Assembly (NCBI GenBank): GCA_021648525.1
Contig: JAKISP010000002.1
Location: 43,367 to 107,366 of the forward strand
Source of the DNA: Gammaproteobacteria bacterium
Lineage (GTDB): Bacteria > Pseudomonadota > Gammaproteobacteria > SZUA-140
DNA length: 64,000 nt
Direction of reading: 5' to 3'
The notes beneath the pieces are model-generated. The model worked only from the letters and a program-made list of their open reading frames with translations. It did no database searches and was not told the DNA's origin. This document shows positions 1 through 64,000 of the stretch, piece after piece. The translations under genes were made by a program, and so were the position numbers. Every line of letters starts with the position of its first letter. Positions within the stretch are counted from its first letter, which is position 1.

Positions 1-466
<466 letters not shown>

Positions 467-488
467 CTATTTTAAGGTAACCAAATTA

Positions 489-511
489 CAAAAGAGAGGC
501 GCTCTCTTTTG
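489..511. terminator. Intrinsic terminator-like hairpin (possibly bidirectional)
   Basis: caaaagagag-gcg-ctctcttttg, downstream of the minus-strand gene 562-1455. Confidence 0.6.
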
Positions 512-561
512 ACTATATCGACACAACGACACAGATTTCAGCAGTGAACTCAGACAGAGCT

Positions 562-1455
562 TCACTGTCGAATTTGATAGCCCTCATTCTGATCATCGCG
601 ACGAAAGAGATTATGGTCGGCCAAATATTCTTGATAGCCACCACCATCCCAATAAGTGTACACCCCACCACTGCCACTCTGATCCGGGCCATCAGTGTAC
701 GTATATTGCCCGCCACTTACCGTTTGCTTAACCTGAGACTTATCGCTAAAGAAGCCCGGAATGATATTATTATCATAATCACCAGTAATACCCTCATTAT
801 CTTTCAATAATTTAAGCCTGTTTGAAACAACCCCAGGAGTATCAATCGTGCCATAATCAATCATCCTCATATCGATCTGAAAATCCATTCTCACATCAGC
901 ATTGACGACCAACTGGGTAATCAATGGCTTGAACAGAAGAGTGTCTTTCAAAAACCACTGAGTCATCTCCTCATCCCTGACCATATTTCTCATCACCACC
1001 CGATTAGGGTTACCTGAGCCACTCCCGTTAGCTAAGCCTCCACGACTATTACTGGCTGATCTTGGAAATGGGTCATAGTTACCACTCGCCTGGTAACAGC
1101 AACCACTCGCCTCAATATAAACTTCCTGAGCAAAATCGCTATTTGGGTCACCAATAATGCTGTGATAGTAACGAACGCCATCAACGTAAACCACCTCCTG
1201 AAGAAATGGAGTTGGATCAAAATAAGCCCCCGTATTACCGCCAAAAGCACAGCGAGAATCACTACTAGCACGATTACAATCGATAGTAAGATCCTGATTC
1301 TCAGCCTCATTAACAAAGCCAAACTGAAAATGAACATCAGCCAGCGCGCCCAAGGGGATAACTACACACCAAGTTCCAGCTACAACAAGCAACATGCCTC
1401 TAAAGGCTTTTTTTAACATGACACCATCCACCCTCGAACACTTCAAAATCATCAA
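562..1455 (-). CDS. Hypothetical secreted protein
   Basis: 297-aa ORF with a signal-peptide-like segment ending ALA-D; Gly/Asn/Asp-rich with several Cys; no family recognised. Confidence 0.7.
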   Translation of the reverse strand: MMILKCSRVDGVMLKKAFRGMLLVVAGTWCVVIPLGALADVHFQFGFVNEAENQDLTIDCNRASSDSRCAFGGNTGAYFDPTPFLQEVVYVDGVRYYHSIIGDPNSDFAQEVYIEASGCCYQASGNYDPFPRSASNSRGGLANGSGSGNPNRVVMRNMVRDEEMTQWFLKDTLLFKPLITQLVVNADVRMDFQIDMRMIDYGTIDTPGVVSNRLKLLKDNEGITGDYDNNIIPGFFSDKSQVKQTVSGGQYTYTDGPDQSGSGGVYTYWDGGGYQEYLADHNLFRRDDQNEGYQIRQ

Positions 1456-1687
1456 TCAATCTTTTATTCTGCCCAAAGATTCTAAACACAAAGCCTATAC
1501 GCTTGTCAATTCAAAACAATACTGTAAATCAAATAAAACTTAATATTATCAATATATTATCAAAGCAAAAGGAATTCAGGCCAGAAAAATGACGCCTTTT
1601 TAAGAATAAATCACATATGTAACACCATGTTATTAATGCGATTTTAAGAAGGGAAATTCAATCGGAAAACTTATCAATCAATTAATG

Positions 1688-2713
1688 CTATTCTGATTTT
1701 TGGGCACGCTCAAATAATGCATTCACCGCATCTCGAGGCGAACATCCTTCGTACAGGACGCGATACACCTGCTCTGCAATTGGCATCTCAACGCCACACT
1801 GACGCGCCAGCAACAACACCTCCCGAACCGTTTGTACACCTTCAACCGCCTGGCCAATCGATTGCAATGCCTGTTCTAACGTATCACCCCGAGCAAGCGC
1901 AAGCCCCATACGGCGATTACGTGATTGATTATCAGTACAGGTCAATACCAGGTCACCAAGGCCAGCCAAACCAGTAAAGGTATCTACCTGCCCACCCAGT
2001 TCAACTCCCAGGCGAGTAATTTCAGCTAAACCTCGCGTGATTAATGCCGCGCGTGCATTCGCGCCAAACCCAAGCCCATCAGAAATGCCAGCTGCGATTG
2101 CCAGCACGTTTTTAACCGCCCCCCCCACCTCAACACCCACCACATCATTTGAGCGATAAGCACGAAGGCAATCATTGCTCAGCGCATCAGAAAGATCCTG
2201 AGAAAATTGAGAATCACCCGAAGCGACTGTTAGCGCCGTCGGCAAACCAGCCGCAACTTCATGCGCAAAACTAGGCCCCGACACAACCGCAAACGGAACC
2301 TCATCACCACAGATTTCTGCGGCAACCTGGTGCAATAATTTACCACTTCCAGGATCAAACCCTTTTGTGGCCCATGAAAGCCTTGCATCAGCCCCCATCA
2401 TAGGCCGACACAATGCCAGTACGGAGCGAAATGCCTCACTTGGAACGACGACCATAATATCATCACAGATCTCCAGCACTTGCCTTAGATCAGCATTAAC
2501 ACTCAGACGATCAGGAAACTGAATATCAGGAAGAAAAGCAACATTACAGCGCTGCTCCTGCATCAGCGCAACTTGAGCAACTTCATGACTCCATAAAACC
2601 ACATCACGCCCATTGCGAGCGATCAATATCGCTAGCGCGCTCCCCCACGAACCAGCACCTAACAACGCTATTGGTAACTGAGCATGAGGCACCTTCTCTC
2701 CGTCCAACATCAA
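1688..2713 (-). CDS. gpsA: NAD(P)H-dependent glycerol-3-phosphate dehydrogenase
   Basis: GAGSWGSALA, SGPSFA, GGAVKNV, GDLVLTCTDNQSRNRR motifs; follows secB. Confidence 0.97.
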   Translation of the reverse strand: MMLDGEKVPHAQLPIALLGAGSWGSALAILIARNGRDVVLWSHEVAQVALMQEQRCNVAFLPDIQFPDRLSVNADLRQVLEICDDIMVVVPSEAFRSVLALCRPMMGADARLSWATKGFDPGSGKLLHQVAAEICGDEVPFAVVSGPSFAHEVAAGLPTALTVASGDSQFSQDLSDALSNDCLRAYRSNDVVGVEVGGAVKNVLAIAAGISDGLGFGANARAALITRGLAEITRLGVELGGQVDTFTGLAGLGDLVLTCTDNQSRNRRMGLALARGDTLEQALQSIGQAVEGVQTVREVLLLARQCGVEMPIAEQVYRVLYEGCSPRDAVNALFERAQKSE

Positions 2714-2734
2714 ATTTCCTCAGGCCACACTAAA

Positions 2735-3235
2735 TCAATGCGACACTGACTCCTCTCCAATCTCTTCCTGTTGTTTGCGCTGTTGCTGTGCATATTCAGC
2801 AAATAAGGCATCGAAATTAACTGGGGATAACAGCAACTGCGGAAAACCACCTCGTGTCACCAGATCAGAAATTGCCTCGCGAGCAAATGGAAATAGAATA
2901 TTTGGGCAGACACTGCCAACAATAGCGGGTAATTCTTTTGGATCATAACCCGCAATATTAAAGATTCCACACTGCTGAACTTCAACGAGATAAGCCGTCT
3001 TATCACCAATTTTTGCGGTCACGGTCACCGACAGCATCACCTCGTGGACCCCCTCTCCCAGCACAACCGCTTTATTGCCAAGCTGCATATTGGTTTCAGG
3101 CTCCCATTTTTCCTGAAAAATTAGCGGGGTATTCGGCGTTTCAAAAGAGATATCTCGCATATAAACTTTCTGTATCGAAAACTGCTTTCCACCTGCGGCA
3201 GCTACCTGCTCTTTTTTTTCATCTACTTCTGACAT
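2735..3235 (-). CDS. secB: Protein-export chaperone SecB
   Basis: FSIQKVYMRDISFETPNTP, CPNILFPFARE, GGFPQLLLSPVNFDALF. Confidence 0.97.
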   Translation of the reverse strand: MSEVDEKKEQVAAAGGKQFSIQKVYMRDISFETPNTPLIFQEKWEPETNMQLGNKAVVLGEGVHEVMLSVTVTAKIGDKTAYLVEVQQCGIFNIAGYDPKELPAIVGSVCPNILFPFAREAISDLVTRGGFPQLLLSPVNFDALFAEYAQQQRKQQEEIGEESVSH

Positions 3236-3316
3236 TCTTCACCACCGATTAACAATAATTAGCTTTCACTCAATAGAAAACAAGCAAGACAAACGCCCAC
3301 ATCAAGATAAATACAA

Positions 3317-3745
3317 TTACGACTCGACACTTAATGGAAAATTAGCGCTTTTCCAGGTTAATAAACCACCCGATAGTTTATAAACCGATGCAAAACCCTG
3401 CTTCTGCAAAATAGCACCGGCACGCGCAGACTGCTGACCTGCCTCGCAATAAACCACTAACGGACTCTCTTTCAAACTTTCCAGTTCATGCAGACGCTCT
3501 TCCAGCAGACCAAAAGGGATATGCTTTGCATTAAGAATATGCCCTTTCTCAAAATCGCTATTATCACGCACATCCAGCACGATCGCATCATCACGATTAA
3601 TCAGCTGCACAACCTCATTAGGCTTAACTTCTTTAAAACCCAATAACCTGGGACGAATCATATTCACCCCCAACAGCGTTAGCACAATGACCAGCGCCAA
3701 AAATAAAAGCCAATTATTTACAATAAACTCAAAAAATTGCTGCAT
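3317..3745 (-). CDS. Membrane-anchored rhodanese-like protein (YibN-like)
   Basis: N-terminal TM helix; LDVR, GHILNAKHIP, VVYC, LSGGLLTW; upstream of secB; start taken as MQQFFEF at 3745. Confidence 0.88.
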   Translation of the reverse strand: MQQFFEFIVNNWLLFLALVIVLTLLGVNMIRPRLLGFKEVKPNEVVQLINRDDAIVLDVRDNSDFEKGHILNAKHIPFGLLEERLHELESLKESPLVVYCEAGQQSARAGAILQKQGFASVYKLSGGLLTWKSANFPLSVES

Positions 3746-3915
3746 ATTATCACCACTCAACCATGTGCCACAGCGCAAATATCGCCAACACACAATTTAT
3801 AGATATCAAGAACATCAGGACAAACTAAAAGCACGCAGTCTAGCCCATCTACTGTAGAATTTCAGCGAGAAAGTGCAATCAGACGATTAAACATTAACTA
3901 GACCTACATACTGTA

Positions 3916-4053
3916 GAGAGACCTTTACACGATTGTTTTTTTGCCCTATGGCTGCGTTAAAAACGTACTCAATCAGTCATTTATAGCGATAAACTCCCTC
4001 AATTTCGCGCACCTTTTCCTTGCCAGCCCCTCAGGCTTGAGCAAAGACCTCTC
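3916..4053. mobile_element. Degenerate MITE-like element
   Basis: Imperfect terminal inverted repeats gagagacctttacac / gagcaaagacctctc (11/15 match); internal motif shared with the element at 13546-13687. Confidence 0.4.
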
Positions 4054-4101
4054 AAGTACTATTTTTCAATCGATCAAACCAACCAAACAGGATGCGGCCA
4101 G

Positions 4102-4416
4102 TTAGTCATTACAGGTCACCTCCCGCATCAGGCCAAACAGTGTAATCATGCGACTATCGCAAAGTTGATACAATACACGATTACCATCTTTTCTTGCCTT
4201 AATAATCCCCTTACCTTTCATTATAGAAAGATGCTGTGAAATATTGCTTTGCGAAGCACCTGTTGCGACAACAATGTCTTGCACAGCAACCTCCCCATTT
4301 CCATCCAGCATACAAAGAACCTTCAACCTAAGCGGATGCGACAGAGCCTTGAACACCATTGATGTCTGTTCAAGGTACTGGTCATCGACTCGCCCAACTT
4401 CTTTTCCCCTCCCCAT
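4102..4416 (-). CDS. ArsR/SmtB-family transcriptional regulator
   Basis: FKALSHPLRLKVL, SQSNISQHLSIM, RKDGNRVLYQL. Confidence 0.92.
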   Translation of the reverse strand: MGRGKEVGRVDDQYLEQTSMVFKALSHPLRLKVLCMLDGNGEVAVQDIVVATGASQSNISQHLSIMKGKGIIKARKDGNRVLYQLCDSRMITLFGLMREVTCND

Positions 4417-4720
4417 GGCGATTCAACCCTTAACCGGTTATAATTTATTATTAATAATCCGAATAAAATCATTAGAAATTGCCGTTTTTTTCAACAAATT
4501 CAGCTTAAATTGAGCACACCAAATCAGCCAAAAAAGCCCAACTTCAATGACTGAATTCGCAACACTCAAAGAAAAACCTCAACGGACGACATAATAGCAA
4601 CACCTAAAGTCAATCAAGCACAGCAAGCCTGCTATCAACTTAAATATTATAACGAATAACTAAATCTCATAACGTAGGGTTTTTCCTACAAAATAAACCA
4701 GTAAGGACTTCGCCTTAAAG

Positions 4721-6283
4721 ATGAATTCCCCAGAAGAATCAATAAACTACAAGCCAACCACACTAATCATCCTTGATGGCTGGGGTGTAAGCGAAAAAAC
4801 TGATCATAATGCGATCTACCATGCAAAAAAACCGAACTGGGACAAGCTGTGGGAAAAAAACCCGCATACGCTAATTCACGGCTCGGGTAGTGAAGTTGGC
4901 CTTCCAGCCAATCAAATGGGCAATTCAGAAGTTGGCCACCTTAATCTCGGTGCTGGACGCGTGGTTAATCAGGAATTAACCCGCATTGATAAAGCGATCA
5001 AAGATGGCAGTTTCTTCGAAAACAGAGTCCTCGTTAACGCCATTGACGAGGCAATCTCAAATAATAAAGCAGTGCATATAATGGGATTGCTTTCGACTGG
5101 CGGCGTTCACAGTCACACGTCACAAATCAAGGCCTCTCTCACACTCGCCATACAGCGAGGCGCGAAGAAGGTCTACCTACATGCCTTTCTTGATGGGCGC
5201 GACACGCCCCCAAAAAGTGCCTCGCCCTGGCTGACAGAGATAGATGCACTTTTTGCCGAACACAAACACCCAGGGCGAATTGCCAGTATCATCGGCCGTT
5301 TTTTTGCGCTCGATCGTGACAATCGCTGGGAGCGCATTCAATCAGCCTATGAATTGATGACCCAGGGCAAGTCTGCCTTTCAGGCCACCAGCGCACTTGA
5401 CGGCTTAGATGCCGCCTATCAACGTAATGAGACAGATGAATTTGTGCAGGCCACCAGCATCACCCCAGATGGGGAAGATGAGGCTTGTGTTGAACCTGGC
5501 GACACGATGATCTTCATGAATTTTCGCGCAGACCGAGCACGCCAGATCTCCCAGGCCTTTGCCGAGCCAGAATTCACCGGTTTTGCCATCAAGGAGCGAC
5601 CAGAACTCGGCGCTTACATTAGCCTTACTGAGTACAAAAAAAGCCTGGAAACCGATATCGCATTCCCCGCCATTCGCATGAAAAATGTTTTTGGCGAGTA
5701 TATTTCAAACCTGGGACTGCAACAATTACGTATTTCAGAGACCGAAAAATATGCCCACGTCACCTTCTTCTTTAATGGCGGCGAAGAACGTGCCTTTGAC
5801 GGTGAAGAACGTATTTTGATCGAATCTCCCAAGGTGAAAACATACGACCTACAACCCGAAATGAGCGCGGCAGAATTAACCGACAAACTAGTCAATGCGA
5901 TTGCTAGTGGGAAATTCGACACCATTATCTGTAACTATGCCAACCCCGATATGGTCGGCCACACTGGCAACCTTAAGGCCTGTATTAAGGCAATCGAAAC
6001 CATCGACTCCTGCTTGGCACGCGTTCACGAAGCAATCACCGCCGCTGGTGGCGAACTGCTAATCACTGCTGATCACGGCAACGCAGAAAAAATGCGCGAT
6101 GATAAAACTGGCCAGGCTCATACAGCACATACAGCCAATCCAGTGCCCCTCCTCTATATCGGTCGCGCTGCGGAAATCTCAGAAGGTGGTAGCCTCTCAG
6201 ACATTGCCCCTACCATGCTCTATTTAATGGGATTAGAGCAACCCGCTGAAATGACCGGCCGCTCACTGCTGAAGTTAAAGTAG
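4721..6283 (+). CDS. gpmI: 2,3-bisphosphoglycerate-independent phosphoglycerate mutase
   Basis: [52 protein letters not shown]. Confidence 0.98.
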
Positions 6284-6332
6284 CAAGTGTAGTATTTTGA
6301 TACTTCGTCTCTTTCAGGGCATGAGATAACAG

Positions 6333-7520
6333 GTGCTGAAATCACAGCCAACAAGCATTTTCCTAAGCATTACGAGCATCATGCTCGTAATGCTTCTTTT
6401 ACTGTTAACTGCCAACACCTCTCTGTTTGCCAATGATAATGAACCATCGAAAGAGGCAAAACTGCTGCATTTAAAAAAGCAGATCCGTGACGTTCGTGCA
6501 ACACTGACAAAATCCACTAGCCAAAAGAATCAACTACAACGAAAACTGCAAAAAAGCGAAACGACCATCGGTAATATCAGCCGATCACTATCAAAACTCG
6601 CCAAACAACTGAAACAACAAAAACGTAATCTGCGCAATCGCCAGCAAGAGAAAAAACAAAAATCACGTGAATTAGCACGACAACAACAACTGCTGGCACA
6701 GCAGATCCGCGCCAGCTACGCGATGGGTAATCAGGGCTACGTTAAATTACTCCTCAACCAGGAAGACCCTGCCGCGATTGGCCGCACCCTCATCTATTAC
6801 GATTATCTGAACCAGTCTCGCACACAAAATATCAAGGCGATCGATCAACACATCGCAGCGCTCTCGCGCATCGAAACCGATATTCAACGCAAGCAGCAGA
6901 AAATTACAGCAGTTCAACAACAGCGCAAAAAAGAGAAAGGTGCGCTAGAGAAACAACAGCGCTCACGAAAGGCGATCCTTTCCAGCATACAGAAAGATAT
7001 CAAGCATCAATCACAACGGCTGGTCCAGCTCGAACAGGCCCGCAAAGATCTCCAGTGGTTATTAAAATCACTTAGTGAAGCCCTTGCGGATATTCCACCT
7101 GATGTCGGCAATATCAAACAGTTCAGCCAACTCAAAGGTAAACTCCTGCGCCCAACCCAAGGTAAGGTTAACAATCGCTTTGGCAAACGACGCAAAGACG
7201 GCAGCGGGATCAAATGGCAAGGGATCACTATCAAGGCCAAAACAGGCACCCAGGTCAATGCCGTTCATCACGGTAGAGTTGCCTTTTCCGACTGGCTACG
7301 TGGCTTTGGTTTACTGGTTATCCTCGACCATGGTGATGGCTACATGAGCCTTTACGGGCACAATGAAAGCCTATATAAAGATGCCGGCGAATGGGTTGAA
7401 AGCGGCGAGACCATCGCTACGGTTGGCGAGAGTGGTGGCCAAAGCGACTCAGGGCTCTATTTCGAAATTCGCAAAAACGGCAAACCACAAAACCCTCGAC
7501 CATGGCTGGCACGCAAATAG
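6333..7520 (+). CDS. envC: Murein hydrolase activator EnvC (coiled coil plus degenerate M23 domain)
   Basis: Signal peptide, long coiled coil, WQGITI, GYMSLYGHN, LYFEIR; lies between gpmI and ctpA. Confidence 0.92.
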   Translation: MLKSQPTSIFLSITSIMLVMLLLLLTANTSLFANDNEPSKEAKLLHLKKQIRDVRATLTKSTSQKNQLQRKLQKSETTIGNISRSLSKLAKQLKQQKRNLRNRQQEKKQKSRELARQQQLLAQQIRASYAMGNQGYVKLLLNQEDPAAIGRTLIYYDYLNQSRTQNIKAIDQHIAALSRIETDIQRKQQKITAVQQQRKKEKGALEKQQRSRKAILSSIQKDIKHQSQRLVQLEQARKDLQWLLKSLSEALADIPPDVGNIKQFSQLKGKLLRPTQGKVNNRFGKRRKDGSGIKWQGITIKAKTGTQVNAVHHGRVAFSDWLRGFGLLVILDHGDGYMSLYGHNESLYKDAGEWVESGETIATVGESGGQSDSGLYFEIRKNGKPQNPRPWLARK

Positions 7521-7621
7521 CCGGATATTAGCAACGACGGAAATATGGCGAAAATAGTGGTTTCTGATAAAGTTACCTCTGTGGACGCCGAAACCAAATT
7601 TATATGGAGTGGAACACATCA

Positions 7622-8926
7622 ATGCTATCTCAATCACGTAATGTCCTGTTAGTGCTAATGGGGCTGGTACTAGGCTTTTTCCTGACCATCGGTCAACATG
7701 TATTGGCAGAGCGCGACGATAACAATGCCCTTCCACTCGAAGAACTACGCGCCTTCACCGAAGTCTTCGCCAACATCAAAAATAACTATGTAGAAGATGT
7801 TAGCGACAAAGAGCTGCTGGAAAATGCCATTCGCGGTATGCTTTCAGGATTAGACCCACATTCATCCTATCTTGATACTGATGCCTACAAAGAACTACAG
7901 GTTGGCACCTCTGGCGAATTTGGCGGCCTTGGTATCGAGGTCAGCATGGAAGATGGCTTTGTAAAAGTAGTATCCCCCATTGATGATACTCCCGCTGATG
8001 CCGCTGGTATCAAAACAGGAGACCTCATCATCCGACTCGATGACACTCCCGTAAAAGGGCTCACACTGCGCGAAGCCGTCAATCTCATGCGCGGCAAACC
8101 GGGTAGCGACATTTTACTCACGATCGTTCGTGATGGCACTGATAGACCACTGAAAATCACCATCACCCGTGACATCATTCAAGTTAAGAGCGTTAAGTAC
8201 GAAAGCCTCGAGCCAGGTTTTGGTTACGTACGCATTACTCAGTTTCAATCTCACACCGGTAGCGACCTTAAAGAAGCAATCAACGAATTAAAGAAAGAGA
8301 ACAATGGCGCGCTTAATGGCTTGATTCTTGACCTGCGTAACAACCCCGGCGGCGTATTAAACGCAGCATTCGAAGTGTCCGATGCCTTCCTGGAGCGGGG
8401 CATGATCGTCTACACTGAAGGGCGCATTAATGACTCTGCCCTTGAATTCAAGGCCACACCTGATGACAGCCTCGAAGGGGCACCGCTTATCGTACTGATT
8501 AACAGTGGCTCAGCTTCTGCGTCAGAAATTGTCGCGGGTGCACTGCAAGACCACAAACGCGCTGTCATCATGGGAAGCAAATCATTTGGCAAAGGCTCGG
8601 TGCAAACAATCCTGCCGATGAACAACGGCGCAGCACTTAAACTCACAACGGCTCGCTACTTCACTCCTGCAGGTCGCTCGATTCAGGCAGAAGGTATCGT
8701 GCCGGACATTCCTCTTGATCGAATCAATCTAACTGCCGCAAACGAACCTGAATTTGCACCCGTAACTGAAGCAGATCTTGCTGGCCACTTGGACAGCGAC
8801 CAGGAGAGCAGCGAAACTGATGCGGCTAATATTGATCAACAAGAGGAAAAACATCGCGTCGACCAGGACTACCAGCTCTACGAAGCACTCAATCTGCTAA
8901 AAGGGCTGCACATCCTCACTAAATAA
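7622..8926 (+). CDS. ctpA: Carboxy-terminal processing protease (S41A, PDZ)
   Basis: LDPHSSYL, GGLGIEV, DLRNNPGG, SASASEIVAGALQD, FGKGSVQ. Confidence 0.93.
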   Translation: MLSQSRNVLLVLMGLVLGFFLTIGQHVLAERDDNNALPLEELRAFTEVFANIKNNYVEDVSDKELLENAIRGMLSGLDPHSSYLDTDAYKELQVGTSGEFGGLGIEVSMEDGFVKVVSPIDDTPADAAGIKTGDLIIRLDDTPVKGLTLREAVNLMRGKPGSDILLTIVRDGTDRPLKITITRDIIQVKSVKYESLEPGFGYVRITQFQSHTGSDLKEAINELKKENNGALNGLILDLRNNPGGVLNAAFEVSDAFLERGMIVYTEGRINDSALEFKATPDDSLEGAPLIVLINSGSASASEIVAGALQDHKRAVIMGSKSFGKGSVQTILPMNNGAALKLTTARYFTPAGRSIQAEGIVPDIPLDRINLTAANEPEFAPVTEADLAGHLDSDQESSETDAANIDQQEEKHRVDQDYQLYEALNLLKGLHILTK

Positions 8927-8956
8927 TAGTGAACAACTAAAAAATCGACATCAACT

Positions 8957-9844
8957 ATGACTCTACGCCTGACACTCACGCTGCTGCTTGTTATCAGCAC
9001 CATCAAACCGGGGCTAGCGAGCGATGCAAAGTTCGGCTTTGAGCGCCCGTCCCCCACTAACACCCAACAACCGCTGCCTGCTGTCAGTATTATCATTGAC
9101 GACCTTGGCGAACAGCTCGCACTCGGTGAACGCGCCATTGCACTGCCCGGTGAAATCACCTATGCATTCCTGCCACATACCAGCCATGCCGTTCATCTGG
9201 CTGAGTTGGCACACCAGCAAAACAGAGAAGTGATGATCCACATACCGATGCAACCGGTCGGCGATAACAGCCTGGGTAAAGGTGGGCTCACACTCGACAT
9301 GTCACAACAAAACTTCATTGCAACATTGAAAGACAATCTAAATGCAATTCCCCATATCAGCGGCATTAACAATCATATGGGCAGTCTACTAACCCAACAC
9401 CCAGGCAAGATGGCCTGGCTAATGCAAACACTCAGTGAAGAGCATGATGATCTGTTTTTTGTCGATAGTCGCACCACTGAGCACACAGTCGCCTATATCA
9501 TCGCAGCCGAATTTGAGATCCCAAGAATAAACCGCAATGTATTCCTTGATAACATCCGCACTGAAAAAGAGATCGGCATACAGTTTAAGCGACTACTCGC
9601 CCTTGCAAAACGTCACGGCACCGCCGTTGCCATTGGCCACCCCTATCCAGAGACCCTCAAGTTTCTCGAGCAGATGCTACCCGCACTTCAACAACAGGGT
9701 ATCGAGCTAATCAAAACCTCAAGCCTCATCAAGCGTAAACACCTACTCGAGACCACTATCCTGGACACCATGCTCGCAGCAAAAGAGAGTCACAACAAAA
9801 TGGGATTACCTCATGCCGCTGAATCGCGCTCGCTCATCCAATGA
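8957..9844 (+). CDS. Divergent polysaccharide deacetylase (YibQ/DUF610)
   Basis: IIIDDLG, HIPMQP, NNHMGS, FVDSRT, VFLDN, AIGHP. Confidence 0.92.
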   Translation: MTLRLTLTLLLVISTIKPGLASDAKFGFERPSPTNTQQPLPAVSIIIDDLGEQLALGERAIALPGEITYAFLPHTSHAVHLAELAHQQNREVMIHIPMQPVGDNSLGKGGLTLDMSQQNFIATLKDNLNAIPHISGINNHMGSLLTQHPGKMAWLMQTLSEEHDDLFFVDSRTTEHTVAYIIAAEFEIPRINRNVFLDNIRTEKEIGIQFKRLLALAKRHGTAVAIGHPYPETLKFLEQMLPALQQQGIELIKTSSLIKRKHLLETTILDTMLAAKESHNKMGLPHAAESRSLIQ

Positions 9845-10053
9845 ACAGGGGTGACAGCACTCGATCTGTCAGCGCAGAACATGAAGCACTCAAGGCACAT
9901 CGCGGTGGTCATTGCCAGGCAATATCCTCACCACAAAAAAGATGCACATCACGATGGGGTTTTATGGACATGTACATACTGAATTGTTTACTCGGGAAAA
10001 TACATAGCGAGGCTGAAACAGAAAATTCGAGTTAGTGAATATGGTCGCTTGCT

Positions 10054-11703
10054 TTAATTACGACGCTCGTCTCGCGGCCATGAAAACAGCAGCACAATAA
10101 TACCAATGCCTGCCAGTATCCAGGAGACCATCGAAGCACTACCTGATCCTGATAGTATTGCCGCACTGACAATCAACGCACTACCCACAATTGCGGCATA
10201 CAGACGTCGGTTTGAATCCAGCAACGTGCGCTCAATTTTACGTAGCTCTTTCGACTGCCACTCAACCTTCAACTCACCGTCGCGCGCCTGCTGTAAAACA
10301 TCATGCAGCAACACCGGCATTTCAGGTAGCCGATCCAGCCACAGAGGTACATTGCGTTTCATCGAACTGACAAAGGCACGGCCACCAATATTTTCATCCA
10401 TCCAACGCTCCAGAAATGGTTTTGCTGTCTGCCACAGGTCTAACTCAGGATAGAGCTGCCGTCCCAGTCCTTCAATGTTCAACAGCGTCTTTTGCAACAG
10501 TACCAACTGTGGTTGCACTTCCATATTAAAGCGGCGTGCGGTTTGAAACAGGCGCAACAGCAGTCTTCCAAACGAAATATCTTTCAGCGGTCGTTCAAAT
10601 ATCGGTTCACATACGCTGCGAATCGCCGACTCAAATTCATCAACACGCGTCCCCTTCGGCACCCATTCAGACTGTACGTGAAGCTCTGCAACACGACGAT
10701 AATCACGATTAAAAAAAGCCAGGAAATTCTCTGCGAGGTAATGCTGATCATCCGGACTCAACGTTCCCATGATACCAAAGTCGATTGCGATGTACTGCCC
10801 TTCTGCAGAAACAAAAATATTTCCAGGATGCATATCCGCATGAAAAAAATTGTGTTTAAAGACCTGGGTAAAAAAGATCTCCACACCCGTTTCGGATAGT
10901 TTTTTAAGATCAACACCTTGTCGGCGCAGTTCATCGATATCACTAATCGGCGTACCAAAAATACGCTCCATCACCATCACATTACGGCGCGTCTGTGGCC
11001 AGTAAATTTCGGGCACGTAGAGCAGGTCACTGCCCTCAAAATTCCGCCGAAGCTGCGAAGCGCTCGCCGCCTCTTTCATCAGGTCTAGTTCGTCATAGAT
11101 GGTTTTTTCATACTCCGCCACCACTTCAAGCGGGCGCAAGCGTCGCCCCTCTGACCAGTAACGTTCAACCATTTCGGCCATAATATAAAGTAGACCAAGA
11201 TCACGCTTGATGGTTTTTTTGATTCCGGGGCGCACTACTTTAACAATCACCTCAGTGCCATCAAGCAGTGTTGCCACATGGACCTGTGCGATCGATGCAG
11301 AGGCTAGTGGGGTTTCATCAAACGATAAAAAAACTTTATTCAGTGGCTGGCCATAAGCTGCTTCGATAATACGGCGCGCTTCACTACCAAGAAATGGTGG
11401 CACGTTGTCCTGCAGTTTTGCCAGTTCATCCGCAATTTCATCCGGCAACAGATCTTTACGTGTGGAGAGGATTTGACCAAGCTTTACAAAAATCGGACCC
11501 AGGTCTTCCAACGTACGACGCATACGCACGGGGTGCGGTACACGCACATGACGGCGGCCAAACCAGTTCCACGGTAACAGATACAACAAAAAGCGGAACG
11601 GACGAAACAGGTGCATCTCCAGCACCACCTCATCCAGGCCATGTTTCACTAAAATACGATTGATATACAGCAGTCGGAACAGCTGACTGGGTTTAATCAT
11701 CAC
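10054..11703 (-). CDS. ubiB: Ubiquinone biosynthesis kinase-like protein UbiB
   Basis: [35 protein letters not shown]; in the ubiE-ubiJ-ubiB operon. Confidence 0.96.
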
Positions 11704-12332
11704 TCAACAGCGCCTCGCTGTGTTAACAGGCGTTGCACACGCGCCGCCATCCGATCCACATCACTTCGCAGTGTATCAACCGCTTCCAGAAATGGCCCGA
11801 CCTCTTCACAATGCGGTAACAAACGACTCTCCTCTTGCAGATATTCACTCACATCCCGCTCTACCGTGCTACGTGTCTGTGTCGCCCAGTCGGCTGCGCC
11901 GCGCACCACGTTACCCATTTTATGCCCAACCACATCACCCACCAGCGTTGCTATCTGCTCTTCCCAATCAAGATCAAGATCGTTCATGATGTCGTGGATA
12001 TGCTGTCCGGTTTCAGTATCACCCACAATCTCAACATCACCTGAAAACAGCACCTTCTGTTGATCACCACCCAGCCCCATGCGCATCATCGATAGTGGCG
12101 CACCGCGCAGCCACACATCAACCTCACCATCAAATTCAGCACGTAATCGTAGACCAATACTATCTGGCAACAGATAAAGTTTCAGATTCAAACCCAATAG
12201 CTCAATTCCAATCACCTTACCAGTGAGCACACGCACCCGTTGCAATGCATCAGGGTCAAACTGAAGACAATGATTGATAGCCGCTTCAAGTGCGGAAAGC
12301 GATGCTGTTTTGATCGATAATGTGATAGTCAT
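11700..12332 (-). CDS. ubiJ: Ubiquinone biosynthesis accessory factor UbiJ (SCP2 domain)
   Basis: [21 protein letters not shown]; lies between ubiE and ubiB. Confidence 0.9.
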
Positions 12333-12357
12333 ATAACTAAACCCTAAATCAACAGCC

Positions 12358-13122
12358 TCAAAATTTATACCCTTTATGCAGTGCCACAATGCCGCCGCTC
12401 ATATTCATATACTCACAGCGTTCAAAACCGGCACCCTGCATCATCCCCTTCAACGTCTCTTGATCAGGGTGCATACGAATTGATTCAGCAAGATAACGGT
12501 AGCTATCTTCATCGTTAGCAATCCACTTCCCCATCAACGGTAATAACTTAAACGAGTAAGTATCATAAACCGGCTTCAGCGCTTCCATCGGTTTAGAGAA
12601 TTCCAGCACCATCAAGCGCCCACCGGGCTTTAACACGCGATAGATCGATGCCAGCGCCGCATCTTTATCGGTCACGTTACGCAGACCAAATGAGATGCTG
12701 GCAAAGTTAAAATAGTTATCGGCAAAAGGTAGCGCTTCGGCATTCGCCTGCACATACTCGATGTTTCCGACGATGCCGCGATCGGTCAGGCGCTCACGCC
12801 CCACCTTTAGCATATTGGGATTGATGTCTGATGCCACCACTTTGCCCTGTAGTCCCACCATCTTTGAAAAACGTGCCGCAAGATCACCGGTACCCGACGC
12901 AAGATCCAGCACCTTATGGCCAGGGCGAACGCCACTGGTATCGAGCGCGATTTTTTTCCAGAGTCGGTGCACACCCATCGACATCACATCGTTCATGATA
13001 TCGTAATTTTTGGCAACCGAATCAAATACGCCAGCAACGCGTTTCACTTTCTCTTTTACATCAACCTGCTCATACCCAAAATGAGTCGTATCATCTGAGG
13101 CAGCGGATTGTTTATTGGTCAT
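12358..13122 (-). CDS. ubiE: Ubiquinone/menaquinone C-methyltransferase
   Basis: [48 protein letters not shown]. Confidence 0.98.
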
Positions 13123-13502
13123 GCGTCACCTTCTGCAACAATACGTTGATGCCCTGCATCAGTAAGACGTTGTAGATATGACTGCCACATCGCTTCTTGA
13201 TTTTGCCCAATTCGATAGAGAAATTCCCACGAAAAGAGCCCTGTGTTATGACCATCATCAAAATGCAATTTCACCGCGTAAGCTCCGATTGGCTCAATTT
13301 CTTTGATATTAACCCGTTCTTTACCCACCTGCAGTGTCTCTTGCCCCACGCCATGCCCCTGTACCTCCGCCGATGGCGAATGTACACGCAGAAATTCACA
13401 CGGCAGGCGAAACTCTGCGCCATTATCAAAAATCACTTCCAGTACCCGTGACTTCTGGTGCAGACGAATATCAGTCGGGCGATGTTTTTTTTGTACTGCC
13501 AT
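13119..13502 (-). CDS. DUF971 (gamma-butyrobetaine hydroxylase-like N-terminal domain) protein
   Basis: [27 protein letters not shown]; lies between hslU and ubiE. Confidence 0.9.
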
Positions 13503-13545
13503 TTATTTCAATACTCCTAACATACTGCATGGTGGCAAATAGGTA

Positions 13546-13687
13546 GTAACTGTTCAGATTGCTTCTGAAACTTGTCAGTTTTTCTATGCCCTTTGGGTGC
13601 AAGGCGAAAAATATGAGTTTACAGATGTGTAAATGATCATTTTTCAACACAGAAATAACAGATTTCAGGAGTGAGCTGAATAGTTAC
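13546..13687. mobile_element. MITE-like element, 142 bp
   Basis: 12-bp terminal inverted repeats gtaactgttcag / ctgaatagttac (1 mismatch), non-coding interior, located between hslU and DUF971. Confidence 0.6.
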
Positions 13688-13693
13688 CAACAA

Positions 13694-15037
13694 TTAAAGG
13701 ATGTAACGGCTTAGATCTTCATCCTCAACCAACTTACCAAGATGCAATTCAACATAATCGACATCAATCGTCACGCTAGTACCAGAAAGATCCGATGCCT
13801 CATAAGATAGCTTTTCAAGCAGACGTTCCAACACCGTATGCAAACGACGCGCACCGATATTTTCAGTTCGCTCATTCACCTGCCATGCCACTTCCGCCAC
13901 GCGCGCAATTCCATCAGTAGTAAATTCAATACTCAACCCCTCTGCTTCAAGCAGCGCGTTGTATTGCTCCGTTAACGATGCATTGGGCTCAGTCAGAATA
14001 CGCACAAAATCACCGACCGATAGCGCACTCAATTCAACACGAATCGGTAGACGTCCCTGCAGTTCAGGCACAAGATCAGAAGGCTTGGCAAGATGAAAGG
14101 CACCGGAGGCGATAAACAGAATGTGATCTGTTTTGATCATGCCAAACTTGGTCGAAACGGTACAACCTTCAACCAACGGCAGTAGATCACGCTGCACCCC
14201 TTCACGCGAGACATCTGCCCCACCGCTGCCACCGCTATCACTGCGTTTGGTGATTTTATCGATCTCATCAATAAAGACGATCCCATGCTGCTCGGCACGC
14301 TCTAGCGCTGCTGCCTTAATACCCTCTTCATCCAGCAGCTTAGCCGCCTCTTCTTCACGCAACACGTTAAATGCTTCACGAATTGGCAGGCGCTGTTTCT
14401 TAGTGCGCTGGTTACCCATGTTTTGAAACAACCCCTGCAGTTGGCTGCTCATATCTTCCATACCGGGCGGGGCCATAATCTCAACCCCGGCGGCACCCAT
14501 GCTGACTTCGATTTCAATCTCTTTATCATCGAGGTCACCTTCACGCAATTTTTTACGAAATTTCTGGCGTGTCGCTGAACTCCCCTCGGTGCGACTCACT
14601 GAACCATCAGCACCACGTGCAGGCGGCAATAGAATATCAAGGATACGCTCCTCCGCCGCATCTTCTGCACGATGTTTCATCTTCTTCATTTCAGTTTCGC
14701 GCGTCAGTTTAATCGATACTTCAACCAGATCTCGGATAATCGATTCAACATCACGCCCAACATAACCGACCTCAGTAAATTTGGTCGCTTCGACTTTGAT
14801 AAACGGCGCATTCGCCAGCCTTGCAAGGCGACGCGCAATCTCGGTTTTACCCACACCGGTCGGGCCAATCATTAAAATATTTTTCGGCGTTACTTCGTTG
14901 CGCAGCTCTTCATTACTGATCTGCGCACGGCGCCAGCGATTTCTCAGCGCAATTGCCACTGCTCGCTTCGCATCGTTTTGACCAATGATATGTTTGTCCA
15001 GTTCCTGGACGATCTCTCTGGGTGTCATTTCAGACAT
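13694..15037 (-). CDS. hslU: ATP-dependent protease ATPase subunit HslU
   Basis: [42 protein letters not shown]. Confidence 0.98.
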
Positions 15038-15085
15038 CAGTTTCTATTCTCGCTAGTAATTAATAGTGACGCGACAGTCTATCGA

Positions 15086-15628
15086 CTAATCAGCATCCAA
15101 CTCTTCAATGGTGAGATTGCTATTAGTAAAGACACAAATGTCAGCAGCAATCCCCAATCCCTTTTCAACGATGGTACGCGCATCATGCTCGCTGTTTTCC
15201 AGCAGTGCACGCGCCGCCGCCTGCGCAAATGGCCCACCAGAGCCGATCGCCATCAGGCTGTTTTCAGGCTCAATCACATCACCATTACCCGTGATGATCA
15301 GCGAGGTCTCCTTATCTGCAACAACCAGTAGCGCCTCAAGGCGGCGCAGCATACGATCAGTACGCCAGTCCTTTGCCAGCTCCACCGCAGAACGGGTCAG
15401 ATTACCGGAATGTTTTTCCAGCTTCGCCTCAAAGCGCTCAAACAGGGTAAAGGCATCTGCCGTACCACCTGCAAAACCGGCGATCACACGCCCATCATAG
15501 AGACGACGTACTTTACGCGCATTGCCCTTCATCACCGTATTGCCCATCGACACCTGGCCATCGCCACCGACAACAACCTTGCCGTTGCGACGCACCGATA
15601 AAATAGTGGTTCCGCGAAATTGCTCCAA
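15086..15628 (-). CDS. hslV: ATP-dependent protease subunit HslV
   Basis: GTTILSV with catalytic Thr, [13 protein letters not shown]. Confidence 0.98.
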
Positions 15629-15798
15629 AACTAAAAACTCCCGAAAATTACGCTACCCGTGACCAACCACGAAGAATTTGAACCTGAGATTGTACACCAT
15701 CTCTGATCCAGCGAGAAAACTGGAAAAATAGGCAAGATAACCATATTTTCGAGAGATTATGAGATAAGTAGTCACCCGATGGACACATGTGCCACACC

Positions 15799-16740
15799 CT
15801 ACTTATCACCCAGACCTGACTTCTTTTTCGCCCGCGGATGTGCTGAATCATAGACCTTCGCGAGGTGCTGAAAATCAAGATGAGTATAGATCTGCGTAGT
15901 GCTGATATCCGCATGACCGAGCAGTTCCTGCACCGCACGCAGATCACCACTCGACTCCAGCATGTGGCTGGCAAAGCTATGGCGTAGCATGTGCGGATGA
16001 AGCGTTTCAGGCAGACCACGCTGTATCGCCCATTCTCGCAAGCGCAACTGGATTGCTCGGTGCCCCAGTCGACGCCCCGTTTTACCCACAAATAACGCAG
16101 GATTATCGACATCAACCAATCCAGCGCGACATTGCAACCACTTATCCAGCGCCGCAAGCGCATATCGGCCAACCGGCACAATCCGAGTTTTTCTACCCTT
16201 ACCAGTGATACGTACCACTGCATCGCGTTGATCAATATCATTTATATCCAATCCAGCCAGTTCCGCCAGGCGCAGGCCCGATGAGTAGATTAGCTCCATC
16301 ATGGTGCGATCACGCAGTGCCAGCGGCTCCATTTCATCAACATTCAGCAGCTGACTCACCTGATCGACATCCAGCGTCCTGGGCAGTTTTCGCGCTGTTT
16401 TTGGCGCACTCACCCCCAGCACCGGGTTGTTTTTCACCACCCCTTCGCGCAACAGGTAATTAAAGAGCGTACGCAGCGCTGACAGCAGCCGTTGCAGGCT
16501 ACGCCCACCAAGGCCACGGCGGTGCAGCTGCGCCACCACTGCGCGTACGTGGTGCACATCGAGCCATTGCCAACCATCAATATCCTGCTCATGGCAATAA
16601 CAGACCACCTTTTGCAGGTCGCGCCGATAGCTTTCCAGTGTCAGCGGCGAGAGACGGCGTTCATTTTTCAGATAATCAAAAAAGGCCTCACCCCCGTCAA
16701 ACAGGGGGTAGGCCTTTGGGTGTTCAATCTTGCCTGTCAT
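15799..16740 (-). CDS. xerC: Tyrosine recombinase XerC
   Basis: R-K-H-R-H-Y catalytic set (GLRLAEL, GKG, HMLRHSFASH, LLGHADISTTQIY); dapF-DUF484-xerC synteny. Confidence 0.95.
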   Translation of the reverse strand: MTGKIEHPKAYPLFDGGEAFFDYLKNERRLSPLTLESYRRDLQKVVCYCHEQDIDGWQWLDVHHVRAVVAQLHRRGLGGRSLQRLLSALRTLFNYLLREGVVKNNPVLGVSAPKTARKLPRTLDVDQVSQLLNVDEMEPLALRDRTMMELIYSSGLRLAELAGLDINDIDQRDAVVRITGKGRKTRIVPVGRYALAALDKWLQCRAGLVDVDNPALFVGKTGRRLGHRAIQLRLREWAIQRGLPETLHPHMLRHSFASHMLESSGDLRAVQELLGHADISTTQIYTHLDFQHLAKVYDSAHPRAKKKSGLGDK

Positions 16741-16749
16741 TTAAAGCCG

Positions 16750-17508
16750 CTAAACATCTTCTCCAGCAGCCAGGTGCGGACTCAGTTTACGGGTGACCAA
16801 CGCACCCAGGTATTTAAGGAACACCGTACCCACTCCCGCACAAAAACGCCCAGCGTCTTTACTACCAATCGCCAGTACACCTAGCGACACGCCAGTACTG
16901 TCACCTTTATTAGCCATCACCAATGGTAACTGCGCCACAGAACGAATACCACGCTCTTTTGCATCATCAAACAGACCGGCCAACTCCGCATCGGTTAACA
17001 CCCCACAGGCAGGCTCACCACCTTTGCTCAGGTTACCCATTTTTTTAAATTGCTCGTCTTCTCGAGAGATAAATCTCACCTGCAGATCACCAATTTGATC
17101 ACTCTCCAGTGAAAGCGATGCCGGATCAGCAAACAGGCACAAGGTCACACCGTCGGCATTAAAGTCACCCTTAAGGCTCTGCTGGATTAGCGTCAACAGC
17201 GGTTCCAGTTCGTTGGTCTCCAACAACGCCAACACCAGTTTTTGCAGCTTCACCATCAACACATCATTCACTCGTGCCACATCCACCAGCTCAGCCAACT
17301 GCTGTTGATAGCCACCATTCTGCTCACGCAAGATGGCCACCTGCCGTTCGATCAACGAGACTGAAGCGCCAGTGGTATGCGTCACAATCATTTTCGCCAG
17401 CAGGTCATCGCGGTCATTAAAAAACTCAGGGTTAGCGACCAGGTAGCCCACCACCGCTTTATCATTAATGGTAGGAATTTCGGTATCCTGATTTTGCTGC
17501 ACACTCAT
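16750..17508 (-). CDS. DUF484 (YigA-like) protein
   Basis: YLVANPEFF, VSLIERQV, LAIGS, GTVFL; synteny. Confidence 0.9.
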   Translation of the reverse strand: MSVQQNQDTEIPTINDKAVVGYLVANPEFFNDRDDLLAKMIVTHTTGASVSLIERQVAILREQNGGYQQQLAELVDVARVNDVLMVKLQKLVLALLETNELEPLLTLIQQSLKGDFNADGVTLCLFADPASLSLESDQIGDLQVRFISREDEQFKKMGNLSKGGEPACGVLTDAELAGLFDDAKERGIRSVAQLPLVMANKGDSTGVSLGVLAIGSKDAGRFCAGVGTVFLKYLGALVTRKLSPHLAAGEDV

Positions 17509-18332
17509 AATTCGATTGTTCCTTCATATACATGGGTGGCGGGACCTGTCATCCGCACCGAACTGTCATCACCCGCCCATCTGACCCAAAGCGAACCGCC
17601 GGGCAGATCGACCAGTACCTCATCTTCTAATACCTCCCAACGACGCCCAATCGCGACCGCTGCACAGGCACCCGTGCCACAGGCCAGCGTTTCACCCGCA
17701 CCACGCTCAAACACCCGTAGGCGAATGTGGCGCGAATCGACCACCTCCATAAAACCTACATTAACACGCTCAGGAAATTTTGCATGCGCCTCAATCTGCG
17801 GTCCGAGGCGCGCTACCGGCGCATCATCAATCGACGCCACCTGCAGCACCGCATGTGGGTTACCCATCGACACCGCGCCGATCTCGTACACCGCATCATT
17901 GATATCAATCATATAGCGCGGCGCTTCTGCATCCGCAATAAATGGGATTTCAATAGGCACAAACTGTGGCCGTCCCATATCGACTGTCACCTGGCCATTA
18001 TTTTCCATGGTCAGCTGGATAATCCCGCCAGAGACCTCAACCGGTATCTGCGTTTTTTTACTCAGATCATGTTCGCGCACATAGCGGGCAAAACAACGCG
18101 CGCCATTGCCACACTGCCCCACTTCACCGCCATCGGCATTAAAGATGCGATAACGGAAGTCCGCTTCCTTAGATTGCGCCGCTTCCACCAGCAATAGCTG
18201 GTCACAGCCCACCCCAATGTGGCGATCGGCAATAAAACGAATCTGTGCCGTAGACAACGTAATATCCTGGTTGATCGCATCGATCACCACGAAGTCGTTA
18301 CCCAGCCCATGCATTTTACTAAATTTGATCAC
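17505..18332 (-). CDS. dapF: Diaminopimelate epimerase
   Basis: KMHGLGNDF, CGNGARC, MGNPH, ERGAGETLACGTGACA. Confidence 0.98.
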   Translation of the reverse strand: MIKFSKMHGLGNDFVVIDAINQDITLSTAQIRFIADRHIGVGCDQLLLVEAAQSKEADFRYRIFNADGGEVGQCGNGARCFARYVREHDLSKKTQIPVEVSGGIIQLTMENNGQVTVDMGRPQFVPIEIPFIADAEAPRYMIDINDAVYEIGAVSMGNPHAVLQVASIDDAPVARLGPQIEAHAKFPERVNVGFMEVVDSRHIRLRVFERGAGETLACGTGACAAVAIGRRWEVLEDEVLVDLPGGSLWVRWAGDDSSVRMTGPATHVYEGTIEL

Positions 18333-18475
18333 GTTTTTCCGTGCACCTTTAATATTTTTTCCGAGTACACCCTCAAGTATACCCTTAAGAACAGACTGTT
18401 TAAATCATTTACCAAAACACGCTCATAATGCCAATAACGCTAACTCAATCTCTACTAAGCATTTATAATCCAGCC

Positions 18476-19213
18476 ATGACCCATACCATCGAACCCATCG
18501 GCACCGTTCATTCTTGTTTCAAAGAGCTATTTGGCATCCCGCGCCAACCTGGATTGGTAAAGGCTGCTCGCGGCTGGATTGAGTTTTATCCACCATATAA
18601 CCGCGCTGAGGCATTCAACGGGCTAGAGGGAATGTCGCATCTGTGGATCATATTCCTGTTTCATAAGAGTCTTCACAACGAGATGAGCCTGACGGTACGA
18701 CCACCGCGTAAAGAGGGAAAGCGGATGGGAGTGTTCGCGACACGCGCACCGAACCGGCCAAACCAGCTTGGTCAATCGGTAGTTGAACTCGAACGGGTTG
18801 AGACACGTCATGGAAAAACCACACTATATATAAAAGGACTCGACCTGATAGAGGGAACACCCGTGATCGACATCAAGCCCTACATTCCTTATGTCGATTC
18901 AATCCCAGATGCCCACGGCGGCTTTGCTCACCTTGCACCAGAACAACGATTGCAGGTTAGCTTTAGTGACAAGGCCAGTCAACAGGTCGACTTATTTGAA
19001 AAACAACACCCGCAACTGCGCCAGTTGATCTCAGATATTCTGCAATACGACCCTCGTCCTGTTTATGTGCGTAAACTTGCCCATAAAAAACAGTTTGGCT
19101 TTTTTCTTTATGATTTAGATGTAAAGGTTGAGATTATGGATAAAGGAGCGGTGCAAGTCTCCAATGTTGTATTTTCTGCACAGGGGACAGAGCACCCTTA
19201 CTCCGACCCCTAG
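18476..19213 (+). CDS. trmO: tRNA (t6A37)-N6-methyltransferase TrmO/TsaA
   Basis: FGIPRQPGL, TVRPPR, GVFATRAPNRPN, DLIEGTPVIDIKPY, DPRP. Confidence 0.93.
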   Translation: MTHTIEPIGTVHSCFKELFGIPRQPGLVKAARGWIEFYPPYNRAEAFNGLEGMSHLWIIFLFHKSLHNEMSLTVRPPRKEGKRMGVFATRAPNRPNQLGQSVVELERVETRHGKTTLYIKGLDLIEGTPVIDIKPYIPYVDSIPDAHGGFAHLAPEQRLQVSFSDKASQQVDLFEKQHPQLRQLISDILQYDPRPVYVRKLAHKKQFGFFLYDLDVKVEIMDKGAVQVSNVVFSAQGTEHPYSDP

Positions 19214-19225
19214 CACATCAACACA

Positions 19226-20059
19226 TCAAGCTTTCCAGTCAGGTACAACACCCTCTTCCATCGTTTCGCTATTTTCATTATAAATAAGCACTGTATCCGC
19301 GCTGATCATCTTAGGATCCGCCACTGTCAACGCATATTCACCCACCAACGTACCATCGCCATGAATCGTATTGGCAGGTGTATAGAGGGCATAATTAAAT
19401 GGAATTTGAAACGCGGTAAAGTTAAATTCATCTGCTGAGATTCGCTTTCCAATCACAATATATCCGCCGCACTTTTCGGAGGTTGGAATGTGCAAATGCG
19501 GAAAGTCATGCGTCTCTATAAAGACCCCACCGCCACCATGAAGCTTCATCAGAAATTCTTTTTTATAATTCTCTTTATAATCGTACTTCATTAATGCAAT
19601 ATCACATTTATCTGTGGTGATCATCAGCTCATGGTTGTTTTCAATCAGCTCAAGTCCGTAGTACTTCACGTTTTCTTTGGTCGCCAGGACTGTCGGAATA
19701 TTAAACCCATCCGGTACAAGCAATGCACCCAAACCACTAAATACGTTCGCACTTGAACCGGCAATCACCTTGATTCCTTTTTCTCTGGCCTCTTTAGCGG
19801 TATACCATGCTGCCTTAACATTCACCATTTTCGGTGTCATATCACCCGGTTCAATACCCCTTTCTGAGGCCACATCAATCTTCCAGCAAGAGATGCCCTC
19901 CTCAATAAACGCCATACCAGCATCAGTCGTCATAGCCGTAACACTTTTATCCGGCTTCCCATCTTTCACCGCATAACGCGTGATATCAACACTCTTTAGT
20001 ATTTCATCGGTTTTTTCTGTTTGTTTAAAGTACACAGGAAAATCAAACTTTTCACTCAT
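19226..20059 (-). CDS. Hypothetical protein with a cupin-like C-terminal metal motif
   Basis: FIETHDFPHLH and YTPANTIHGDG motifs; SD gagga before MSEKFDF. Confidence 0.7.
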   Translation of the reverse strand: MSEKFDFPVYFKQTEKTDEILKSVDITRYAVKDGKPDKSVTAMTTDAGMAFIEEGISCWKIDVASERGIEPGDMTPKMVNVKAAWYTAKEAREKGIKVIAGSSANVFSGLGALLVPDGFNIPTVLATKENVKYYGLELIENNHELMITTDKCDIALMKYDYKENYKKEFLMKLHGGGGVFIETHDFPHLHIPTSEKCGGYIVIGKRISADEFNFTAFQIPFNYALYTPANTIHGDGTLVGEYALTVADPKMISADTVLIYNENSETMEEGVVPDWKA

Positions 20060-20196
20060 AGGGTCTTTCCTCTTAAATGCTAGACGCTGGAACATTATGC
20101 AAATCAAATACAGCTCACTGTGCTATGATTCCTGTCACGGAAAAATAGCCATACTCTGATATCTTGCAAAACGATTTAATTGCAGTCGAGACGAAC

Positions 20197-21180
20197 ATGC
20201 GTGACATAAATAAAATGGAACCGGATGATTCCGTCTATAAAGTACTACTGGAATCGACAAATGCAATCCCATGGAAGATCGACTGGCAGAGCAAAAAGTT
20301 TACTTATATTGGCCCTCAAATCGAATCCCTACTAGGGTGGTCAGCATCAAGCTGGGATAGCATTGAAGACTGGGTTGAACGCATGCACCCAGATGACAGA
20401 GAGTCTGTCGTGAATTTTTGCGTTGCTCAATCCCAGGCTGGCTGTGATCATGAAGCAGATTACCGCGCACTCACAAAAAATGGCGGCTACATCTGGATCC
20501 GTGACGTTGTCCATGTCATTCGAAAAAATGGCAAAATTGAATCATTAATCGGCTTCATGTTTGACATCAGCAAACGAAAACAAACAGAACATAAATTACT
20601 CCGACTACAAAAAGAACTGGAAGAGTTCTCATTCAAAGACGCCTTAACAGAAATTGCTAATCGTCGCATGTTTGACTCCATTTTCGAACGTGAATGGTTG
20701 AGTGCGCAACGCAACCAGCATCCAGTCGCGCTAATTTTACTAGACATCGATTTCTTTAAAGAATACAACGATCACTACGGCCACATCATGGGTGATGACT
20801 GTCTAAAACAGGTCGCTCAAATATTATATAACGTCGCAATCAGGCCCGGGAATTTTGTCGCACGCTTTGGTGGCGAGGAATTTGTCCTCGTCCTCGCAGA
20901 AACCGATGAAGCCTCGGCAATCGCTATTGCAGAAGAGTGCCGCAGTGAAATTATCAAACATGCAATCCCGCATGAAAAATCGCCCATCAGTAAAACACTT
21001 TCAATCAGCGCTGGCATTAGTGCAATCGTACCGTCAGGCAATTCCGAACGGAAAAACTTCATTCAACAGGTCGATACGCTACTCTATCAGGCAAAACTAA
21101 CCGGCAGGAACCGCGTCACCCATAAAACCACCATATCAAATCACGAAGTAACAGAACCTGACCGCTATTACAAACAGTAG
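20197..21180 (+). CDS. PAS-GGDEF diguanylate cyclase
   Basis: PAS (MHPDDRE, GGYIWIRD) followed by DALTEIANRR, DIDFFKEYND, ARFGGEEF. Confidence 0.92.
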   Translation: MRDINKMEPDDSVYKVLLESTNAIPWKIDWQSKKFTYIGPQIESLLGWSASSWDSIEDWVERMHPDDRESVVNFCVAQSQAGCDHEADYRALTKNGGYIWIRDVVHVIRKNGKIESLIGFMFDISKRKQTEHKLLRLQKELEEFSFKDALTEIANRRMFDSIFEREWLSAQRNQHPVALILLDIDFFKEYNDHYGHIMGDDCLKQVAQILYNVAIRPGNFVARFGGEEFVLVLAETDEASAIAIAEECRSEIIKHAIPHEKSPISKTLSISAGISAIVPSGNSERKNFIQQVDTLLYQAKLTGRNRVTHKTTISNHEVTEPDRYYKQ

Positions 21181-21488
21181 CATTGCCAGACTAAATCACC
21201 TCCTCCTGCCAAATTTAACAAGTACCACAACTTCCGCTTACACAACTCAAGGCCCTCGCCCTCCCGCAGCATACAAACCAGGCTGACACTATAATCGACA
21301 AAAAACCTGACTTACCTCTCGCATACCACAAGCGTACGAATAGCTCTTCATTCAGTAAAATTTAGCGCCTCTTTAACAGGTCATTTAAGTAATCGATAAA
21401 TTCAATTTATAATTAATATTTAATTCATTAGACCAATTTATAGAGAGGTCATACTATGCGTATTACTTTCACCCTCAAGGAGAACAAG

Positions 21489-22502
21489 ATGAAATACTCT
21501 ATTGCTGGCATCGCGTTACTAGCATCCGCACCAGTACTGGCGTTAGACGCCATTCCAGACGTCGTTCCGACACCAATCGACAACCCAGCCAGCAGCGCCA
21601 AAATAGAACTCGGCAAACAGCTCTTTTTTGACCCACGTCTTTCGATCGACGGCACTGTATCGTGTAATTCATGCCACAATGTGATGGCAAGCGGCACCGA
21701 CAGCCGTCCAACTTCTGTTGGCGTTAACGGCCAACGCGGCGGACGTAATGCACCGACCGTCTGGAATGCTGCATTCCTGAGTACCCAGTTCTGGGATGGC
21801 CGCGCCGCAACACTAGAAGACCAGGCAAAAGGACCACCTTTAAACCCAATCGAGATGGGCATGCCAAATGCACAGGCGGTGGTTGATCGGCTCGAAAACA
21901 TTCCCGGTTACAAAGCCCAATTTGATGCCATCTTCGGTGCGGTCTCTTACGACAACATGGCCAAAGCAATTGCGAGCTATGAGCGTACGCTGATTACCAT
22001 TAACAGCCCATTTGATCGCCACATGAAAGGTGACAAAACAGCAATGTCTGACAAAGCAATCAAAGGCATGAAGCGTTTCGATACCATTGGCTGCTCTGGC
22101 TGTCACAACGGCGTTAACTTTGCGGGGCCTGCACTTGCCACCGGCACTGGCTTCTTCCAGAAGTTCCCATTGTTTAACAATCCGCTGATCGCTAAGTACG
22201 ATCTTGCAAAAGACAAAGGGCGCTATGAAGTGACCAGGGATAATGCTGATATCAATACCTGGCGCGTCCCCTCACTGCGCAACATCGCCACCACTGCACC
22301 TTATTTTCATAACGGTTCAGTTAAAACCCTTAATGAAGCGGTACGTGTGATGGCAGCAAGCCAGCTTGATAAAAGATTAAGCGATTCTGAAGTCAGCGAA
22401 ATCGTTGCCTTCCTGGAATCACTCACGGGTGAGTTCCCAGCTCAGACCATGCCAAGACTTCCTGGCATTGCGGGTAGCAGCCTAGTAGGGTCAATCAAGT
22501 AA
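21489..22502 (+). CDS. Di-heme cytochrome c peroxidase (CcpA/MauG family)
   Basis: Signal peptide; two CxxCH motifs (CNSCH, CSGCH); QFWDGRA; PSLRNIATTAPYFHNGS. Confidence 0.93.
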   Translation: MKYSIAGIALLASAPVLALDAIPDVVPTPIDNPASSAKIELGKQLFFDPRLSIDGTVSCNSCHNVMASGTDSRPTSVGVNGQRGGRNAPTVWNAAFLSTQFWDGRAATLEDQAKGPPLNPIEMGMPNAQAVVDRLENIPGYKAQFDAIFGAVSYDNMAKAIASYERTLITINSPFDRHMKGDKTAMSDKAIKGMKRFDTIGCSGCHNGVNFAGPALATGTGFFQKFPLFNNPLIAKYDLAKDKGRYEVTRDNADINTWRVPSLRNIATTAPYFHNGSVKTLNEAVRVMAASQLDKRLSDSEVSEIVAFLESLTGEFPAQTMPRLPGIAGSSLVGSIK

Positions 22503-22528
22503 CGAGATTCGATCAGGCAACAAAGATC

Positions 22529-22553
22529 AGCCGGCCTTCATGGTCGGCTTTTT
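22529..22553 (+). terminator. Intrinsic terminator
   Basis: agccggcc-ttcat-ggtcggct followed by a T run, just after the peroxidase stop. Confidence 0.7.
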
Positions 22554-22618
22554 CATTCACGGAATTTCGTTTAAAACGACATGTCGATAGTATCTTTTAC
22601 GACTAAGACATTCCGCCG

Positions 22619-22634
22619 TGTGACAAACCACACA
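22619..22634. promoter_or_regulatory. Possible CRP/Vfr-type site
   Basis: TGTGA-caaacc-ACACA, 9/10 match to TGTGA-N6-TCACA, upstream of the small-GTPase operon. Confidence 0.3.
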
Positions 22635-22975
22635 ATTCAATTCTTAACCTATGCTTACGTAGCGGTATATGAACCACTTCTTGTAAAAACATTGATTCGC
22701 GCACAAATAGAGTCAGAGAAATCTGACACAACTTCACTCAAATAACAGTAATTCAGCAATAATCAACCACTCATACTCATGCGAATAGCAATATAAAAAT
22801 TAATGATTCCTTTCAGATTGCCGCCGTAATACCACAGTAAAAGACCCAGCAAAACAGTAACATACAAACCCAATAAACCTTAAAGAAAACAAGATAATTA
22901 ACGATAACGAAAGCAATAAATCACAACAACACTGACAACAACATAAAATTTAACAGCCCATTACAGTCAAACAGC

Positions 22976-23716
22976 GTGAATAAAAACCAAACAATACAGA
23001 AATCAGTAACTGATGAAATCAACGACTTTATCGAACCCTGTTTTCTCAATAGCACCCGCTGGATAAACACACCAGCCAATAACAACATCGAAAAAATAGC
23101 CCATTACCTGTCACATCAAATTTCCAGAATGCCACAGGACCTTACAAGCCACGCGCAACGAATTTCTCTTTACCTCCGCGAGGGCGATACTGAAAATACG
23201 TATGCAGCACTATTAGATCTTTTCCTTGTTCTTGGCAACAAAGGCCTGCCATTACGCAAGCGGCTACTACAGCAAGCAGTCTCTGTCATCACCGCAGAAA
23301 ATTATGGCTTTTTATCAAGCACACTTCCAACGGCGCTAGTAATCACATGCAACACACCACTATCACATCTTTCCGCACTAAGCCTTGGAAGAACCAGTGA
23401 GAAAAAAATCATACGAAAAACCAGTGACGAGCAGTCACAAAAAAAAGAATCGCCACTATTGATTGTGCGCGACCTGCTTAATTCAGGACAAATTTCACAG
23501 GCACAGTCAATTCTGGAATCAGCATTACTAACCGAACCTGATAATGATGATATCAGCGACGAATTACTACAGATCTATCGTCATACCCATGATAGAAGCG
23601 GCTGCATTCAGATGCTTAAAAAATTGTCATCAAGTCCATTAGCAGGCCGAGAGAAATGGACAGAACTGATTATTACACTCGACCAGGACAGCATGAAGAG
23701 CTCTCTCAGTGCGTAA
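22976..23716 (+). CDS. Helical/TPR-like protein, first gene of the GTPase operon
   Basis: YAALLDLFLVLG, C-terminal TPR-like repeat (LNSGQISQAQSILESAL...ELLQIY); overlaps the next gene. Confidence 0.7.
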   Translation: MNKNQTIQKSVTDEINDFIEPCFLNSTRWINTPANNNIEKIAHYLSHQISRMPQDLTSHAQRISLYLREGDTENTYAALLDLFLVLGNKGLPLRKRLLQQAVSVITAENYGFLSSTLPTALVITCNTPLSHLSALSLGRTSEKKIIRKTSDEQSQKKESPLLIVRDLLNSGQISQAQSILESALLTEPDNDDISDELLQIYRHTHDRSGCIQMLKKLSSSPLAGREKWTELIITLDQDSMKSSLSA

Positions 23717-24842
23717 ACAGAAAATAACCAATCCCATTCGAATTACCACACTCGGGCTTGATAAGCGCTCGCAAGAGGTGCTGCGAATGGCATTTTCAAG
23801 CGTCGCAAAGGGCGAGTGTATTTTGTCTGATAGTGCCTCAGCAGATGTCGGCCTCTGTAATATGGATAGCCACAATGCAAATACATTATGGAGTGAAAAT
23901 AAAACACGCTATCCCGAACGCCCTATGGTTGTAATTTCAATCAAGAAACCACAACTTGAAAATTGCACATATGTAAAAAAACCGATAAACATCACCGTGC
24001 TTGTCGATGCAATCAAAGGTGCCTTTAGTAGTGCCGCCATCCAGCACTCGGCAACTTATGCAACCAATGGAACACATGCCAGCACACAGGAAGTTCAACT
24101 TCCTCCGCAGCAACCAGAAAAGAGCATTCAAGAGACACCCATGGATTCTCCTCTAGCACCTGTTGAACAATGGAATGATGAAAGTAACACGAGTATCAAC
24201 TATTACTCTCCAGCAGATTATTTGCAGGAAGAGCTACAAAATGCTGTTACACAGGCGAATGAAAAAAATCTATCCGCACAATATTCAGTCAAGTTGAACG
24301 ACGTCTGGCTACACATCGCGGTTGACCCAGTTCATAATAAAGTGGTATCTGAAATCAGCGATCAAATGCTTAAACCCCTGTGCACGACACCACGCTACTG
24401 TATTGAAGCCAGGTTAAAATTTCTCAGTAAAAACAGATCCCATTTTGATGTCTGTCAGAGTGATAAACCCTATCACGAATGCTCCATTGATCAATTCATC
24501 TGGAAGATAGCGCTCTGGACATCTGCAGGCAGACTGTCAAAAGACATGAGTCCATCCACTTCGATACAACTCAAGCACTGGCCGAATTTAACACGCCTGA
24601 CACAGTCAGAAAATGATATCAGGATTGCAGCACTACTCTCCGAACAGCCAGCCGCACCAGCCCTGATTTCCAAGGTGCTGGGGATACCAATCTCTCAGAT
24701 TTTTTCTTTTTACGCTGCCGCACATGCACTTAATCTTGCCGCACCAGTCGTTAATGTGGCGAAAAAACCAGCGTTTAATATTCAACAAAAAAGCAAACAT
24801 CATTCGCTATTTAGCAAAATACTCGAGAAATTTTCTGGTTAA
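23709..24842 (+). CDS. Degenerate receiver-like domain plus C-terminal helical/wHTH-like domain
   Basis: N-terminal REC-like pattern ending in KKPIN without the acidic pocket; C-terminal WKIALWTSAGRL...LKHWPNLTRL...FYAAAHALNL. Confidence 0.65.
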   Translation: MRKQKITNPIRITTLGLDKRSQEVLRMAFSSVAKGECILSDSASADVGLCNMDSHNANTLWSENKTRYPERPMVVISIKKPQLENCTYVKKPINITVLVDAIKGAFSSAAIQHSATYATNGTHASTQEVQLPPQQPEKSIQETPMDSPLAPVEQWNDESNTSINYYSPADYLQEELQNAVTQANEKNLSAQYSVKLNDVWLHIAVDPVHNKVVSEISDQMLKPLCTTPRYCIEARLKFLSKNRSHFDVCQSDKPYHECSIDQFIWKIALWTSAGRLSKDMSPSTSIQLKHWPNLTRLTQSENDIRIAALLSEQPAAPALISKVLGIPISQIFSFYAAAHALNLAAPVVNVAKKPAFNIQQKSKHHSLFSKILEKFSG

Positions 24843-24875
24843 CACTAAACCTACCCATAAAGATACCTCACGATC

Positions 24876-25418
24876 ATGCCTGGAAACAATCACAAAATAA
24901 TATTCACCGGTCCTGTTGGCGCAGGAAAGACAACAGCGATTGGCGCTATTAGTGATATTGCCGTTTTAAAAACGGATGAAAATGCACAGGACATGACCAA
25001 AAAACGCAAGCAGGCAACAACCGTAGCGCTAGATTATGGGCTATTAAAATTAGGTGAAGATGAACGTATTCATCTCTATGGCACACCTGGCCAGGAACGT
25101 TTTGATTTCATGTGGGAGATATTAACCAATGGTGGCCTTGGCCTGATTTTATTACTTGATAACTCGCGACCAACTCCCTTCAAAGACATGAGTTTTTTTC
25201 TTAATGCATTCCGCGATTTTATTTGTGATAACAAAATGGTCATCGGGATTACACACATGGAATACAACGAGACGCCAAAAATAGAGGCGTATCATCAACA
25301 GTTACATAAACATGGCATCAAAGCACCCGTATTAGAAATTGATGCACGAGAAAAAAATGATATCGAAACATTAGTCAAAACACTTCTTTATTCACTTGAC
25401 CCGTGGCTGGGCAAGTAA
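24876..25418 (+). CDS. MglA/CvnD-like small GTPase
   Basis: G1 GPVGAGKT, G2 TTVALDYG, G3 GTPGQERF, G4-like THME, G5 DAR. Confidence 0.9.
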   Translation: MPGNNHKIIFTGPVGAGKTTAIGAISDIAVLKTDENAQDMTKKRKQATTVALDYGLLKLGEDERIHLYGTPGQERFDFMWEILTNGGLGLILLLDNSRPTPFKDMSFFLNAFRDFICDNKMVIGITHMEYNETPKIEAYHQQLHKHGIKAPVLEIDAREKNDIETLVKTLLYSLDPWLGK

Positions 25419-26104
25419 TGAGTCAATACGAACTGATCGATACAAGATTTGTTTTGCCATCACCAGCAGGCACATATTACGCGATATCAAACAACCAGGA
25501 AGAGCGCTCCAGAGGACTACTACTTGCTTTAATGACACAGGCAAGTAGCCAGAAGATATCCACGGATACGCTTTCGGTCTGGTTAGACAATGACGATATG
25601 GAAACATCATTGGCGCTGCTTCACAAGATTCAACAATTAGGCTGGCTAAGACCAGATGATGAACAAACATCGGCACCAACTGGGGCCCTTGAGGAAATAA
25701 TACCACCGCTGCTGGCGACATTATGCAACACAGAAAAATCACTACTTGCAGATCATCAGGGCTTTACACTCGCTGCTCATGGGTTCACTCATGAAGCAGC
25801 CGAAGAATTATCAGCGCTCAGTGCAGATCTCATCGCCCTGAGACTACGGCACGGTAGTTTACTGACCAGGAATCTCAAACTTAATACGCAAGCCATCGGT
25901 CTTATTGATGCAGCAGGCAATAGCCAGCTAGGGTTCTGGCCACTGCACATTGGCAAGCACTGCTTTACGCTAGTAATGAGCGGCATACCTCAATTTAATC
26001 AAGCTAGTTTTACTAATTTAATCTGGCTACTAACGACCCGCTATGGATCAAGTGATGATGCTACCAAATCATCAATTAACAAGATGTTTTACGCAGATAA
26101 ATAA
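25418..26104 (+). CDS. Protein with C-terminal degenerate Roadblock/LC7 domain
   Basis: SLLADHQGFTLAAHGF...AEELSALSA is a Roadblock-like pattern; TAATG overlap with the GTPase gene. Confidence 0.7.
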   Translation: MSQYELIDTRFVLPSPAGTYYAISNNQEERSRGLLLALMTQASSQKISTDTLSVWLDNDDMETSLALLHKIQQLGWLRPDDEQTSAPTGALEEIIPPLLATLCNTEKSLLADHQGFTLAAHGFTHEAAEELSALSADLIALRLRHGSLLTRNLKLNTQAIGLIDAAGNSQLGFWPLHIGKHCFTLVMSGIPQFNQASFTNLIWLLTTRYGSSDDATKSSINKMFYADK

Positions 26105-26166
26105 TCTGAACCACAAGTTATTCAATAACACATACAACAAAAATTTCGAAACAAGGAGTTAATATA

Positions 26167-26529
26167 ATGCGAGCCGATATTTTAAATTCTATTCTATCTG
26201 AGTTGAACGGTACCTCAGCCGAAATAGAAGCATCTGCCATCTTATCAACAGATGGCCTTATGATGGCATCAATGTTACCCGCTGGAATGGATGAAGATAG
26301 AGTGGGTGCAATGGCTGCAGCCATGCTCTCGCTCGGTGACAGAACCTCTGAAGAACTCGCACGTGGCGGGCTTGAACAAGTACTGATAAAAGGGGAAAAA
26401 GGTTACGTTCTAATGACGCATGCAGGTGATGAATCAGTACTATCAGTGCTTGCAAAACCAGGCGCTCGCCTTGGGCTAATATTTTTAGATGTAAAACGTG
26501 CTGCAGAATCAATTGAGAAACTGGTTTAA
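26167..26529 (+). CDS. Roadblock/LC7 (MglB-like) protein
   Basis: AILSTDGLMMAS, DRVGAMAAAMLSLG, LEQVLIKGEKGYV, LGLIFLDVKRAA. Confidence 0.93.
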   Translation: MRADILNSILSELNGTSAEIEASAILSTDGLMMASMLPAGMDEDRVGAMAAAMLSLGDRTSEELARGGLEQVLIKGEKGYVLMTHAGDESVLSVLAKPGARLGLIFLDVKRAAESIEKLV

Positions 26530-26553
26530 ACCAGTCACGACAGGAAAATTCAC

Positions 26554-27024
26554 ATGAAAGACATGATGCCTGACGACATTTCTGGCGAGTACCAGGAACA
26601 TATGTTCAACTACCATGATGGTACTCAGCGAAAAGCCCTGTTCACCAATATCGAAACACAACTACCAGAAGGTAGTCTGATCGTTTCTCGTACAGACCTC
26701 CGCGGCATCATTACTGATGTAAACCAGTCATTTATCGATATGTCCGCTTATCATAAAGATGAGTTAATCGGCCAACCTCATTACATTCTTCGACATCCAG
26801 ATATGCCTGCCGCCGCATTTGGCGATCTCTGGAAAACGGTTCAACAGCGAAATAAATGGTATGGATACGTCAAAAATCTCCGCAAAGACGGCGGCTTTTA
26901 TTGGGTATACGCCACCGTTATCGCAAACGTTCGAAATGGTGACATTACTGGCTTTACATCTGTTCGCCGCAAAACTTCGCGCACTAAAATTAATGAAGCC
27001 GAAACCTATTATCAAACTTTATAA
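26554..27024 (+). CDS. Stand-alone Aer-type PAS domain protein
   Basis: IVSRTDLRGII, GQPHYILRHPDMP, LWKTV, VKNLRKDGGFYWV, SVRR; no MCP or kinase domain. Confidence 0.88.
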   Translation: MKDMMPDDISGEYQEHMFNYHDGTQRKALFTNIETQLPEGSLIVSRTDLRGIITDVNQSFIDMSAYHKDELIGQPHYILRHPDMPAAAFGDLWKTVQQRNKWYGYVKNLRKDGGFYWVYATVIANVRNGDITGFTSVRRKTSRTKINEAETYYQTL

Positions 27025-27038
27025 CAGGATCATCAACC

Positions 27039-27785
27039 ATGACCCATAACTTCACAGTCAGTCCAGACTTCAATCCAGGCCATATATCTGGCTGGTATAT
27101 CTTTAATACATGGCTTCAACGAGCCATCAATGAAGAGATCCACCTGGAACTCTACAATAGTGCAAAAGAACAACGAAAAGCGATTGCTGATGATCAGGTT
27201 GAATTAATTTATGCCAATCCTTATGACGCGACAGCACTGGTAAGAGACAAAGGCTTTATTCCCGTGGCACGTGCAGATAACAAAGCGGATGAGGCCATCA
27301 TCGCTGTCAATCATGAAAGCCCAATCCTCAATGTTGAACAACTCACTGATGGCACCAGAATTTCCAGTACGGATGACCCAGACGTACGCATGATGTGCAT
27401 GATCATGCTTGAGCCTGCGGGGTTAAATAAAAGCAATACCATCACCATACAACGTGATGCTTATATTCTGATTGCTAAAGATCTTTTAAAAAATGATGCC
27501 GACATTGGTTTCTTTCTCGAAGAGACATACAACGAACTCTCTGACATAACAAAAAAACAATTAAGACCTATTGTACACAGTCAGATTCATGTCATCCATC
27601 ATCTACTGCTTGTCGGCCCTAAATTAGCACACAAAAAAAATGACATGCAATCATCACTACTTTCAATGGCTGATGACTCAAAAGGGGCCGGTGTATTAAA
27701 AAGTCTGAACTTCGAACGCTGGGTAGCGGTTGAACAGGAAGAGGCCGAATTCATGATTGACTTAATGGATACATTAGCCGAATAA
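27039..27785 (+). CDS. PhnD/phosphonate-type substrate-binding-fold protein lacking a signal peptide
   Basis: ELIYANPYDA, GFIPVAR, ADIGFF; polar N-terminus; no ABC permease or ATPase nearby. Confidence 0.7.
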   Translation: MTHNFTVSPDFNPGHISGWYIFNTWLQRAINEEIHLELYNSAKEQRKAIADDQVELIYANPYDATALVRDKGFIPVARADNKADEAIIAVNHESPILNVEQLTDGTRISSTDDPDVRMMCMIMLEPAGLNKSNTITIQRDAYILIAKDLLKNDADIGFFLEETYNELSDITKKQLRPIVHSQIHVIHHLLLVGPKLAHKKNDMQSSLLSMADDSKGAGVLKSLNFERWVAVEQEEAEFMIDLMDTLAE

Positions 27786-27807
27786 AATTTCTGCAGACTG
27801 ATGGTAA

Positions 27808-28902
27808 CTACGGATTAGACTCCTCTTTTTTAGAGTCACGCAACCGCTGAAGTTTTTCAAGTATACGTTCAGCCCGACCAATATGCTCTAGCGCCTGTTT
27901 GTTATCGGGAGCCAGCGCTAGTGCATTTTTCCAGGCACCAATTGCCTCCATATACCGCCCCAACCCATAATGCTCAACACCCAGGGCAATACTTTCTTTC
28001 ACCTGCTTATCTAGAAGCAAATTCAACTCCTGAGAAAGCGCAACCTCACTCTCATTCAAATTACCTAACAATTTCAACCTGCCAACATAATCTAATGCCT
28101 TAGTCAGATCATGATTCTCAATAGACTCAAGCAAGGATACATTGAGAATTTCTCGCATCTTCCGTCTACTTTCAATAACAACTTGTTGCTGCCTACGCTC
28201 ATTTTCCGCTTGCTGTTTCACCAACAACTGCTGGCCCTCTTCGACTGCTTGTTTAAGCTCGCCTATCATTGGCGCGGGGTTAAGCTCCCAGGCAAGACTA
28301 AGTAATTTTTCCGCATTGGAAAAATCATCCTGCTCCAATGCTACTCGCCCACGTTCAGCAAGCAATTCAGCAATTTTTTCTGATTTTTCTTTATCTCTTT
28401 TCCAGCGACTCTCTTTTAGCCAGTTACCTGGGGTAATCAATGCCAGTTCTTTCTGAATACTAATCGTGTTACTCAACCATTCCGCTTTCAACACCAACAA
28501 GTCTAGCTCCAATGCATCGACCCGAGTATATTGCTTAAAGTGCAACGACTGAAATGCTGAGTTAATTTTTTCACTGTCTGGAATGTTATTTAATGCGGTT
28601 TGATAATATTGTTTGGCACGATACCACTCCCCAGTCTTCTCAAGCGCCCGGCCCTCCTCCAGTATCTGCTGCTCATATACAATAGCCTGCTTATCAATTC
28701 CAGCAATTAACGCACTCACACTTGAATAGTCAGCGTGCGACTCAGGCACATGAGAAAGCACCATCTTCGCTTGCGCATACCGATCCTTCTCGACAAGAAA
28801 ATCAACCTTGTCGAGTACATTCGGCGAACGCGCATTTATATACGCACAACCCTGTGAAAATATCACCAGGAAAATAAGAAAGACTAATTTAGCGCTTTTC
28901 AT
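27808..28902 (-). CDS. TPR-repeat lipoprotein
   Basis: Lipobox-like FSQG-C after a hydrophobic leader; TPRs (YGLGRYMEAIGAWKNALALAPDN); 4-bp overlap with the cyclase gene. Confidence 0.78.
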   Translation of the reverse strand: MKSAKLVFLIFLVIFSQGCAYINARSPNVLDKVDFLVEKDRYAQAKMVLSHVPESHADYSSVSALIAGIDKQAIVYEQQILEEGRALEKTGEWYRAKQYYQTALNNIPDSEKINSAFQSLHFKQYTRVDALELDLLVLKAEWLSNTISIQKELALITPGNWLKESRWKRDKEKSEKIAELLAERGRVALEQDDFSNAEKLLSLAWELNPAPMIGELKQAVEEGQQLLVKQQAENERRQQQVVIESRRKMREILNVSLLESIENHDLTKALDYVGRLKLLGNLNESEVALSQELNLLLDKQVKESIALGVEHYGLGRYMEAIGAWKNALALAPDNKQALEHIGRAERILEKLQRLRDSKKEESNP

Positions 28903-30371
28903 GTCGATACAGATACGTCGCTAGAATTCATAACCATCGCTATTGCATCATCAACCATCGCCTGCTGTTTTTCATCAACACCGGTCACATGATAAGTCAC
29001 CACCGCTTCTTTTTTTCCTTTTAGTGATAATTTTTTAAAGCGAGTACTAACGATACCCTGAGATTGCAGTGCAATATTAAGTTCATCACTAATTAAAATT
29101 TCATCCGCATCCGCCGCCGAAGCCAGACGTGATGCAGTATTAACCGCATCACCGACCACCGTATAGTCCATGCGTTCAGCAGCACCCATATTACCCGCCA
29201 ACATCATGCCACTATTAATACCGATTCTAAAGCGAACTTGCGTCAGGTTCTGATCTGCCCTCTGGCAGTTAACTATTTTGATTAATTTTTGAATCGTAAT
29301 CGCACATGCCGCCGCATGAAAACTATGTTCAGCATCATGCTCCGGCACACCAAACACAAGCATCGCACAATCACCCATGTATTTATCAATGTGCCCGCCA
29401 TAGCAATGTGCTGCCTGCGCAATAATACTAAAGTACTCATTCAGAAGGCTGTTCACCTGTTCTGGATGTAGTTCTTCCGAAAGCCGGGTAAAACCAACGA
29501 TATCAGCAAACAACACACTTGCTTCAACATGCTGCCCGCCCAGCTTCACCTGGTTCATATTGGACAACACGGCCTTAGCAACCTGTGGTGAAACGTAACG
29601 TGAAAATGTCTGTTCCACTTGCTCTTTACGCAGTAGCCCTTCCGTCATTTCATTCATCGATTGCATCAGTGAACCCAGTTCATCTTTACGCTGATCATTG
29701 AGACGAACATGGTAATCACCGGCTGAAATCGCTCGGCCCGCATTAATCAGTTGATGGATAGGGCGGGTTAAGCGCTTGCCCAATATAAAAGACGCGATAA
29801 AACCCAGTATCACTAATAATAGTGTCGCGCCCACCACCGCTCGAACAGTTTTTTGATGGGCAAGCATTCTTAAGCGTTGATCAAAAGTGATGAGTACATA
29901 CCCTGCCGTCACATCCCTGAAAAAGACAGGTTTAAAAAATGAGACCATATCAAGCTGACCAGGGCCCATTATATTTCCCTGCCATTCCAGTTTAATCACT
30001 TGCCCCAGGGCCGCTGCAATACGCAGGTCACCCGGCACCGCACCCTTTTTCACCACGAGCTCTTTGTTCTCATTGTAAATAGCTGCACCAAGAATCCCCG
30101 CTTCACCTGCAAGGCTGTTAACCACAATCTCAAGATTAAGGTGGTCATTGGCCAGGAGCGGTTCGCGTGAAAATTCAGCCATCAACCTTAAAACTGTATT
30201 TCCCGATTCACTCACCTGCTGCTCAAGAATATTGCTTTGGTTGTGGACAATGAACAGCCCCAGCAAACCCATCCCGCAACTAATCAATAACGTGAATACT
30301 AATGCCAGTTTATAGGCAATAGGGAAGTATGCCGGCAGAAATGCTGTCAGATTTTGGCGTAACTTTTTCAT
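28899..30371 (-). CDS. Membrane-bound class III adenylate cyclase (2 TM, periplasmic domain, HAMP)
   Basis: FADIVGFT, DKYMGDCAM, DYTVVGDAVNTASRL; HAMP segment RPIHQL...DELGSL. Confidence 0.92.
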   Translation of the reverse strand: MKKLRQNLTAFLPAYFPIAYKLALVFTLLISCGMGLLGLFIVHNQSNILEQQVSESGNTVLRLMAEFSREPLLANDHLNLEIVVNSLAGEAGILGAAIYNENKELVVKKGAVPGDLRIAAALGQVIKLEWQGNIMGPGQLDMVSFFKPVFFRDVTAGYVLITFDQRLRMLAHQKTVRAVVGATLLLVILGFIASFILGKRLTRPIHQLINAGRAISAGDYHVRLNDQRKDELGSLMQSMNEMTEGLLRKEQVEQTFSRYVSPQVAKAVLSNMNQVKLGGQHVEASVLFADIVGFTRLSEELHPEQVNSLLNEYFSIIAQAAHCYGGHIDKYMGDCAMLVFGVPEHDAEHSFHAAACAITIQKLIKIVNCQRADQNLTQVRFRIGINSGMMLAGNMGAAERMDYTVVGDAVNTASRLASAADADEILISDELNIALQSQGIVSTRFKKLSLKGKKEAVVTYHVTGVDEKQQAMVDDAIAMVMNSSDVSVST

Positions 30372-30795
30372 TAAGTTCCAGAAACTACCATCACTACTCA
30401 GTTTTAAACGCGTACGGCTGACAACCTGGCACCTTGCGTTACCAATAAGCCTGCCACCCCCTATTGCGCAAATCAGCTCAATACCAGAATATCATCGATA
30501 AAGCGATGCCTGTCGATACACCACTGTGAATCCTCTTTAAAGTCTCAACAGGTACAAAAGCACCAGCCATTTTACCAAATAACCTATCTAGCTCGGTAAA
30601 CATACATCTAACTTATCGAAATTCAGTCCGCTCGATACCAGACATCATGCACCATATAACGCAATTTATACAGCAGCACCTGTAAACCAACGCCTGTCAA
30701 AAACTCCAAAAACCATATCACTGAGTAACTGGCAATCGTCAACGAATTATGTTGAGATTATTTAGACATTTCGCAGCCATAATATTTGGGGAGTA

Positions 30796-31068
30796 ATGAT
30801 AATGACATATACCAATGACCTACTCGACGAACTTAATATCCTACTGCAATTCAATCTAGAAACGACTCAGGAAGGGATTAAAATCCACCGCTCAGCGGGT
30901 ACCGCTACCATCGACGCCACCACACGCTTATTTAATAAAGGGCTCGTCACTCAAGCCGATGGTGGCTATCTCACTGATTTAGGGCATATTGCTGCCGAAC
31001 ATGCCCAGACCAGCTACGCCATTCTAACACCCGTCCATGAATCATCACTAAAGCCAGCCTCAATGTAA
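30796..31068 (+). CDS. Small conserved protein, TIGR02647-like
   Basis: ELNILLQF, EGIKIH, RLFNKGLVTQADGGYLT; family recalled from memory. Confidence 0.7.
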   Translation: MIMTYTNDLLDELNILLQFNLETTQEGIKIHRSAGTATIDATTRLFNKGLVTQADGGYLTDLGHIAAEHAQTSYAILTPVHESSLKPASM

Positions 31069-31177
31069 ACGATACATCAACTATATAAATAGTGAAAATG
31101 GCGCGATGAGCCCATTCGAGATGTGGCTGTTTTCATCCTGGTAACCCATTCTACGAGCATAACAGGGGTCTGAAACG

Positions 31178-31783
31178 ATGAAAATCCAGGTATTAACCAA
31201 AAAATTACACGAACTCAAAGAAAAGCAGCAGAAGATTGAAACCGCCTGGCGTAAAACAGGCAATCGTGAATTTCTTGAATTCATGGTGGAATTACTCCCC
31301 AAAGCACTCAGCGCTGAACGCTGCAGTATTTTCATCAACAATCCTGACAATAATAACGTCTGGATCCAATGTGGCACGGGGCTTCAGGAAAAACAGATTT
31401 CTGTGCCCAAAGATAGCTCCGTGGTGGGAAAAGTGATCGCCAGCGGTAAGATTATCATGGAAAATAATCTCGCTAATCAAATGGGTGCACACGACACAAT
31501 CGCCTTCAAAACCGGTTTTACCTCTAAAAGCACCATCTGTGTGCCCGTATTAGGGGCAAAAACACAGCAGGTAGCGGGTGCCATTCAGGTGCTTAATAAA
31601 CTCAATACCGAGTCTGCATTTACCCAGGACGACATTGAATTTGTCAAAAAATTAGCTCACCACATCCAGGTCAATATCGAAAACATTTACCAACGGCAGG
31701 AGATGGCCAATATCGCTGAAGAGATCGGCAAGAAAGTTAGCCTCATCGAAGCCAAATTGAAATCACTTGGGCATGTTGAATAG
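31178..31783 (+). CDS. Stand-alone GAF domain protein
   Basis: AERCSIF, SVVGKVIASG, KTGFTSKSTICVPV, GAIQVLNK, FTQDD. Confidence 0.88.
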   Translation: MKIQVLTKKLHELKEKQQKIETAWRKTGNREFLEFMVELLPKALSAERCSIFINNPDNNNVWIQCGTGLQEKQISVPKDSSVVGKVIASGKIIMENNLANQMGAHDTIAFKTGFTSKSTICVPVLGAKTQQVAGAIQVLNKLNTESAFTQDDIEFVKKLAHHIQVNIENIYQRQEMANIAEEIGKKVSLIEAKLKSLGHVE

Positions 31784-31852
31784 CCCAGGACTTTACCCAG
31801 ATGCATTACCATCGATAAGAAATAGAACACCAGCGATACATAGATCGCATCA

Positions 31853-31980
31853 AAAACCGCTTTCATCGCACGCAACACCCTCTGCGTGCCGGTATTAATC
31901 CCCAGACACATACCACCATCGGGGCGATTCAGCTGCTCAATAAATATCTAGCAGATAGTGTATTGACTGAAAAAGACGCC
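31853..31980 (+). pseudogene. Frameshifted remnant of a second GAF-domain gene
   Basis: KTAFIARNTLCVPVL in one frame, then TTIGAIQLLNKYLADSVLTEKD in another; both align to the adjacent GAF protein. Confidence 0.65.
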
Positions 31981-32162
31981 CTCAGGATCAGCAATGCTTT
32001 CTCTCCTAAAGGTTTGTATACTAAGCAGACTTTATTAACATGCTGATAAGCATTCACTCGTTAACCCACTTAAACGCGTGACACAACAAAACAGTGAACA
32101 ACCAACAGAGGCTATGCTGTTCGTTAGCAGACAATCGCTAACTCGCAAGCAGGAGGAAAAAG

Positions 32163-33350
32163 ATGAAGGCCAAAGACCGCCGAGTACAGGAACTGCGTGA
32201 CACCATTACCGAGCTTTCGCCGACCGAAGCGTACGAGCTACAACAAAATGGCGCCACCCTGATCGACGTACGTGACAACGAAGAAGTCGCACAGGGCAGC
32301 CCAATTGGTGCGCTACGTCTGGGGCGCAGCTTCCTTGAGCTCAAAATCGAAGAGCAGATCCCAGACACCGATCAAACCCTACTGCTGATGTGTGCAGGCG
32401 GAACGCGTTCACTCTTCGCCGCCGATGGCCTGCAACGCATGGGCTACAGCGATGTACGCTCGGTTGCCGGGGGGTTCAGCCGCTGGAAGACAGAGGCTCA
32501 ACCATTTGAAACCCCACGCATGCTCGACGCCACCGCACGTGAGCGTTATGCACGCCACCTTTCAATGCCCAATGTTGGAGACAAAGGCCAGCTCAAACTA
32601 CTCGATAGCAAAGTTCTGCTGATTGGTGCTGGTGGCCTCGGCTCACCCAGCGCCTATTATCTTGCTGCTGCGGGTGTCGGCACACTCGGCATCATCGATG
32701 ACGACGTGGTGGATCGCAGCAATCTACAGCGCCAGATTCTGCACACCGAAGATCGTATCGGCATGCCTAAAGTGGAATCAGCGCGCATTGCGCTGGAAGC
32801 GCTCAACCCGGATGTAAAAGTTGTTGCACATCAAACCCGCATCGATAGCAGTAATGTTGAAGAACTCTTTGCCGATTATGATGTGATCGTCGACGGTTCA
32901 GACAACCTGCCCACCCGCTATCTGATCAACGACGCCTGCGTGAAGCTTAAAAAGCCTAATGTACACGCCGCCGTCTACCGTTTCGAAGGGCAGATCACTG
33001 TCTTCTGGCCAGATTATCAGGGCGACGTGCGCGGCTCCTGTTACCGCTGCATGTTCCCGGAGCCACCACCACCAGAACTCGCACCATCCTGCGCAGAAGC
33101 AGGTGTACTGGGTGTGATGCCCGGTATCTTTGGCCTGCTACAGGCCGTTGAGACGATTAAGATTTTACTCGGGATCGGCACACCACTAGTTAGCCGCATG
33201 CTGCATTACGATGCACTCAGTGGTGAGTTTATGGAGATGCGCGCTAAAGCCAATCCATCCTGTCGCCATTGCAGCGACGGCGCGGAATTCCCTGGCTATG
33301 AAGACTACGCACAGGTCTGTTCATCAACACCGCCACCGGCTGACAAATAA
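32163..33350 (+). CDS. moeB: Rhodanese-MoeB/ThiF adenylyltransferase fusion (MoeZ-like)
   Basis: N-terminal rhodanese (LIDVR, CAGGTRS); RYARHL, GAGGLGSP, SNLQRQ, DGSDN, CYRC, CAEAGVLG, CRHC. Confidence 0.88.
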   Translation: MKAKDRRVQELRDTITELSPTEAYELQQNGATLIDVRDNEEVAQGSPIGALRLGRSFLELKIEEQIPDTDQTLLLMCAGGTRSLFAADGLQRMGYSDVRSVAGGFSRWKTEAQPFETPRMLDATARERYARHLSMPNVGDKGQLKLLDSKVLLIGAGGLGSPSAYYLAAAGVGTLGIIDDDVVDRSNLQRQILHTEDRIGMPKVESARIALEALNPDVKVVAHQTRIDSSNVEELFADYDVIVDGSDNLPTRYLINDACVKLKKPNVHAAVYRFEGQITVFWPDYQGDVRGSCYRCMFPEPPPPELAPSCAEAGVLGVMPGIFGLLQAVETIKILLGIGTPLVSRMLHYDALSGEFMEMRAKANPSCRHCSDGAEFPGYEDYAQVCSSTPPPADK

Positions 33351-33357
33351 CAAACCA

Positions 33358-33382
33358 CCGCCACCGTACTTAACGGTGGCGG
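33358..33382. terminator. GC-rich hairpin after moeB
   Basis: ccgccaccgt-actta-acggtggcgg; no clear U-tail. Confidence 0.45.
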
Positions 33383-33638
33383 ATGAGAATTGATTAACCT
33401 ACCCTTGCTGCAAAAAGGTACCCAGCGCGAGACTGACTAATACTCGTGATAACACCGACCGATAAAAATTTAAACCTGCTTGTATTGAATGTAGCGGGGT
33501 GCTAGCTTAAGGGAAGAACCTCTATTTTGGGATTTCGTAAAAAACACCTAAAATAGGCAATGCATGGCAACCATATATCACGACAGCACGCTGTCGTATA
33601 TTCGCAGCTAAATTATTTAGCGAGAGAGGGGTATCAAA

Positions 33639-33710
33639 TTGGATCTATTAATAGCAATCATCATTGTGGGAATTGGCTGGCTAATATTCAGGCGAAAAGA
33701 AAAAGAGTGA
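33639..33710 (+). CDS. Putative 23-aa single-TM peptide MDLLIAIIIVGIGWLIFRRKEKE
   Basis: TTG start about 7 nt after gagagggg; hydrophobic core with a charged tail. Confidence 0.45.
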   Translation: MDLLIAIIIVGIGWLIFRRKEKE

Positions 33711-33718
33711 CGTCGCGA

Positions 33719-33787
33719 GGCAGCGTAAAAATAGACCGCTCACGCGGCATCCAACAACAGTAGCTTTCTATTTTTACTCTGCCCCAA
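33719..33787. repeat. 17-bp inverted repeat (REP-like)
   Basis: ggcagcgtaaaaataga (33719-33735) and tctatttttactctgcc (33767-33783), 1 mismatch; the right arm recurs at 61633-61651. Confidence 0.55.
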
Positions 33788-34059
33788 TCAAGCTTATTAT
33801 GTGACGTTCAATCGATTGTATTGCACCATCAATACAACCGGGTTAACTCATAACCGCCACTAAAGCAATTTCTCGAAAGCATTGATACGGCAAGACACAG
33901 TTGGTTGACTAGCCGAAAGTTTGTTAGCGGCAACCGAAACAGGGCCGCTTTCAGTAATGGCATTAAAAACCCCAGAGGCCATTCCGACCTTGCACATTTA
34001 TATCGCCAACCAAACAACGCCACATCGCAAGATGTACAAAGCATTCACATCTGTAGGCC

Positions 34060-34512
34060 TCATTCAAAAACCACATCTTTATCTTTAATTGAAAACACCA
34101 ACTCAGAGACCTTATCAACATCTCTCTTCAGTTTAGGCAAACTGACGCAACTACTCCAACGCACGTTAGGCGCAAGTACTTTATGCTGTGAATAAATCTG
34201 ATATCCAGGAATCGCAAGATCGTCGCTAAAACCCACTTGATGAGCAATGATATTCCATTCGACCAGTGTGATCGTTTTATCACTAAAATTTTCAACTGTC
34301 ATTTTAAGCGGTGACGATTCGTCACAAAACCCCAACGAATACTCAACAGAGACAGAAACCGCCTCAACCACTTTTTTTTCTGCCCAGTCCTGATAGTATA
34401 AAAATCCACCAACAGCACTTCCGGCCAACACCAACACACCAAGGCCGCCAAACATTTTCTTTGGAAAAATGATAAACAACGACAGGACTATCGCAATAAC
34501 AACCCACTTCAT
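34060..34512 (-). CDS. Hypothetical membrane-anchored protein
   Basis: Two N-terminal hydrophobic segments and a beta-rich C-terminus with 2 Cys. Confidence 0.7.
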   Translation of the reverse strand: MKWVVIAIVLSLFIIFPKKMFGGLGVLVLAGSAVGGFLYYQDWAEKKVVEAVSVSVEYSLGFCDESSPLKMTVENFSDKTITLVEWNIIAHQVGFSDDLAIPGYQIYSQHKVLAPNVRWSSCVSLPKLKRDVDKVSELVFSIKDKDVVFE

Positions 34513-34616
34513 GAATAACGCTCAATTTCACACATAACTGAAAACAGAAGCAACACTCGAATAATAAACCAGGCAAGAATTCAGCGCAGTCATCACCTGC
34601 TCAAATAAAAACCACT

Positions 34617-35444
34617 TCACCGCCGATACCCTCGCGCCAAAGCACGTGTAGAAAACTCTCGATCCTTCAAACCAACATTAACTTCAATCTCTCTTGCATC
34701 ATAAACAATGGTTGAGTCCGTCCTGAAGTTTTTCACAATCCCTGTTTCCCACACCCATGCCCCTTTAATTTTCCGCCAGGTGACAAACTGCTTCTTGACC
34801 ATCTTCATCTCTTTATCAAAATAGTCAACGCGGCTTTCAAGGCAGTGCTCCCAATCTTTACCTTTACTAAACCATGAGATACGCTTCCCATAAACAGGAT
34901 CATGCTTGGGAGTACTCTCAACAATATAAAATTCTTTTCCTTCCACCGTTCGTTCTTCAACAAAACGGTGTTCATCTTCGCCAATATCGCGCACCCGCAG
35001 GTCATCATCACTAAAGCCCCAGTCCATCTCCTCAGGCGAACGTTTCGAGATTCGTTTTACAATGCGCATCTCAGGCAAATAGACCCACTGATCTGCAAGC
35101 CTGTCACTACCATTAACATACCCCCAGCGCATAAAAGCTAATCCCTGGTTATGTGCAGACGCAGTATAAAGCACGACCTTATCAACGACGCCATCTTTGC
35201 CACCATAGTTTTTCCACAATCGCACATATTCACTGGAAACTTTTCTCCCATTGGTCAGCGTACTGGTGACCAGCAAACGGGAACGCTGATCCTCTCCTCC
35301 ATTTTTGTAATAACAACGCTCCACTATTTCAGCACCGCTCAGCGGCTGAATCATTTCAGTACTCACTTCTGCCGCAATAGTGAATGGATAAAACAGTGTC
35401 AGAATTGTCGCCGTAATCGTTTGACTAATGGCTTGATAATTCAT
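34617..35444 (-). CDS. LolA-like outer-membrane lipoprotein-sorting family protein
   Basis: Signal peptide; DQWVYLPEMRIVKRIS, GFSDDDL, YGKRISW, VDYFDK, GLKDREFS. Confidence 0.75.
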   Translation of the reverse strand: MNYQAISQTITATILTLFYPFTIAAEVSTEMIQPLSGAEIVERCYYKNGGEDQRSRLLVTSTLTNGRKVSSEYVRLWKNYGGKDGVVDKVVLYTASAHNQGLAFMRWGYVNGSDRLADQWVYLPEMRIVKRISKRSPEEMDWGFSDDDLRVRDIGEDEHRFVEERTVEGKEFYIVESTPKHDPVYGKRISWFSKGKDWEHCLESRVDYFDKEMKMVKKQFVTWRKIKGAWVWETGIVKNFRTDSTIVYDAREIEVNVGLKDREFSTRALARGYRR

Positions 35445-35486
35445 ATTTCACACAACTCCTTTCTGTCATCGTCCGTTGAATCTGTA

Positions 35487-36977
35487 TTACTGCCGCCGGG
35501 CCAGGGGCACGACCACCATTCCCAGAATCAAAATCAATATAGCAACATTACCGACCATCACATAGGGTGTCGTACCTTGCATTGGCACCACAACGTCACT
35601 CAACGTCGTCTCTTCAAATTGAGGTGCTATCGATTGAAAGCGCCCCTGATGATCAATGATCGCAGAGACGCCAGTATTGGTTGCCCGTAACAGAGGTCGC
35701 CCACTCTCTTTAGCACGCATCCGTGCAATCTGCAGGTGTTGATGCGGCGCACTTGAATCTGAAAACCAGGCATCGTTACTCACATTAACCAGTAGTGTCG
35801 CTTCTGGTAACTGCATAATTACCTCTTCCCCAAAGGCGTCTTCAAAACAGATAGAGATGCCCACTTTCTGTCCTGCCATCGGTAACGGACGCTGATCGTC
35901 CGATCCCGCACTGAAATCTGACATTGGTACCTGAATAATGTCAACAAGCACCGATAACCACTCTTTTAACGGTAGATATTCAGTAAATGGCACCAGGTGG
36001 CGCTTATGATAAAAGCCAGTCGCACTACCGAGACTCATCATCGTATTGTAGTACTGCCGTTTCTCTCCATCGAGATAGACCAGCCCCAACAAGATATCCG
36101 TATTATTAAAACGCGCCTCTTCGGCAAGCCCAGCAAGAAAATTGGTTGATTCATGAAAAAATGTGGGCAAGGCCGTCTCTGGCCAGATGATCAGATCGCT
36201 CTCCCAGTTTTCACGTGTCAGCCTCGCGTAAAGATCAATGGTGGGTGCTTTCATTGATGGCAGCCACTTTAATTCTTGCGGGATGTTGCCCTGTATCAAT
36301 GTCACTTTCATCGGCTTACCCGCAGGCGATACCCAGCTCACCTGATTTGCCAACAAACCACAACCCCACAACACCACCAACGCAACAATATGAAATGATT
36401 TCTGACCAATGTAGATATTACGAATCACAATCGCGATAAATGCAGCGCTTAGTGCAACAGCAAGAGACACACCATAAACACCCAGTAATGAAGCAAAGCC
36501 ACCGAGCGGCGTTTCGATCTGGCTATAGCCAACATTGAGCCACGGCAGCCCTGTAAACATCCAGCCCCGGATCCATTCAAACAACACCCATACCGCTGGA
36601 AAACACCATAACAACGCCGCCGTGGCTGACAAATTAAAGCGCTGTCGAAATTTCACAGCCACCCCACCGGTCATCGCAAGAAATGTCGCGAACACCAATA
36701 CAAACATCGAAGTGATAAAGAGTGAGAGCACAAAGCCAACATTGCCATAATGGTGCATGCTAATGAAAACCCACCACACACCGACACCAAACATACCGAT
36801 GCCAAACAACAAGCCGCGCCACATTGCGCGACGCACAGTGCTATCAAGCCAGATGAAAAAAATAGAAACTAACGAAACAATCGCGAGCGGATAAAAATCA
36901 TAGGGCGCAAATGCAAACGGCAATAAGCCACCTGCTATCAATGCCAGTAAATCACCGCGCCATGTTGCGAACATCAA
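35487..36977 (-). CDS. lnt: Apolipoprotein N-acyltransferase
   Basis: QGNIPQ, WPETA, KRHLVPF, ICFE, NDAWF, RATNTG. Confidence 0.97.
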   Translation of the reverse strand: MMFATWRGDLLALIAGGLLPFAFAPYDFYPLAIVSLVSIFFIWLDSTVRRAMWRGLLFGIGMFGVGVWWVFISMHHYGNVGFVLSLFITSMFVLVFATFLAMTGGVAVKFRQRFNLSATAALLWCFPAVWVLFEWIRGWMFTGLPWLNVGYSQIETPLGGFASLLGVYGVSLAVALSAAFIAIVIRNIYIGQKSFHIVALVVLWGCGLLANQVSWVSPAGKPMKVTLIQGNIPQELKWLPSMKAPTIDLYARLTRENWESDLIIWPETALPTFFHESTNFLAGLAEEARFNNTDILLGLVYLDGEKRQYYNTMMSLGSATGFYHKRHLVPFTEYLPLKEWLSVLVDIIQVPMSDFSAGSDDQRPLPMAGQKVGISICFEDAFGEEVIMQLPEATLLVNVSNDAWFSDSSAPHQHLQIARMRAKESGRPLLRATNTGVSAIIDHQGRFQSIAPQFEETTLSDVVVPMQGTTPYVMVGNVAILILILGMVVVPLARRQ

Positions 36978-36988
36978 GCACAGCCCTC

Positions 36989-37861
36989 TTACTTATCAGT
37001 CGTTGAAGTAGTCGCGCCCTCTGCCTGTAAGCTCATCTGTAACAGATGAATACGACGACTATCGGCATGTAACACCTTGAAGTCGAAACGGCCAATTTCA
37101 CATTTTTCACCACGTTTAGGCAGGTGACCAAAAGAGCGCATCATTAAACCACCAATCGTATCGCAATCTTCATCACTGAATTCAGATTCAAAATATTCAT
37201 TAAACTCTTCGATCGGGGTTAGCGCCTTAACGGTAAAACTGACCTCGCTATGCTTCATGATGTAACTATCTTCCGCCACATCATGCTCATCAATAATTTC
37301 ACCGACAATCTGTTCCAGCACATCTTCAATCGTCACCAGGCCATCAATACCACCGTATTCATCAACGACAATCGCCATGTGGTTTCGACTGGCGCGAAAG
37401 TCCTTCAATAAAACATTAAGGCGTTTGCTATCAGGAATAAATGCAGCAGGACGCAGCACATCACGTACGTTGAAGGACTTACTTCCATCAAGCGCATAGG
37501 ACAACAGATCCTTTGCTAGCAGAATGCCCTCGACTTCATCCTTTCCATCACCGATGACCGGAAAACGCGAATGGGCTGATTTGACAATCACTGGCAAAAT
37601 CTCTTTCAATGGCGCATCACGTTCCACTACTACCATCTGCGAACGTGGGATCATGATGTCCCGCACCTGCATCTCAGAAACTTCCAGCACCCCTTCGATC
37701 ATGGTAAGAGCATCAGCATCCAGCAGATGGCGCTGCTGAGACTCGCGCAAGCTTTCAATAAGTTCTACACGATCCGCCGGTTCCTGTGCAAATGCCTTCT
37801 TCAGTTTACCTAAGAAGCCATCTTTTGCAGTCGCCGGCTCGAGCGATCGGTCGCTGTTCAT
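36989..37861 (-). CDS. corC: CBS/CorC-domain Mg/Co efflux protein
   Basis: VRDIMIPRSQM, HSRFPV, HMAIVVDEYGG, TIEDVLEQIVG; lies between ybeY and lnt. Confidence 0.93.
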   Translation of the reverse strand: MNSDRSLEPATAKDGFLGKLKKAFAQEPADRVELIESLRESQQRHLLDADALTMIEGVLEVSEMQVRDIMIPRSQMVVVERDAPLKEILPVIVKSAHSRFPVIGDGKDEVEGILLAKDLLSYALDGSKSFNVRDVLRPAAFIPDSKRLNVLLKDFRASRNHMAIVVDEYGGIDGLVTIEDVLEQIVGEIIDEHDVAEDSYIMKHSEVSFTVKALTPIEEFNEYFESEFSDEDCDTIGGLMMRSFGHLPKRGEKCEIGRFDFKVLHADSRRIHLLQMSLQAEGATTSTTDK

Positions 37862-37922
37862 GGTTGCCCTATTCCTGGTTTCATTGGTTTTCCGCTCATC
37901 AAATCTAAAATTGTCTTCATCA

Positions 37923-38444
37923 TTACACCACGCCATCATTCATATATGGGTCGTCGAATCCCAAGTATGCCATGATTTTTCTCTCTAAATCTTCCATTTC
38001 ACGCGCGTCACTATCATCAACATGATCATAACCTCGCAGATGCAACACCCCATGCACCACCAGATGGGCCCAATGGGCACGTACCGTTTTACCTTGCGCC
38101 TGCGCCTCTTGCACCACTAGCGGGACACAGATAACAAGGTCACCCAACAGCGGTAGTGGCACATCGGCCGGCGCCTCAAACGGAAATGAGAGCACATTAG
38201 TCGGCCCCTGTTTATCGCGATACTGCTCATTAAGCGCAGCACTTTCTCCATTTTCGACCAGCCGAATGGTGAGTTCAACCACCTCCATTGCACCTTCAAG
38301 CGCCGCTGTAACCCACTGCCTCAAGTCTCCCTGCACAGGCAGGTCGACATCTTGCGATTGCGACAGTGCAAGCTGTAGATCTAGCACCAGGTCCAGGCTA
38401 GAGCTTTCAGACCGATCTGGCTCAACGTCCACGCCGCCCACCAT
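37923..38444 (-). CDS. ybeY: rRNA maturation endoribonuclease YbeY
   Basis: TNVLSFP, LGDLVIC, HGVLHLRGYDH. Confidence 0.95.
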   Translation of the reverse strand: MVGGVDVEPDRSESSSLDLVLDLQLALSQSQDVDLPVQGDLRQWVTAALEGAMEVVELTIRLVENGESAALNEQYRDKQGPTNVLSFPFEAPADVPLPLLGDLVICVPLVVQEAQAQGKTVRAHWAHLVVHGVLHLRGYDHVDDSDAREMEDLERKIMAYLGFDDPYMNDGVV

Positions 38445-39426
38445 CTTTTTCTTCCTGCGCCTCTGTGGCCGCATAGGCCTGCACGATGCGCTGTACCAGT
38501 GGATGCCGCACCACATCCTGCGACTCAAAGAAGGTAAAGCTTATGCCATTGATATCTTTCAATACATCGATCACATGCCGCAGCCCTGAGGTGCTACCAC
38601 GCGGCAGATCAACCTGTGTTACGTCGCCAGTTACCACCACGGTCGAGCCAAAACCGACACGGGTCAAAAACATCTTCATCTGCTCAACGGTAGTATTTTG
38701 CGCCTCATCAAGAATGATAAAAGATTCATTCAGGGTACGACCACGCATATAGGCAAGCGGTGCCACTTCAATTACATTCTGCTCGATCAATTTAGCAACA
38801 CGTTCAAAACCAAGCATTTCATACAGCGCGTCATAGAGTGGACGAAGATAGGGGTCGATTTTCTGTGACAAATCTCCCGGTAAAAAGCCGAGTCGTTCAC
38901 CTGCCTCCACCGCAGGACGCACCAGCAATATGCGGCGCACCTCTTCTTTCTCCAGCGCCTCAACCGCACAGGCCACCGCCAGATAGGTTTTACCTGTGCC
39001 AGCAGGGCCAATACCAAAGTTAATCTCCTGACTTAAGATACTCTGCAGGTACATCGCCTGATTAATTCCACGCCCTTTAATGCCGCCCTTTCTGGTCTGA
39101 ATCTGCACGCTCTCAACCATCTGCTGTTGCAGCTCTTTAAGCGCGGGAGCGGAGTGCAGCGCCATCTGTACCTGTGACGGCGCAAGTGTTGCGCCATCGG
39201 TTTCAGCGTACAGCGTCTTCAATAATTTACTCGCCTCAATCACCGCATCAGGATTGCCAACAAGACGAAAATCATTGCCTCGATTACTAATCTCAATACC
39301 GAAGTGCGCCTCGACCTGGCGCAAATGGCCATCAAACTGCCCACAGAGTTCAGCTAGACGATGGTTGTCGACAGGCTCTAAAAGCAGTTCACTAATCTGT
39401 TGATTATCACTCAAGATGGAATTCAC
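38422..39426 (-). CDS. ybeZ: PhoH-like ATPase (YbeZ)
   Basis: GPAGTGKT, RPAVEAGERLGFLPGD, AYMRGRT, DEAQN, DVVRHPLV. Confidence 0.93.
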   Translation of the reverse strand: MNSILSDNQQISELLLEPVDNHRLAELCGQFDGHLRQVEAHFGIEISNRGNDFRLVGNPDAVIEASKLLKTLYAETDGATLAPSQVQMALHSAPALKELQQQMVESVQIQTRKGGIKGRGINQAMYLQSILSQEINFGIGPAGTGKTYLAVACAVEALEKEEVRRILLVRPAVEAGERLGFLPGDLSQKIDPYLRPLYDALYEMLGFERVAKLIEQNVIEVAPLAYMRGRTLNESFIILDEAQNTTVEQMKMFLTRVGFGSTVVVTGDVTQVDLPRGSTSGLRHVIDVLKDINGISFTFFESQDVVRHPLVQRIVQAYAATEAQEEKDGGRRGR

Positions 39427-39520
39427 ATATTTGAAAGAAAAAGAAAGCGGTGCCTCTCGATGACACCTGGGCTGAACTACAATTACGCACTGTATATAAT
39501 GTGTTTATGCTGAAAAACCG

Positions 39521-40879
39521 CTATGCGACATGTCGCTCATTATTTGGTTCAATCACTGGAATCAACTCACCACGCAGAGAATTAGGCAATGCCTCGGTAA
39601 CGCGCACATTGGCAAACTGTCCTATCAACGATTGATCCGCGGTAAAATTCACCCAACGATTATTGTCAGTACGACCGGCTAACTGTGCCTGGTCCTTTTT
39701 CGAGACTCGTTCCACCAACACTCGCTGCTCAGTACCGACCATCGACGCGCTAATCTCAGCTGCCATCTCAATAATTCGCTTCTGTAATTCCGCCAGGCGC
39801 TGCTGCTTAACCGCATGCGATACCTCATCAGGAAATGCCGCAGCTGGCGTACCGGGGCGCGCACTATAGATGAAACTAAACGAGTGATCAAAGCCAATAT
39901 CTTCAATCAGCGCCATCGTGGCGCGGTGATCAGCATCCGACTCACCAGGAAAGCCAATAATAAAATCAGACGACATGCTGATATCGGGGCGGATTTCACG
40001 TAGGCGACGAATCTTTGATTTATATTCCAGCGAGGTATGACCACGTTTCATCGCACCCAAAATACGATCAGAACCACTCTGCACCGGCAGGTGTAGATGA
40101 CTCACCAGTTCTGGCACATCACGATAGGCCTCAATCAGACTGTCACTAAACTCAACCGGGTGCGAGGTGGTAAAACGAACCCGCTCAATACCATCGATAC
40201 TGGCAACATAAGTGATCAACAGAGCAAGATCTGCCTCAGTGCCATCTTCCATCTCATGACGATAGGCGTTGACATTCTGACCCAATAGATTCACTTCACG
40301 CACCCCCTGACTAGCAAGCGATGAGATTTCACTCAACACATCGTCAAACGGGCGACTAAACTCTTCACCGCGGGTATAAGGCACCACGCAGAAGGTGCAG
40401 TATTTGCTACACCCTTCCATGATTGAGACAAACGCCGTCGGGCCATCCGCCTTCGGCTCCGGCATGCAGTCAAACTTTTCAATCTCGGGAAAACTGATAT
40501 CGATCACTGGGTGACGCTGCTGCTTCACTTCATTCAGCATCTCAGGCAAACGATGAAATGTCTGCGGACCAAACACCAGATCAACAAACGGTGCGCGTTC
40601 GCGGATCGCATTCCCTTCCTGGCTGGCAACACAGCCACCGACACCGATCACGATATCTGGCTGTTTCACTTTCATTTCGCGCCAGCGACCTAACTGGTGA
40701 AATACTTTTTCCTGTGCTTTTTCACGAATCGAACAGGTATTGAGCAGCAAAATATCGGCCTCTTCAGCAGAATCGACCAGCTGTGCGCCGTGCGATGCTG
40801 CGAGCACCTCCGCCATTTTGTCAGAGTCGTATTCGTTCATCTGACAACCAAAGGTCTTAATAAATAATTTGTGCGCCAT
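39521..40879 (-). CDS. miaB: tRNA-2-methylthio-N6-dimethylallyladenosine synthase
   Basis: [28 protein letters not shown] radical-SAM motif, TRAM domain. Confidence 0.98.
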
Positions 40880-41597
40880 CGTCGTGCTATTTCAAACCCA
40901 AAACTTGCTATAAGAGAACGGCATAATTTACTACTTTTTCAGCAAAATTTCCAGTCAGCCACACATAGCCCCCAACACCCTAAACGACGACGGACCACAT
41001 TCTCTACAGCCCGCTACCAAATCAAGCCCACCTTCTATGACTATGCGTTTGGCGGCTTAGAACTAATCTTATGGATACTCAAAACCCACACCATTAGACT
41101 CATCTTCCTACATCAGGCACAGCCCAGACACTTCTATCAGCGCACCGTAAAAATAACGCCGTCAATCAACGTCGCACGCACACCCTGCACGTCATCAATT
41201 TTCCATTTTTTTGAGTCAACATTAAAGGCCCATACAGGCAAACAAACCACCTGCAATCAAACCCTGTCGTCAACGCACCCATCAGGTGCATCACATCAGA
41301 ACCCGCAAATTGCCACCAAACTAGCCGACGCCATAAGAGCTACGCAGCATCCAGTCAAAGAAACAAGCAATAGTCAAACCATTATAGTGCAACAAAAGCC
41401 TTATCGACTCTTCATTTGTGTGGAATAGAATTGCAAATAGCGAAAACCGCCCAACTATAGTCCACCTATAATCCGTTGATAGCGCTAACATGCAAGCAAC
41501 TAATTAGCCCAATCGCTAAAATTCAGTTGCTAGCAACATCTATCAGCTACATTGGTCTGTAGAACGACAACTTTCACTACCGACAAACAACCCCCAC

Positions 41598-41783
41598 TTA
41601 ACGGCGTTTTTGACGGCTCTGCTCTTCTTTTATATATACCAGTGACTCATCGTCTGGTGCTACATCTTCCGACCACTGCTGACTAGTGTCAGTAGACGAT
41701 TTCAAATGAACTGCGACCGCTGCTCCAATAACACCGCCCAATGTGAAAGCCACCAATACTGCTTCTATCATCATGCCCATCAT
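41598..41783 (-). CDS. Small single-TM hypothetical protein
   Basis: SD ggagg; AVLVAFTLGGVIGAAVAVHL TM segment; charged tail. Confidence 0.65.
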   Translation of the reverse strand: MMGMMIEAVLVAFTLGGVIGAAVAVHLKSSTDTSQQWSEDVAPDDESLVYIKEEQSRQKRR

Positions 41784-42083
41784 ATGCGTATCCTCCAATA
41801 TTCAGGTTTACATCCTTGCCAGACCATCCAGATCCTTATCGGTAATGGCCATTTCGAGATCCTTCACTATTATTAGCGGCTCGATATGCCATCCCCTTAA
41901 TTCAGTTAAAAGCATTGATCATGCCAAGATCGAGAAAATATTAGAAACAACCGGATAAAAGGTGGTAATTTACTGTATTGATAGAAAAAATTAACCAGGG
42001 CCTTGCCGCATATTTTGCCCATATAAAATCGCAACATTACAAAAAAATGACGTGAGCGGCGTGCACCAGCAGATTCAGCGCGA

Positions 42084-42884
42084 TTATTCTGCCAATTTGG
42101 CCTTTAGCCACATCGCATCAAGCGCTAACAAATTGACATCCTGCGGCATCACCCCCAGGTCAGCGCACTGTGCCTCAACCAGACTAAAGCGATGCTCAAA
42201 ACGCCTGTTCGCTTCACGTAGCGCACACTCTGGGTCGATTGATGCGTGACGCGCAAGATTACTCACCGCCTGCAACAGATCACCCACCTCATGACGCATG
42301 CGCAGATCACCCTGCTTCTGTTCAAGCACTTCACGCACCTCATCTAGCTCTTCCTGCACCTTATTCAGCACCTGACCAATTTCAGGCCAGTCAAAACCGA
42401 CATGGGCCGCACGTTTCTGCAGCTTCACCGCACGTGTTAAAGCGGGCAGTGTCATCGCAACGCCATTCAAAGCGCTCTGATCACTCACAGCGACACTTTT
42501 TTTTCGTCGCTCACCCGCTTTAATCTTCTCCCACATAGCACCATGATCACCCTCAGGAATCTGGGCACCATCAACATCATCATCAAACACATGCGGATGA
42601 CGGCGAATTAGTTTTTCTGTAATGGTTTCAACCACCCGCGCAAAGTCAAAGCGCCCTTCTTCTTTAGCAATCTGGGCATAAAACACGACCTGAAACAGCA
42701 GATCACCCAACTCATCACACAGATCATCCATCTCTCCACGCTCAATCGCATCCACCACTTCATACGCCTCTTCAATGGTACAGGGCGCAATCGAACGGTA
42801 ATCCTGCGCCAGATCCCACGGGCAGCCAGCCTCTGGGTCTCGCAATTGAGACATCACTTCAAGCAGTTTTTTTATTTCATTCAT
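42084..42884 (-). CDS. mazG: Nucleoside triphosphate pyrophosphohydrolase MazG
   Basis: LRDPEAGCPWD, EEAYEV, ELGDLL, RRHPHVF, GFDW, EVGDLL. Confidence 0.96.
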   Translation of the reverse strand: MNEIKKLLEVMSQLRDPEAGCPWDLAQDYRSIAPCTIEEAYEVVDAIERGEMDDLCDELGDLLFQVVFYAQIAKEEGRFDFARVVETITEKLIRRHPHVFDDDVDGAQIPEGDHGAMWEKIKAGERRKKSVAVSDQSALNGVAMTLPALTRAVKLQKRAAHVGFDWPEIGQVLNKVQEELDEVREVLEQKQGDLRMRHEVGDLLQAVSNLARHASIDPECALREANRRFEHRFSLVEAQCADLGVMPQDVNLLALDAMWLKAKLAE

Positions 42885-42887
42885 AAG

Positions 42888-43130
42888 CTACGATAACTCA
42901 CCAATTTTCTCTAAACCGATCAGTTTATTATCTGCATCAAAGCACAGGCTAAAAACACCATTGACCCCATCATGCAATACAAAAGGCTGTAGACAGCTCG
43001 CCGGAAATTGCACTCGACGACCATCATGCGCATTCACAATGACCTGCTTTGCCTGACCCTTATAGTAATAAATATAATCTTCGGCAGAAATCCGAATCGC
43101 AAATTTAACCTGCTGAGCATTATCCACCAT
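42888..43130 (-). CDS. DUF2835-family protein
   Basis: YYKGQAKQV, DGRRVQFPA, PFVLHDGVNGVF. Confidence 0.8.
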   Translation of the reverse strand: MVDNAQQVKFAIRISAEDYIYYYKGQAKQVIVNAHDGRRVQFPASCLQPFVLHDGVNGVFSLCFDADNKLIGLEKIGELS

Positions 43131-43498
43131 GGCAAACCACAACCTCAATTACATAAGACAATATTCATCACTCCTCGCTATTTTCCTGCCACTTAAGCAG
43201 CACCGCACTCTTTTTTTCGATACAACTACCATTAATACTGCAACATCCCCCACATACAGCACACTCAAAATGTAACAATTTCTTCAAATATTAAAGGTAT
43301 CCTGGTTTTATCACTGAGCCTTTTCACCATAAATAATGATTTATTCCGAGATTAATAGCCTCAACCTTACTTTAACAACACCGTAACAAACCGTTGCGCT
43401 TTATTAGACACGTTGTTATTCTGCCTTCACCGATACGATACACGATCTTGTTTAACTGCATAGTTTAACGGCACACTTAAAAAACTGAGGAGACAAGC

Positions 43499-43888
43499 AT
43501 GGCTACTAAGAAAAAAGCGGCAACAAAGAAAAAGGCATCTACCAAAAAAGCAGTTGCTGCTACGCCTCGCGTAAAAGCGATCAAAGAGCCATTCACCCGC
43601 ACCGCTCTTTTTGGGCATCTATCTGAAAAGACTGGCCTGACCAAAAAGGAAGTTGCCTCCGTATTTGATGAATTAAAAACCGTCATTGAAGGGCACATCA
43701 AAAAGGGTTCTGCTCAGGTATTTACCCTGCCTGGCATCCTAAAAGTTAAAGTCAATCGCAAGCCCGCTACTCGCGCCCGCAAAGGCACCAACCCTTTCAC
43801 TGGCGAGGAGATGACTTTCAAGGCAAAACCAGCGCGCAATGTTGTTAAGGTTCAGCCGCTGAAGGCACTGAAAGATATGGCGTCGTAA
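43499..43888 (+). CDS. HU/IHF-family DNA-binding protein with K/A-rich N-terminal tail
   Basis: KTGLTKKEV, FTLPG, PATRARKGTNPFTGE, KAKPAR; SD gaggag. Confidence 0.92.
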   Translation: MATKKKAATKKKASTKKAVAATPRVKAIKEPFTRTALFGHLSEKTGLTKKEVASVFDELKTVIEGHIKKGSAQVFTLPGILKVKVNRKPATRARKGTNPFTGEEMTFKAKPARNVVKVQPLKALKDMAS

Positions 43889-43900
43889 ACACACCATCTC

Positions 43901-43930
43901 GCTGGGCGGTACCATGTACCTCCCAGCTTT
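43901..43930 (+). terminator. Intrinsic terminator
   Basis: gctgggcggtac-cat-gtacctcccagc followed by ttt. Confidence 0.6.
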
Positions 43931-43996
43931 CTCCTGCTTTACCCAAACCGCACTACCATTTCACATAGCTGGCATGAAAATTTCATAATCAGCCTT

Positions 43997-46195
43997 ATGT
44001 CCCGAATTATTCGAAAAGCTTATTTACCCAGTATCGTAGCGTGCCTGGTATTATCTATTGCATCAAACACTTGGGCTACCCCCCTTAATAACCCCGACAA
44101 TCCAACCGCGTCAATAATTGATCAGCAACGCGCCGATTTCGTGACAGCAGAGCAAGCATTACAGCGCGGTGCGATCACACAATTCAAAAAATTAACGCCT
44201 CAGCTGCAGGACTATCCACTCTATCCGTATCTACGCTATGAATATCTACGCACACGACTGCATAAACGACCAGCGGAAGAGATCAATACCTTTATCGATA
44301 CCTTTCATGATAGCCCGCTCAGCTCACGACTCCATTTTCGCTGGATCAAGAAGCTCGCACAAAATGGACGCTGGAAAGAGATTGAGCAATATTACCGGCC
44401 AGGCAATAATGTCACACTAGCCTGCTACTATCGCCGCGCCCTGCTCAAGAAAGGAGACCAGGAAGCGGCCTTCGATCGCCTTGAACAGTTATGGCTGGTA
44501 GGGCACTCACAGCCTCGCGCCTGCGATCCACTATTTACTGCATGGCACGACGCAGGCTTTATTGATGACACGCTCGCATGGCAGCGCATTCAACTCGCAA
44601 TGGGTAAACGCAAACTCACGCTGACCCGTTACTTGACCCGTTTTCTATCCAGAAAAGAACGCGTCTGGGCCAACAAATGGATTGAAGTACACCGCAAACC
44701 GTCACGCATTCTTTCGACAAAGTATTTTACCAGCGAACACCCAATGCGTAACACCATCATCGTACACGGCCTAACGCGCATGGCGCGCACCAATCCAGTC
44801 AAAACCGCTAGCGCATGGCAGACAACAATAAGCGCCCGCTACCCGTTCAGCGATGATGAAATTAGCCGTGTTGAGCGTGCCATAGGAATGGCTATGGCAC
44901 TGCGTAACAAACCTGAAGCGCTCAGCTGGCTTGCTGTGCTTGAAGAAAAACCAGCCGATCAATCACTACGCGAATGGCGTGTGCGTACCGCACTCAATCA
45001 GCAAAACTGGGATGCAGCACTGGCCTGGCTCTATCAATTAAACGACAATGAACAGCAAATGACACGCTGGCAATATTGGCGCGCACGCGCACTAGAGGCA
45101 CTCGGCCAGCAAGTAGAGGCCGAAGCAATCTACAATACCCTGGCGATGAGTCGCGGCTACTACAGCTTTCTTGCAGCCGACAAACTCGCCCGCCCTTACC
45201 GTCTCGAACATGCCGCCTTATTACAAAACGATGAACTCGCTACCAATATTGAACAACTTCCCGGTATTTTAAGGGCACGCGAACTGTTTATACTCAAACG
45301 CACGGTAGAAGCACGAAGAGAGTGGTTTCACGCGACCCAGCATATGAGTGAAAAACAGCTGCACCAGGCCGGGCAATTAGCCCATCGCTGGGGCTGGCAT
45401 GATCGCGCCATCCTGACCATTGCTCGCACTAAACATCGCGATGACCTGGATGTACGTTTTCCGCTTGTTCACCAAAACAAGATCATGCTCAAGGCCAGTG
45501 AAAATAACGTCGATGCCGCACTCGCCTTTGCCCTGATCCGCCAGGAGAGCGCCTTTACTTCCGACGCCCGCTCCAGCGCAGGGGCAATGGGATTAATGCA
45601 ACTGATGCCACGCACAGCCAAACAGCTGACGCGCGGCACCGGCATTCGCATTAAAAACCATATGCAACTGATCGACATTGATATCAACCTGAAGCTCGGT
45701 ATGAAACACCTGGGCAAAGTGATGAAACGCTTCAATAACAACCCAGTTCTCGCCCTCGCCGCCTACAATGCAGGCCAGGCCCGGGTAAAACGCTGGATTC
45801 CAGACAAACAACAGGTCGACGCAGACCTGTGGGCCGAAACCATTCCGTTTAAAGAGACGCGCAATTATATTCAGAACATCATGGTATTTACGCTTATCTA
45901 CGAGCAACATCTGGGGCGACCACTGACCCCTCTGGCACAGCGCATGATGCCTGTCGGCACTGCTCCGCCCGTTATCACACCGAAAATTGACGAAAATCTT
46001 CCCGCTCAATCTGCCACCAATAATGCAGATACCATTAAAATTTCTAACCCCATCCCCATCAAAAATAACACAACGACCCCGGCAACCAACGACCACCAGA
46101 CGCAATCGCATAAAAAAAATGATATAAGTGGTATCAAAATGATGCAATATAACAATACCATTACCCTTAGCCATTCAGAACAAGAGGGAATCTAG
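43997..46195 (+). CDS. slt: Soluble lytic transglycosylase (Slt70-like) with low-complexity C-terminal tail
   Basis: YPLYPYL, YWRARAL, RQESAF, GLMQLMP, AYNAG, ETIPFKETRNY. Confidence 0.93.
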   Translation: MSRIIRKAYLPSIVACLVLSIASNTWATPLNNPDNPTASIIDQQRADFVTAEQALQRGAITQFKKLTPQLQDYPLYPYLRYEYLRTRLHKRPAEEINTFIDTFHDSPLSSRLHFRWIKKLAQNGRWKEIEQYYRPGNNVTLACYYRRALLKKGDQEAAFDRLEQLWLVGHSQPRACDPLFTAWHDAGFIDDTLAWQRIQLAMGKRKLTLTRYLTRFLSRKERVWANKWIEVHRKPSRILSTKYFTSEHPMRNTIIVHGLTRMARTNPVKTASAWQTTISARYPFSDDEISRVERAIGMAMALRNKPEALSWLAVLEEKPADQSLREWRVRTALNQQNWDAALAWLYQLNDNEQQMTRWQYWRARALEALGQQVEAEAIYNTLAMSRGYYSFLAADKLARPYRLEHAALLQNDELATNIEQLPGILRARELFILKRTVEARREWFHATQHMSEKQLHQAGQLAHRWGWHDRAILTIARTKHRDDLDVRFPLVHQNKIMLKASENNVDAALAFALIRQESAFTSDARSSAGAMGLMQLMPRTAKQLTRGTGIRIKNHMQLIDIDINLKLGMKHLGKVMKRFNNNPVLALAAYNAGQARVKRWIPDKQQVDADLWAETIPFKETRNYIQNIMVFTLIYEQHLGRPLTPLAQRMMPVGTAPPVITPKIDENLPAQSATNNADTIKISNPIPIKNNTTTPATNDHQTQSHKKNDISGIKMMQYNNTITLSHSEQEGI

Positions 46196-46232
46196 CAACG
46201 CGGCCTCATACGGTAACGTTGTACCACCAGTC

Positions 46233-47720
46233 ATGCACATACCAGCACCCAGCCTTTCTACACCCGAGATACTCCCCGACCCAACATCGGCATCACTCAC
46301 TCGCCCCACGCGTGTGATTGCCATCAGTAGCGGCAAAGGTGGCGTCGGTAAAACCAGCGTTAGCACCAACCTCGGCATCGCACTCGCCAAACTAGGGGCA
46401 AAGGTCTGCATCCTGGATGCAGATACGGGCCTCGCCAATATCAATATCCTGCTAAACCTAAGACCAGAGTTCACCATTGAGCACCTGCTAAACGGTGAAA
46501 AAAATATCGATGAAATCATGCTCGATGGCCCTGATGGTATCAAGGTCGTACCAGCTGCATCTGGTATCTCAGAGTGCGCAGAGCTCAACCAGGAGCAATA
46601 TCACGTATTATCAAAGGCACTATCACAGTTAGAATCTCGTTTCGACTACCTGCTAATAGATACCGCAGCAGGTATCGGGGAAACAGTATTAGCGTTTCTC
46701 GCCTCAGCACAATACTGCGTCCTGGTGGTCACACCTGAACCGACCTCACTCACTGATGCCTTTTCACTCATACGCGTGATGAAACGTAAACAACTCAAAC
46801 AGCCGATCTACACCATTGTGAATCGTGCCGCTAGCCCACAAAAGGCAAATGAAATATTCCATCGTTTTTCCGCCGCGACTAAAAAATATCTGCAGACATG
46901 TATTGGCTACATGGGCAGTATTGCGGAAGATCCCATGATTAGCAGTGCGGTTTACCTCCAAACCCCCATCATCATTGCACAACCTCAAAGCCCGGCAAGT
47001 CAGTGTATTCAAGCACTTGCCATACGCATAGACAACAAACTTATCGCCAGTAAAAAACCACACCATTTCAGCAAATACTGGCACGACAAGCGCCAGCCTG
47101 GCAGTGATGCGAGTGATATTTCTGCGCCTAAAATTGCACCTGACACCGCTTCCAGCACAGCACTCTCTGGTGATTATCTATCAGTCGCCATCCTCTCCTA
47201 TCTACAATACCCCGAAACCAGCAAGGGCGAAGCTAAACAGCTACTGCAGCCACTTATCGATGCTGGGCTTGAGCGCTTTGGCGCAGCTGTATTTAACCTG
47301 CCTGCAGCAGCTGAGCCTGCAAAGACAACAACCTCGGCACAAATACCAACGGCAGGGACTGCATCAAACATCTCTCGCCTGGTATCTGACATTGAAGAAC
47401 CCGAAGCAACGCAAATCATTCAACAACTTGTTTCCCGCCACAAGCGATTATTCAATAAATCACCGCTCGATCTTGAAGACACATTCACCGAAATCCTGTG
47501 CCAAACAGAAATGAACGAAACACAATGCTCTGCCATGCTTGAAACCTTACGGCAATATTATCGTGAGCACTTTGGTGATTATGAGCAGGATGAAAAAACA
47601 AAACTCATCGAAACATTTGCTGAGTTTTCACAGCAGATTCAACAACGAGAAAAGCAACTCGATAACGATCTACAGCGGCTCTCAGACATCGTGAAGAAAT
47701 TCAGCGACGCCCATATGTAA
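46233..47720 (+). CDS. MinD/FlhG-like ATPase with a C-terminal extension of about 210 aa
   Basis: SGKGGVGKT, DADTGLAN, PAASG, DTAAG, TPEPTSLTDA. Confidence 0.85.
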   Translation: MHIPAPSLSTPEILPDPTSASLTRPTRVIAISSGKGGVGKTSVSTNLGIALAKLGAKVCILDADTGLANINILLNLRPEFTIEHLLNGEKNIDEIMLDGPDGIKVVPAASGISECAELNQEQYHVLSKALSQLESRFDYLLIDTAAGIGETVLAFLASAQYCVLVVTPEPTSLTDAFSLIRVMKRKQLKQPIYTIVNRAASPQKANEIFHRFSAATKKYLQTCIGYMGSIAEDPMISSAVYLQTPIIIAQPQSPASQCIQALAIRIDNKLIASKKPHHFSKYWHDKRQPGSDASDISAPKIAPDTASSTALSGDYLSVAILSYLQYPETSKGEAKQLLQPLIDAGLERFGAAVFNLPAAAEPAKTTTSAQIPTAGTASNISRLVSDIEEPEATQIIQQLVSRHKRLFNKSPLDLEDTFTEILCQTEMNETQCSAMLETLRQYYREHFGDYEQDEKTKLIETFAEFSQQIQQREKQLDNDLQRLSDIVKKFSDAHM

Positions 47721-47820
47721 TCAAATCATACAATGACTCGAATATCCGCGCTCAATGAGATTAAGAGACAACAGTTTGACATTGATCAATGCGCGTCAAT
47801 TCAGAACAATAGTTTTTCCA

Positions 47821-49611
47821 TCACTCATCCACCTGCGGTGGCGCGACTCTAAAGACCTCATCCAACGAGGTAATCCCCCTCGCCACCTTCTGCAGGCCAC
47901 TAATCCGCAACGGCCGCATTCCCTCTTTTTGCGCCTGCTGCCGAACCTGTGCAATATCAACCTTCTGATGACGCAACTGCTCCCGCAGGCCACTCGACAA
48001 CGTCATCATCTCATAGATGCCCACACGCCCCGCATACCCTGTTTGACGACATTCCAGACAACCATTGGCCGCCATGATTTTCTCTGGCACCGCGCTCTTC
48101 CACGGCTGACTCAACGCCTGCCACAACGCTTTGTCAGGTGTCGTTGGCTGTTTACAATGTGGGCATAACGTCCTTACCAAGCGCTGCGCCACCACGCCAA
48201 TCACCGAGGCGCTAATCATGTATTGTGGCACTCCAATCTCCAGCAGCCGCGTAATCGCCAGCACAGCATCATTGGTATGCAGCGTCGATATCACCAGGTG
48301 ACCGGTTAACGCCGCCTGTATCGCTACCTCGGCTGTTTCACGGTCACGTATCTCACCCACCATAATAATGTCTGGGTCCTGCCGTAACAGTGCACGCACA
48401 CCATCAGCAAAAGCGAGGTCAATATTGTGCTGCACCTGCATCTGATTAAAATCAGGCACCACCATCTCAATCGGGTCTTCAATGGTACAGATATTCAACT
48501 CCGGCCTGGCGAGGTGCTTCAACGTCGAATACAGCGTAGTGGTTTTACCCGAGCCTGTTGGCCCTGTCACCAGGATAATACCATGTGGCTTGTCGATCAT
48601 CCCTTTCCACTGTGCTGATTCTGCCTGGCCAAAACCAAGGTCAGAAAAATTCTTCACCAGAATATCCGGATCAAAAATACGCATCACCATCTTCTCACCA
48701 AAGGCAGTCGGCATGGTTGAGAGGCGCAGCTCCACCTCTTTGCCATTCGGTGTTCTGGTTTTTAAGCGACCATCAAGCGGACGTCGTTTTTCAGCCAGAT
48801 CCATCCGGCCCAAAATCTTGATTCGGCTAACCACTGCTGCCATCACCGTCGCAGGTAACTCATACACCTGATTCAACATGCCATCAATACGAAAACGGAT
48901 ATTTCCCTGCTCACGCCGCGGTTCTAAATGGATATCACTCGCTCGCTGATCAAAGGCGTACTGCAGTAACCAATCGACGATATTAACCACATGCTGGTCA
49001 TTCGCATCCAGGCTACCTGCCTTGCCCATTTCCAGCATCTGTTCAAGATTATTAATTTCACTGGGCACCTCACCATGCTGGTCGTCATTAGCCCCCACCA
49101 CTGATTTAGAGATGGCATAAAATTCAACACGAAAACGCTCGATATCAGCAGGACTGGTGATCTCTAACCTGATCTCTTTATTCAGGACATGCTCAAGCTC
49201 TTTCATCCACGCGATCTGATAGGGTTCTGCTGTCGCGATCACCACATGAGACACCCCCATTTCAATCGGCAGGAGCTTATTTCGTTCTGCATAGCTATAT
49301 GAAACAACCGCAGCAATACGAGCAACATCGACCGTTAAGGGGTCAATACGACGATAGGGAATAGATAATTTTTCAGCCAGCCACTGACTCAGAAAGTCCT
49401 GATTTAACGCTTGAGGTGGCTCCGTAGCAGCCATTAAATTATGACTCGCTACAATCGCAAACGGATGCTGCTCACCCGTATCGCGAAAGCGCGCCTTAAG
49501 CATCAACATCTCATGCTGCTCTTTATCAATCAAACCCTCGGCGCGTAATTGATCGCTAATTTCATCAAGCCTGATACGGCGTGATTCGCCCGTCACACCC
49601 ACTTGTGACAC
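47821..49611 (-). CDS. GspE/PilB-family secretion or pilus ATPase
   Basis: ASDIHLEP, RFRIDG, GPTGSGKTTTLY, TIEDPIE, LRQDPDIIMVGEIRD, CPHC/CLEC Zn motif. Confidence 0.93.
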   Translation of the reverse strand: MSQVGVTGESRRIRLDEISDQLRAEGLIDKEQHEMLMLKARFRDTGEQHPFAIVASHNLMAATEPPQALNQDFLSQWLAEKLSIPYRRIDPLTVDVARIAAVVSYSYAERNKLLPIEMGVSHVVIATAEPYQIAWMKELEHVLNKEIRLEITSPADIERFRVEFYAISKSVVGANDDQHGEVPSEINNLEQMLEMGKAGSLDANDQHVVNIVDWLLQYAFDQRASDIHLEPRREQGNIRFRIDGMLNQVYELPATVMAAVVSRIKILGRMDLAEKRRPLDGRLKTRTPNGKEVELRLSTMPTAFGEKMVMRIFDPDILVKNFSDLGFGQAESAQWKGMIDKPHGIILVTGPTGSGKTTTLYSTLKHLARPELNICTIEDPIEMVVPDFNQMQVQHNIDLAFADGVRALLRQDPDIIMVGEIRDRETAEVAIQAALTGHLVISTLHTNDAVLAITRLLEIGVPQYMISASVIGVVAQRLVRTLCPHCKQPTTPDKALWQALSQPWKSAVPEKIMAANGCLECRQTGYAGRVGIYEMMTLSSGLREQLRHQKVDIAQVRQQAQKEGMRPLRISGLQKVARGITSLDEVFRVAPPQVDE

Positions 49612-50158
49612 CCCATCTCCATTTACTTACCTCCGCCCCTAAAGATTCGATTTTGTCGTTTATTCACCATTAGAAATCACAATAAAAACAGCAAGCCACA
49701 CCATAGTAACGGCAGCGTTCACTCCAATGCCAGCTCATTATAGGTATATATTCCAGCAACAATTGCACCGCGAAGCATTCGCAGCAGCAGAATCACCATA
49801 TAGCCTACCGCAAGCCGACCAACGATAAAGCCGGTTCACCGCCACTTAATCAATGTAAAGAAAAATGAAAACACTCCGATAAAATAATTATGAGGCCTCG
49901 AAACTATCAATAAACCCAGCCCAATAGCAACGAAAATCAATCACAAACCAGCCACACAGACGCTAGTGATTTAGCCGCATATAACAAGGTGATGAATGGA
50001 ATTCTCACCCAAAATACTAAAAGGAATCAGGGATGAAAAACCGTCAAAAATATCACGCCCTGTTCAGCACCCAGGCCACATCACCACGCCTTATAGTCAA
50101 CACAGATAGCAATGCTCGTCAGCACACCCTGTTTTCACCAGCAGGGAAATGACAATCC

Positions 50159-53100
50159 GTGAATACAACCTCAGAAAATGCTATTCCAGCGCGCGGTAAA
50201 TCACGAGATTCGCTCGCTCGTAGTTTATTTTTATGGTTTTTACTACTCTCACTTCTGCCAATGACACTAACCGCATGGGTAGGCTACCGCCAGGCAAGTG
50301 ATGGCCTGCATGAATCTGTCTCACAAAAACTTGAACAAGATGCCCGTGAAAGTGCCAGATTTGTCCGTAGCTGGTTTGACTACCGCTTCATGGACATCAA
50401 CAGCCAGGCTGGAAGTCAACGTAATGCCGATTTTCTAATCGCCTTAAAAAAATCGTATGAAGCCAGCCACAGCAGTCTGGCAGAATTCACCAAAAGCGAA
50501 CGCTGGCTGAGGCTAGTAAAGCGCAACCAAAAAGATTTGATTAGCTTTTCACGTCAGTATGACTACATCTACAACCTGTTTTTAATTGATACAGATGGCA
50601 ACATCCTATTCACTATCGCCAACGAATCAAACCTGGGCAGCAATCTCTTTAGCGGTCCCGATGCCACAACACACTTTGCCAACAGCGCCAGAAAAACGTT
50701 AGAGAATAGTCAAACACTATTTTCAGACCTTGAGCCATATTCACCATCTAATAATAAAATAACTGGCTTCATTACCGCACCAATATTAAATCCCGAGGGA
50801 GAAAAGGCTGGATTATTTGCAATTCAAATACAACATGAGCGCATCACTCAGCTGATACATAACAACGTCAATAACAAATCCCTGATTCATTACATCATCG
50901 GCCATGATGGAAAGTTACGAACACCACTTAATCATAAAAATGAAGGTGACGTATTAAATCGTCAGATTAATTCAAAACAGTTCATGCTCTGGAAAAAAGA
51001 GCATGCCAGCAATAATACGACTAACGATAATGGGGTTGAAGTCGCCTTCAATTACACCGGCCCAAATGGACAAGAGGTTATTGGCGTACACCAGACGATA
51101 CAGTTACCGGGGATAAACTGGGCACTCATCAGTGAAATTAATAGCGATGATGCGCTCGCACCAGCACACAGATTAAAGCAGATCGTGCTGTTGATATTTT
51201 TAATCACCAGCATTCTGGTCGCTGGCCTCGCTATTTTCCAGGCAAGACGAATCACCCGACCTATCACACAACTGGTTGAAGCCAGCAAGGCAATTGCGGC
51301 GGGGAAAACCGGCCAACAAGTCGAGGTCAAAGCAAACAATGAGATTGGCATCCTTGCAGATGCATTTAATCACATGAATTCAGCACGGCTAGAACAAGAA
51401 CTAATGATGGAACAGAGCAGCCTGGAAATTCAGGAGGCACTTATTGACCTGGAAGAACAGCGTTTTGCACTCGATCAACATGCAATTGTCGCTATTACTG
51501 ATGCAGCAGGCACGATTCATTTTGTAAATGACAAGTTTACTGAGATCACTGGTTATAGTCGAAAAGAACTACTCGGCCAAAACCATCGCATACTTAATTC
51601 GGGTCATCACGAAAAGAATTTTTTTAAAGCGATGTACCATATGATTTCATCGGGAAAAGTCTGGAATGGTGAGATATGCAATAAATCAAAAAGTGGTCGC
51701 CTCTATTGGGTCGATACCACTATCGTTCCCTTTCTTGACGATGATGGCGAACCAGAGAGCTACATTGCGATCCGCACAGATATCACAGAACGAAAATTTG
51801 CTGAAAACAAACTAAAGAAAAATGAACATAGCCTTGCCCTCGCTCAACAAATGGCTCATATGGGAAGCTGGGAACTCGACATTAAAAAAAATGAGTTAAC
51901 CTGGTCAAATGAAGCATATCGAATATTTGATGTTGACCAAAATAACACCAGTGCATCATATGAAATTCTCATGAATGTGATTCACCCAGATGATAGAGAA
52001 ATGGTAAACAAGACCTACGAAAATTCCATCAAAAAACACGAGCCATATAACATCGAACACCGCTTGCTAATGAGTGACGGCATCATTAAATACGTCAATG
52101 AACGCTGCGAAATCACTTACGACAAACGAGGCAATGCAACGCTATCAATCGGCACAATATTAGACATCACTGATCGCAAACATGCTGAATTTGCACTGCT
52201 GGAAGCAAAAGAGGCTGCTGAATCTGCCACACAGCAGAAATCAGAGTTTCTGGCTAACATGAGTCACGAGATACGCACACCGATGAACGGTATTATCGGC
52301 ATGTCAGGCCTGTTATTAGATACTAACCTTACTTCAAAACAACGTAGTTACGCCAAAGCAACCATGAGCTCTGCCGATGCTTTACTGACCATCATCAATG
52401 ACATTCTGGATTTTTCAAAAATCGAAGCAGGAAAAATGGAACTTGAAGAAGTTCCATTTGACCTTCAATCATTAACCGAGGATGTTTCTGAATTAATGGC
52501 ATTAAAGTGCCGAGAAAAAAATATTGTAATGCTGCTCCGATACAAACCTGATACAAAACGATTTGTCATTGGTGACCCTGGTCGGGTACGTCAAATTTTA
52601 TTAAATTTGCTTAGTAACGCAGTTAAATTCACCCAACAGGGGAATATTTTACTCACGGTAGAGTCAGCGAGCGATAACCAGTCAAATAGCAATATTGCCA
52701 TATTCAAGATATCAGTAAAAGACTCAGGCATCGGGATAGCAGAAGAAAAGCTATCACGTGTCTTTAATAAATTTGATCAGGAAGATAGCTCTACCACACG
52801 TAAATATGGCGGCACGGGGCTTGGGCTTGCGATATGCCAACAGCTCTGCTCTTTGATGCATGGTGACATCAAGGTTGAAAGTCAAAAAGGCAGCGGCTCA
52901 ACCTTCAGCTTCACTATTAAATTAACGATAAACTCTGAACCATCCAGAGAGCAGCTCACCATAAAAAACTTCGACCATTTAAAAGGGCTCAAAATACTTA
53001 TTGTTGATGATTGTCCAACAGCACGAATAATATTTGAAGAGCAGGTCTCGACATTAGAGATGAGAGAGGTTGTCAGTACCATTGGTGGTGACATGGCAAT

Positions 53101-54250
53101 TAATGCACTCCAACAAGGCATCCGTAACAACGATCCCTTTGATATCGCAATCATCGATTATAAAATGCCAGATATGGATGGCGAAGAGCTTGTCGCTGAA
53201 ATATCAAAACAAAAATTACTCGACAATGGAGCCATTTTATTTGTCACATCATTCCCTGGAAAAGGGGGGCTCAGGAATTTACAATCACCAGGACTGGGTG
53301 GCTATTTAGAAAAGCCGACTCACCCATCTGAGGTGCCATTAGTACTCTCATTAATCTGGAGTGCAAAACAGTCCGGGAGTGAAATACCACTGGTCACACG
53401 ACATACAATCCAGGAGTCAATTTCGGGGCCACGTCAAAAACTGATGCTATCCAATGCACAAATACTGCTTGCTGAAGACAACCCTGTCAACATTAATGTC
53501 GCCACAGAAATGCTCGAAGGGTATGGCTGCACAGTCACTCCAGCTGGCAACGGACTAGAGGCCCTGGCTTTAACCAGGCTTCGTGATTTTGATTTAATCT
53601 TTATGGATTGCCTGATGCCTGAAATGGATGGTTTTGAAGCCACCGCAGAAATTCGAAAACTACAGGAAAAAGAGCCAGAGCAGGAATACCCGCCTATTAT
53701 CGCGTTCACCGCCAACGCAATGAAATCTGACCGAGAGAAATGCTTAAGTGCAGGAATGGATGACTACATATCAAAACCTGTTAGTCAGGCGTCACTTGAA
53801 AAGATCTTGATTAAGTGGCTAGAGCACAAAATGGAGCTGGTTGATGACAACAGCGACGAAAGCCTGACCGAGCCTGCCAACAAACCTCCTGAACCATCAG
53901 GAGTACTGGATTTTGAACCCTTCAACCAACTTAGAAAAATGTTCGGCGATCGCTTCCCAGACACAATTGAACAGCACACCCAAAATGCACTCGACAATAT
54001 CAAGCGAGTCGAAAGCGCAATCCATCAAGGAGACCTGGGGTTATTAGAACACGCAGCACATTCAATTAAAGGGGCCAGCGGGCAGTTTGGTGCTAAACAG
54101 CTCAGTGAAATCTCACTCAAAATGGAATCAATTGCCAAAGAAGGCGATCTTAAGCAGGCCAAAGCACTCTTCAACGAACTCCAGATCGCGCAACAAGAAG
54201 CCGCTAAAGTCATGCTGCAGCAGATCGAAGCACCAGTAACAGAGGCTTAA
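50159..54250 (+). CDS. Hybrid sensor kinase (TM-Cache-like-TM-HAMP-PAS-PAS-HisKA-HATPase-REC-REC-HPt)
   Basis: [32 protein letters not shown], two D-x-x-MP receiver motifs, AHSIKGAS HPt. Confidence 0.95.
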
Positions 54251-54260
54251 TTAATACACG

Positions 54261-54767
54261 CTAACGATCACCAGAAATGCCTAACCAAACCTTTTTAAAC
54301 TGATTGATACCCTTATCCCAAAACCATACTGCAATCGCATCATCAAAGCGATTTTGATAAATCGCGGCTTTCTTCAGTTCGAGCACCTCAGGCTCCTCCG
54401 GCCCACACACCCAATAACCGAGTGCACAGGCAGTTTTATAACGACCGGGCGCCGCCAGCTTAATGCGCATTTTCAACCCGGCATCCGCGTACTCCTCACC
54501 CCACTCAACTCGGTCAAGCACCTGCCACTCATACCCAGTCGCTGTCGAGACATATACAACTAAACCTTCCCCCGGATAGTTAATGCTCTTTAACAAAAAG
54601 GCATGATCAAGCTTACCATCCTGATTAAAGTCACTCTCAATCCTTGTCTGATTTAATGGCGACTCAACGGCCATCTCCTTTTCTGTAGGCAGACGCCAGT
54701 CGGCAGGGAACGCCAATGCCAATGCCTCAAATGAAAACAACATTAATATAAGACCAGTAATCCGCAT
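54261..54767 (-). CDS. Hypothetical secreted protein
   Basis: Signal peptide MRITGLILMLFSFEALA; DFNQDGKLD Ca-loop-like motif; Cys pair. Confidence 0.7.
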   Translation of the reverse strand: MRITGLILMLFSFEALALAFPADWRLPTEKEMAVESPLNQTRIESDFNQDGKLDHAFLLKSINYPGEGLVVYVSTATGYEWQVLDRVEWGEEYADAGLKMRIKLAAPGRYKTACALGYWVCGPEEPEVLELKKAAIYQNRFDDAIAVWFWDKGINQFKKVWLGISGDR

Positions 54768-54841
54768 AGCTATCTCTTTGATGACGTACGTTGCTCTCTG
54801 ATTGATTTGGCAAAGCACCCGCTTATTATCGACAATCTCGT

Positions 54842-55105
54842 ATGACTTTCAAATCCCCAAAACTAAATGAGATGCTGCAACAGCTTATCGCGCTGCCATC
54901 GATGAACAGCGCCAGCCCCGAGTCTGATACCAGCAATCGAGAGGTGGTTGATCTATTAGCCTCATGGCTCGACAAACCAGGATTCGAGGTCACCATCACG
55001 CCACTCCCTGACCAGACACATCAACCGGATGAGTACCTTTCATTAGATAGAATTCAGCCGACCGTTGAATGGCTATCAAAGCTAATACGGCAGTTTTGCC
55101 TGTAA
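54842..55105 (+). pseudogene. argE: Internally deleted acetylornithine deacetylase (ArgE/M20) remnant
   Basis: N-terminus (LQQLIALPS...SNREVVDLLASWL...GF) joined in frame to the C-terminus (DQTHQPDEYL...LIRQFCL); catalytic core absent. Confidence 0.75.
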
Positions 55106-55115
55106 AATACACTAG

Positions 55116-55274
55116 GAGCCTATCGGACTTAGGTGATCGTCGCGAGAGAAAGCCATTTTGAGACCATTTTTTCGATCATTTGAGGCGAATATTGAGCATA
55201 TTTAACGAAATTGATCGGAAAAATGGACCGAAATGGCTTTTTCGTAGTAGATTCATCCTAAGTCCGACAGGCTC
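55116..55274. mobile_element. MITE copy A (159 bp)
   Basis: TIRs gagcctatcggacttagg / cctaagtccgacaggctc, flanked by CTAG on both sides; near-identical inverted copy at 56482-56629. Confidence 0.88.
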
Positions 55275-55413
55275 CTAGACCTGCTTTGCTTCCGACCCAC
55301 GAAGCTTTTAACTCAAAATTTTTATAGCGATAAAGCTGATTTTTTTCGAATTGATTATCAATCAAAGCCTATTGATACTGTGAGCACTTTCACCAACTAA
55401 TAAGGACAACACA

Positions 55414-55509
55414 ATGGGTACAAAGGGCGTCATCATTACAACCATTCTCACGACCGCTCTACTAGTCGCATATTTCATGCATTTTATGGAAATTGCCCCT
55501 GGCAATTAG
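55414..55509 (+). CDS. Putative 31-aa hydrophobic peptide MGTKGVIITTILTTALLVAYFMHFMEIAPGN
   Basis: SD taagga about 7 nt upstream; one TM-length segment. Confidence 0.5.
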   Translation: MGTKGVIITTILTTALLVAYFMHFMEIAPGN

Positions 55510-55552
55510 AGGTTGTTAGCCGGAAATACTGGCAGGACAATTCCACTCAGAT

Positions 55553-56332
55553 TTATGAGCTTGATTGATAAACCACGGCATTCTCTGCTTGCACTCCTTT
55601 GGGGGCGCTAACTTTTTCAAACTCGATAATCGCGCTCCTTCTGGAGAGTTCTAAAAACCGCTCATTGGGCACTGCCTCACCATTTTCGCGCAGACTAGAG
55701 ATATGACAGAATATCCCCGTGCCAATGTCGGTCACCTTAAAACCTGTACGCGTGGATAAAAAACCGAAACCTTTGTCCTGAACATTTTGCAATATGCCAC
55801 GAAATTTTTGATTCCTGGCATTATCGGGTATTGCTAAAATCCCAGGCACGATAGAACCGGGAAAGTAGTAATCAACCTCTCGTTTTAATTCACTACTGAC
55901 GTTTGCGAACGCCAACGCATCGACACGTTTTCCCTTATTCTGCAGCGCTCGAACCAGACGTAGAAAATCACCATCGCCACTACCAATCATTATATAGTCC
56001 AGATTCTCGGCCTGAAGCAGTGCATCGACCGCCATATCAAGATCTGCATTGGCTTTAACCGTTTCAGTCCCATCTTCGTTACGATAGCGTTTAATCTCTT
56101 TCTCGACGATATGAAAGCCTGCCATTCTAATCCTGTCGCGGTATTTCTCCGACTTCTCTCGATACTCGGGGTCTCTTCTCTCCCTGTTTGAATCCACTGC
56201 CATATAGGCATTTGCCCTTAGAATAATGGTGCCCTGAGCCTCAACCAACTCCCTGATAGCGCCCAGTCTCATCCCCCAGCCACCATTAATGACCAAGTTT
56301 TCCATATCGATAAAGATGCCTGCTTTTAACAT
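55553..56332 (-). CDS. NYN (LabA/DUF88, PIN-like) nuclease fused to a C-terminal cold-shock domain
   Basis: IFIDMENL, KANADLDMAVD, GSGDGDF; CSD RNP1 KGFGFL, RNP2 IFCHIS, KGVQAENA. Confidence 0.88.
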   Translation of the reverse strand: MLKAGIFIDMENLVINGGWGMRLGAIRELVEAQGTIILRANAYMAVDSNRERRDPEYREKSEKYRDRIRMAGFHIVEKEIKRYRNEDGTETVKANADLDMAVDALLQAENLDYIMIGSGDGDFLRLVRALQNKGKRVDALAFANVSSELKREVDYYFPGSIVPGILAIPDNARNQKFRGILQNVQDKGFGFLSTRTGFKVTDIGTGIFCHISSLRENGEAVPNERFLELSRRSAIIEFEKVSAPKGVQAENAVVYQSSS

Positions 56333-56481
56333 ACCTGTATTGCTTACTCTTAAATTTATGAATGTAATAAATTGCCAGAGGTTAACCTGGCACCCTGTAT
56401 TGCCCATTACAGTTATTAATTGCCTGGTGTGATAGACGTGTGCCACGGTTTCGCAATAAATATTGCAATATTCCACCCTAG

Positions 56482-56629
56482 GAGCCTGTCGGACTTAGGA
56501 TGAATCTACTGCGAAAAAGCCATTTCGGTCCATTTTTCCGATCAATTTCGTTAAATATGCTCAATATTCGCCTCAAATGATCGAAAAAATGGTTTTCTCT
56601 CGCGACGATCACCTAAGTCCGACAGGCTC
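56482..56629. mobile_element. MITE copy B (148 bp, inverted relative to copy A)
   Basis: TIRs gagcctgtcggacttagg / cctaagtccgacaggctc; flanks CTAG/CCAG; 11 bp shorter than copy A. Confidence 0.88.
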
Positions 56630-56710
56630 CCAGGTGAACTGAAAATAATAGCAGCCCAACAGGCAGAATCAACAGGCAACATAATCATACGGCACTAAAT
56701 AAACAAGTAA

Positions 56711-56774
56711 CACTGGATATACTCTTGATATATCCAATCTAGCCGTTATAATTGGATATACTCACTGGATATAC
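56711..56774 (+). promoter_or_regulatory. vapBC promoter/operator
   Basis: TTGATA-N16-TATAAT overlapped by three TGGATATAC copies and one inverted TATATCCA. Confidence 0.65.
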
Positions 56775-56787
56775 ATCGAGAGCGCGC

Positions 56788-57024
56788 ATGAGCAAAGCCC
56801 ACACAACGCTATTTAAAAGCAATCAGACCCAGGCGGTTCGACTACCCAAAGCTGTCGCGCTGCCCGACACCGTTAAAAAGGTTGATATCGTCGCCATCGG
56901 CAATACCCGTATCATCACCCCTGCCGGGGAGTCCTGGGACCAATGGTTTGATGGCCCAGCCACCTCTGATGATTTTATGTCCGATCGCAACCAGCCTGCT
57001 GACCAGAAACGAGAGATGCTTTAA
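56788..57024 (+). CDS. vapB: VapB antitoxin (AbrB/SpoVT fold)
   Basis: TTLFKSNQTQAVRLPKAVALP, RIITPAGESWDQWF, DFMSDR. Confidence 0.92.
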   Translation: MSKAHTTLFKSNQTQAVRLPKAVALPDTVKKVDIVAIGNTRIITPAGESWDQWFDGPATSDDFMSDRNQPADQKREML

Positions 57025-57026
57025 GC

Positions 57027-57425
57027 ATGTTGAAATACATGCTTGATACCAACATCGTTATTTACACCATCAAGAATCGCCCCGCACAAGTCCGCGAGGC
57101 ATTTAAGCAACATGAAAATCAGATGTGTATCTCAGCAGTCACCCTTGGCGAGCTGGTTTACGGCGCTGAAAAATCCGCTAAACCCGAACAGAACCTCGCC
57201 ACGATCGAAGGCCTTACTGCACGCCTCAATGTCGCCGCTTTTGATCAACATGCATCAGAACACTTTGGCCAGTTAAGAGCCGAGCTTGCTCGCAACGGCA
57301 AACCAATTGGCCCTTACGACATGATGATCGCAGGCCACGCACGCTCAATGGGGTTAATACTCGTCACCAACAACCAGAAAGCATTTGAACGTGTGCCGGG
57401 ACTGCGCATTGAAAACTGGGCCTAA
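57027..57425 (+). CDS. vapC: VapC PIN-domain toxin
   Basis: YMLDTNIVI, ELVYGAEKS, PIGPYDMMIAGHA, LVTNN, FERVPGL. Confidence 0.95.
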   Translation: MLKYMLDTNIVIYTIKNRPAQVREAFKQHENQMCISAVTLGELVYGAEKSAKPEQNLATIEGLTARLNVAAFDQHASEHFGQLRAELARNGKPIGPYDMMIAGHARSMGLILVTNNQKAFERVPGLRIENWA

Positions 57426-57487
57426 GTCAGCCAACTGGATACGGTTGTGGCTATAAAAATATTTTCCTGGAAATCTAAAATCAGGAA

Positions 57488-57532
<45 letters not shown>

Positions 57533-57925
57533 AGCCAGTAAAATCAATAAGCTACTGATTTTGTTACCGCAGGGTAGCGTAGTACAAATTAGGTAGAATT
57601 ATAATAACTTCAACAGGTTGCATTAGATTAGCGTAGTTCCGAAAAACTGAGCACTGTACCGCGAGTGTACCGCAAAATTGAGCCTGTTTTATTCAACATA
57701 AAACCACTCAACGCTCCAGACAAACAACATGAGGCATGGAGATATATTGTAATTGACAACATCCGCTAGCATAAAGTTATCGTTTGCAATGATGAAATCC
57801 AAATATCAGTGGGCAAAGAGACTTTTGTCTTTTTAGTATTCTTTACGTTCAAATCATATTTTTAGCTGCTAAAAATACTGTCGAAGTGCAGGCTCGATGA
57901 AACGGATGCAACATAAGCAATCAGT

Positions 57926-58412
57926 ATGAAGTGGAGACCATTTGAATATCAGGGGGCTACTTATAACCTGTCGCACCTGGATCCTTTTTATTGGCACTAC
58001 ACTGCTGAGGCAGGCGGAAAACGCCCAGAGTGTACTTATAAGTTTCAAGTCAGTTTCTCTATGCACTGTTTTACTAAAAAGGCGCTGACCAGCGAAACGA
58101 TAGGTGATGAGCGGTGGTATACGGGGCCAAAAGAGAACCGAGTTTTCTGCGTTGATCGCTATGCTTTTTCCACTCAACTTCCAGATATCATCCGAAGCAT
58201 GGGAGAGCGGCCCTGTTGGCACACTCACCATGGGAATTTTTTTACCATCGAATTGACTACCCAGGAGGAAAGGATGGTTAAACCTGATCGTCGAAAGCGC
58301 TTATGAACGAACAGATGCTTATGCAACCATGCAGCCTGGAAAACGAAAAATCCGTCTGGATGTTATCGCTTACAATCGACAGGCAGGAAAGAAAATAAAA
58401 CCGGGAGGGTAA
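57926..58412 (+). pseudogene. Frameshifted putative toxin/RNase-like gene
   Basis: 126-aa ORF continues in the +1 frame from about 58263 as RRKGWLNLIVESAYERT...RKIRLDVIAYNRQAGKKIKPGG to TAA at 58412. Confidence 0.55.
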
Positions 58413-58423
58413 CGGACGCGCAT

Positions 58424-58543
58424 AAAATAAAGCCCGCTCAAAGGCGGGCTTTCCGGGACTCTTTGAATATCCCCAGACCTGCTGGAGACCTGTCACCAGG
58501 CGGTACAACCACGCTGCCTAAGCAGCTCCGTTCATATGGTTGC
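58424..58543 (-). ncRNA. Candidate structured small RNA convergent with the 57926 gene
   Basis: Minus-strand promoter TTTACA-N17-GATACT (58578-58550), several stems, terminator aaagcccgc/gcgggcttt with a minus-strand U-tract. Confidence 0.55.
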
Positions 58544-58960
58544 ATTAATAGTATCGGCTTTTAAACCGAATATGTAAATAGTAAAAAGGTATTAACATAC
58601 TGCAACCGAGACAGGTAAAAGAAAGGCAAAACAATATAACCAATTGTAATACAACAATATAAACACTTAATTTCTAATTCTAACTGCATTAGATCGCATC
58701 TGGTGGTTAGGTGTCCACAGAGACGGGCATCATGAGTATGGCAACAGCAGCACTGCAAAGGGCCACCGAGCTACAAGGCAATAAGTGAAGGTGCTGTGCC
58801 TTTGAATATTAGAATATTAGAATTTAATTTTTAATGGCCGGTTAGTCGCGAAAGCGGCCATATGTTTTCAGTTATAGATGAAGCCTTATTACAATGTATG
58901 CGCATCAACCATCTTATTGATATCTAAGCGATTAAACTGAGGTTGATTAATATTTAATTC

Positions 58961-59149
58961 CTCCGGCACCTTTTCTGAAGTTGTGGAGGCTAACAGCCTC
59001 TGACTACCTTTCCAATCTCTATGCCTCGAACCGTGTTACCCTAGGCGACTATCTAAACCACTTCTTAGTGGGGGCCTCTTGTTGACAACTGGCTTACTCT
59101 TACTGGCACGATCTCGTCGCCTCTCCTGAGTTCAGCACGAGGAATTATC
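58961..59149 (+). promoter_or_regulatory. Candidate structured 5' leader RNA of the DUF1611 operon
   Basis: Nested pairings cctcg..cgtg/cacgagg (covering the SD), aggcgac/gtcgcct, ccact/agtgg, gaggc/gcctc. Confidence 0.45.
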
Positions 59150-60358
59150 ATGTCTATTATCTATCCTATACCACCACAGGCCCGCCCTTATTCTCAACAA
59201 GCACCGCCAGTTTCTACTGATAAGTCACTCTCCACAGCCATACCTGCCATAGACTCACCTTCTACATCATCAAATCGTGTTACAACCGCTATTGTTTATT
59301 GCGAAGGCAACTTCGCTGCCCCTGATGGCAAAACCGCTAACGGGCTTGTCCGACATTCAGAAAAATACAAAATTCTCTCAGTCATAGATAGTAAAAAAGC
59401 GGGCCTCGATGCTGGCTCAGTGCTTGACGATAAGCCAAATGCTATTCCCATTTGTCGTGACTTTGAGGGCGCACTGGCCCAGGCAGGCGACATACCTGAC
59501 ACGTTCATTTTCGGCATGGCGCCATCCAGTGGGATGTTGTCGCCACATGAGCGCGGTCTCGTACTTGAGGCTATGGTTCTCGGCATGAACATCGTCAATG
59601 GTCTGCATGAATTTTTGAACGATGATCCGGTGTTTGCTGCGGCGTGTATTACTTACAACGTTACGATCTTCGACGTTCGAAAGCCTCGTGCCAAAAAAGA
59701 TCTGCGCTTGTTCAGCGGCCGTATTGCCGAGGTTACTTGCCCGCGTATCGCTGTGCTCGGCACCGACGGCGCTATTGGCAAACGTACTACCGCGACTATC
59801 CTGACTCAAGCCCTAAACGATTATGGTGTAAAAGCGGTAATGGTCGTTACCGGACAGACGGGGCTGATTCAGGGTGCCCGCTATGGCATTGCACTCGATG
59901 CTATACCGTCACAGTTCTGTTCAGGTGAGATGGAAGCCAGCATCATTGAAGCCTTTGAAGGTGAGCAGCCTGATGTGATTATCATTGAAGGGCAAGGTGC
60001 ACTGAGTCACCCTGCTTACTTGAGCTCTATTTTTATCCTGCGGGGTAGTTGCGCAGATGGCGTGGTGTTGCAGCACGCACCAGGACGTAGCCATCGTTGT
60101 GATTTTGAAGATGTGGTCATGCCGACACCGGCCTCCGAGATTAATCTCATCCAGACGTTTGCACAGACCAAGGTGATCGGTCTTACCATCAACCATGAAA
60201 ATATGACAGATGAGCAGGTTAGTGAGGCAATCGCGCAGTATGAACACGAATTTGGTATTCCCGCCACAGATGCGTTGACGCGATCCCCTGAGCGTCTGGT
60301 CGACATGGTTTTTGACGCATTTCCCACGATTAAAGGTAAGCTAGCTGACTGCGCGTAG
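59150..60358 (+). CDS. DUF1611 (DgcN-like) P-loop protein
   Basis: GKTANGL, NGLHEFL, DVRKP, GTDGAIGKRTT, TGQTG, IEGQGALSHPAY, LRGS, VLQHAP. Confidence 0.9.
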   Translation: MSIIYPIPPQARPYSQQAPPVSTDKSLSTAIPAIDSPSTSSNRVTTAIVYCEGNFAAPDGKTANGLVRHSEKYKILSVIDSKKAGLDAGSVLDDKPNAIPICRDFEGALAQAGDIPDTFIFGMAPSSGMLSPHERGLVLEAMVLGMNIVNGLHEFLNDDPVFAAACITYNVTIFDVRKPRAKKDLRLFSGRIAEVTCPRIAVLGTDGAIGKRTTATILTQALNDYGVKAVMVVTGQTGLIQGARYGIALDAIPSQFCSGEMEASIIEAFEGEQPDVIIIEGQGALSHPAYLSSIFILRGSCADGVVLQHAPGRSHRCDFEDVVMPTPASEINLIQTFAQTKVIGLTINHENMTDEQVSEAIAQYEHEFGIPATDALTRSPERLVDMVFDAFPTIKGKLADCA

Positions 60359-61458
60359 TGAGTGCGCCGCGGTTAGAAATTGACCTGGACAAGATCTATC
60401 ACAACGCTCGGACACTGGTCGAACGCTTGGCTGTAAGGGGTATTTCGGTCACGGGTGTGAGCAAAGCAAGCCTCGGTTGCCTAGCGATAGCCTCAGCTAT
60501 GCTGCGGGCAGGTGTGCGTTCACTGGGTGACTCCCGCATCGAGAATATCGAAGCGATGCGTGATGCGCAGGTAGCGGCACCAATGACACTGATCCGTTCA
60601 CCGATGCTTAGCCAGGTGGCGAGGGTGGTGACGCAGGCTGACATAAGTTTTAACACTGAACTCGATGTTATCAGTCAGCTCTCATCTGCCGCGCAGAAGG
60701 CGAAGCGGATACACGGGGTTGTACTCATGGTCGAGCTTGGTGACCTACGCGAGGGCATCATGCCGGGGGACCTGGAGAGCACCGTGCGTGAGACGATTCG
60801 CTTCCCAAACATAGTGTTCAAAGGTATTGGAACTAACCTTGCGTGCCGCTGTGGTGTTTCACCCGATGCTAACAACATGGCTGAACTATCCGAGCTAGCC
60901 GATTCGATTGACGCGATCTTCGGCCCCGTGCTCAGTATCGTTTCTGGCGGTAACTCTGCCAATCTCGAGTGGGTGCTAAGCGGTGCAGACACCGGACGGA
61001 TAAACAATCTTCGATTGGGTGAATCGCTATTATTAGGGTGTGAGCCATTGCACCGTCAAGCCATTGATGGCCTGCATACTGATGCCATCACTCTCATCGC
61101 CGAAGTAATAGAATCGAAGATTAAGCCATCACAACCATGGGGTGAGGTTGGTCAGAGCGCGTTTGGTGTTACGCCATCGGTCACAAATCGGGGCAATATC
61201 TTCCAGACGATCTTGGCCATCGGGCAGCAGGATATTGATCCGAATGGCCTTCAAGCGCCTAGCGGAATTGAGATCCTTGGGGCGAGCAGTGACCATCTTA
61301 TTGTTGAATCCAGTCGTTGTTTGCCCGTAGGTACCGAGATCAGCTTCCAGTTAAATTACAGTGCGCTGGTGCGCGCGATGACCTCACCTTTTGTCATTAA
61401 GGTCGAAAAGAGTCAGGGTCATTACTCGCATGTGCCTGATAGTTATGGCAACCCCTAA
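60358..61458 (+). CDS. PLP-dependent alanine/ornithine racemase-family enzyme
   Basis: LEIDLDKIYHN, GVSK (PLP Lys), DSRIEN, GDLREG, GTNLAC, SGGNS, LRLGES, GASSDHL; 1-bp overlap with DUF1611. Confidence 0.9.
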   Translation: MSAPRLEIDLDKIYHNARTLVERLAVRGISVTGVSKASLGCLAIASAMLRAGVRSLGDSRIENIEAMRDAQVAAPMTLIRSPMLSQVARVVTQADISFNTELDVISQLSSAAQKAKRIHGVVLMVELGDLREGIMPGDLESTVRETIRFPNIVFKGIGTNLACRCGVSPDANNMAELSELADSIDAIFGPVLSIVSGGNSANLEWVLSGADTGRINNLRLGESLLLGCEPLHRQAIDGLHTDAITLIAEVIESKIKPSQPWGEVGQSAFGVTPSVTNRGNIFQTILAIGQQDIDPNGLQAPSGIEILGASSDHLIVESSRCLPVGTEISFQLNYSALVRAMTSPFVIKVEKSQGHYSHVPDSYGNP

Positions 61459-61793
61459 ATCGTTGTTGTCAGGTACTAACGCGATTTTTGTTGGCATAGC
61501 ACACGCATTAAGACTTAGTTTAACCGTAGTTTACTGATCATTATTTGTTGTTCAATGTCGGCTTTGTCTATGGATCTGCCATTGAACTGATACACGGAAA
61601 ATAACTCAAATGCGCCAGGAGCGGACATTTGGATTTTTACTCTAGCCCCAACTATTATTTCCTCATCAAAGCGAGGAATAACGTAAGAAATAGCATACTA
61701 CCGTCAACAGTAGAAGTCAGGTGAAGCCATCTGACACAAACAATATGGCCTCCAAAATATATGAGGCGGTTCAATATATGATATTTTAAGCCT

Positions 61794-64000
61794 ATGAGTT
61801 TTACTTTCTACCTCCCACGCAGTCTCTCGAGTGGTGACAAGACATACACTGAAGCCGCGCTGCTAGCCGCTTCGAGTTACATTGTTGTCTTGGCCGAACC
61901 CGGCGGTGGGAAAACTGAGCTTATGGGGAGTCTTGCTCAGCAGCTGGGTGTTTCTAGAGTCACTGCAAACGTGTTCGCGCATATGGGGGCCAACGTAGAG
62001 AATTGCCCACTTGTAATTGATGCATTTGATGAATTGGCCAAGGTTGATCAGACCGGCATTCACAGACTTCTCACTAACGCCGCGAATGCAAACCCGACAC
62101 ACATCATCATTTCAAGCCGATCCAGTGAATGGGGCGACGCTGCTACAAACACTTTCGAAGAATTTCTCGGCCACCCACCTCTGGTGGCCAGACTGTACGA
62201 GTTTGATGAGACGGAACAGCGGGAAATCTTTGATCATCATGTGCAGGGAGAGGACTTCGCAGCGTTCCAGGCCGAAGTCGGTCGATTTGATTTAGAAACG
62301 TTACTCCCAAACCCTCAGTTTCTGAAACTATTTGCTGACGCTTATATCGAGAGCGGAAGACACTTTAGTGACAAACGATCAATCTTTACACAAGCGGTTG
62401 AACGTTTGGCGAAAGAAGCAAACCCCAAAGTTGCTAGAAGTAATCAGACACTGTCGACTACTCAAAAAATTGAACTCGCGTCGGAGGCCTTTGCAAAACT
62501 CTTGTTGTCCGGTGCTGAAGGCATTTGCACCAGCGAGGCCACCGAAAATCGGATGTATCCGTTACTGGCGTCACTGTTTAACGGCGAGACAGCGGCTAAC
62601 GGTATCCTGGCAACTCGGCTTTTCAAACCAGGCGACAGTGCAGACCAGCACCGCCCAGTTCACAAAATTGTTGCTGAATACTGTGCAGCGGACTATTTCA
62701 CCAAGCGGATAGCAGACCATGCGGACTCTCTAACGCTACCCAAGTGTCTACCTATCATCGCGCCAAACGCCACAGTGCGAGATGAACTGCGCGGTCTGCT
62801 GGGCTGGATGGCTGCGCTAGGCAACAAACCTATCGAGGAAGCTGCAATAAGACTCGACCCTTACGCAGTACTTTCTAACGGCGATCCTTCCCAGCTTGAA
62901 CCTTCGTCAAAGCGCCTGCTGGTAAACCAGCTGAAAGAAATTGAGGCCAAAGACCCCTACTTTCGAAGAGGGGATTTCTGGCGTAGGTTCAGTGTTGCAG
63001 GCTTCTTTACGCAAGACGTGGTGGATGAAATAAAACCCCTTCTCGCGACCGGCGGTGATGGGCACTTGCGCGACCTGATCCTTGAGCTCTTAGCAGGGTC
63101 ATCAGCAATCGAGCAGTTGAGGGATGAGTTGCGCCAACTCGCTTTTATGCCGGAAGAAAGCGAGCACACTCGCATGTTGGCGAATAGGTATTTGGTCGAT
63201 ATCGCCAGCGATGACTATCGCCTTGATTTGGGCGTTCTTATTTTTGAGGCCAGTAATACTTCACTCAACATTGCGGCTGAGGCTATCGAAGCGCTAGGCC
63301 CGAAAACATTCGAACGGGCTTATCTTGCGGGTTTTTTCCGGGTCTGTGCAAACCTCTACCCCGGCCATAAAGAGCATCACGGGCACGCTATAGGTGAGTG
63401 CTATTTCGTGAAGCGCTTCATCGATGGGATAGATCTAGTGATTATTGAGTGGCTTTTGGATGAATTAACCAAAGACCTTACCTGTAAATGCGGAATGAAG
63501 TCTTATGAGTGTGACTGCAGAAACGGCATAAGCAAAATCGTTGGTGCAATGTTGGATCGGTACTTCGAATTGGCAGCGCCTCCTTATGATGTCGAGCGCG
63601 CTTGGCAGTGGCTTGAAAATCTGAACTTCCATGAACAAGAAGGCGCAAACCAAAGCAAGGCGGTTAAAGTGCTTCAAGAAGATAATAGTCTACGGCAAGG
63701 CATTATCGCTCATGTGTTTGGGAAACTAACTGATCGTGACCAGATTTTCGAGACCAAGTTACATAAGTTCGACATGCACTCTCACTCTGGCCTTAATTTT
63801 TGTATAGGTGATTACAAGTTCGTAGTCGATCTGGCATTTGAGATCGACAACCCAAGCTTATGGGCAAGTTTCATCGCAGAACATCAGCGCTACGGGAATA
63901 AGGAGAGCCGGTGCCCAAATAGTTTACGTCATCACATGCGTAAGCAAGCATTGGAGAAATCTTCGTTCATGAGAAAATGGGCTAAGGCTGTTAGAGCGGC
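61794..64000 (+). CDS. Large STAND/NACHT-type P-loop NTPase (NLR/Avs-like); 3' end outside window
   Basis: Manual translation: Walker A LAEPGGGKT, Walker B LVIDAFDE, IISSR, NPQFLKL, HKIVAEY, LRGLLGW, DPYAVLSNGD; frame appears open to the window end (735 or more codons). Confidence 0.85.
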   Translation, partial: MSFTFYLPRSLSSGDKTYTEAALLAASSYIVVLAEPGGGKTELMGSLAQQLGVSRVTANVFAHMGANVENCPLVIDAFDELAKVDQTGIHRLLTNAANANPTHIIISSRSSEWGDAATNTFEEFLGHPPLVARLYEFDETEQREIFDHHVQGEDFAAFQAEVGRFDLETLLPNPQFLKLFADAYIESGRHFSDKRSIFTQAVERLAKEANPKVARSNQTLSTTQKIELASEAFAKLLLSGAEGICTSEATENRMYPLLASLFNGETAANGILATRLFKPGDSADQHRPVHKIVAEYCAADYFTKRIADHADSLTLPKCLPIIAPNATVRDELRGLLGWMAALGNKPIEEAAIRLDPYAVLSNGDPSQLEPSSKRLLVNQLKEIEAKDPYFRRGDFWRRFSVAGFFTQDVVDEIKPLLATGGDGHLRDLILELLAGSSAIEQLRDELRQLAFMPEESEHTRMLANRYLVDIASDDYRLDLGVLIFEASNTSLNIAAEAIEALGPKTFERAYLAGFFRVCANLYPGHKEHHGHAIGECYFVKRFIDGIDLVIIEWLLDELTKDLTCKCGMKSYECDCRNGISKIVGAMLDRYFELAAPPYDVERAWQWLENLNFHEQEGANQSKAVKVLQEDNSLRQGIIAHVFGKLTDRDQIFETKLHKFDMHSHSGLNFCIGDYKFVVDLAFEIDNPSLWASFIAEHQRYGNKESRCPNSLRHHMRKQALEKSSFMRKWAKAVRA

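Follow-up and report, generated by a model that had tools for sequence, protein, structure and literature searches.

A YjaZ-family gene and a convergent SroH-like RNA in a tRNA-Phe island: a candidate distant form of the E. coli yjaZ-sroH locus and possible mobile RNA-antitoxin module

The window, a stretch of 64,000 nucleotides from a gammaproteobacterium of the SZUA-140 lineage, carries a protein gene of the YjaZ family and, directly beyond its stop codon on the opposite strand, the gene of a structured small RNA (Table 1). Both lie beside the left end of an island of ~10 kb, which is marked by a 46-nt fragment of tRNA-Phe(GAA). The same 46 nt recur with 100% identity inside an intact tRNA-Phe(GAA) ~10 kb to the right, beyond the window (G000:C53:110828-110903), while ARAGORN found no whole tRNA within the window. 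As the repeat is present in both the left fragment and the intact tRNA, a preliminary description of this DNA, which placed the protein gene first among the cargo of a tRNA-Phe island, was essentially right on this point. No ORF that could serve as a protein antitoxin partner lies in the window between yjaZ and the tRNA fragment.

Table 1. Coordinates of the island boundary, the YjaZ-family gene and the parts of the SroH-like RNA, numbered from the first letter of the window.
Feature	Position	Strand	Remarks
tRNA-Phe(GAA) 3' fragment, 46 nt	57487..57532	-	Left direct repeat (att remnant) of the ~10-kb island
YjaZ-family gene, N-terminal part	57926..58306	+	Family positions 1-117, then an out-of-frame run to a stop
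YjaZ-family gene, C-terminal part	58257..58412	+	Next frame; family positions 130-177; SAY motif and basic tail; 59 bits
50-bp deletion junction	58266..58279	+	Alignment with sister genome G002
YjaZ-family gene stop codon	58410-58412	+	
SroH-like structured small RNA, ~125 nt	58421..58546	-	P1, P1a, P2, P3, pseudoknot and terminator; covariance models
RNA promoter TTTACA-17-GATACT	58550..58578	-	Promoter scan
P1	58543-58536 with 58512-58505	-	Encloses P1a; block 58505..58543
Conserved 9-nt P1 bulge AUGAACGGA	58535-58527	-	
P1a hairpin	58526-58522 with 58517-58513	-	
P2 hairpin	58500-58497 with 58492-58489	-	Loop reads as a GNRA tetraloop
P3 hairpin	58488-58482 with 58476-58470	-	
Conserved single-stranded AUA-N-CCAAGAG and pseudoknot 3' strand	58454..58469	-	
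Pseudoknot	58459-58454 with 58530-58525 (P1 bulge)	-	
G+C-rich terminator hairpin of both convergent transcripts	58429..58452	.	Terminator scan; covariation
U tract of the RNA terminator	58421-58428	-	

The protein was assigned to the YjaZ family through its match to the NCBIfam model NF007263 (E 1.3e-13, 51.4 bits), which is annotated by NCBI as 'stationary phase growth adaptation protein'. As this score misses the equivalog cut-off of 324 bits, the window protein is a distant member of the family rather than an equivalog. Its closest homologs carry Pfam PF27200 (YjaZ), and a Pfam search of both gene pieces returned 0 families from a model set that lacked PF27200. The full-length protein has ~178 residues, in which a core is preceded by a beta subdomain at the N-terminus and followed by a basic tail at the C-terminus, and the family alignment displays the invariant residues His47, Arg72 and Arg78, a near-invariant Glu and the near-invariant SAY motif.

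In the present assembly, the protein gene is frame-shifted and the RNA gene is intact. No intact ORF of ~178 residues exists in the window copy, and a family HMM built here matches it in two frames, with 193 bits for positions 1-117 and 59 bits for positions 130-177. The peptides quoted earlier for the gene are all there upon translation: frame 1 encodes SHLDP, FSMHCFT, RVFCVDRYAFS and GNFFTIE, and LNLIVESAY follows in the frame after it. The change of frame results from the absence of 50 bp relative to the sister genome G002 at about 58266-58279, between two imperfect 11-nt direct repeats. The earlier remark that the protein copy appears broken holds for the assembly, but the contigs of 4/4 public runs (X1-X4) contain the missing 50 bp. 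Besides the window, 8 of 53 loci that could be assessed have a broken gene, with many of the broken copies coming from metagenome bins in which assembly errors are possible, and the RNA is retained in every broken case.

The minus-strand unit had been described as having its own promoter, several stems and a terminator; the promoter, the terminator and four of the stems were recovered. A promoter scan of 57500-58900 identified TTTACA-17-GATACT as the sole sigma-70-like site. One such site is not above chance (1 found vs. 3.0 expected from shuffles), and its position is kept among homologs, with at least 8 of 12 matches in 48 of 53 aligned loci vs. 12% of shuffled controls. The terminator scan located a minus-strand hairpin with a U tract at the predicted end of the RNA (hairpin 58452-58429). 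This end lies ~9-12 nt past the yjaZ stop; the coding sequence is not overlapped, in agreement with the earlier description, and only the terminator hairpin is common to both genes. The minus strand folds with -50.3 kcal/mol (z -3.49, equalled by 0/200 shuffles) and the plus strand with -42.6 kcal/mol (z -2.63). The stems read earlier from the sequence correspond to P1 (caacca/tggttg), P1a (gctgc/gcagc), P2 (cctg/cagg) and P3 (ccag/ctgg), all of which covary across homologs. The letters of a further proposed stem, ggga/tccc, are divided in the model: the G's fall within P3, and TCCC(G) pairs with CGGA of the P1 bulge, forming the pseudoknot.

The window RNA scores 139.3 bits with covariance model R1 and 117.9 bits with R2, and is the only copy in the genome. 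An Rfam search of positions 54000-62000, a check that had been suggested beforehand, returned nothing relevant, with sroH unmatched at E up to 1. A match to Trp_leader (22.8 bits, E 0.44) was rejected as it coincides with the terminator. No tandem repeats were found in 57400-58800, the sole array being 8 nt x 2.5 at 58804-58823, and the RNA is non-repeat in nature, as previously suggested. A coding reading, based on a 35-residue minus-strand ORF, was also rejected since the changes in the stems are compensatory.

Covariance analysis of the DNA downstream of homologs recovered a conserved, covarying RNA. In the model-fitted alignment, 28 of 30 pairs display compensatory changes and 95.8% of cells are paired, a level reached by 0/500 shuffles, with slid registers giving 40-56%. 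These changes are found in 7/8 pairs of P1, 5/5 of P1a, 3/4 of P2, 7/7 of P3 and 6/6 of the terminator, and the covariation of P1 and P1a survives a structure-blind MAFFT alignment. The pseudoknot of 4-6 bp covaries as well: 200 of 246 cells pair vs. 175 +/- 3.6 in shuffles, of which 0/1000 reach the observed value, and slid registers pair at 39-49%. Loops read as GNRA or UUCG, and inserted GNRA hairpins are seen, on the strand of the RNA only. At one position of P3 in the window and its gammaproteobacterial relatives, the minus strand pairs U with G where the plus strand has a mismatched C and A, while betaproteobacterial copies reverse this pattern. In 11 of 12 comparisons, conservation of the RNA core exceeds that of the coding DNA (e.g. 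0.90 vs. 0.75). Both the gene and the RNA are real, and the RNA is under strong structural selection. The evidence for one gene-RNA unit is this RNA, which has a covarying, pseudoknotted structure and is better conserved than the coding sequence.

An RNA-like element follows directly past the yjaZ stop in 54 of 55 loci from many phyla, and in the remaining locus the contig breaks off. Of 53 distinct loci, 51 are matched by the covariance models, in each case on the strand that does not encode yjaZ; at locus L038, where R1 gives no match with default filters, the element was found by nhmmer at 66 bits. Four divergent family members (L062, L065, L067 and L068) gave no confident RNA match. In 150 other genomes of the class, no RNA match of at least 40 bits lies away from yjaZ, and matches of 28-34 bits in four genomes, with no yjaZ nearby, were treated as chance. 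This linkage, together with the covariation, bears out the view of the minus-strand unit as a structured ncRNA with its own promoter that is dedicated to the YjaZ family. On one Vibrio plasmid the RNA lies upstream of yjaZ and runs in the same direction, therefore the convergent layout is not essential.

The pair is found in Proteobacteria, Acidobacteriota, Deinococcus and Bacteroidota, and clustering at 50% identity divides the YjaZ family into 1449 clusters within a library of 1.84 billion proteins. In E. coli, a 702-bp unit of gene and RNA is present in 3741 of 5426 genomes (69% of complete genomes), 3722 of which hold at least 80% of it. Homologs occur on 657 of 72,556 plasmid records. The neighbouring genes include recombinases, toxin-antitoxin genes and defence genes, and a translationally coupled HTH_36 gene accounts for 8 of the 27 same-strand upstream ORFs scanned. 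Every inspected plasmid record has 160-900 bp without a listed gene past yjaZ, where the RNA is unannotated, although the gene tables of this collection list no RNA genes whatever. Among 50,697 phage records a single weak match was obtained, and a search of IMG/VR with one pattern gave none; the module is not mainly phage-borne in the phage collections searched. Across phyla, and on plasmids as well as islands, the yjaZ gene and the RNA are co-inherited. Because the pair recurs from E. coli to the Acidobacteria and on many plasmids, the gene and the RNA very probably work together.

The closest annotated counterpart of the pair is the E. coli locus of yjaZ (htrC; PF27200/NF007263) and sroH (RF00372), which encodes a protein of the same family as the window. 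Compared with P0004, which heads the family alignment, E. coli YjaZ shows 31% identity and keeps all three invariant residues (His, Arg and Arg) as well as the SAY motif. The sroH gene of E. coli K-12 starts 2 nt past yjaZ on the opposite strand, and, as in the window, the terminator is common to both genes. SroH has been detected as an RNA by experiment and is listed as ncRNA b4691, and its broad plan appears to be the same, with P1 enclosing a hairpin, followed by further hairpins and then the terminator. However, SroH is 161 nt long compared with ~125 nt for the window RNA, and the unpaired motifs AUGAACGG and CCAAGAG, which are conserved in the homolog set, are altered in SroH. The Rfam sroH model scores E. 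coli at 201 bits, and its gathering score of 80 bits is reached in 0/13 homologous loci.

The two RNA families are linked by plasmid records which form a bridge between E. coli SroH and the homolog set, as at three loci the matches of Rfam sroH and of R2 have overlapping coordinates. These are on plasmids of Serratia (L064; 135.4 and 23.4 bits, respectively), Klebsiella (L063; 99.3 and 17.7 bits), and Vibrio (L066; 60.3 and 28.2 bits). When applied to E. coli SroH, R2 aligns end-to-end and forms P1, P1a, P2 and the terminator with P3 unaligned, at 17.3 bits vs. 20.3 bits for a spurious match at the same locus. R1 does not match SroH, and R2 under stricter filters finds nothing genome-wide in E. 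coli. The best reading is that the window pair represents a distant form of the E. coli yjaZ-sroH locus. The candidate RNA-antitoxin system of the preliminary description would then correspond to a locus long annotated in E. coli, an identity that had been overlooked. Independently of the mechanism, the Rfam sroH model is too narrow.

Until now SroH has been an orphan sRNA and YjaZ a 'y-gene', and their membership of a single unit that is deeply conserved and moves horizontally sets both in a context open to testing. No literature naming both yjaZ and sroH was found, no connection between the two is drawn in the papers found for either name, 'sroH' and 'antitoxin' co-occurred only incidentally, and nothing relevant to 'htrC' appeared among the matches listed. 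In PMC5389530 and PMC13572404, SroH is described as polyadenylated, processed and a substrate of PNPase, and E. coli sroH deletion mutants as viable and sensitive only to envelope stress. The viability of these deletions argues against a strict antitoxin role. Viable sroH deletions and an essential antitoxin would be reconcilable if YjaZ of K-12 were weak or poorly expressed.

A RelE/BECR-like RNase fold had been suggested for the protein, and structural comparison gave this partial backing. When the core-domain model was compared with 48,161 chains, rows 1-22 were all toxins of RelE/ParE-type toxin-antitoxin systems (69-84 residues aligned), including HigB, BrnT, YoeB and YafQ, at Z scores of 4.3-6.0 that lie under the fold tool's caution line of 8. 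The whole YjaZ model yielded Z scores of 3.0-4.2. Structural neighbours in the ESM Atlas include clusters carrying PBECR2, PBECR3 and DUF4258, all under the naming bar of the tool. On the other side, Foldseek against the PDB found no match at E up to 1e-3 for either the whole or the core model, and a PDB sequence-profile search gave only chance matches (E 0.059 or worse) with no RelE relative. No ToxN-like chains were among the fold matches listed, and no PADLOC model matches the window protein.

From these models, the YjaZ core weakly resembles RelE/ParE/BECR RNase toxins, and RelE/ParE and the BECR nucleases (PBECR, CdiA-CT, DUF4258) are its best, albeit weak, structural neighbours. The order of elements in the modelled core is beta-alpha-alpha-beta-beta-beta-alpha, which is also that of the RelE topology. 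YjaZ differs from these toxins in having no sequence-profile relationship to them (0 Pfam families; PDB profile), as well as in its ~60 extra N-terminal residues and basic tail. Unlike type II RelE/ParE systems, the window has no gene for a protein antitoxin.

In type III toxin-antitoxin systems (ToxIN, CptIN, TenpIN), which are found on plasmids and islands, an RNase is inactivated by binding a dedicated, structured and short-lived RNA. This RNA is encoded as a tandem-repeat array upstream of the toxin. The window pair resembles these systems in its proposed logic, that of an RNase held by a dedicated RNA, and in its carriage on plasmids and islands. In contrast, the window RNA is single-copy and pseudoknotted, has its own promoter and lies downstream in a convergent orientation, and the nearest fold neighbours of YjaZ are RelE/ParE/BECR toxins instead of ToxN.

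Convergent type I systems with overlapping 3' ends are represented by txpA/RatA and bsrG/SR4 of B. subtilis, in which the toxins are small membrane peptides. The yjaZ locus shares the RNA gene convergent to the protein gene, however its overlap is limited to the terminator, YjaZ is a soluble protein of 178 residues, and the SroH-like RNA is conserved in structure rather than being antisense. The window RNA does contain stretches complementary to yjaZ codons 3-9 (8/8 and 13/15 nt). Across the homologs, duplexes of the RNA with cognate and non-cognate start regions do not differ (p 0.32), and pairing with the start region compared with shuffled targets has a mean z of -0.15, with z < -2 in 3 of 39 loci. 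Conserved antisense to the start region was rejected, and the complementarity in the window (repeat D3) appears lineage-specific. As there is no conserved antisense match to the start region and there are no tandem repeats, the RNA is neither classical type I, in line with the earlier claim, nor ToxI-like.

The reading favoured here, held tentatively and with a little less than even confidence, is that the pair is a distant yjaZ-sroH mobile two-gene module in which the RNA acts directly on or with YjaZ, preferably as the neutraliser of a putative YjaZ RNase. The RNA gene would be transcribed towards yjaZ from its own promoter to produce a pseudoknotted RNA of ~125 nt that ends at the common terminator. 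This RNA would act on or with the protein itself and not via base pairing with the mRNA. In the favoured version, it would bind and neutralise the candidate RNase, forming a type III-like toxin-antitoxin or abortive-infection pair, and loss of the short-lived RNA would release the YjaZ protein. The most likely role of the SroH-like RNA would be that of an RNA antitoxin. Traits reminiscent of toxins are the RelE/ParE-type rows of the fold comparison, the invariant residues and the SAY motif, the carriage on plasmids, the recombinases, toxin-antitoxin and defence genes nearby, the broken gene copies beside a retained RNA, and the polyadenylation, processing and PNPase sensitivity described for SroH.

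A bolder proposal, possible but advanced with more reserve, is that yjaZ-sroH founds a new class of RNA-antitoxin systems, in which an RNase of the RelE/BECR fold is opposed neither by a protein nor by repeats of the ToxI type; its counterpart would be a pseudoknotted sRNA, single-copy and 120-160 nt long, from a convergent gene. If true, about two thirds of E. coli genomes, ~0.9% of sequenced plasmids and at least five phyla would carry such a system, which would serve for addiction or abortive infection and be set off by loss of the unstable RNA. It would add an unannotated module to the maps of plasmids and defence islands, and a RelE/BECR-type RNase checked by RNA would widen the known ways in which RNA neutralises toxins.

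Among the other explanations, the strongest, although itself unlikely, is a non-toxic ribonucleoprotein. YjaZ would be an RNA-binding or RNA-processing protein and the SroH-like RNA its dedicated partner or substrate, such as a scaffold, guide or stabilised regulator, serving the host or the mobile element, e.g. in adaptation to envelope stress or stationary phase, with no toxin-antitoxin logic. The data on linkage and structural conservation count for this arrangement too. It also accommodates the basic C-terminal tail of YjaZ, the stationary-phase name given by NCBI and the co-directional Vibrio plasmid copy, in which convergence is dispensable. Likewise, both E. coli single mutants are viable, and loss of sroH is reported to cause only mild stress sensitivity. 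However, the fold neighbours of YjaZ are nearly all toxins, a patchy spread on plasmids and islands beside toxin-antitoxin and defence genes would be expected of selfish or defence modules rather than of such a complex, and a protein gene that has decayed repeatedly next to a retained RNA is a better fit to a toxin.

It is improbable that the locus reflects regulation in cis only, whereby the convergent RNA gene would act through transcriptional interference, or through pairing of both transcripts at the terminator in a type I-like or 3'-overlap antisense manner, and leave the protein untouched. The convergent layout and the bidirectional common terminator, which are kept in nearly all loci, are compatible with this, as is the complementarity of the window RNA to codons 3-9. 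Against it, that complementarity is unconserved, the overlap consists of the terminator hairpin only (~30 nt), and antisense action does not account for the pseudoknot, for the covariation of three hairpins or for unpaired stretches that never vary. The Vibrio plasmid RNA, located upstream on the yjaZ strand, is a further contradiction.

Even less probable is a hitch-hiking sRNA which acts by base pairing in trans on unrelated mRNAs and simply travels beside yjaZ. In one study, PMC6172242, E. coli SroH is reported to bind kbl mRNA in vitro, consistent with such a role. Yet seed sequences would not be expected to persist along with one neighbouring gene in Proteobacteria, Acidobacteriota, Deinococcus and Bacteroidota, whose target genes differ, and in the genomes searched no strong RNA match was found without an adjacent yjaZ.

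Finally, a DNA-level element with no RNA, such as a recombination or protein-binding site, would suit the mobile contexts near recombinases but is hardly credible, given the conserved promoter and terminator around the stretch, the P3 pair that favours the minus strand in the window and its gammaproteobacterial relatives, though not in betaproteobacterial copies, the GNRA and UUCG loops on the RNA strand only, and the experimental detection of the E. coli counterpart as an RNA.

A structured RNA encoded opposite yjaZ accompanies the gene across a wide range of bacteria. A pattern scan with one genome per species gave 55 loci with genes for YjaZ relatives, spread over Gamma-, Beta- and Alphaproteobacteria, Acidobacteriota, Deinococcus, Saprospiraceae, Binataceae and others. 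Iterated nhmmer placed the window's downstream element directly 3' of the stop codon at all loci but one (54 of 55), the remaining one having a contig end inside the gene. In 11 of 12 nucleotide-level comparisons, conservation is higher in the RNA core than in the coding DNA (e.g. 0.90 vs. 0.75 at locus L006). The sigma70-like promoter and the terminator with a minus-strand U tract read in the preliminary description were both found on that strand by a scan. At the aligned place opposite the gene strand, 48 of 53 sequences match the sigma-70 consensus at at least 8 of 12 positions with 16–18 nt spacing, a match reached by 12% of shuffled controls. Two covariance models, R1 (built from 13 gammaproteobacterial copies) and R2 (built from 44 copies), together match 51 of 53 distinct loci (E ≤1.8e-5), always opposite the gene strand; the duplicates L002 and L008 are counted once, as L002, and L034 and L035 are omitted as identical to L033. 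The loci missed are L058, truncated by the end of its contig, and L038, positive by nhmmer and with no match to R1, the sole model tried.

The 124-nt stretch from promoter to terminator folds at −50.3 kcal/mol (z −3.49) on the minus strand, and more poorly on the plus strand. Helix P1 and the hairpin P1a inside it already show covariation in a MAFFT alignment made blind to structure, where one pair occurs as CG 19, AU 18 and GC 4 times and another as six standard pair types. In a model-fitted alignment of 44 sequences, standard pairs fill 95.8% of 1287 cells vs. 73.6% in shuffles, both sides change in 28 of 30 pairs, and compensatory cells number 296 vs. 84 in shuffles. None of 500 shuffles equalled these pairing, both-side or compensatory measures, and sliding the partner by 1–3 columns gave pairing of 40–56%. 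By construction this alignment favours the model, hence the importance of the MAFFT result. A pseudoknot helix pairs CGGA(NN) in the 9-nt P1 bulge with the six nucleotides after an invariant AAGAG (200 of 246 cells vs. 175 ± 3.6 in shuffles, 0/1000; slid registers 39–49%), with exchanges including CG to GC and AU to UA or GC. Only the minus strand gives UUCG, GAAA, GCAA and GUAA as hairpin loops, and an additional GNRA-capped hairpin is inserted in four loci. In order, the RNA comprises P1/P1a, in which the bulge AUGAACGGA is conserved, then a CCCGCC linker, P2 and P3, a single-stranded AUA-N-CCAAGAG, the pseudoknot and the terminator. The search for a conserved covarying RNA downstream of homologs, proposed in the preliminary description, was thus productive, and the bases of its ggga/tccc stem are placed in P3 and the pseudoknot by the present structure model. 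Some positions of P3 (columns 95–117 of alignment A8; window 58470-58488) read U-G in the group of the window and C-A among the betaproteobacterial sequences, an alternation accounting for 9–10 'other' cells per pair. This G-U to A-C exchange may mark a functionally important wobble.

The same arrangement is annotated in E. coli K-12 as yjaZ and sroH. The suggested comparison with Rfam yielded nothing, as neither Rfam 15 nor the Rfam sroH model detects the window's RNA. E. coli SroH scores 17.3 bits against the models built here, with P1, P1a, P2 and the terminator aligned, below a spurious 20.3-bit match at the rpoC terminator. On three plasmids, Rfam sroH and R2 match overlapping coordinates. 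As these copies are matched by both models, we conclude from the sequence comparison that the window RNA is probably a distant SroH, ahead of a formal merger of both families, and the pair itself can be called a yjaZ-sroH module with high confidence. Of 5426 complete E. coli genomes, 3741 contain the 702-bp unit of gene and RNA, 3722 of them to at least 80%, so it is gained and lost as one piece. Divergent YjaZ homologs (L062, L065, L067, L068), which include a common Klebsiella IncN-type plasmid gene, gave no confident match to Rfam sroH or R2 beyond hints of 9–10 bits, those of L067 and L068 lying in the expected downstream position. The RNA is either diverged beyond detection in these subfamilies or absent from them. 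In the library searched, no paper names both yjaZ and sroH, and sroH and antitoxin occur together only incidentally.

Features of the window, its island and related loci (window positions unless stated)
Feature	Position	Strand	Remarks
YjaZ-family gene, first piece	57926-58306	+	126 residues
YjaZ-family gene, second piece	next frame, stop codon 58410-58412	+	GWLNLIVESAY...
RNA promoter	58578-58550	-	TTTACA-17-GATACT
Intrinsic terminator, then U tract	58452-58429	-	
NYN+cold-shock-domain gene	55553-56476	-	
vapBC-type pair	56752-57425		immediately left of island boundary
tRNA-Phe 3'-end direct repeat	57487-57532		46 nt, left island bound
DUF1611 + Ala_racemase_N gene pair	59150-61458		island cargo
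Large protein, past window end	61794 onward		island cargo; faint PADLOC mad8 match, E 0.04
Intact tRNA-Phe	G000:C53:110828-110903 (L082:1502-1577)		right island bound, ~3.5 kb past window end
E. coli K-12 yjaZ	4189786-4190325 (K-12)	+	
E. coli K-12 sroH	4190327-4190487 (K-12)	-	annotated sRNA gene, 2 nt after yjaZ
Serratia plasmid	L064		Rfam sroH 135.4 bits, R2 23.4 bits
Klebsiella small plasmid	L063		Rfam sroH 99.3 bits, R2 17.7 bits
Vibrio parahaemolyticus plasmid	L066		Rfam sroH 60.3 bits, R2 28.2 bits
HTH_36/DnaD_N-like gene	L004, L012, L023, L027, L031, L039, L040, L053		142-190 aa, just upstream of yjaZ
Disrupted yjaZ, RNA kept	L008, L009, L046, L047, L052, L054, L056, L057, window		

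The peptide motifs quoted in the preliminary description are present in the gene, with LNLIVESAY in the second frame. The first piece belongs to the YjaZ family (NCBIfam NF007263, E 1.3e-13), its 51 bits being far under the equivalog cut-off of 324. The local Pfam copy gave no family for either piece; the closest database homologs bear PF27200 ('YjaZ' in ESM Atlas output), and intact relatives are ~178 aa long. Sister genome G002 is 89% identical over a 721-base query and ~97% inside the module. Relative to it, 50 bp between two imperfect 11-nt repeats are missing from the window, and G002 has 8 bp extra near the 3' end. The two assemblies are therefore frame-shifted in different ways. The missing letters are present in contigs of all four public sequencing runs aligned to the stretch, one contig of run X1 being otherwise identical to the window over 465 nt. 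Intact alleles therefore exist, and the frame break is a strain-level or assembly variant. Another X1 contig (record 4, on window 58198-58558) carries a second, diverged module copy, its RNA showing 14 differences and 5 gaps, so more than one lineage of that community bears the module.

An AlphaFold2 model from 40 sequences is confident (pLDDT 88.5, pTM 0.82), with the element order beta-alpha-alpha-beta-beta-beta-alpha over residues 71–152. The RelE/BECR-like RNase proposed earlier fared unevenly: Foldseek gave no PDB match at E ≤1e-3, and a fold comparison independent of it ranked RelE, ParE, BrnT, HigB, YoeB and CdiA-CT toxins first. Z scores were 3.0–4.2 for the whole model and 4.3–6.0 for residues 30–156 (rows 1–22, 69–84 residues aligned), both under the tool's caution line of 8. 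A RelE/ParE-type fold of the YjaZ core is thus suggested, not established. The ESM Atlas structural neighbours, which include clusters with PBECR2, PBECR3, MuF_C and DUF4258, all under the naming bar, offer a separate, likewise weak hint. His47, Phe49, Arg72, Arg78 and Leu85 are invariant, and Glu70 and Ser-Ala-Tyr 141–143 nearly so, E. coli YjaZ included; these residues may form a putative RNase active site.

The tight linkage, elaborate conserved structure and invariant unpaired bases of the RNA suggest that a protein probably recognises it, YjaZ being the simplest candidate, and a direct protein-RNA partnership of some kind is reasonably likely. The convergent layout has one exception among the loci examined, L066:1784-2561, where an SroH-like RNA lies upstream of yjaZ on the same strand. 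That the RNA is specifically an antitoxin is possible, though less likely than not. Consistent with this are the toxins among the fold neighbours, the plasmid- and island-borne distribution, the conserved, near-consensus RNA promoter, and the polyadenylation and processing of SroH and its status as a PNPase substrate, as reported in PMC5389530 and PMC13572404. The protein gene is also disrupted in 8 of 53 assessable loci and in the window, with the RNA kept in all; two of the 8 disruptions are in-frame stop codons, and many of these loci are metagenome bins in which some breaks may be assembly errors. However, the same papers describe an E. coli sroH deletion mutant that survives and shows no more than sensitivity to envelope stress, and any activity of the family members is putative. 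The RNA had been described as non-repeat and not a classical antisense (type I) RNA, which agrees with the finding of no ToxI-like repeats and no conserved pairing with the mRNA start region across loci. In the window lineage, RNA 58457-58489 is complementary to codons 3–9 (57932-57950; 8/8 and 13/15 nt, z −2.36), a feature not conserved in other loci.

The YjaZ family comprises 1449 clusters at 50% identity (E ≤1e-3), or 952 at E ≤1e-10, among 1.84 billion representatives; the best 150 clusters are 106–242 aa long with a single matched stretch each. Its distribution is patchy: of 400 genomes sampled from the class, 4 have a member, the window's own among them, as do 2 of 41 relatives. The window's genome has one module copy. 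Of 72,556 plasmid records 657 carry a family member, 378 of them from Klebsiella, and the family is nearly absent from phage collections. Neighbouring genes vary by locus and include integrases, serine recombinases, transposases, ParA, T4SS parts, RelE/ParE pairs, Shedu, McrBC and HsdM. A single protein-coding neighbour recurs: of 27 upstream same-strand ORFs scanned, 8 are a translationally coupled HTH_36/DnaD_N-like gene, which in several loci ends at or overlaps the yjaZ start codon. The window has no such gene. In a subset of modules it could be a third component, regulator or protein antitoxin.

As first described, the module lies at the edge of a tRNA-Phe island: it is the outermost cargo of a ~10-kb element bounded by 46-nt tRNA-Phe repeats. 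The adjacent vapBC-type pair consists of a MazE/AbrB-like antitoxin (E 0.0011, under the Pfam cut-off) and a PIN-domain toxin (E 1e-20). Further left, 55069-55278 and 56478-56690 encode the same peptide strings from opposite strands, so ~200-bp inverted repeats flank the NYN+cold-shock-domain gene. Weak Rfam miRNA-type matches nearby reflect the long hairpin potential of these repeats.
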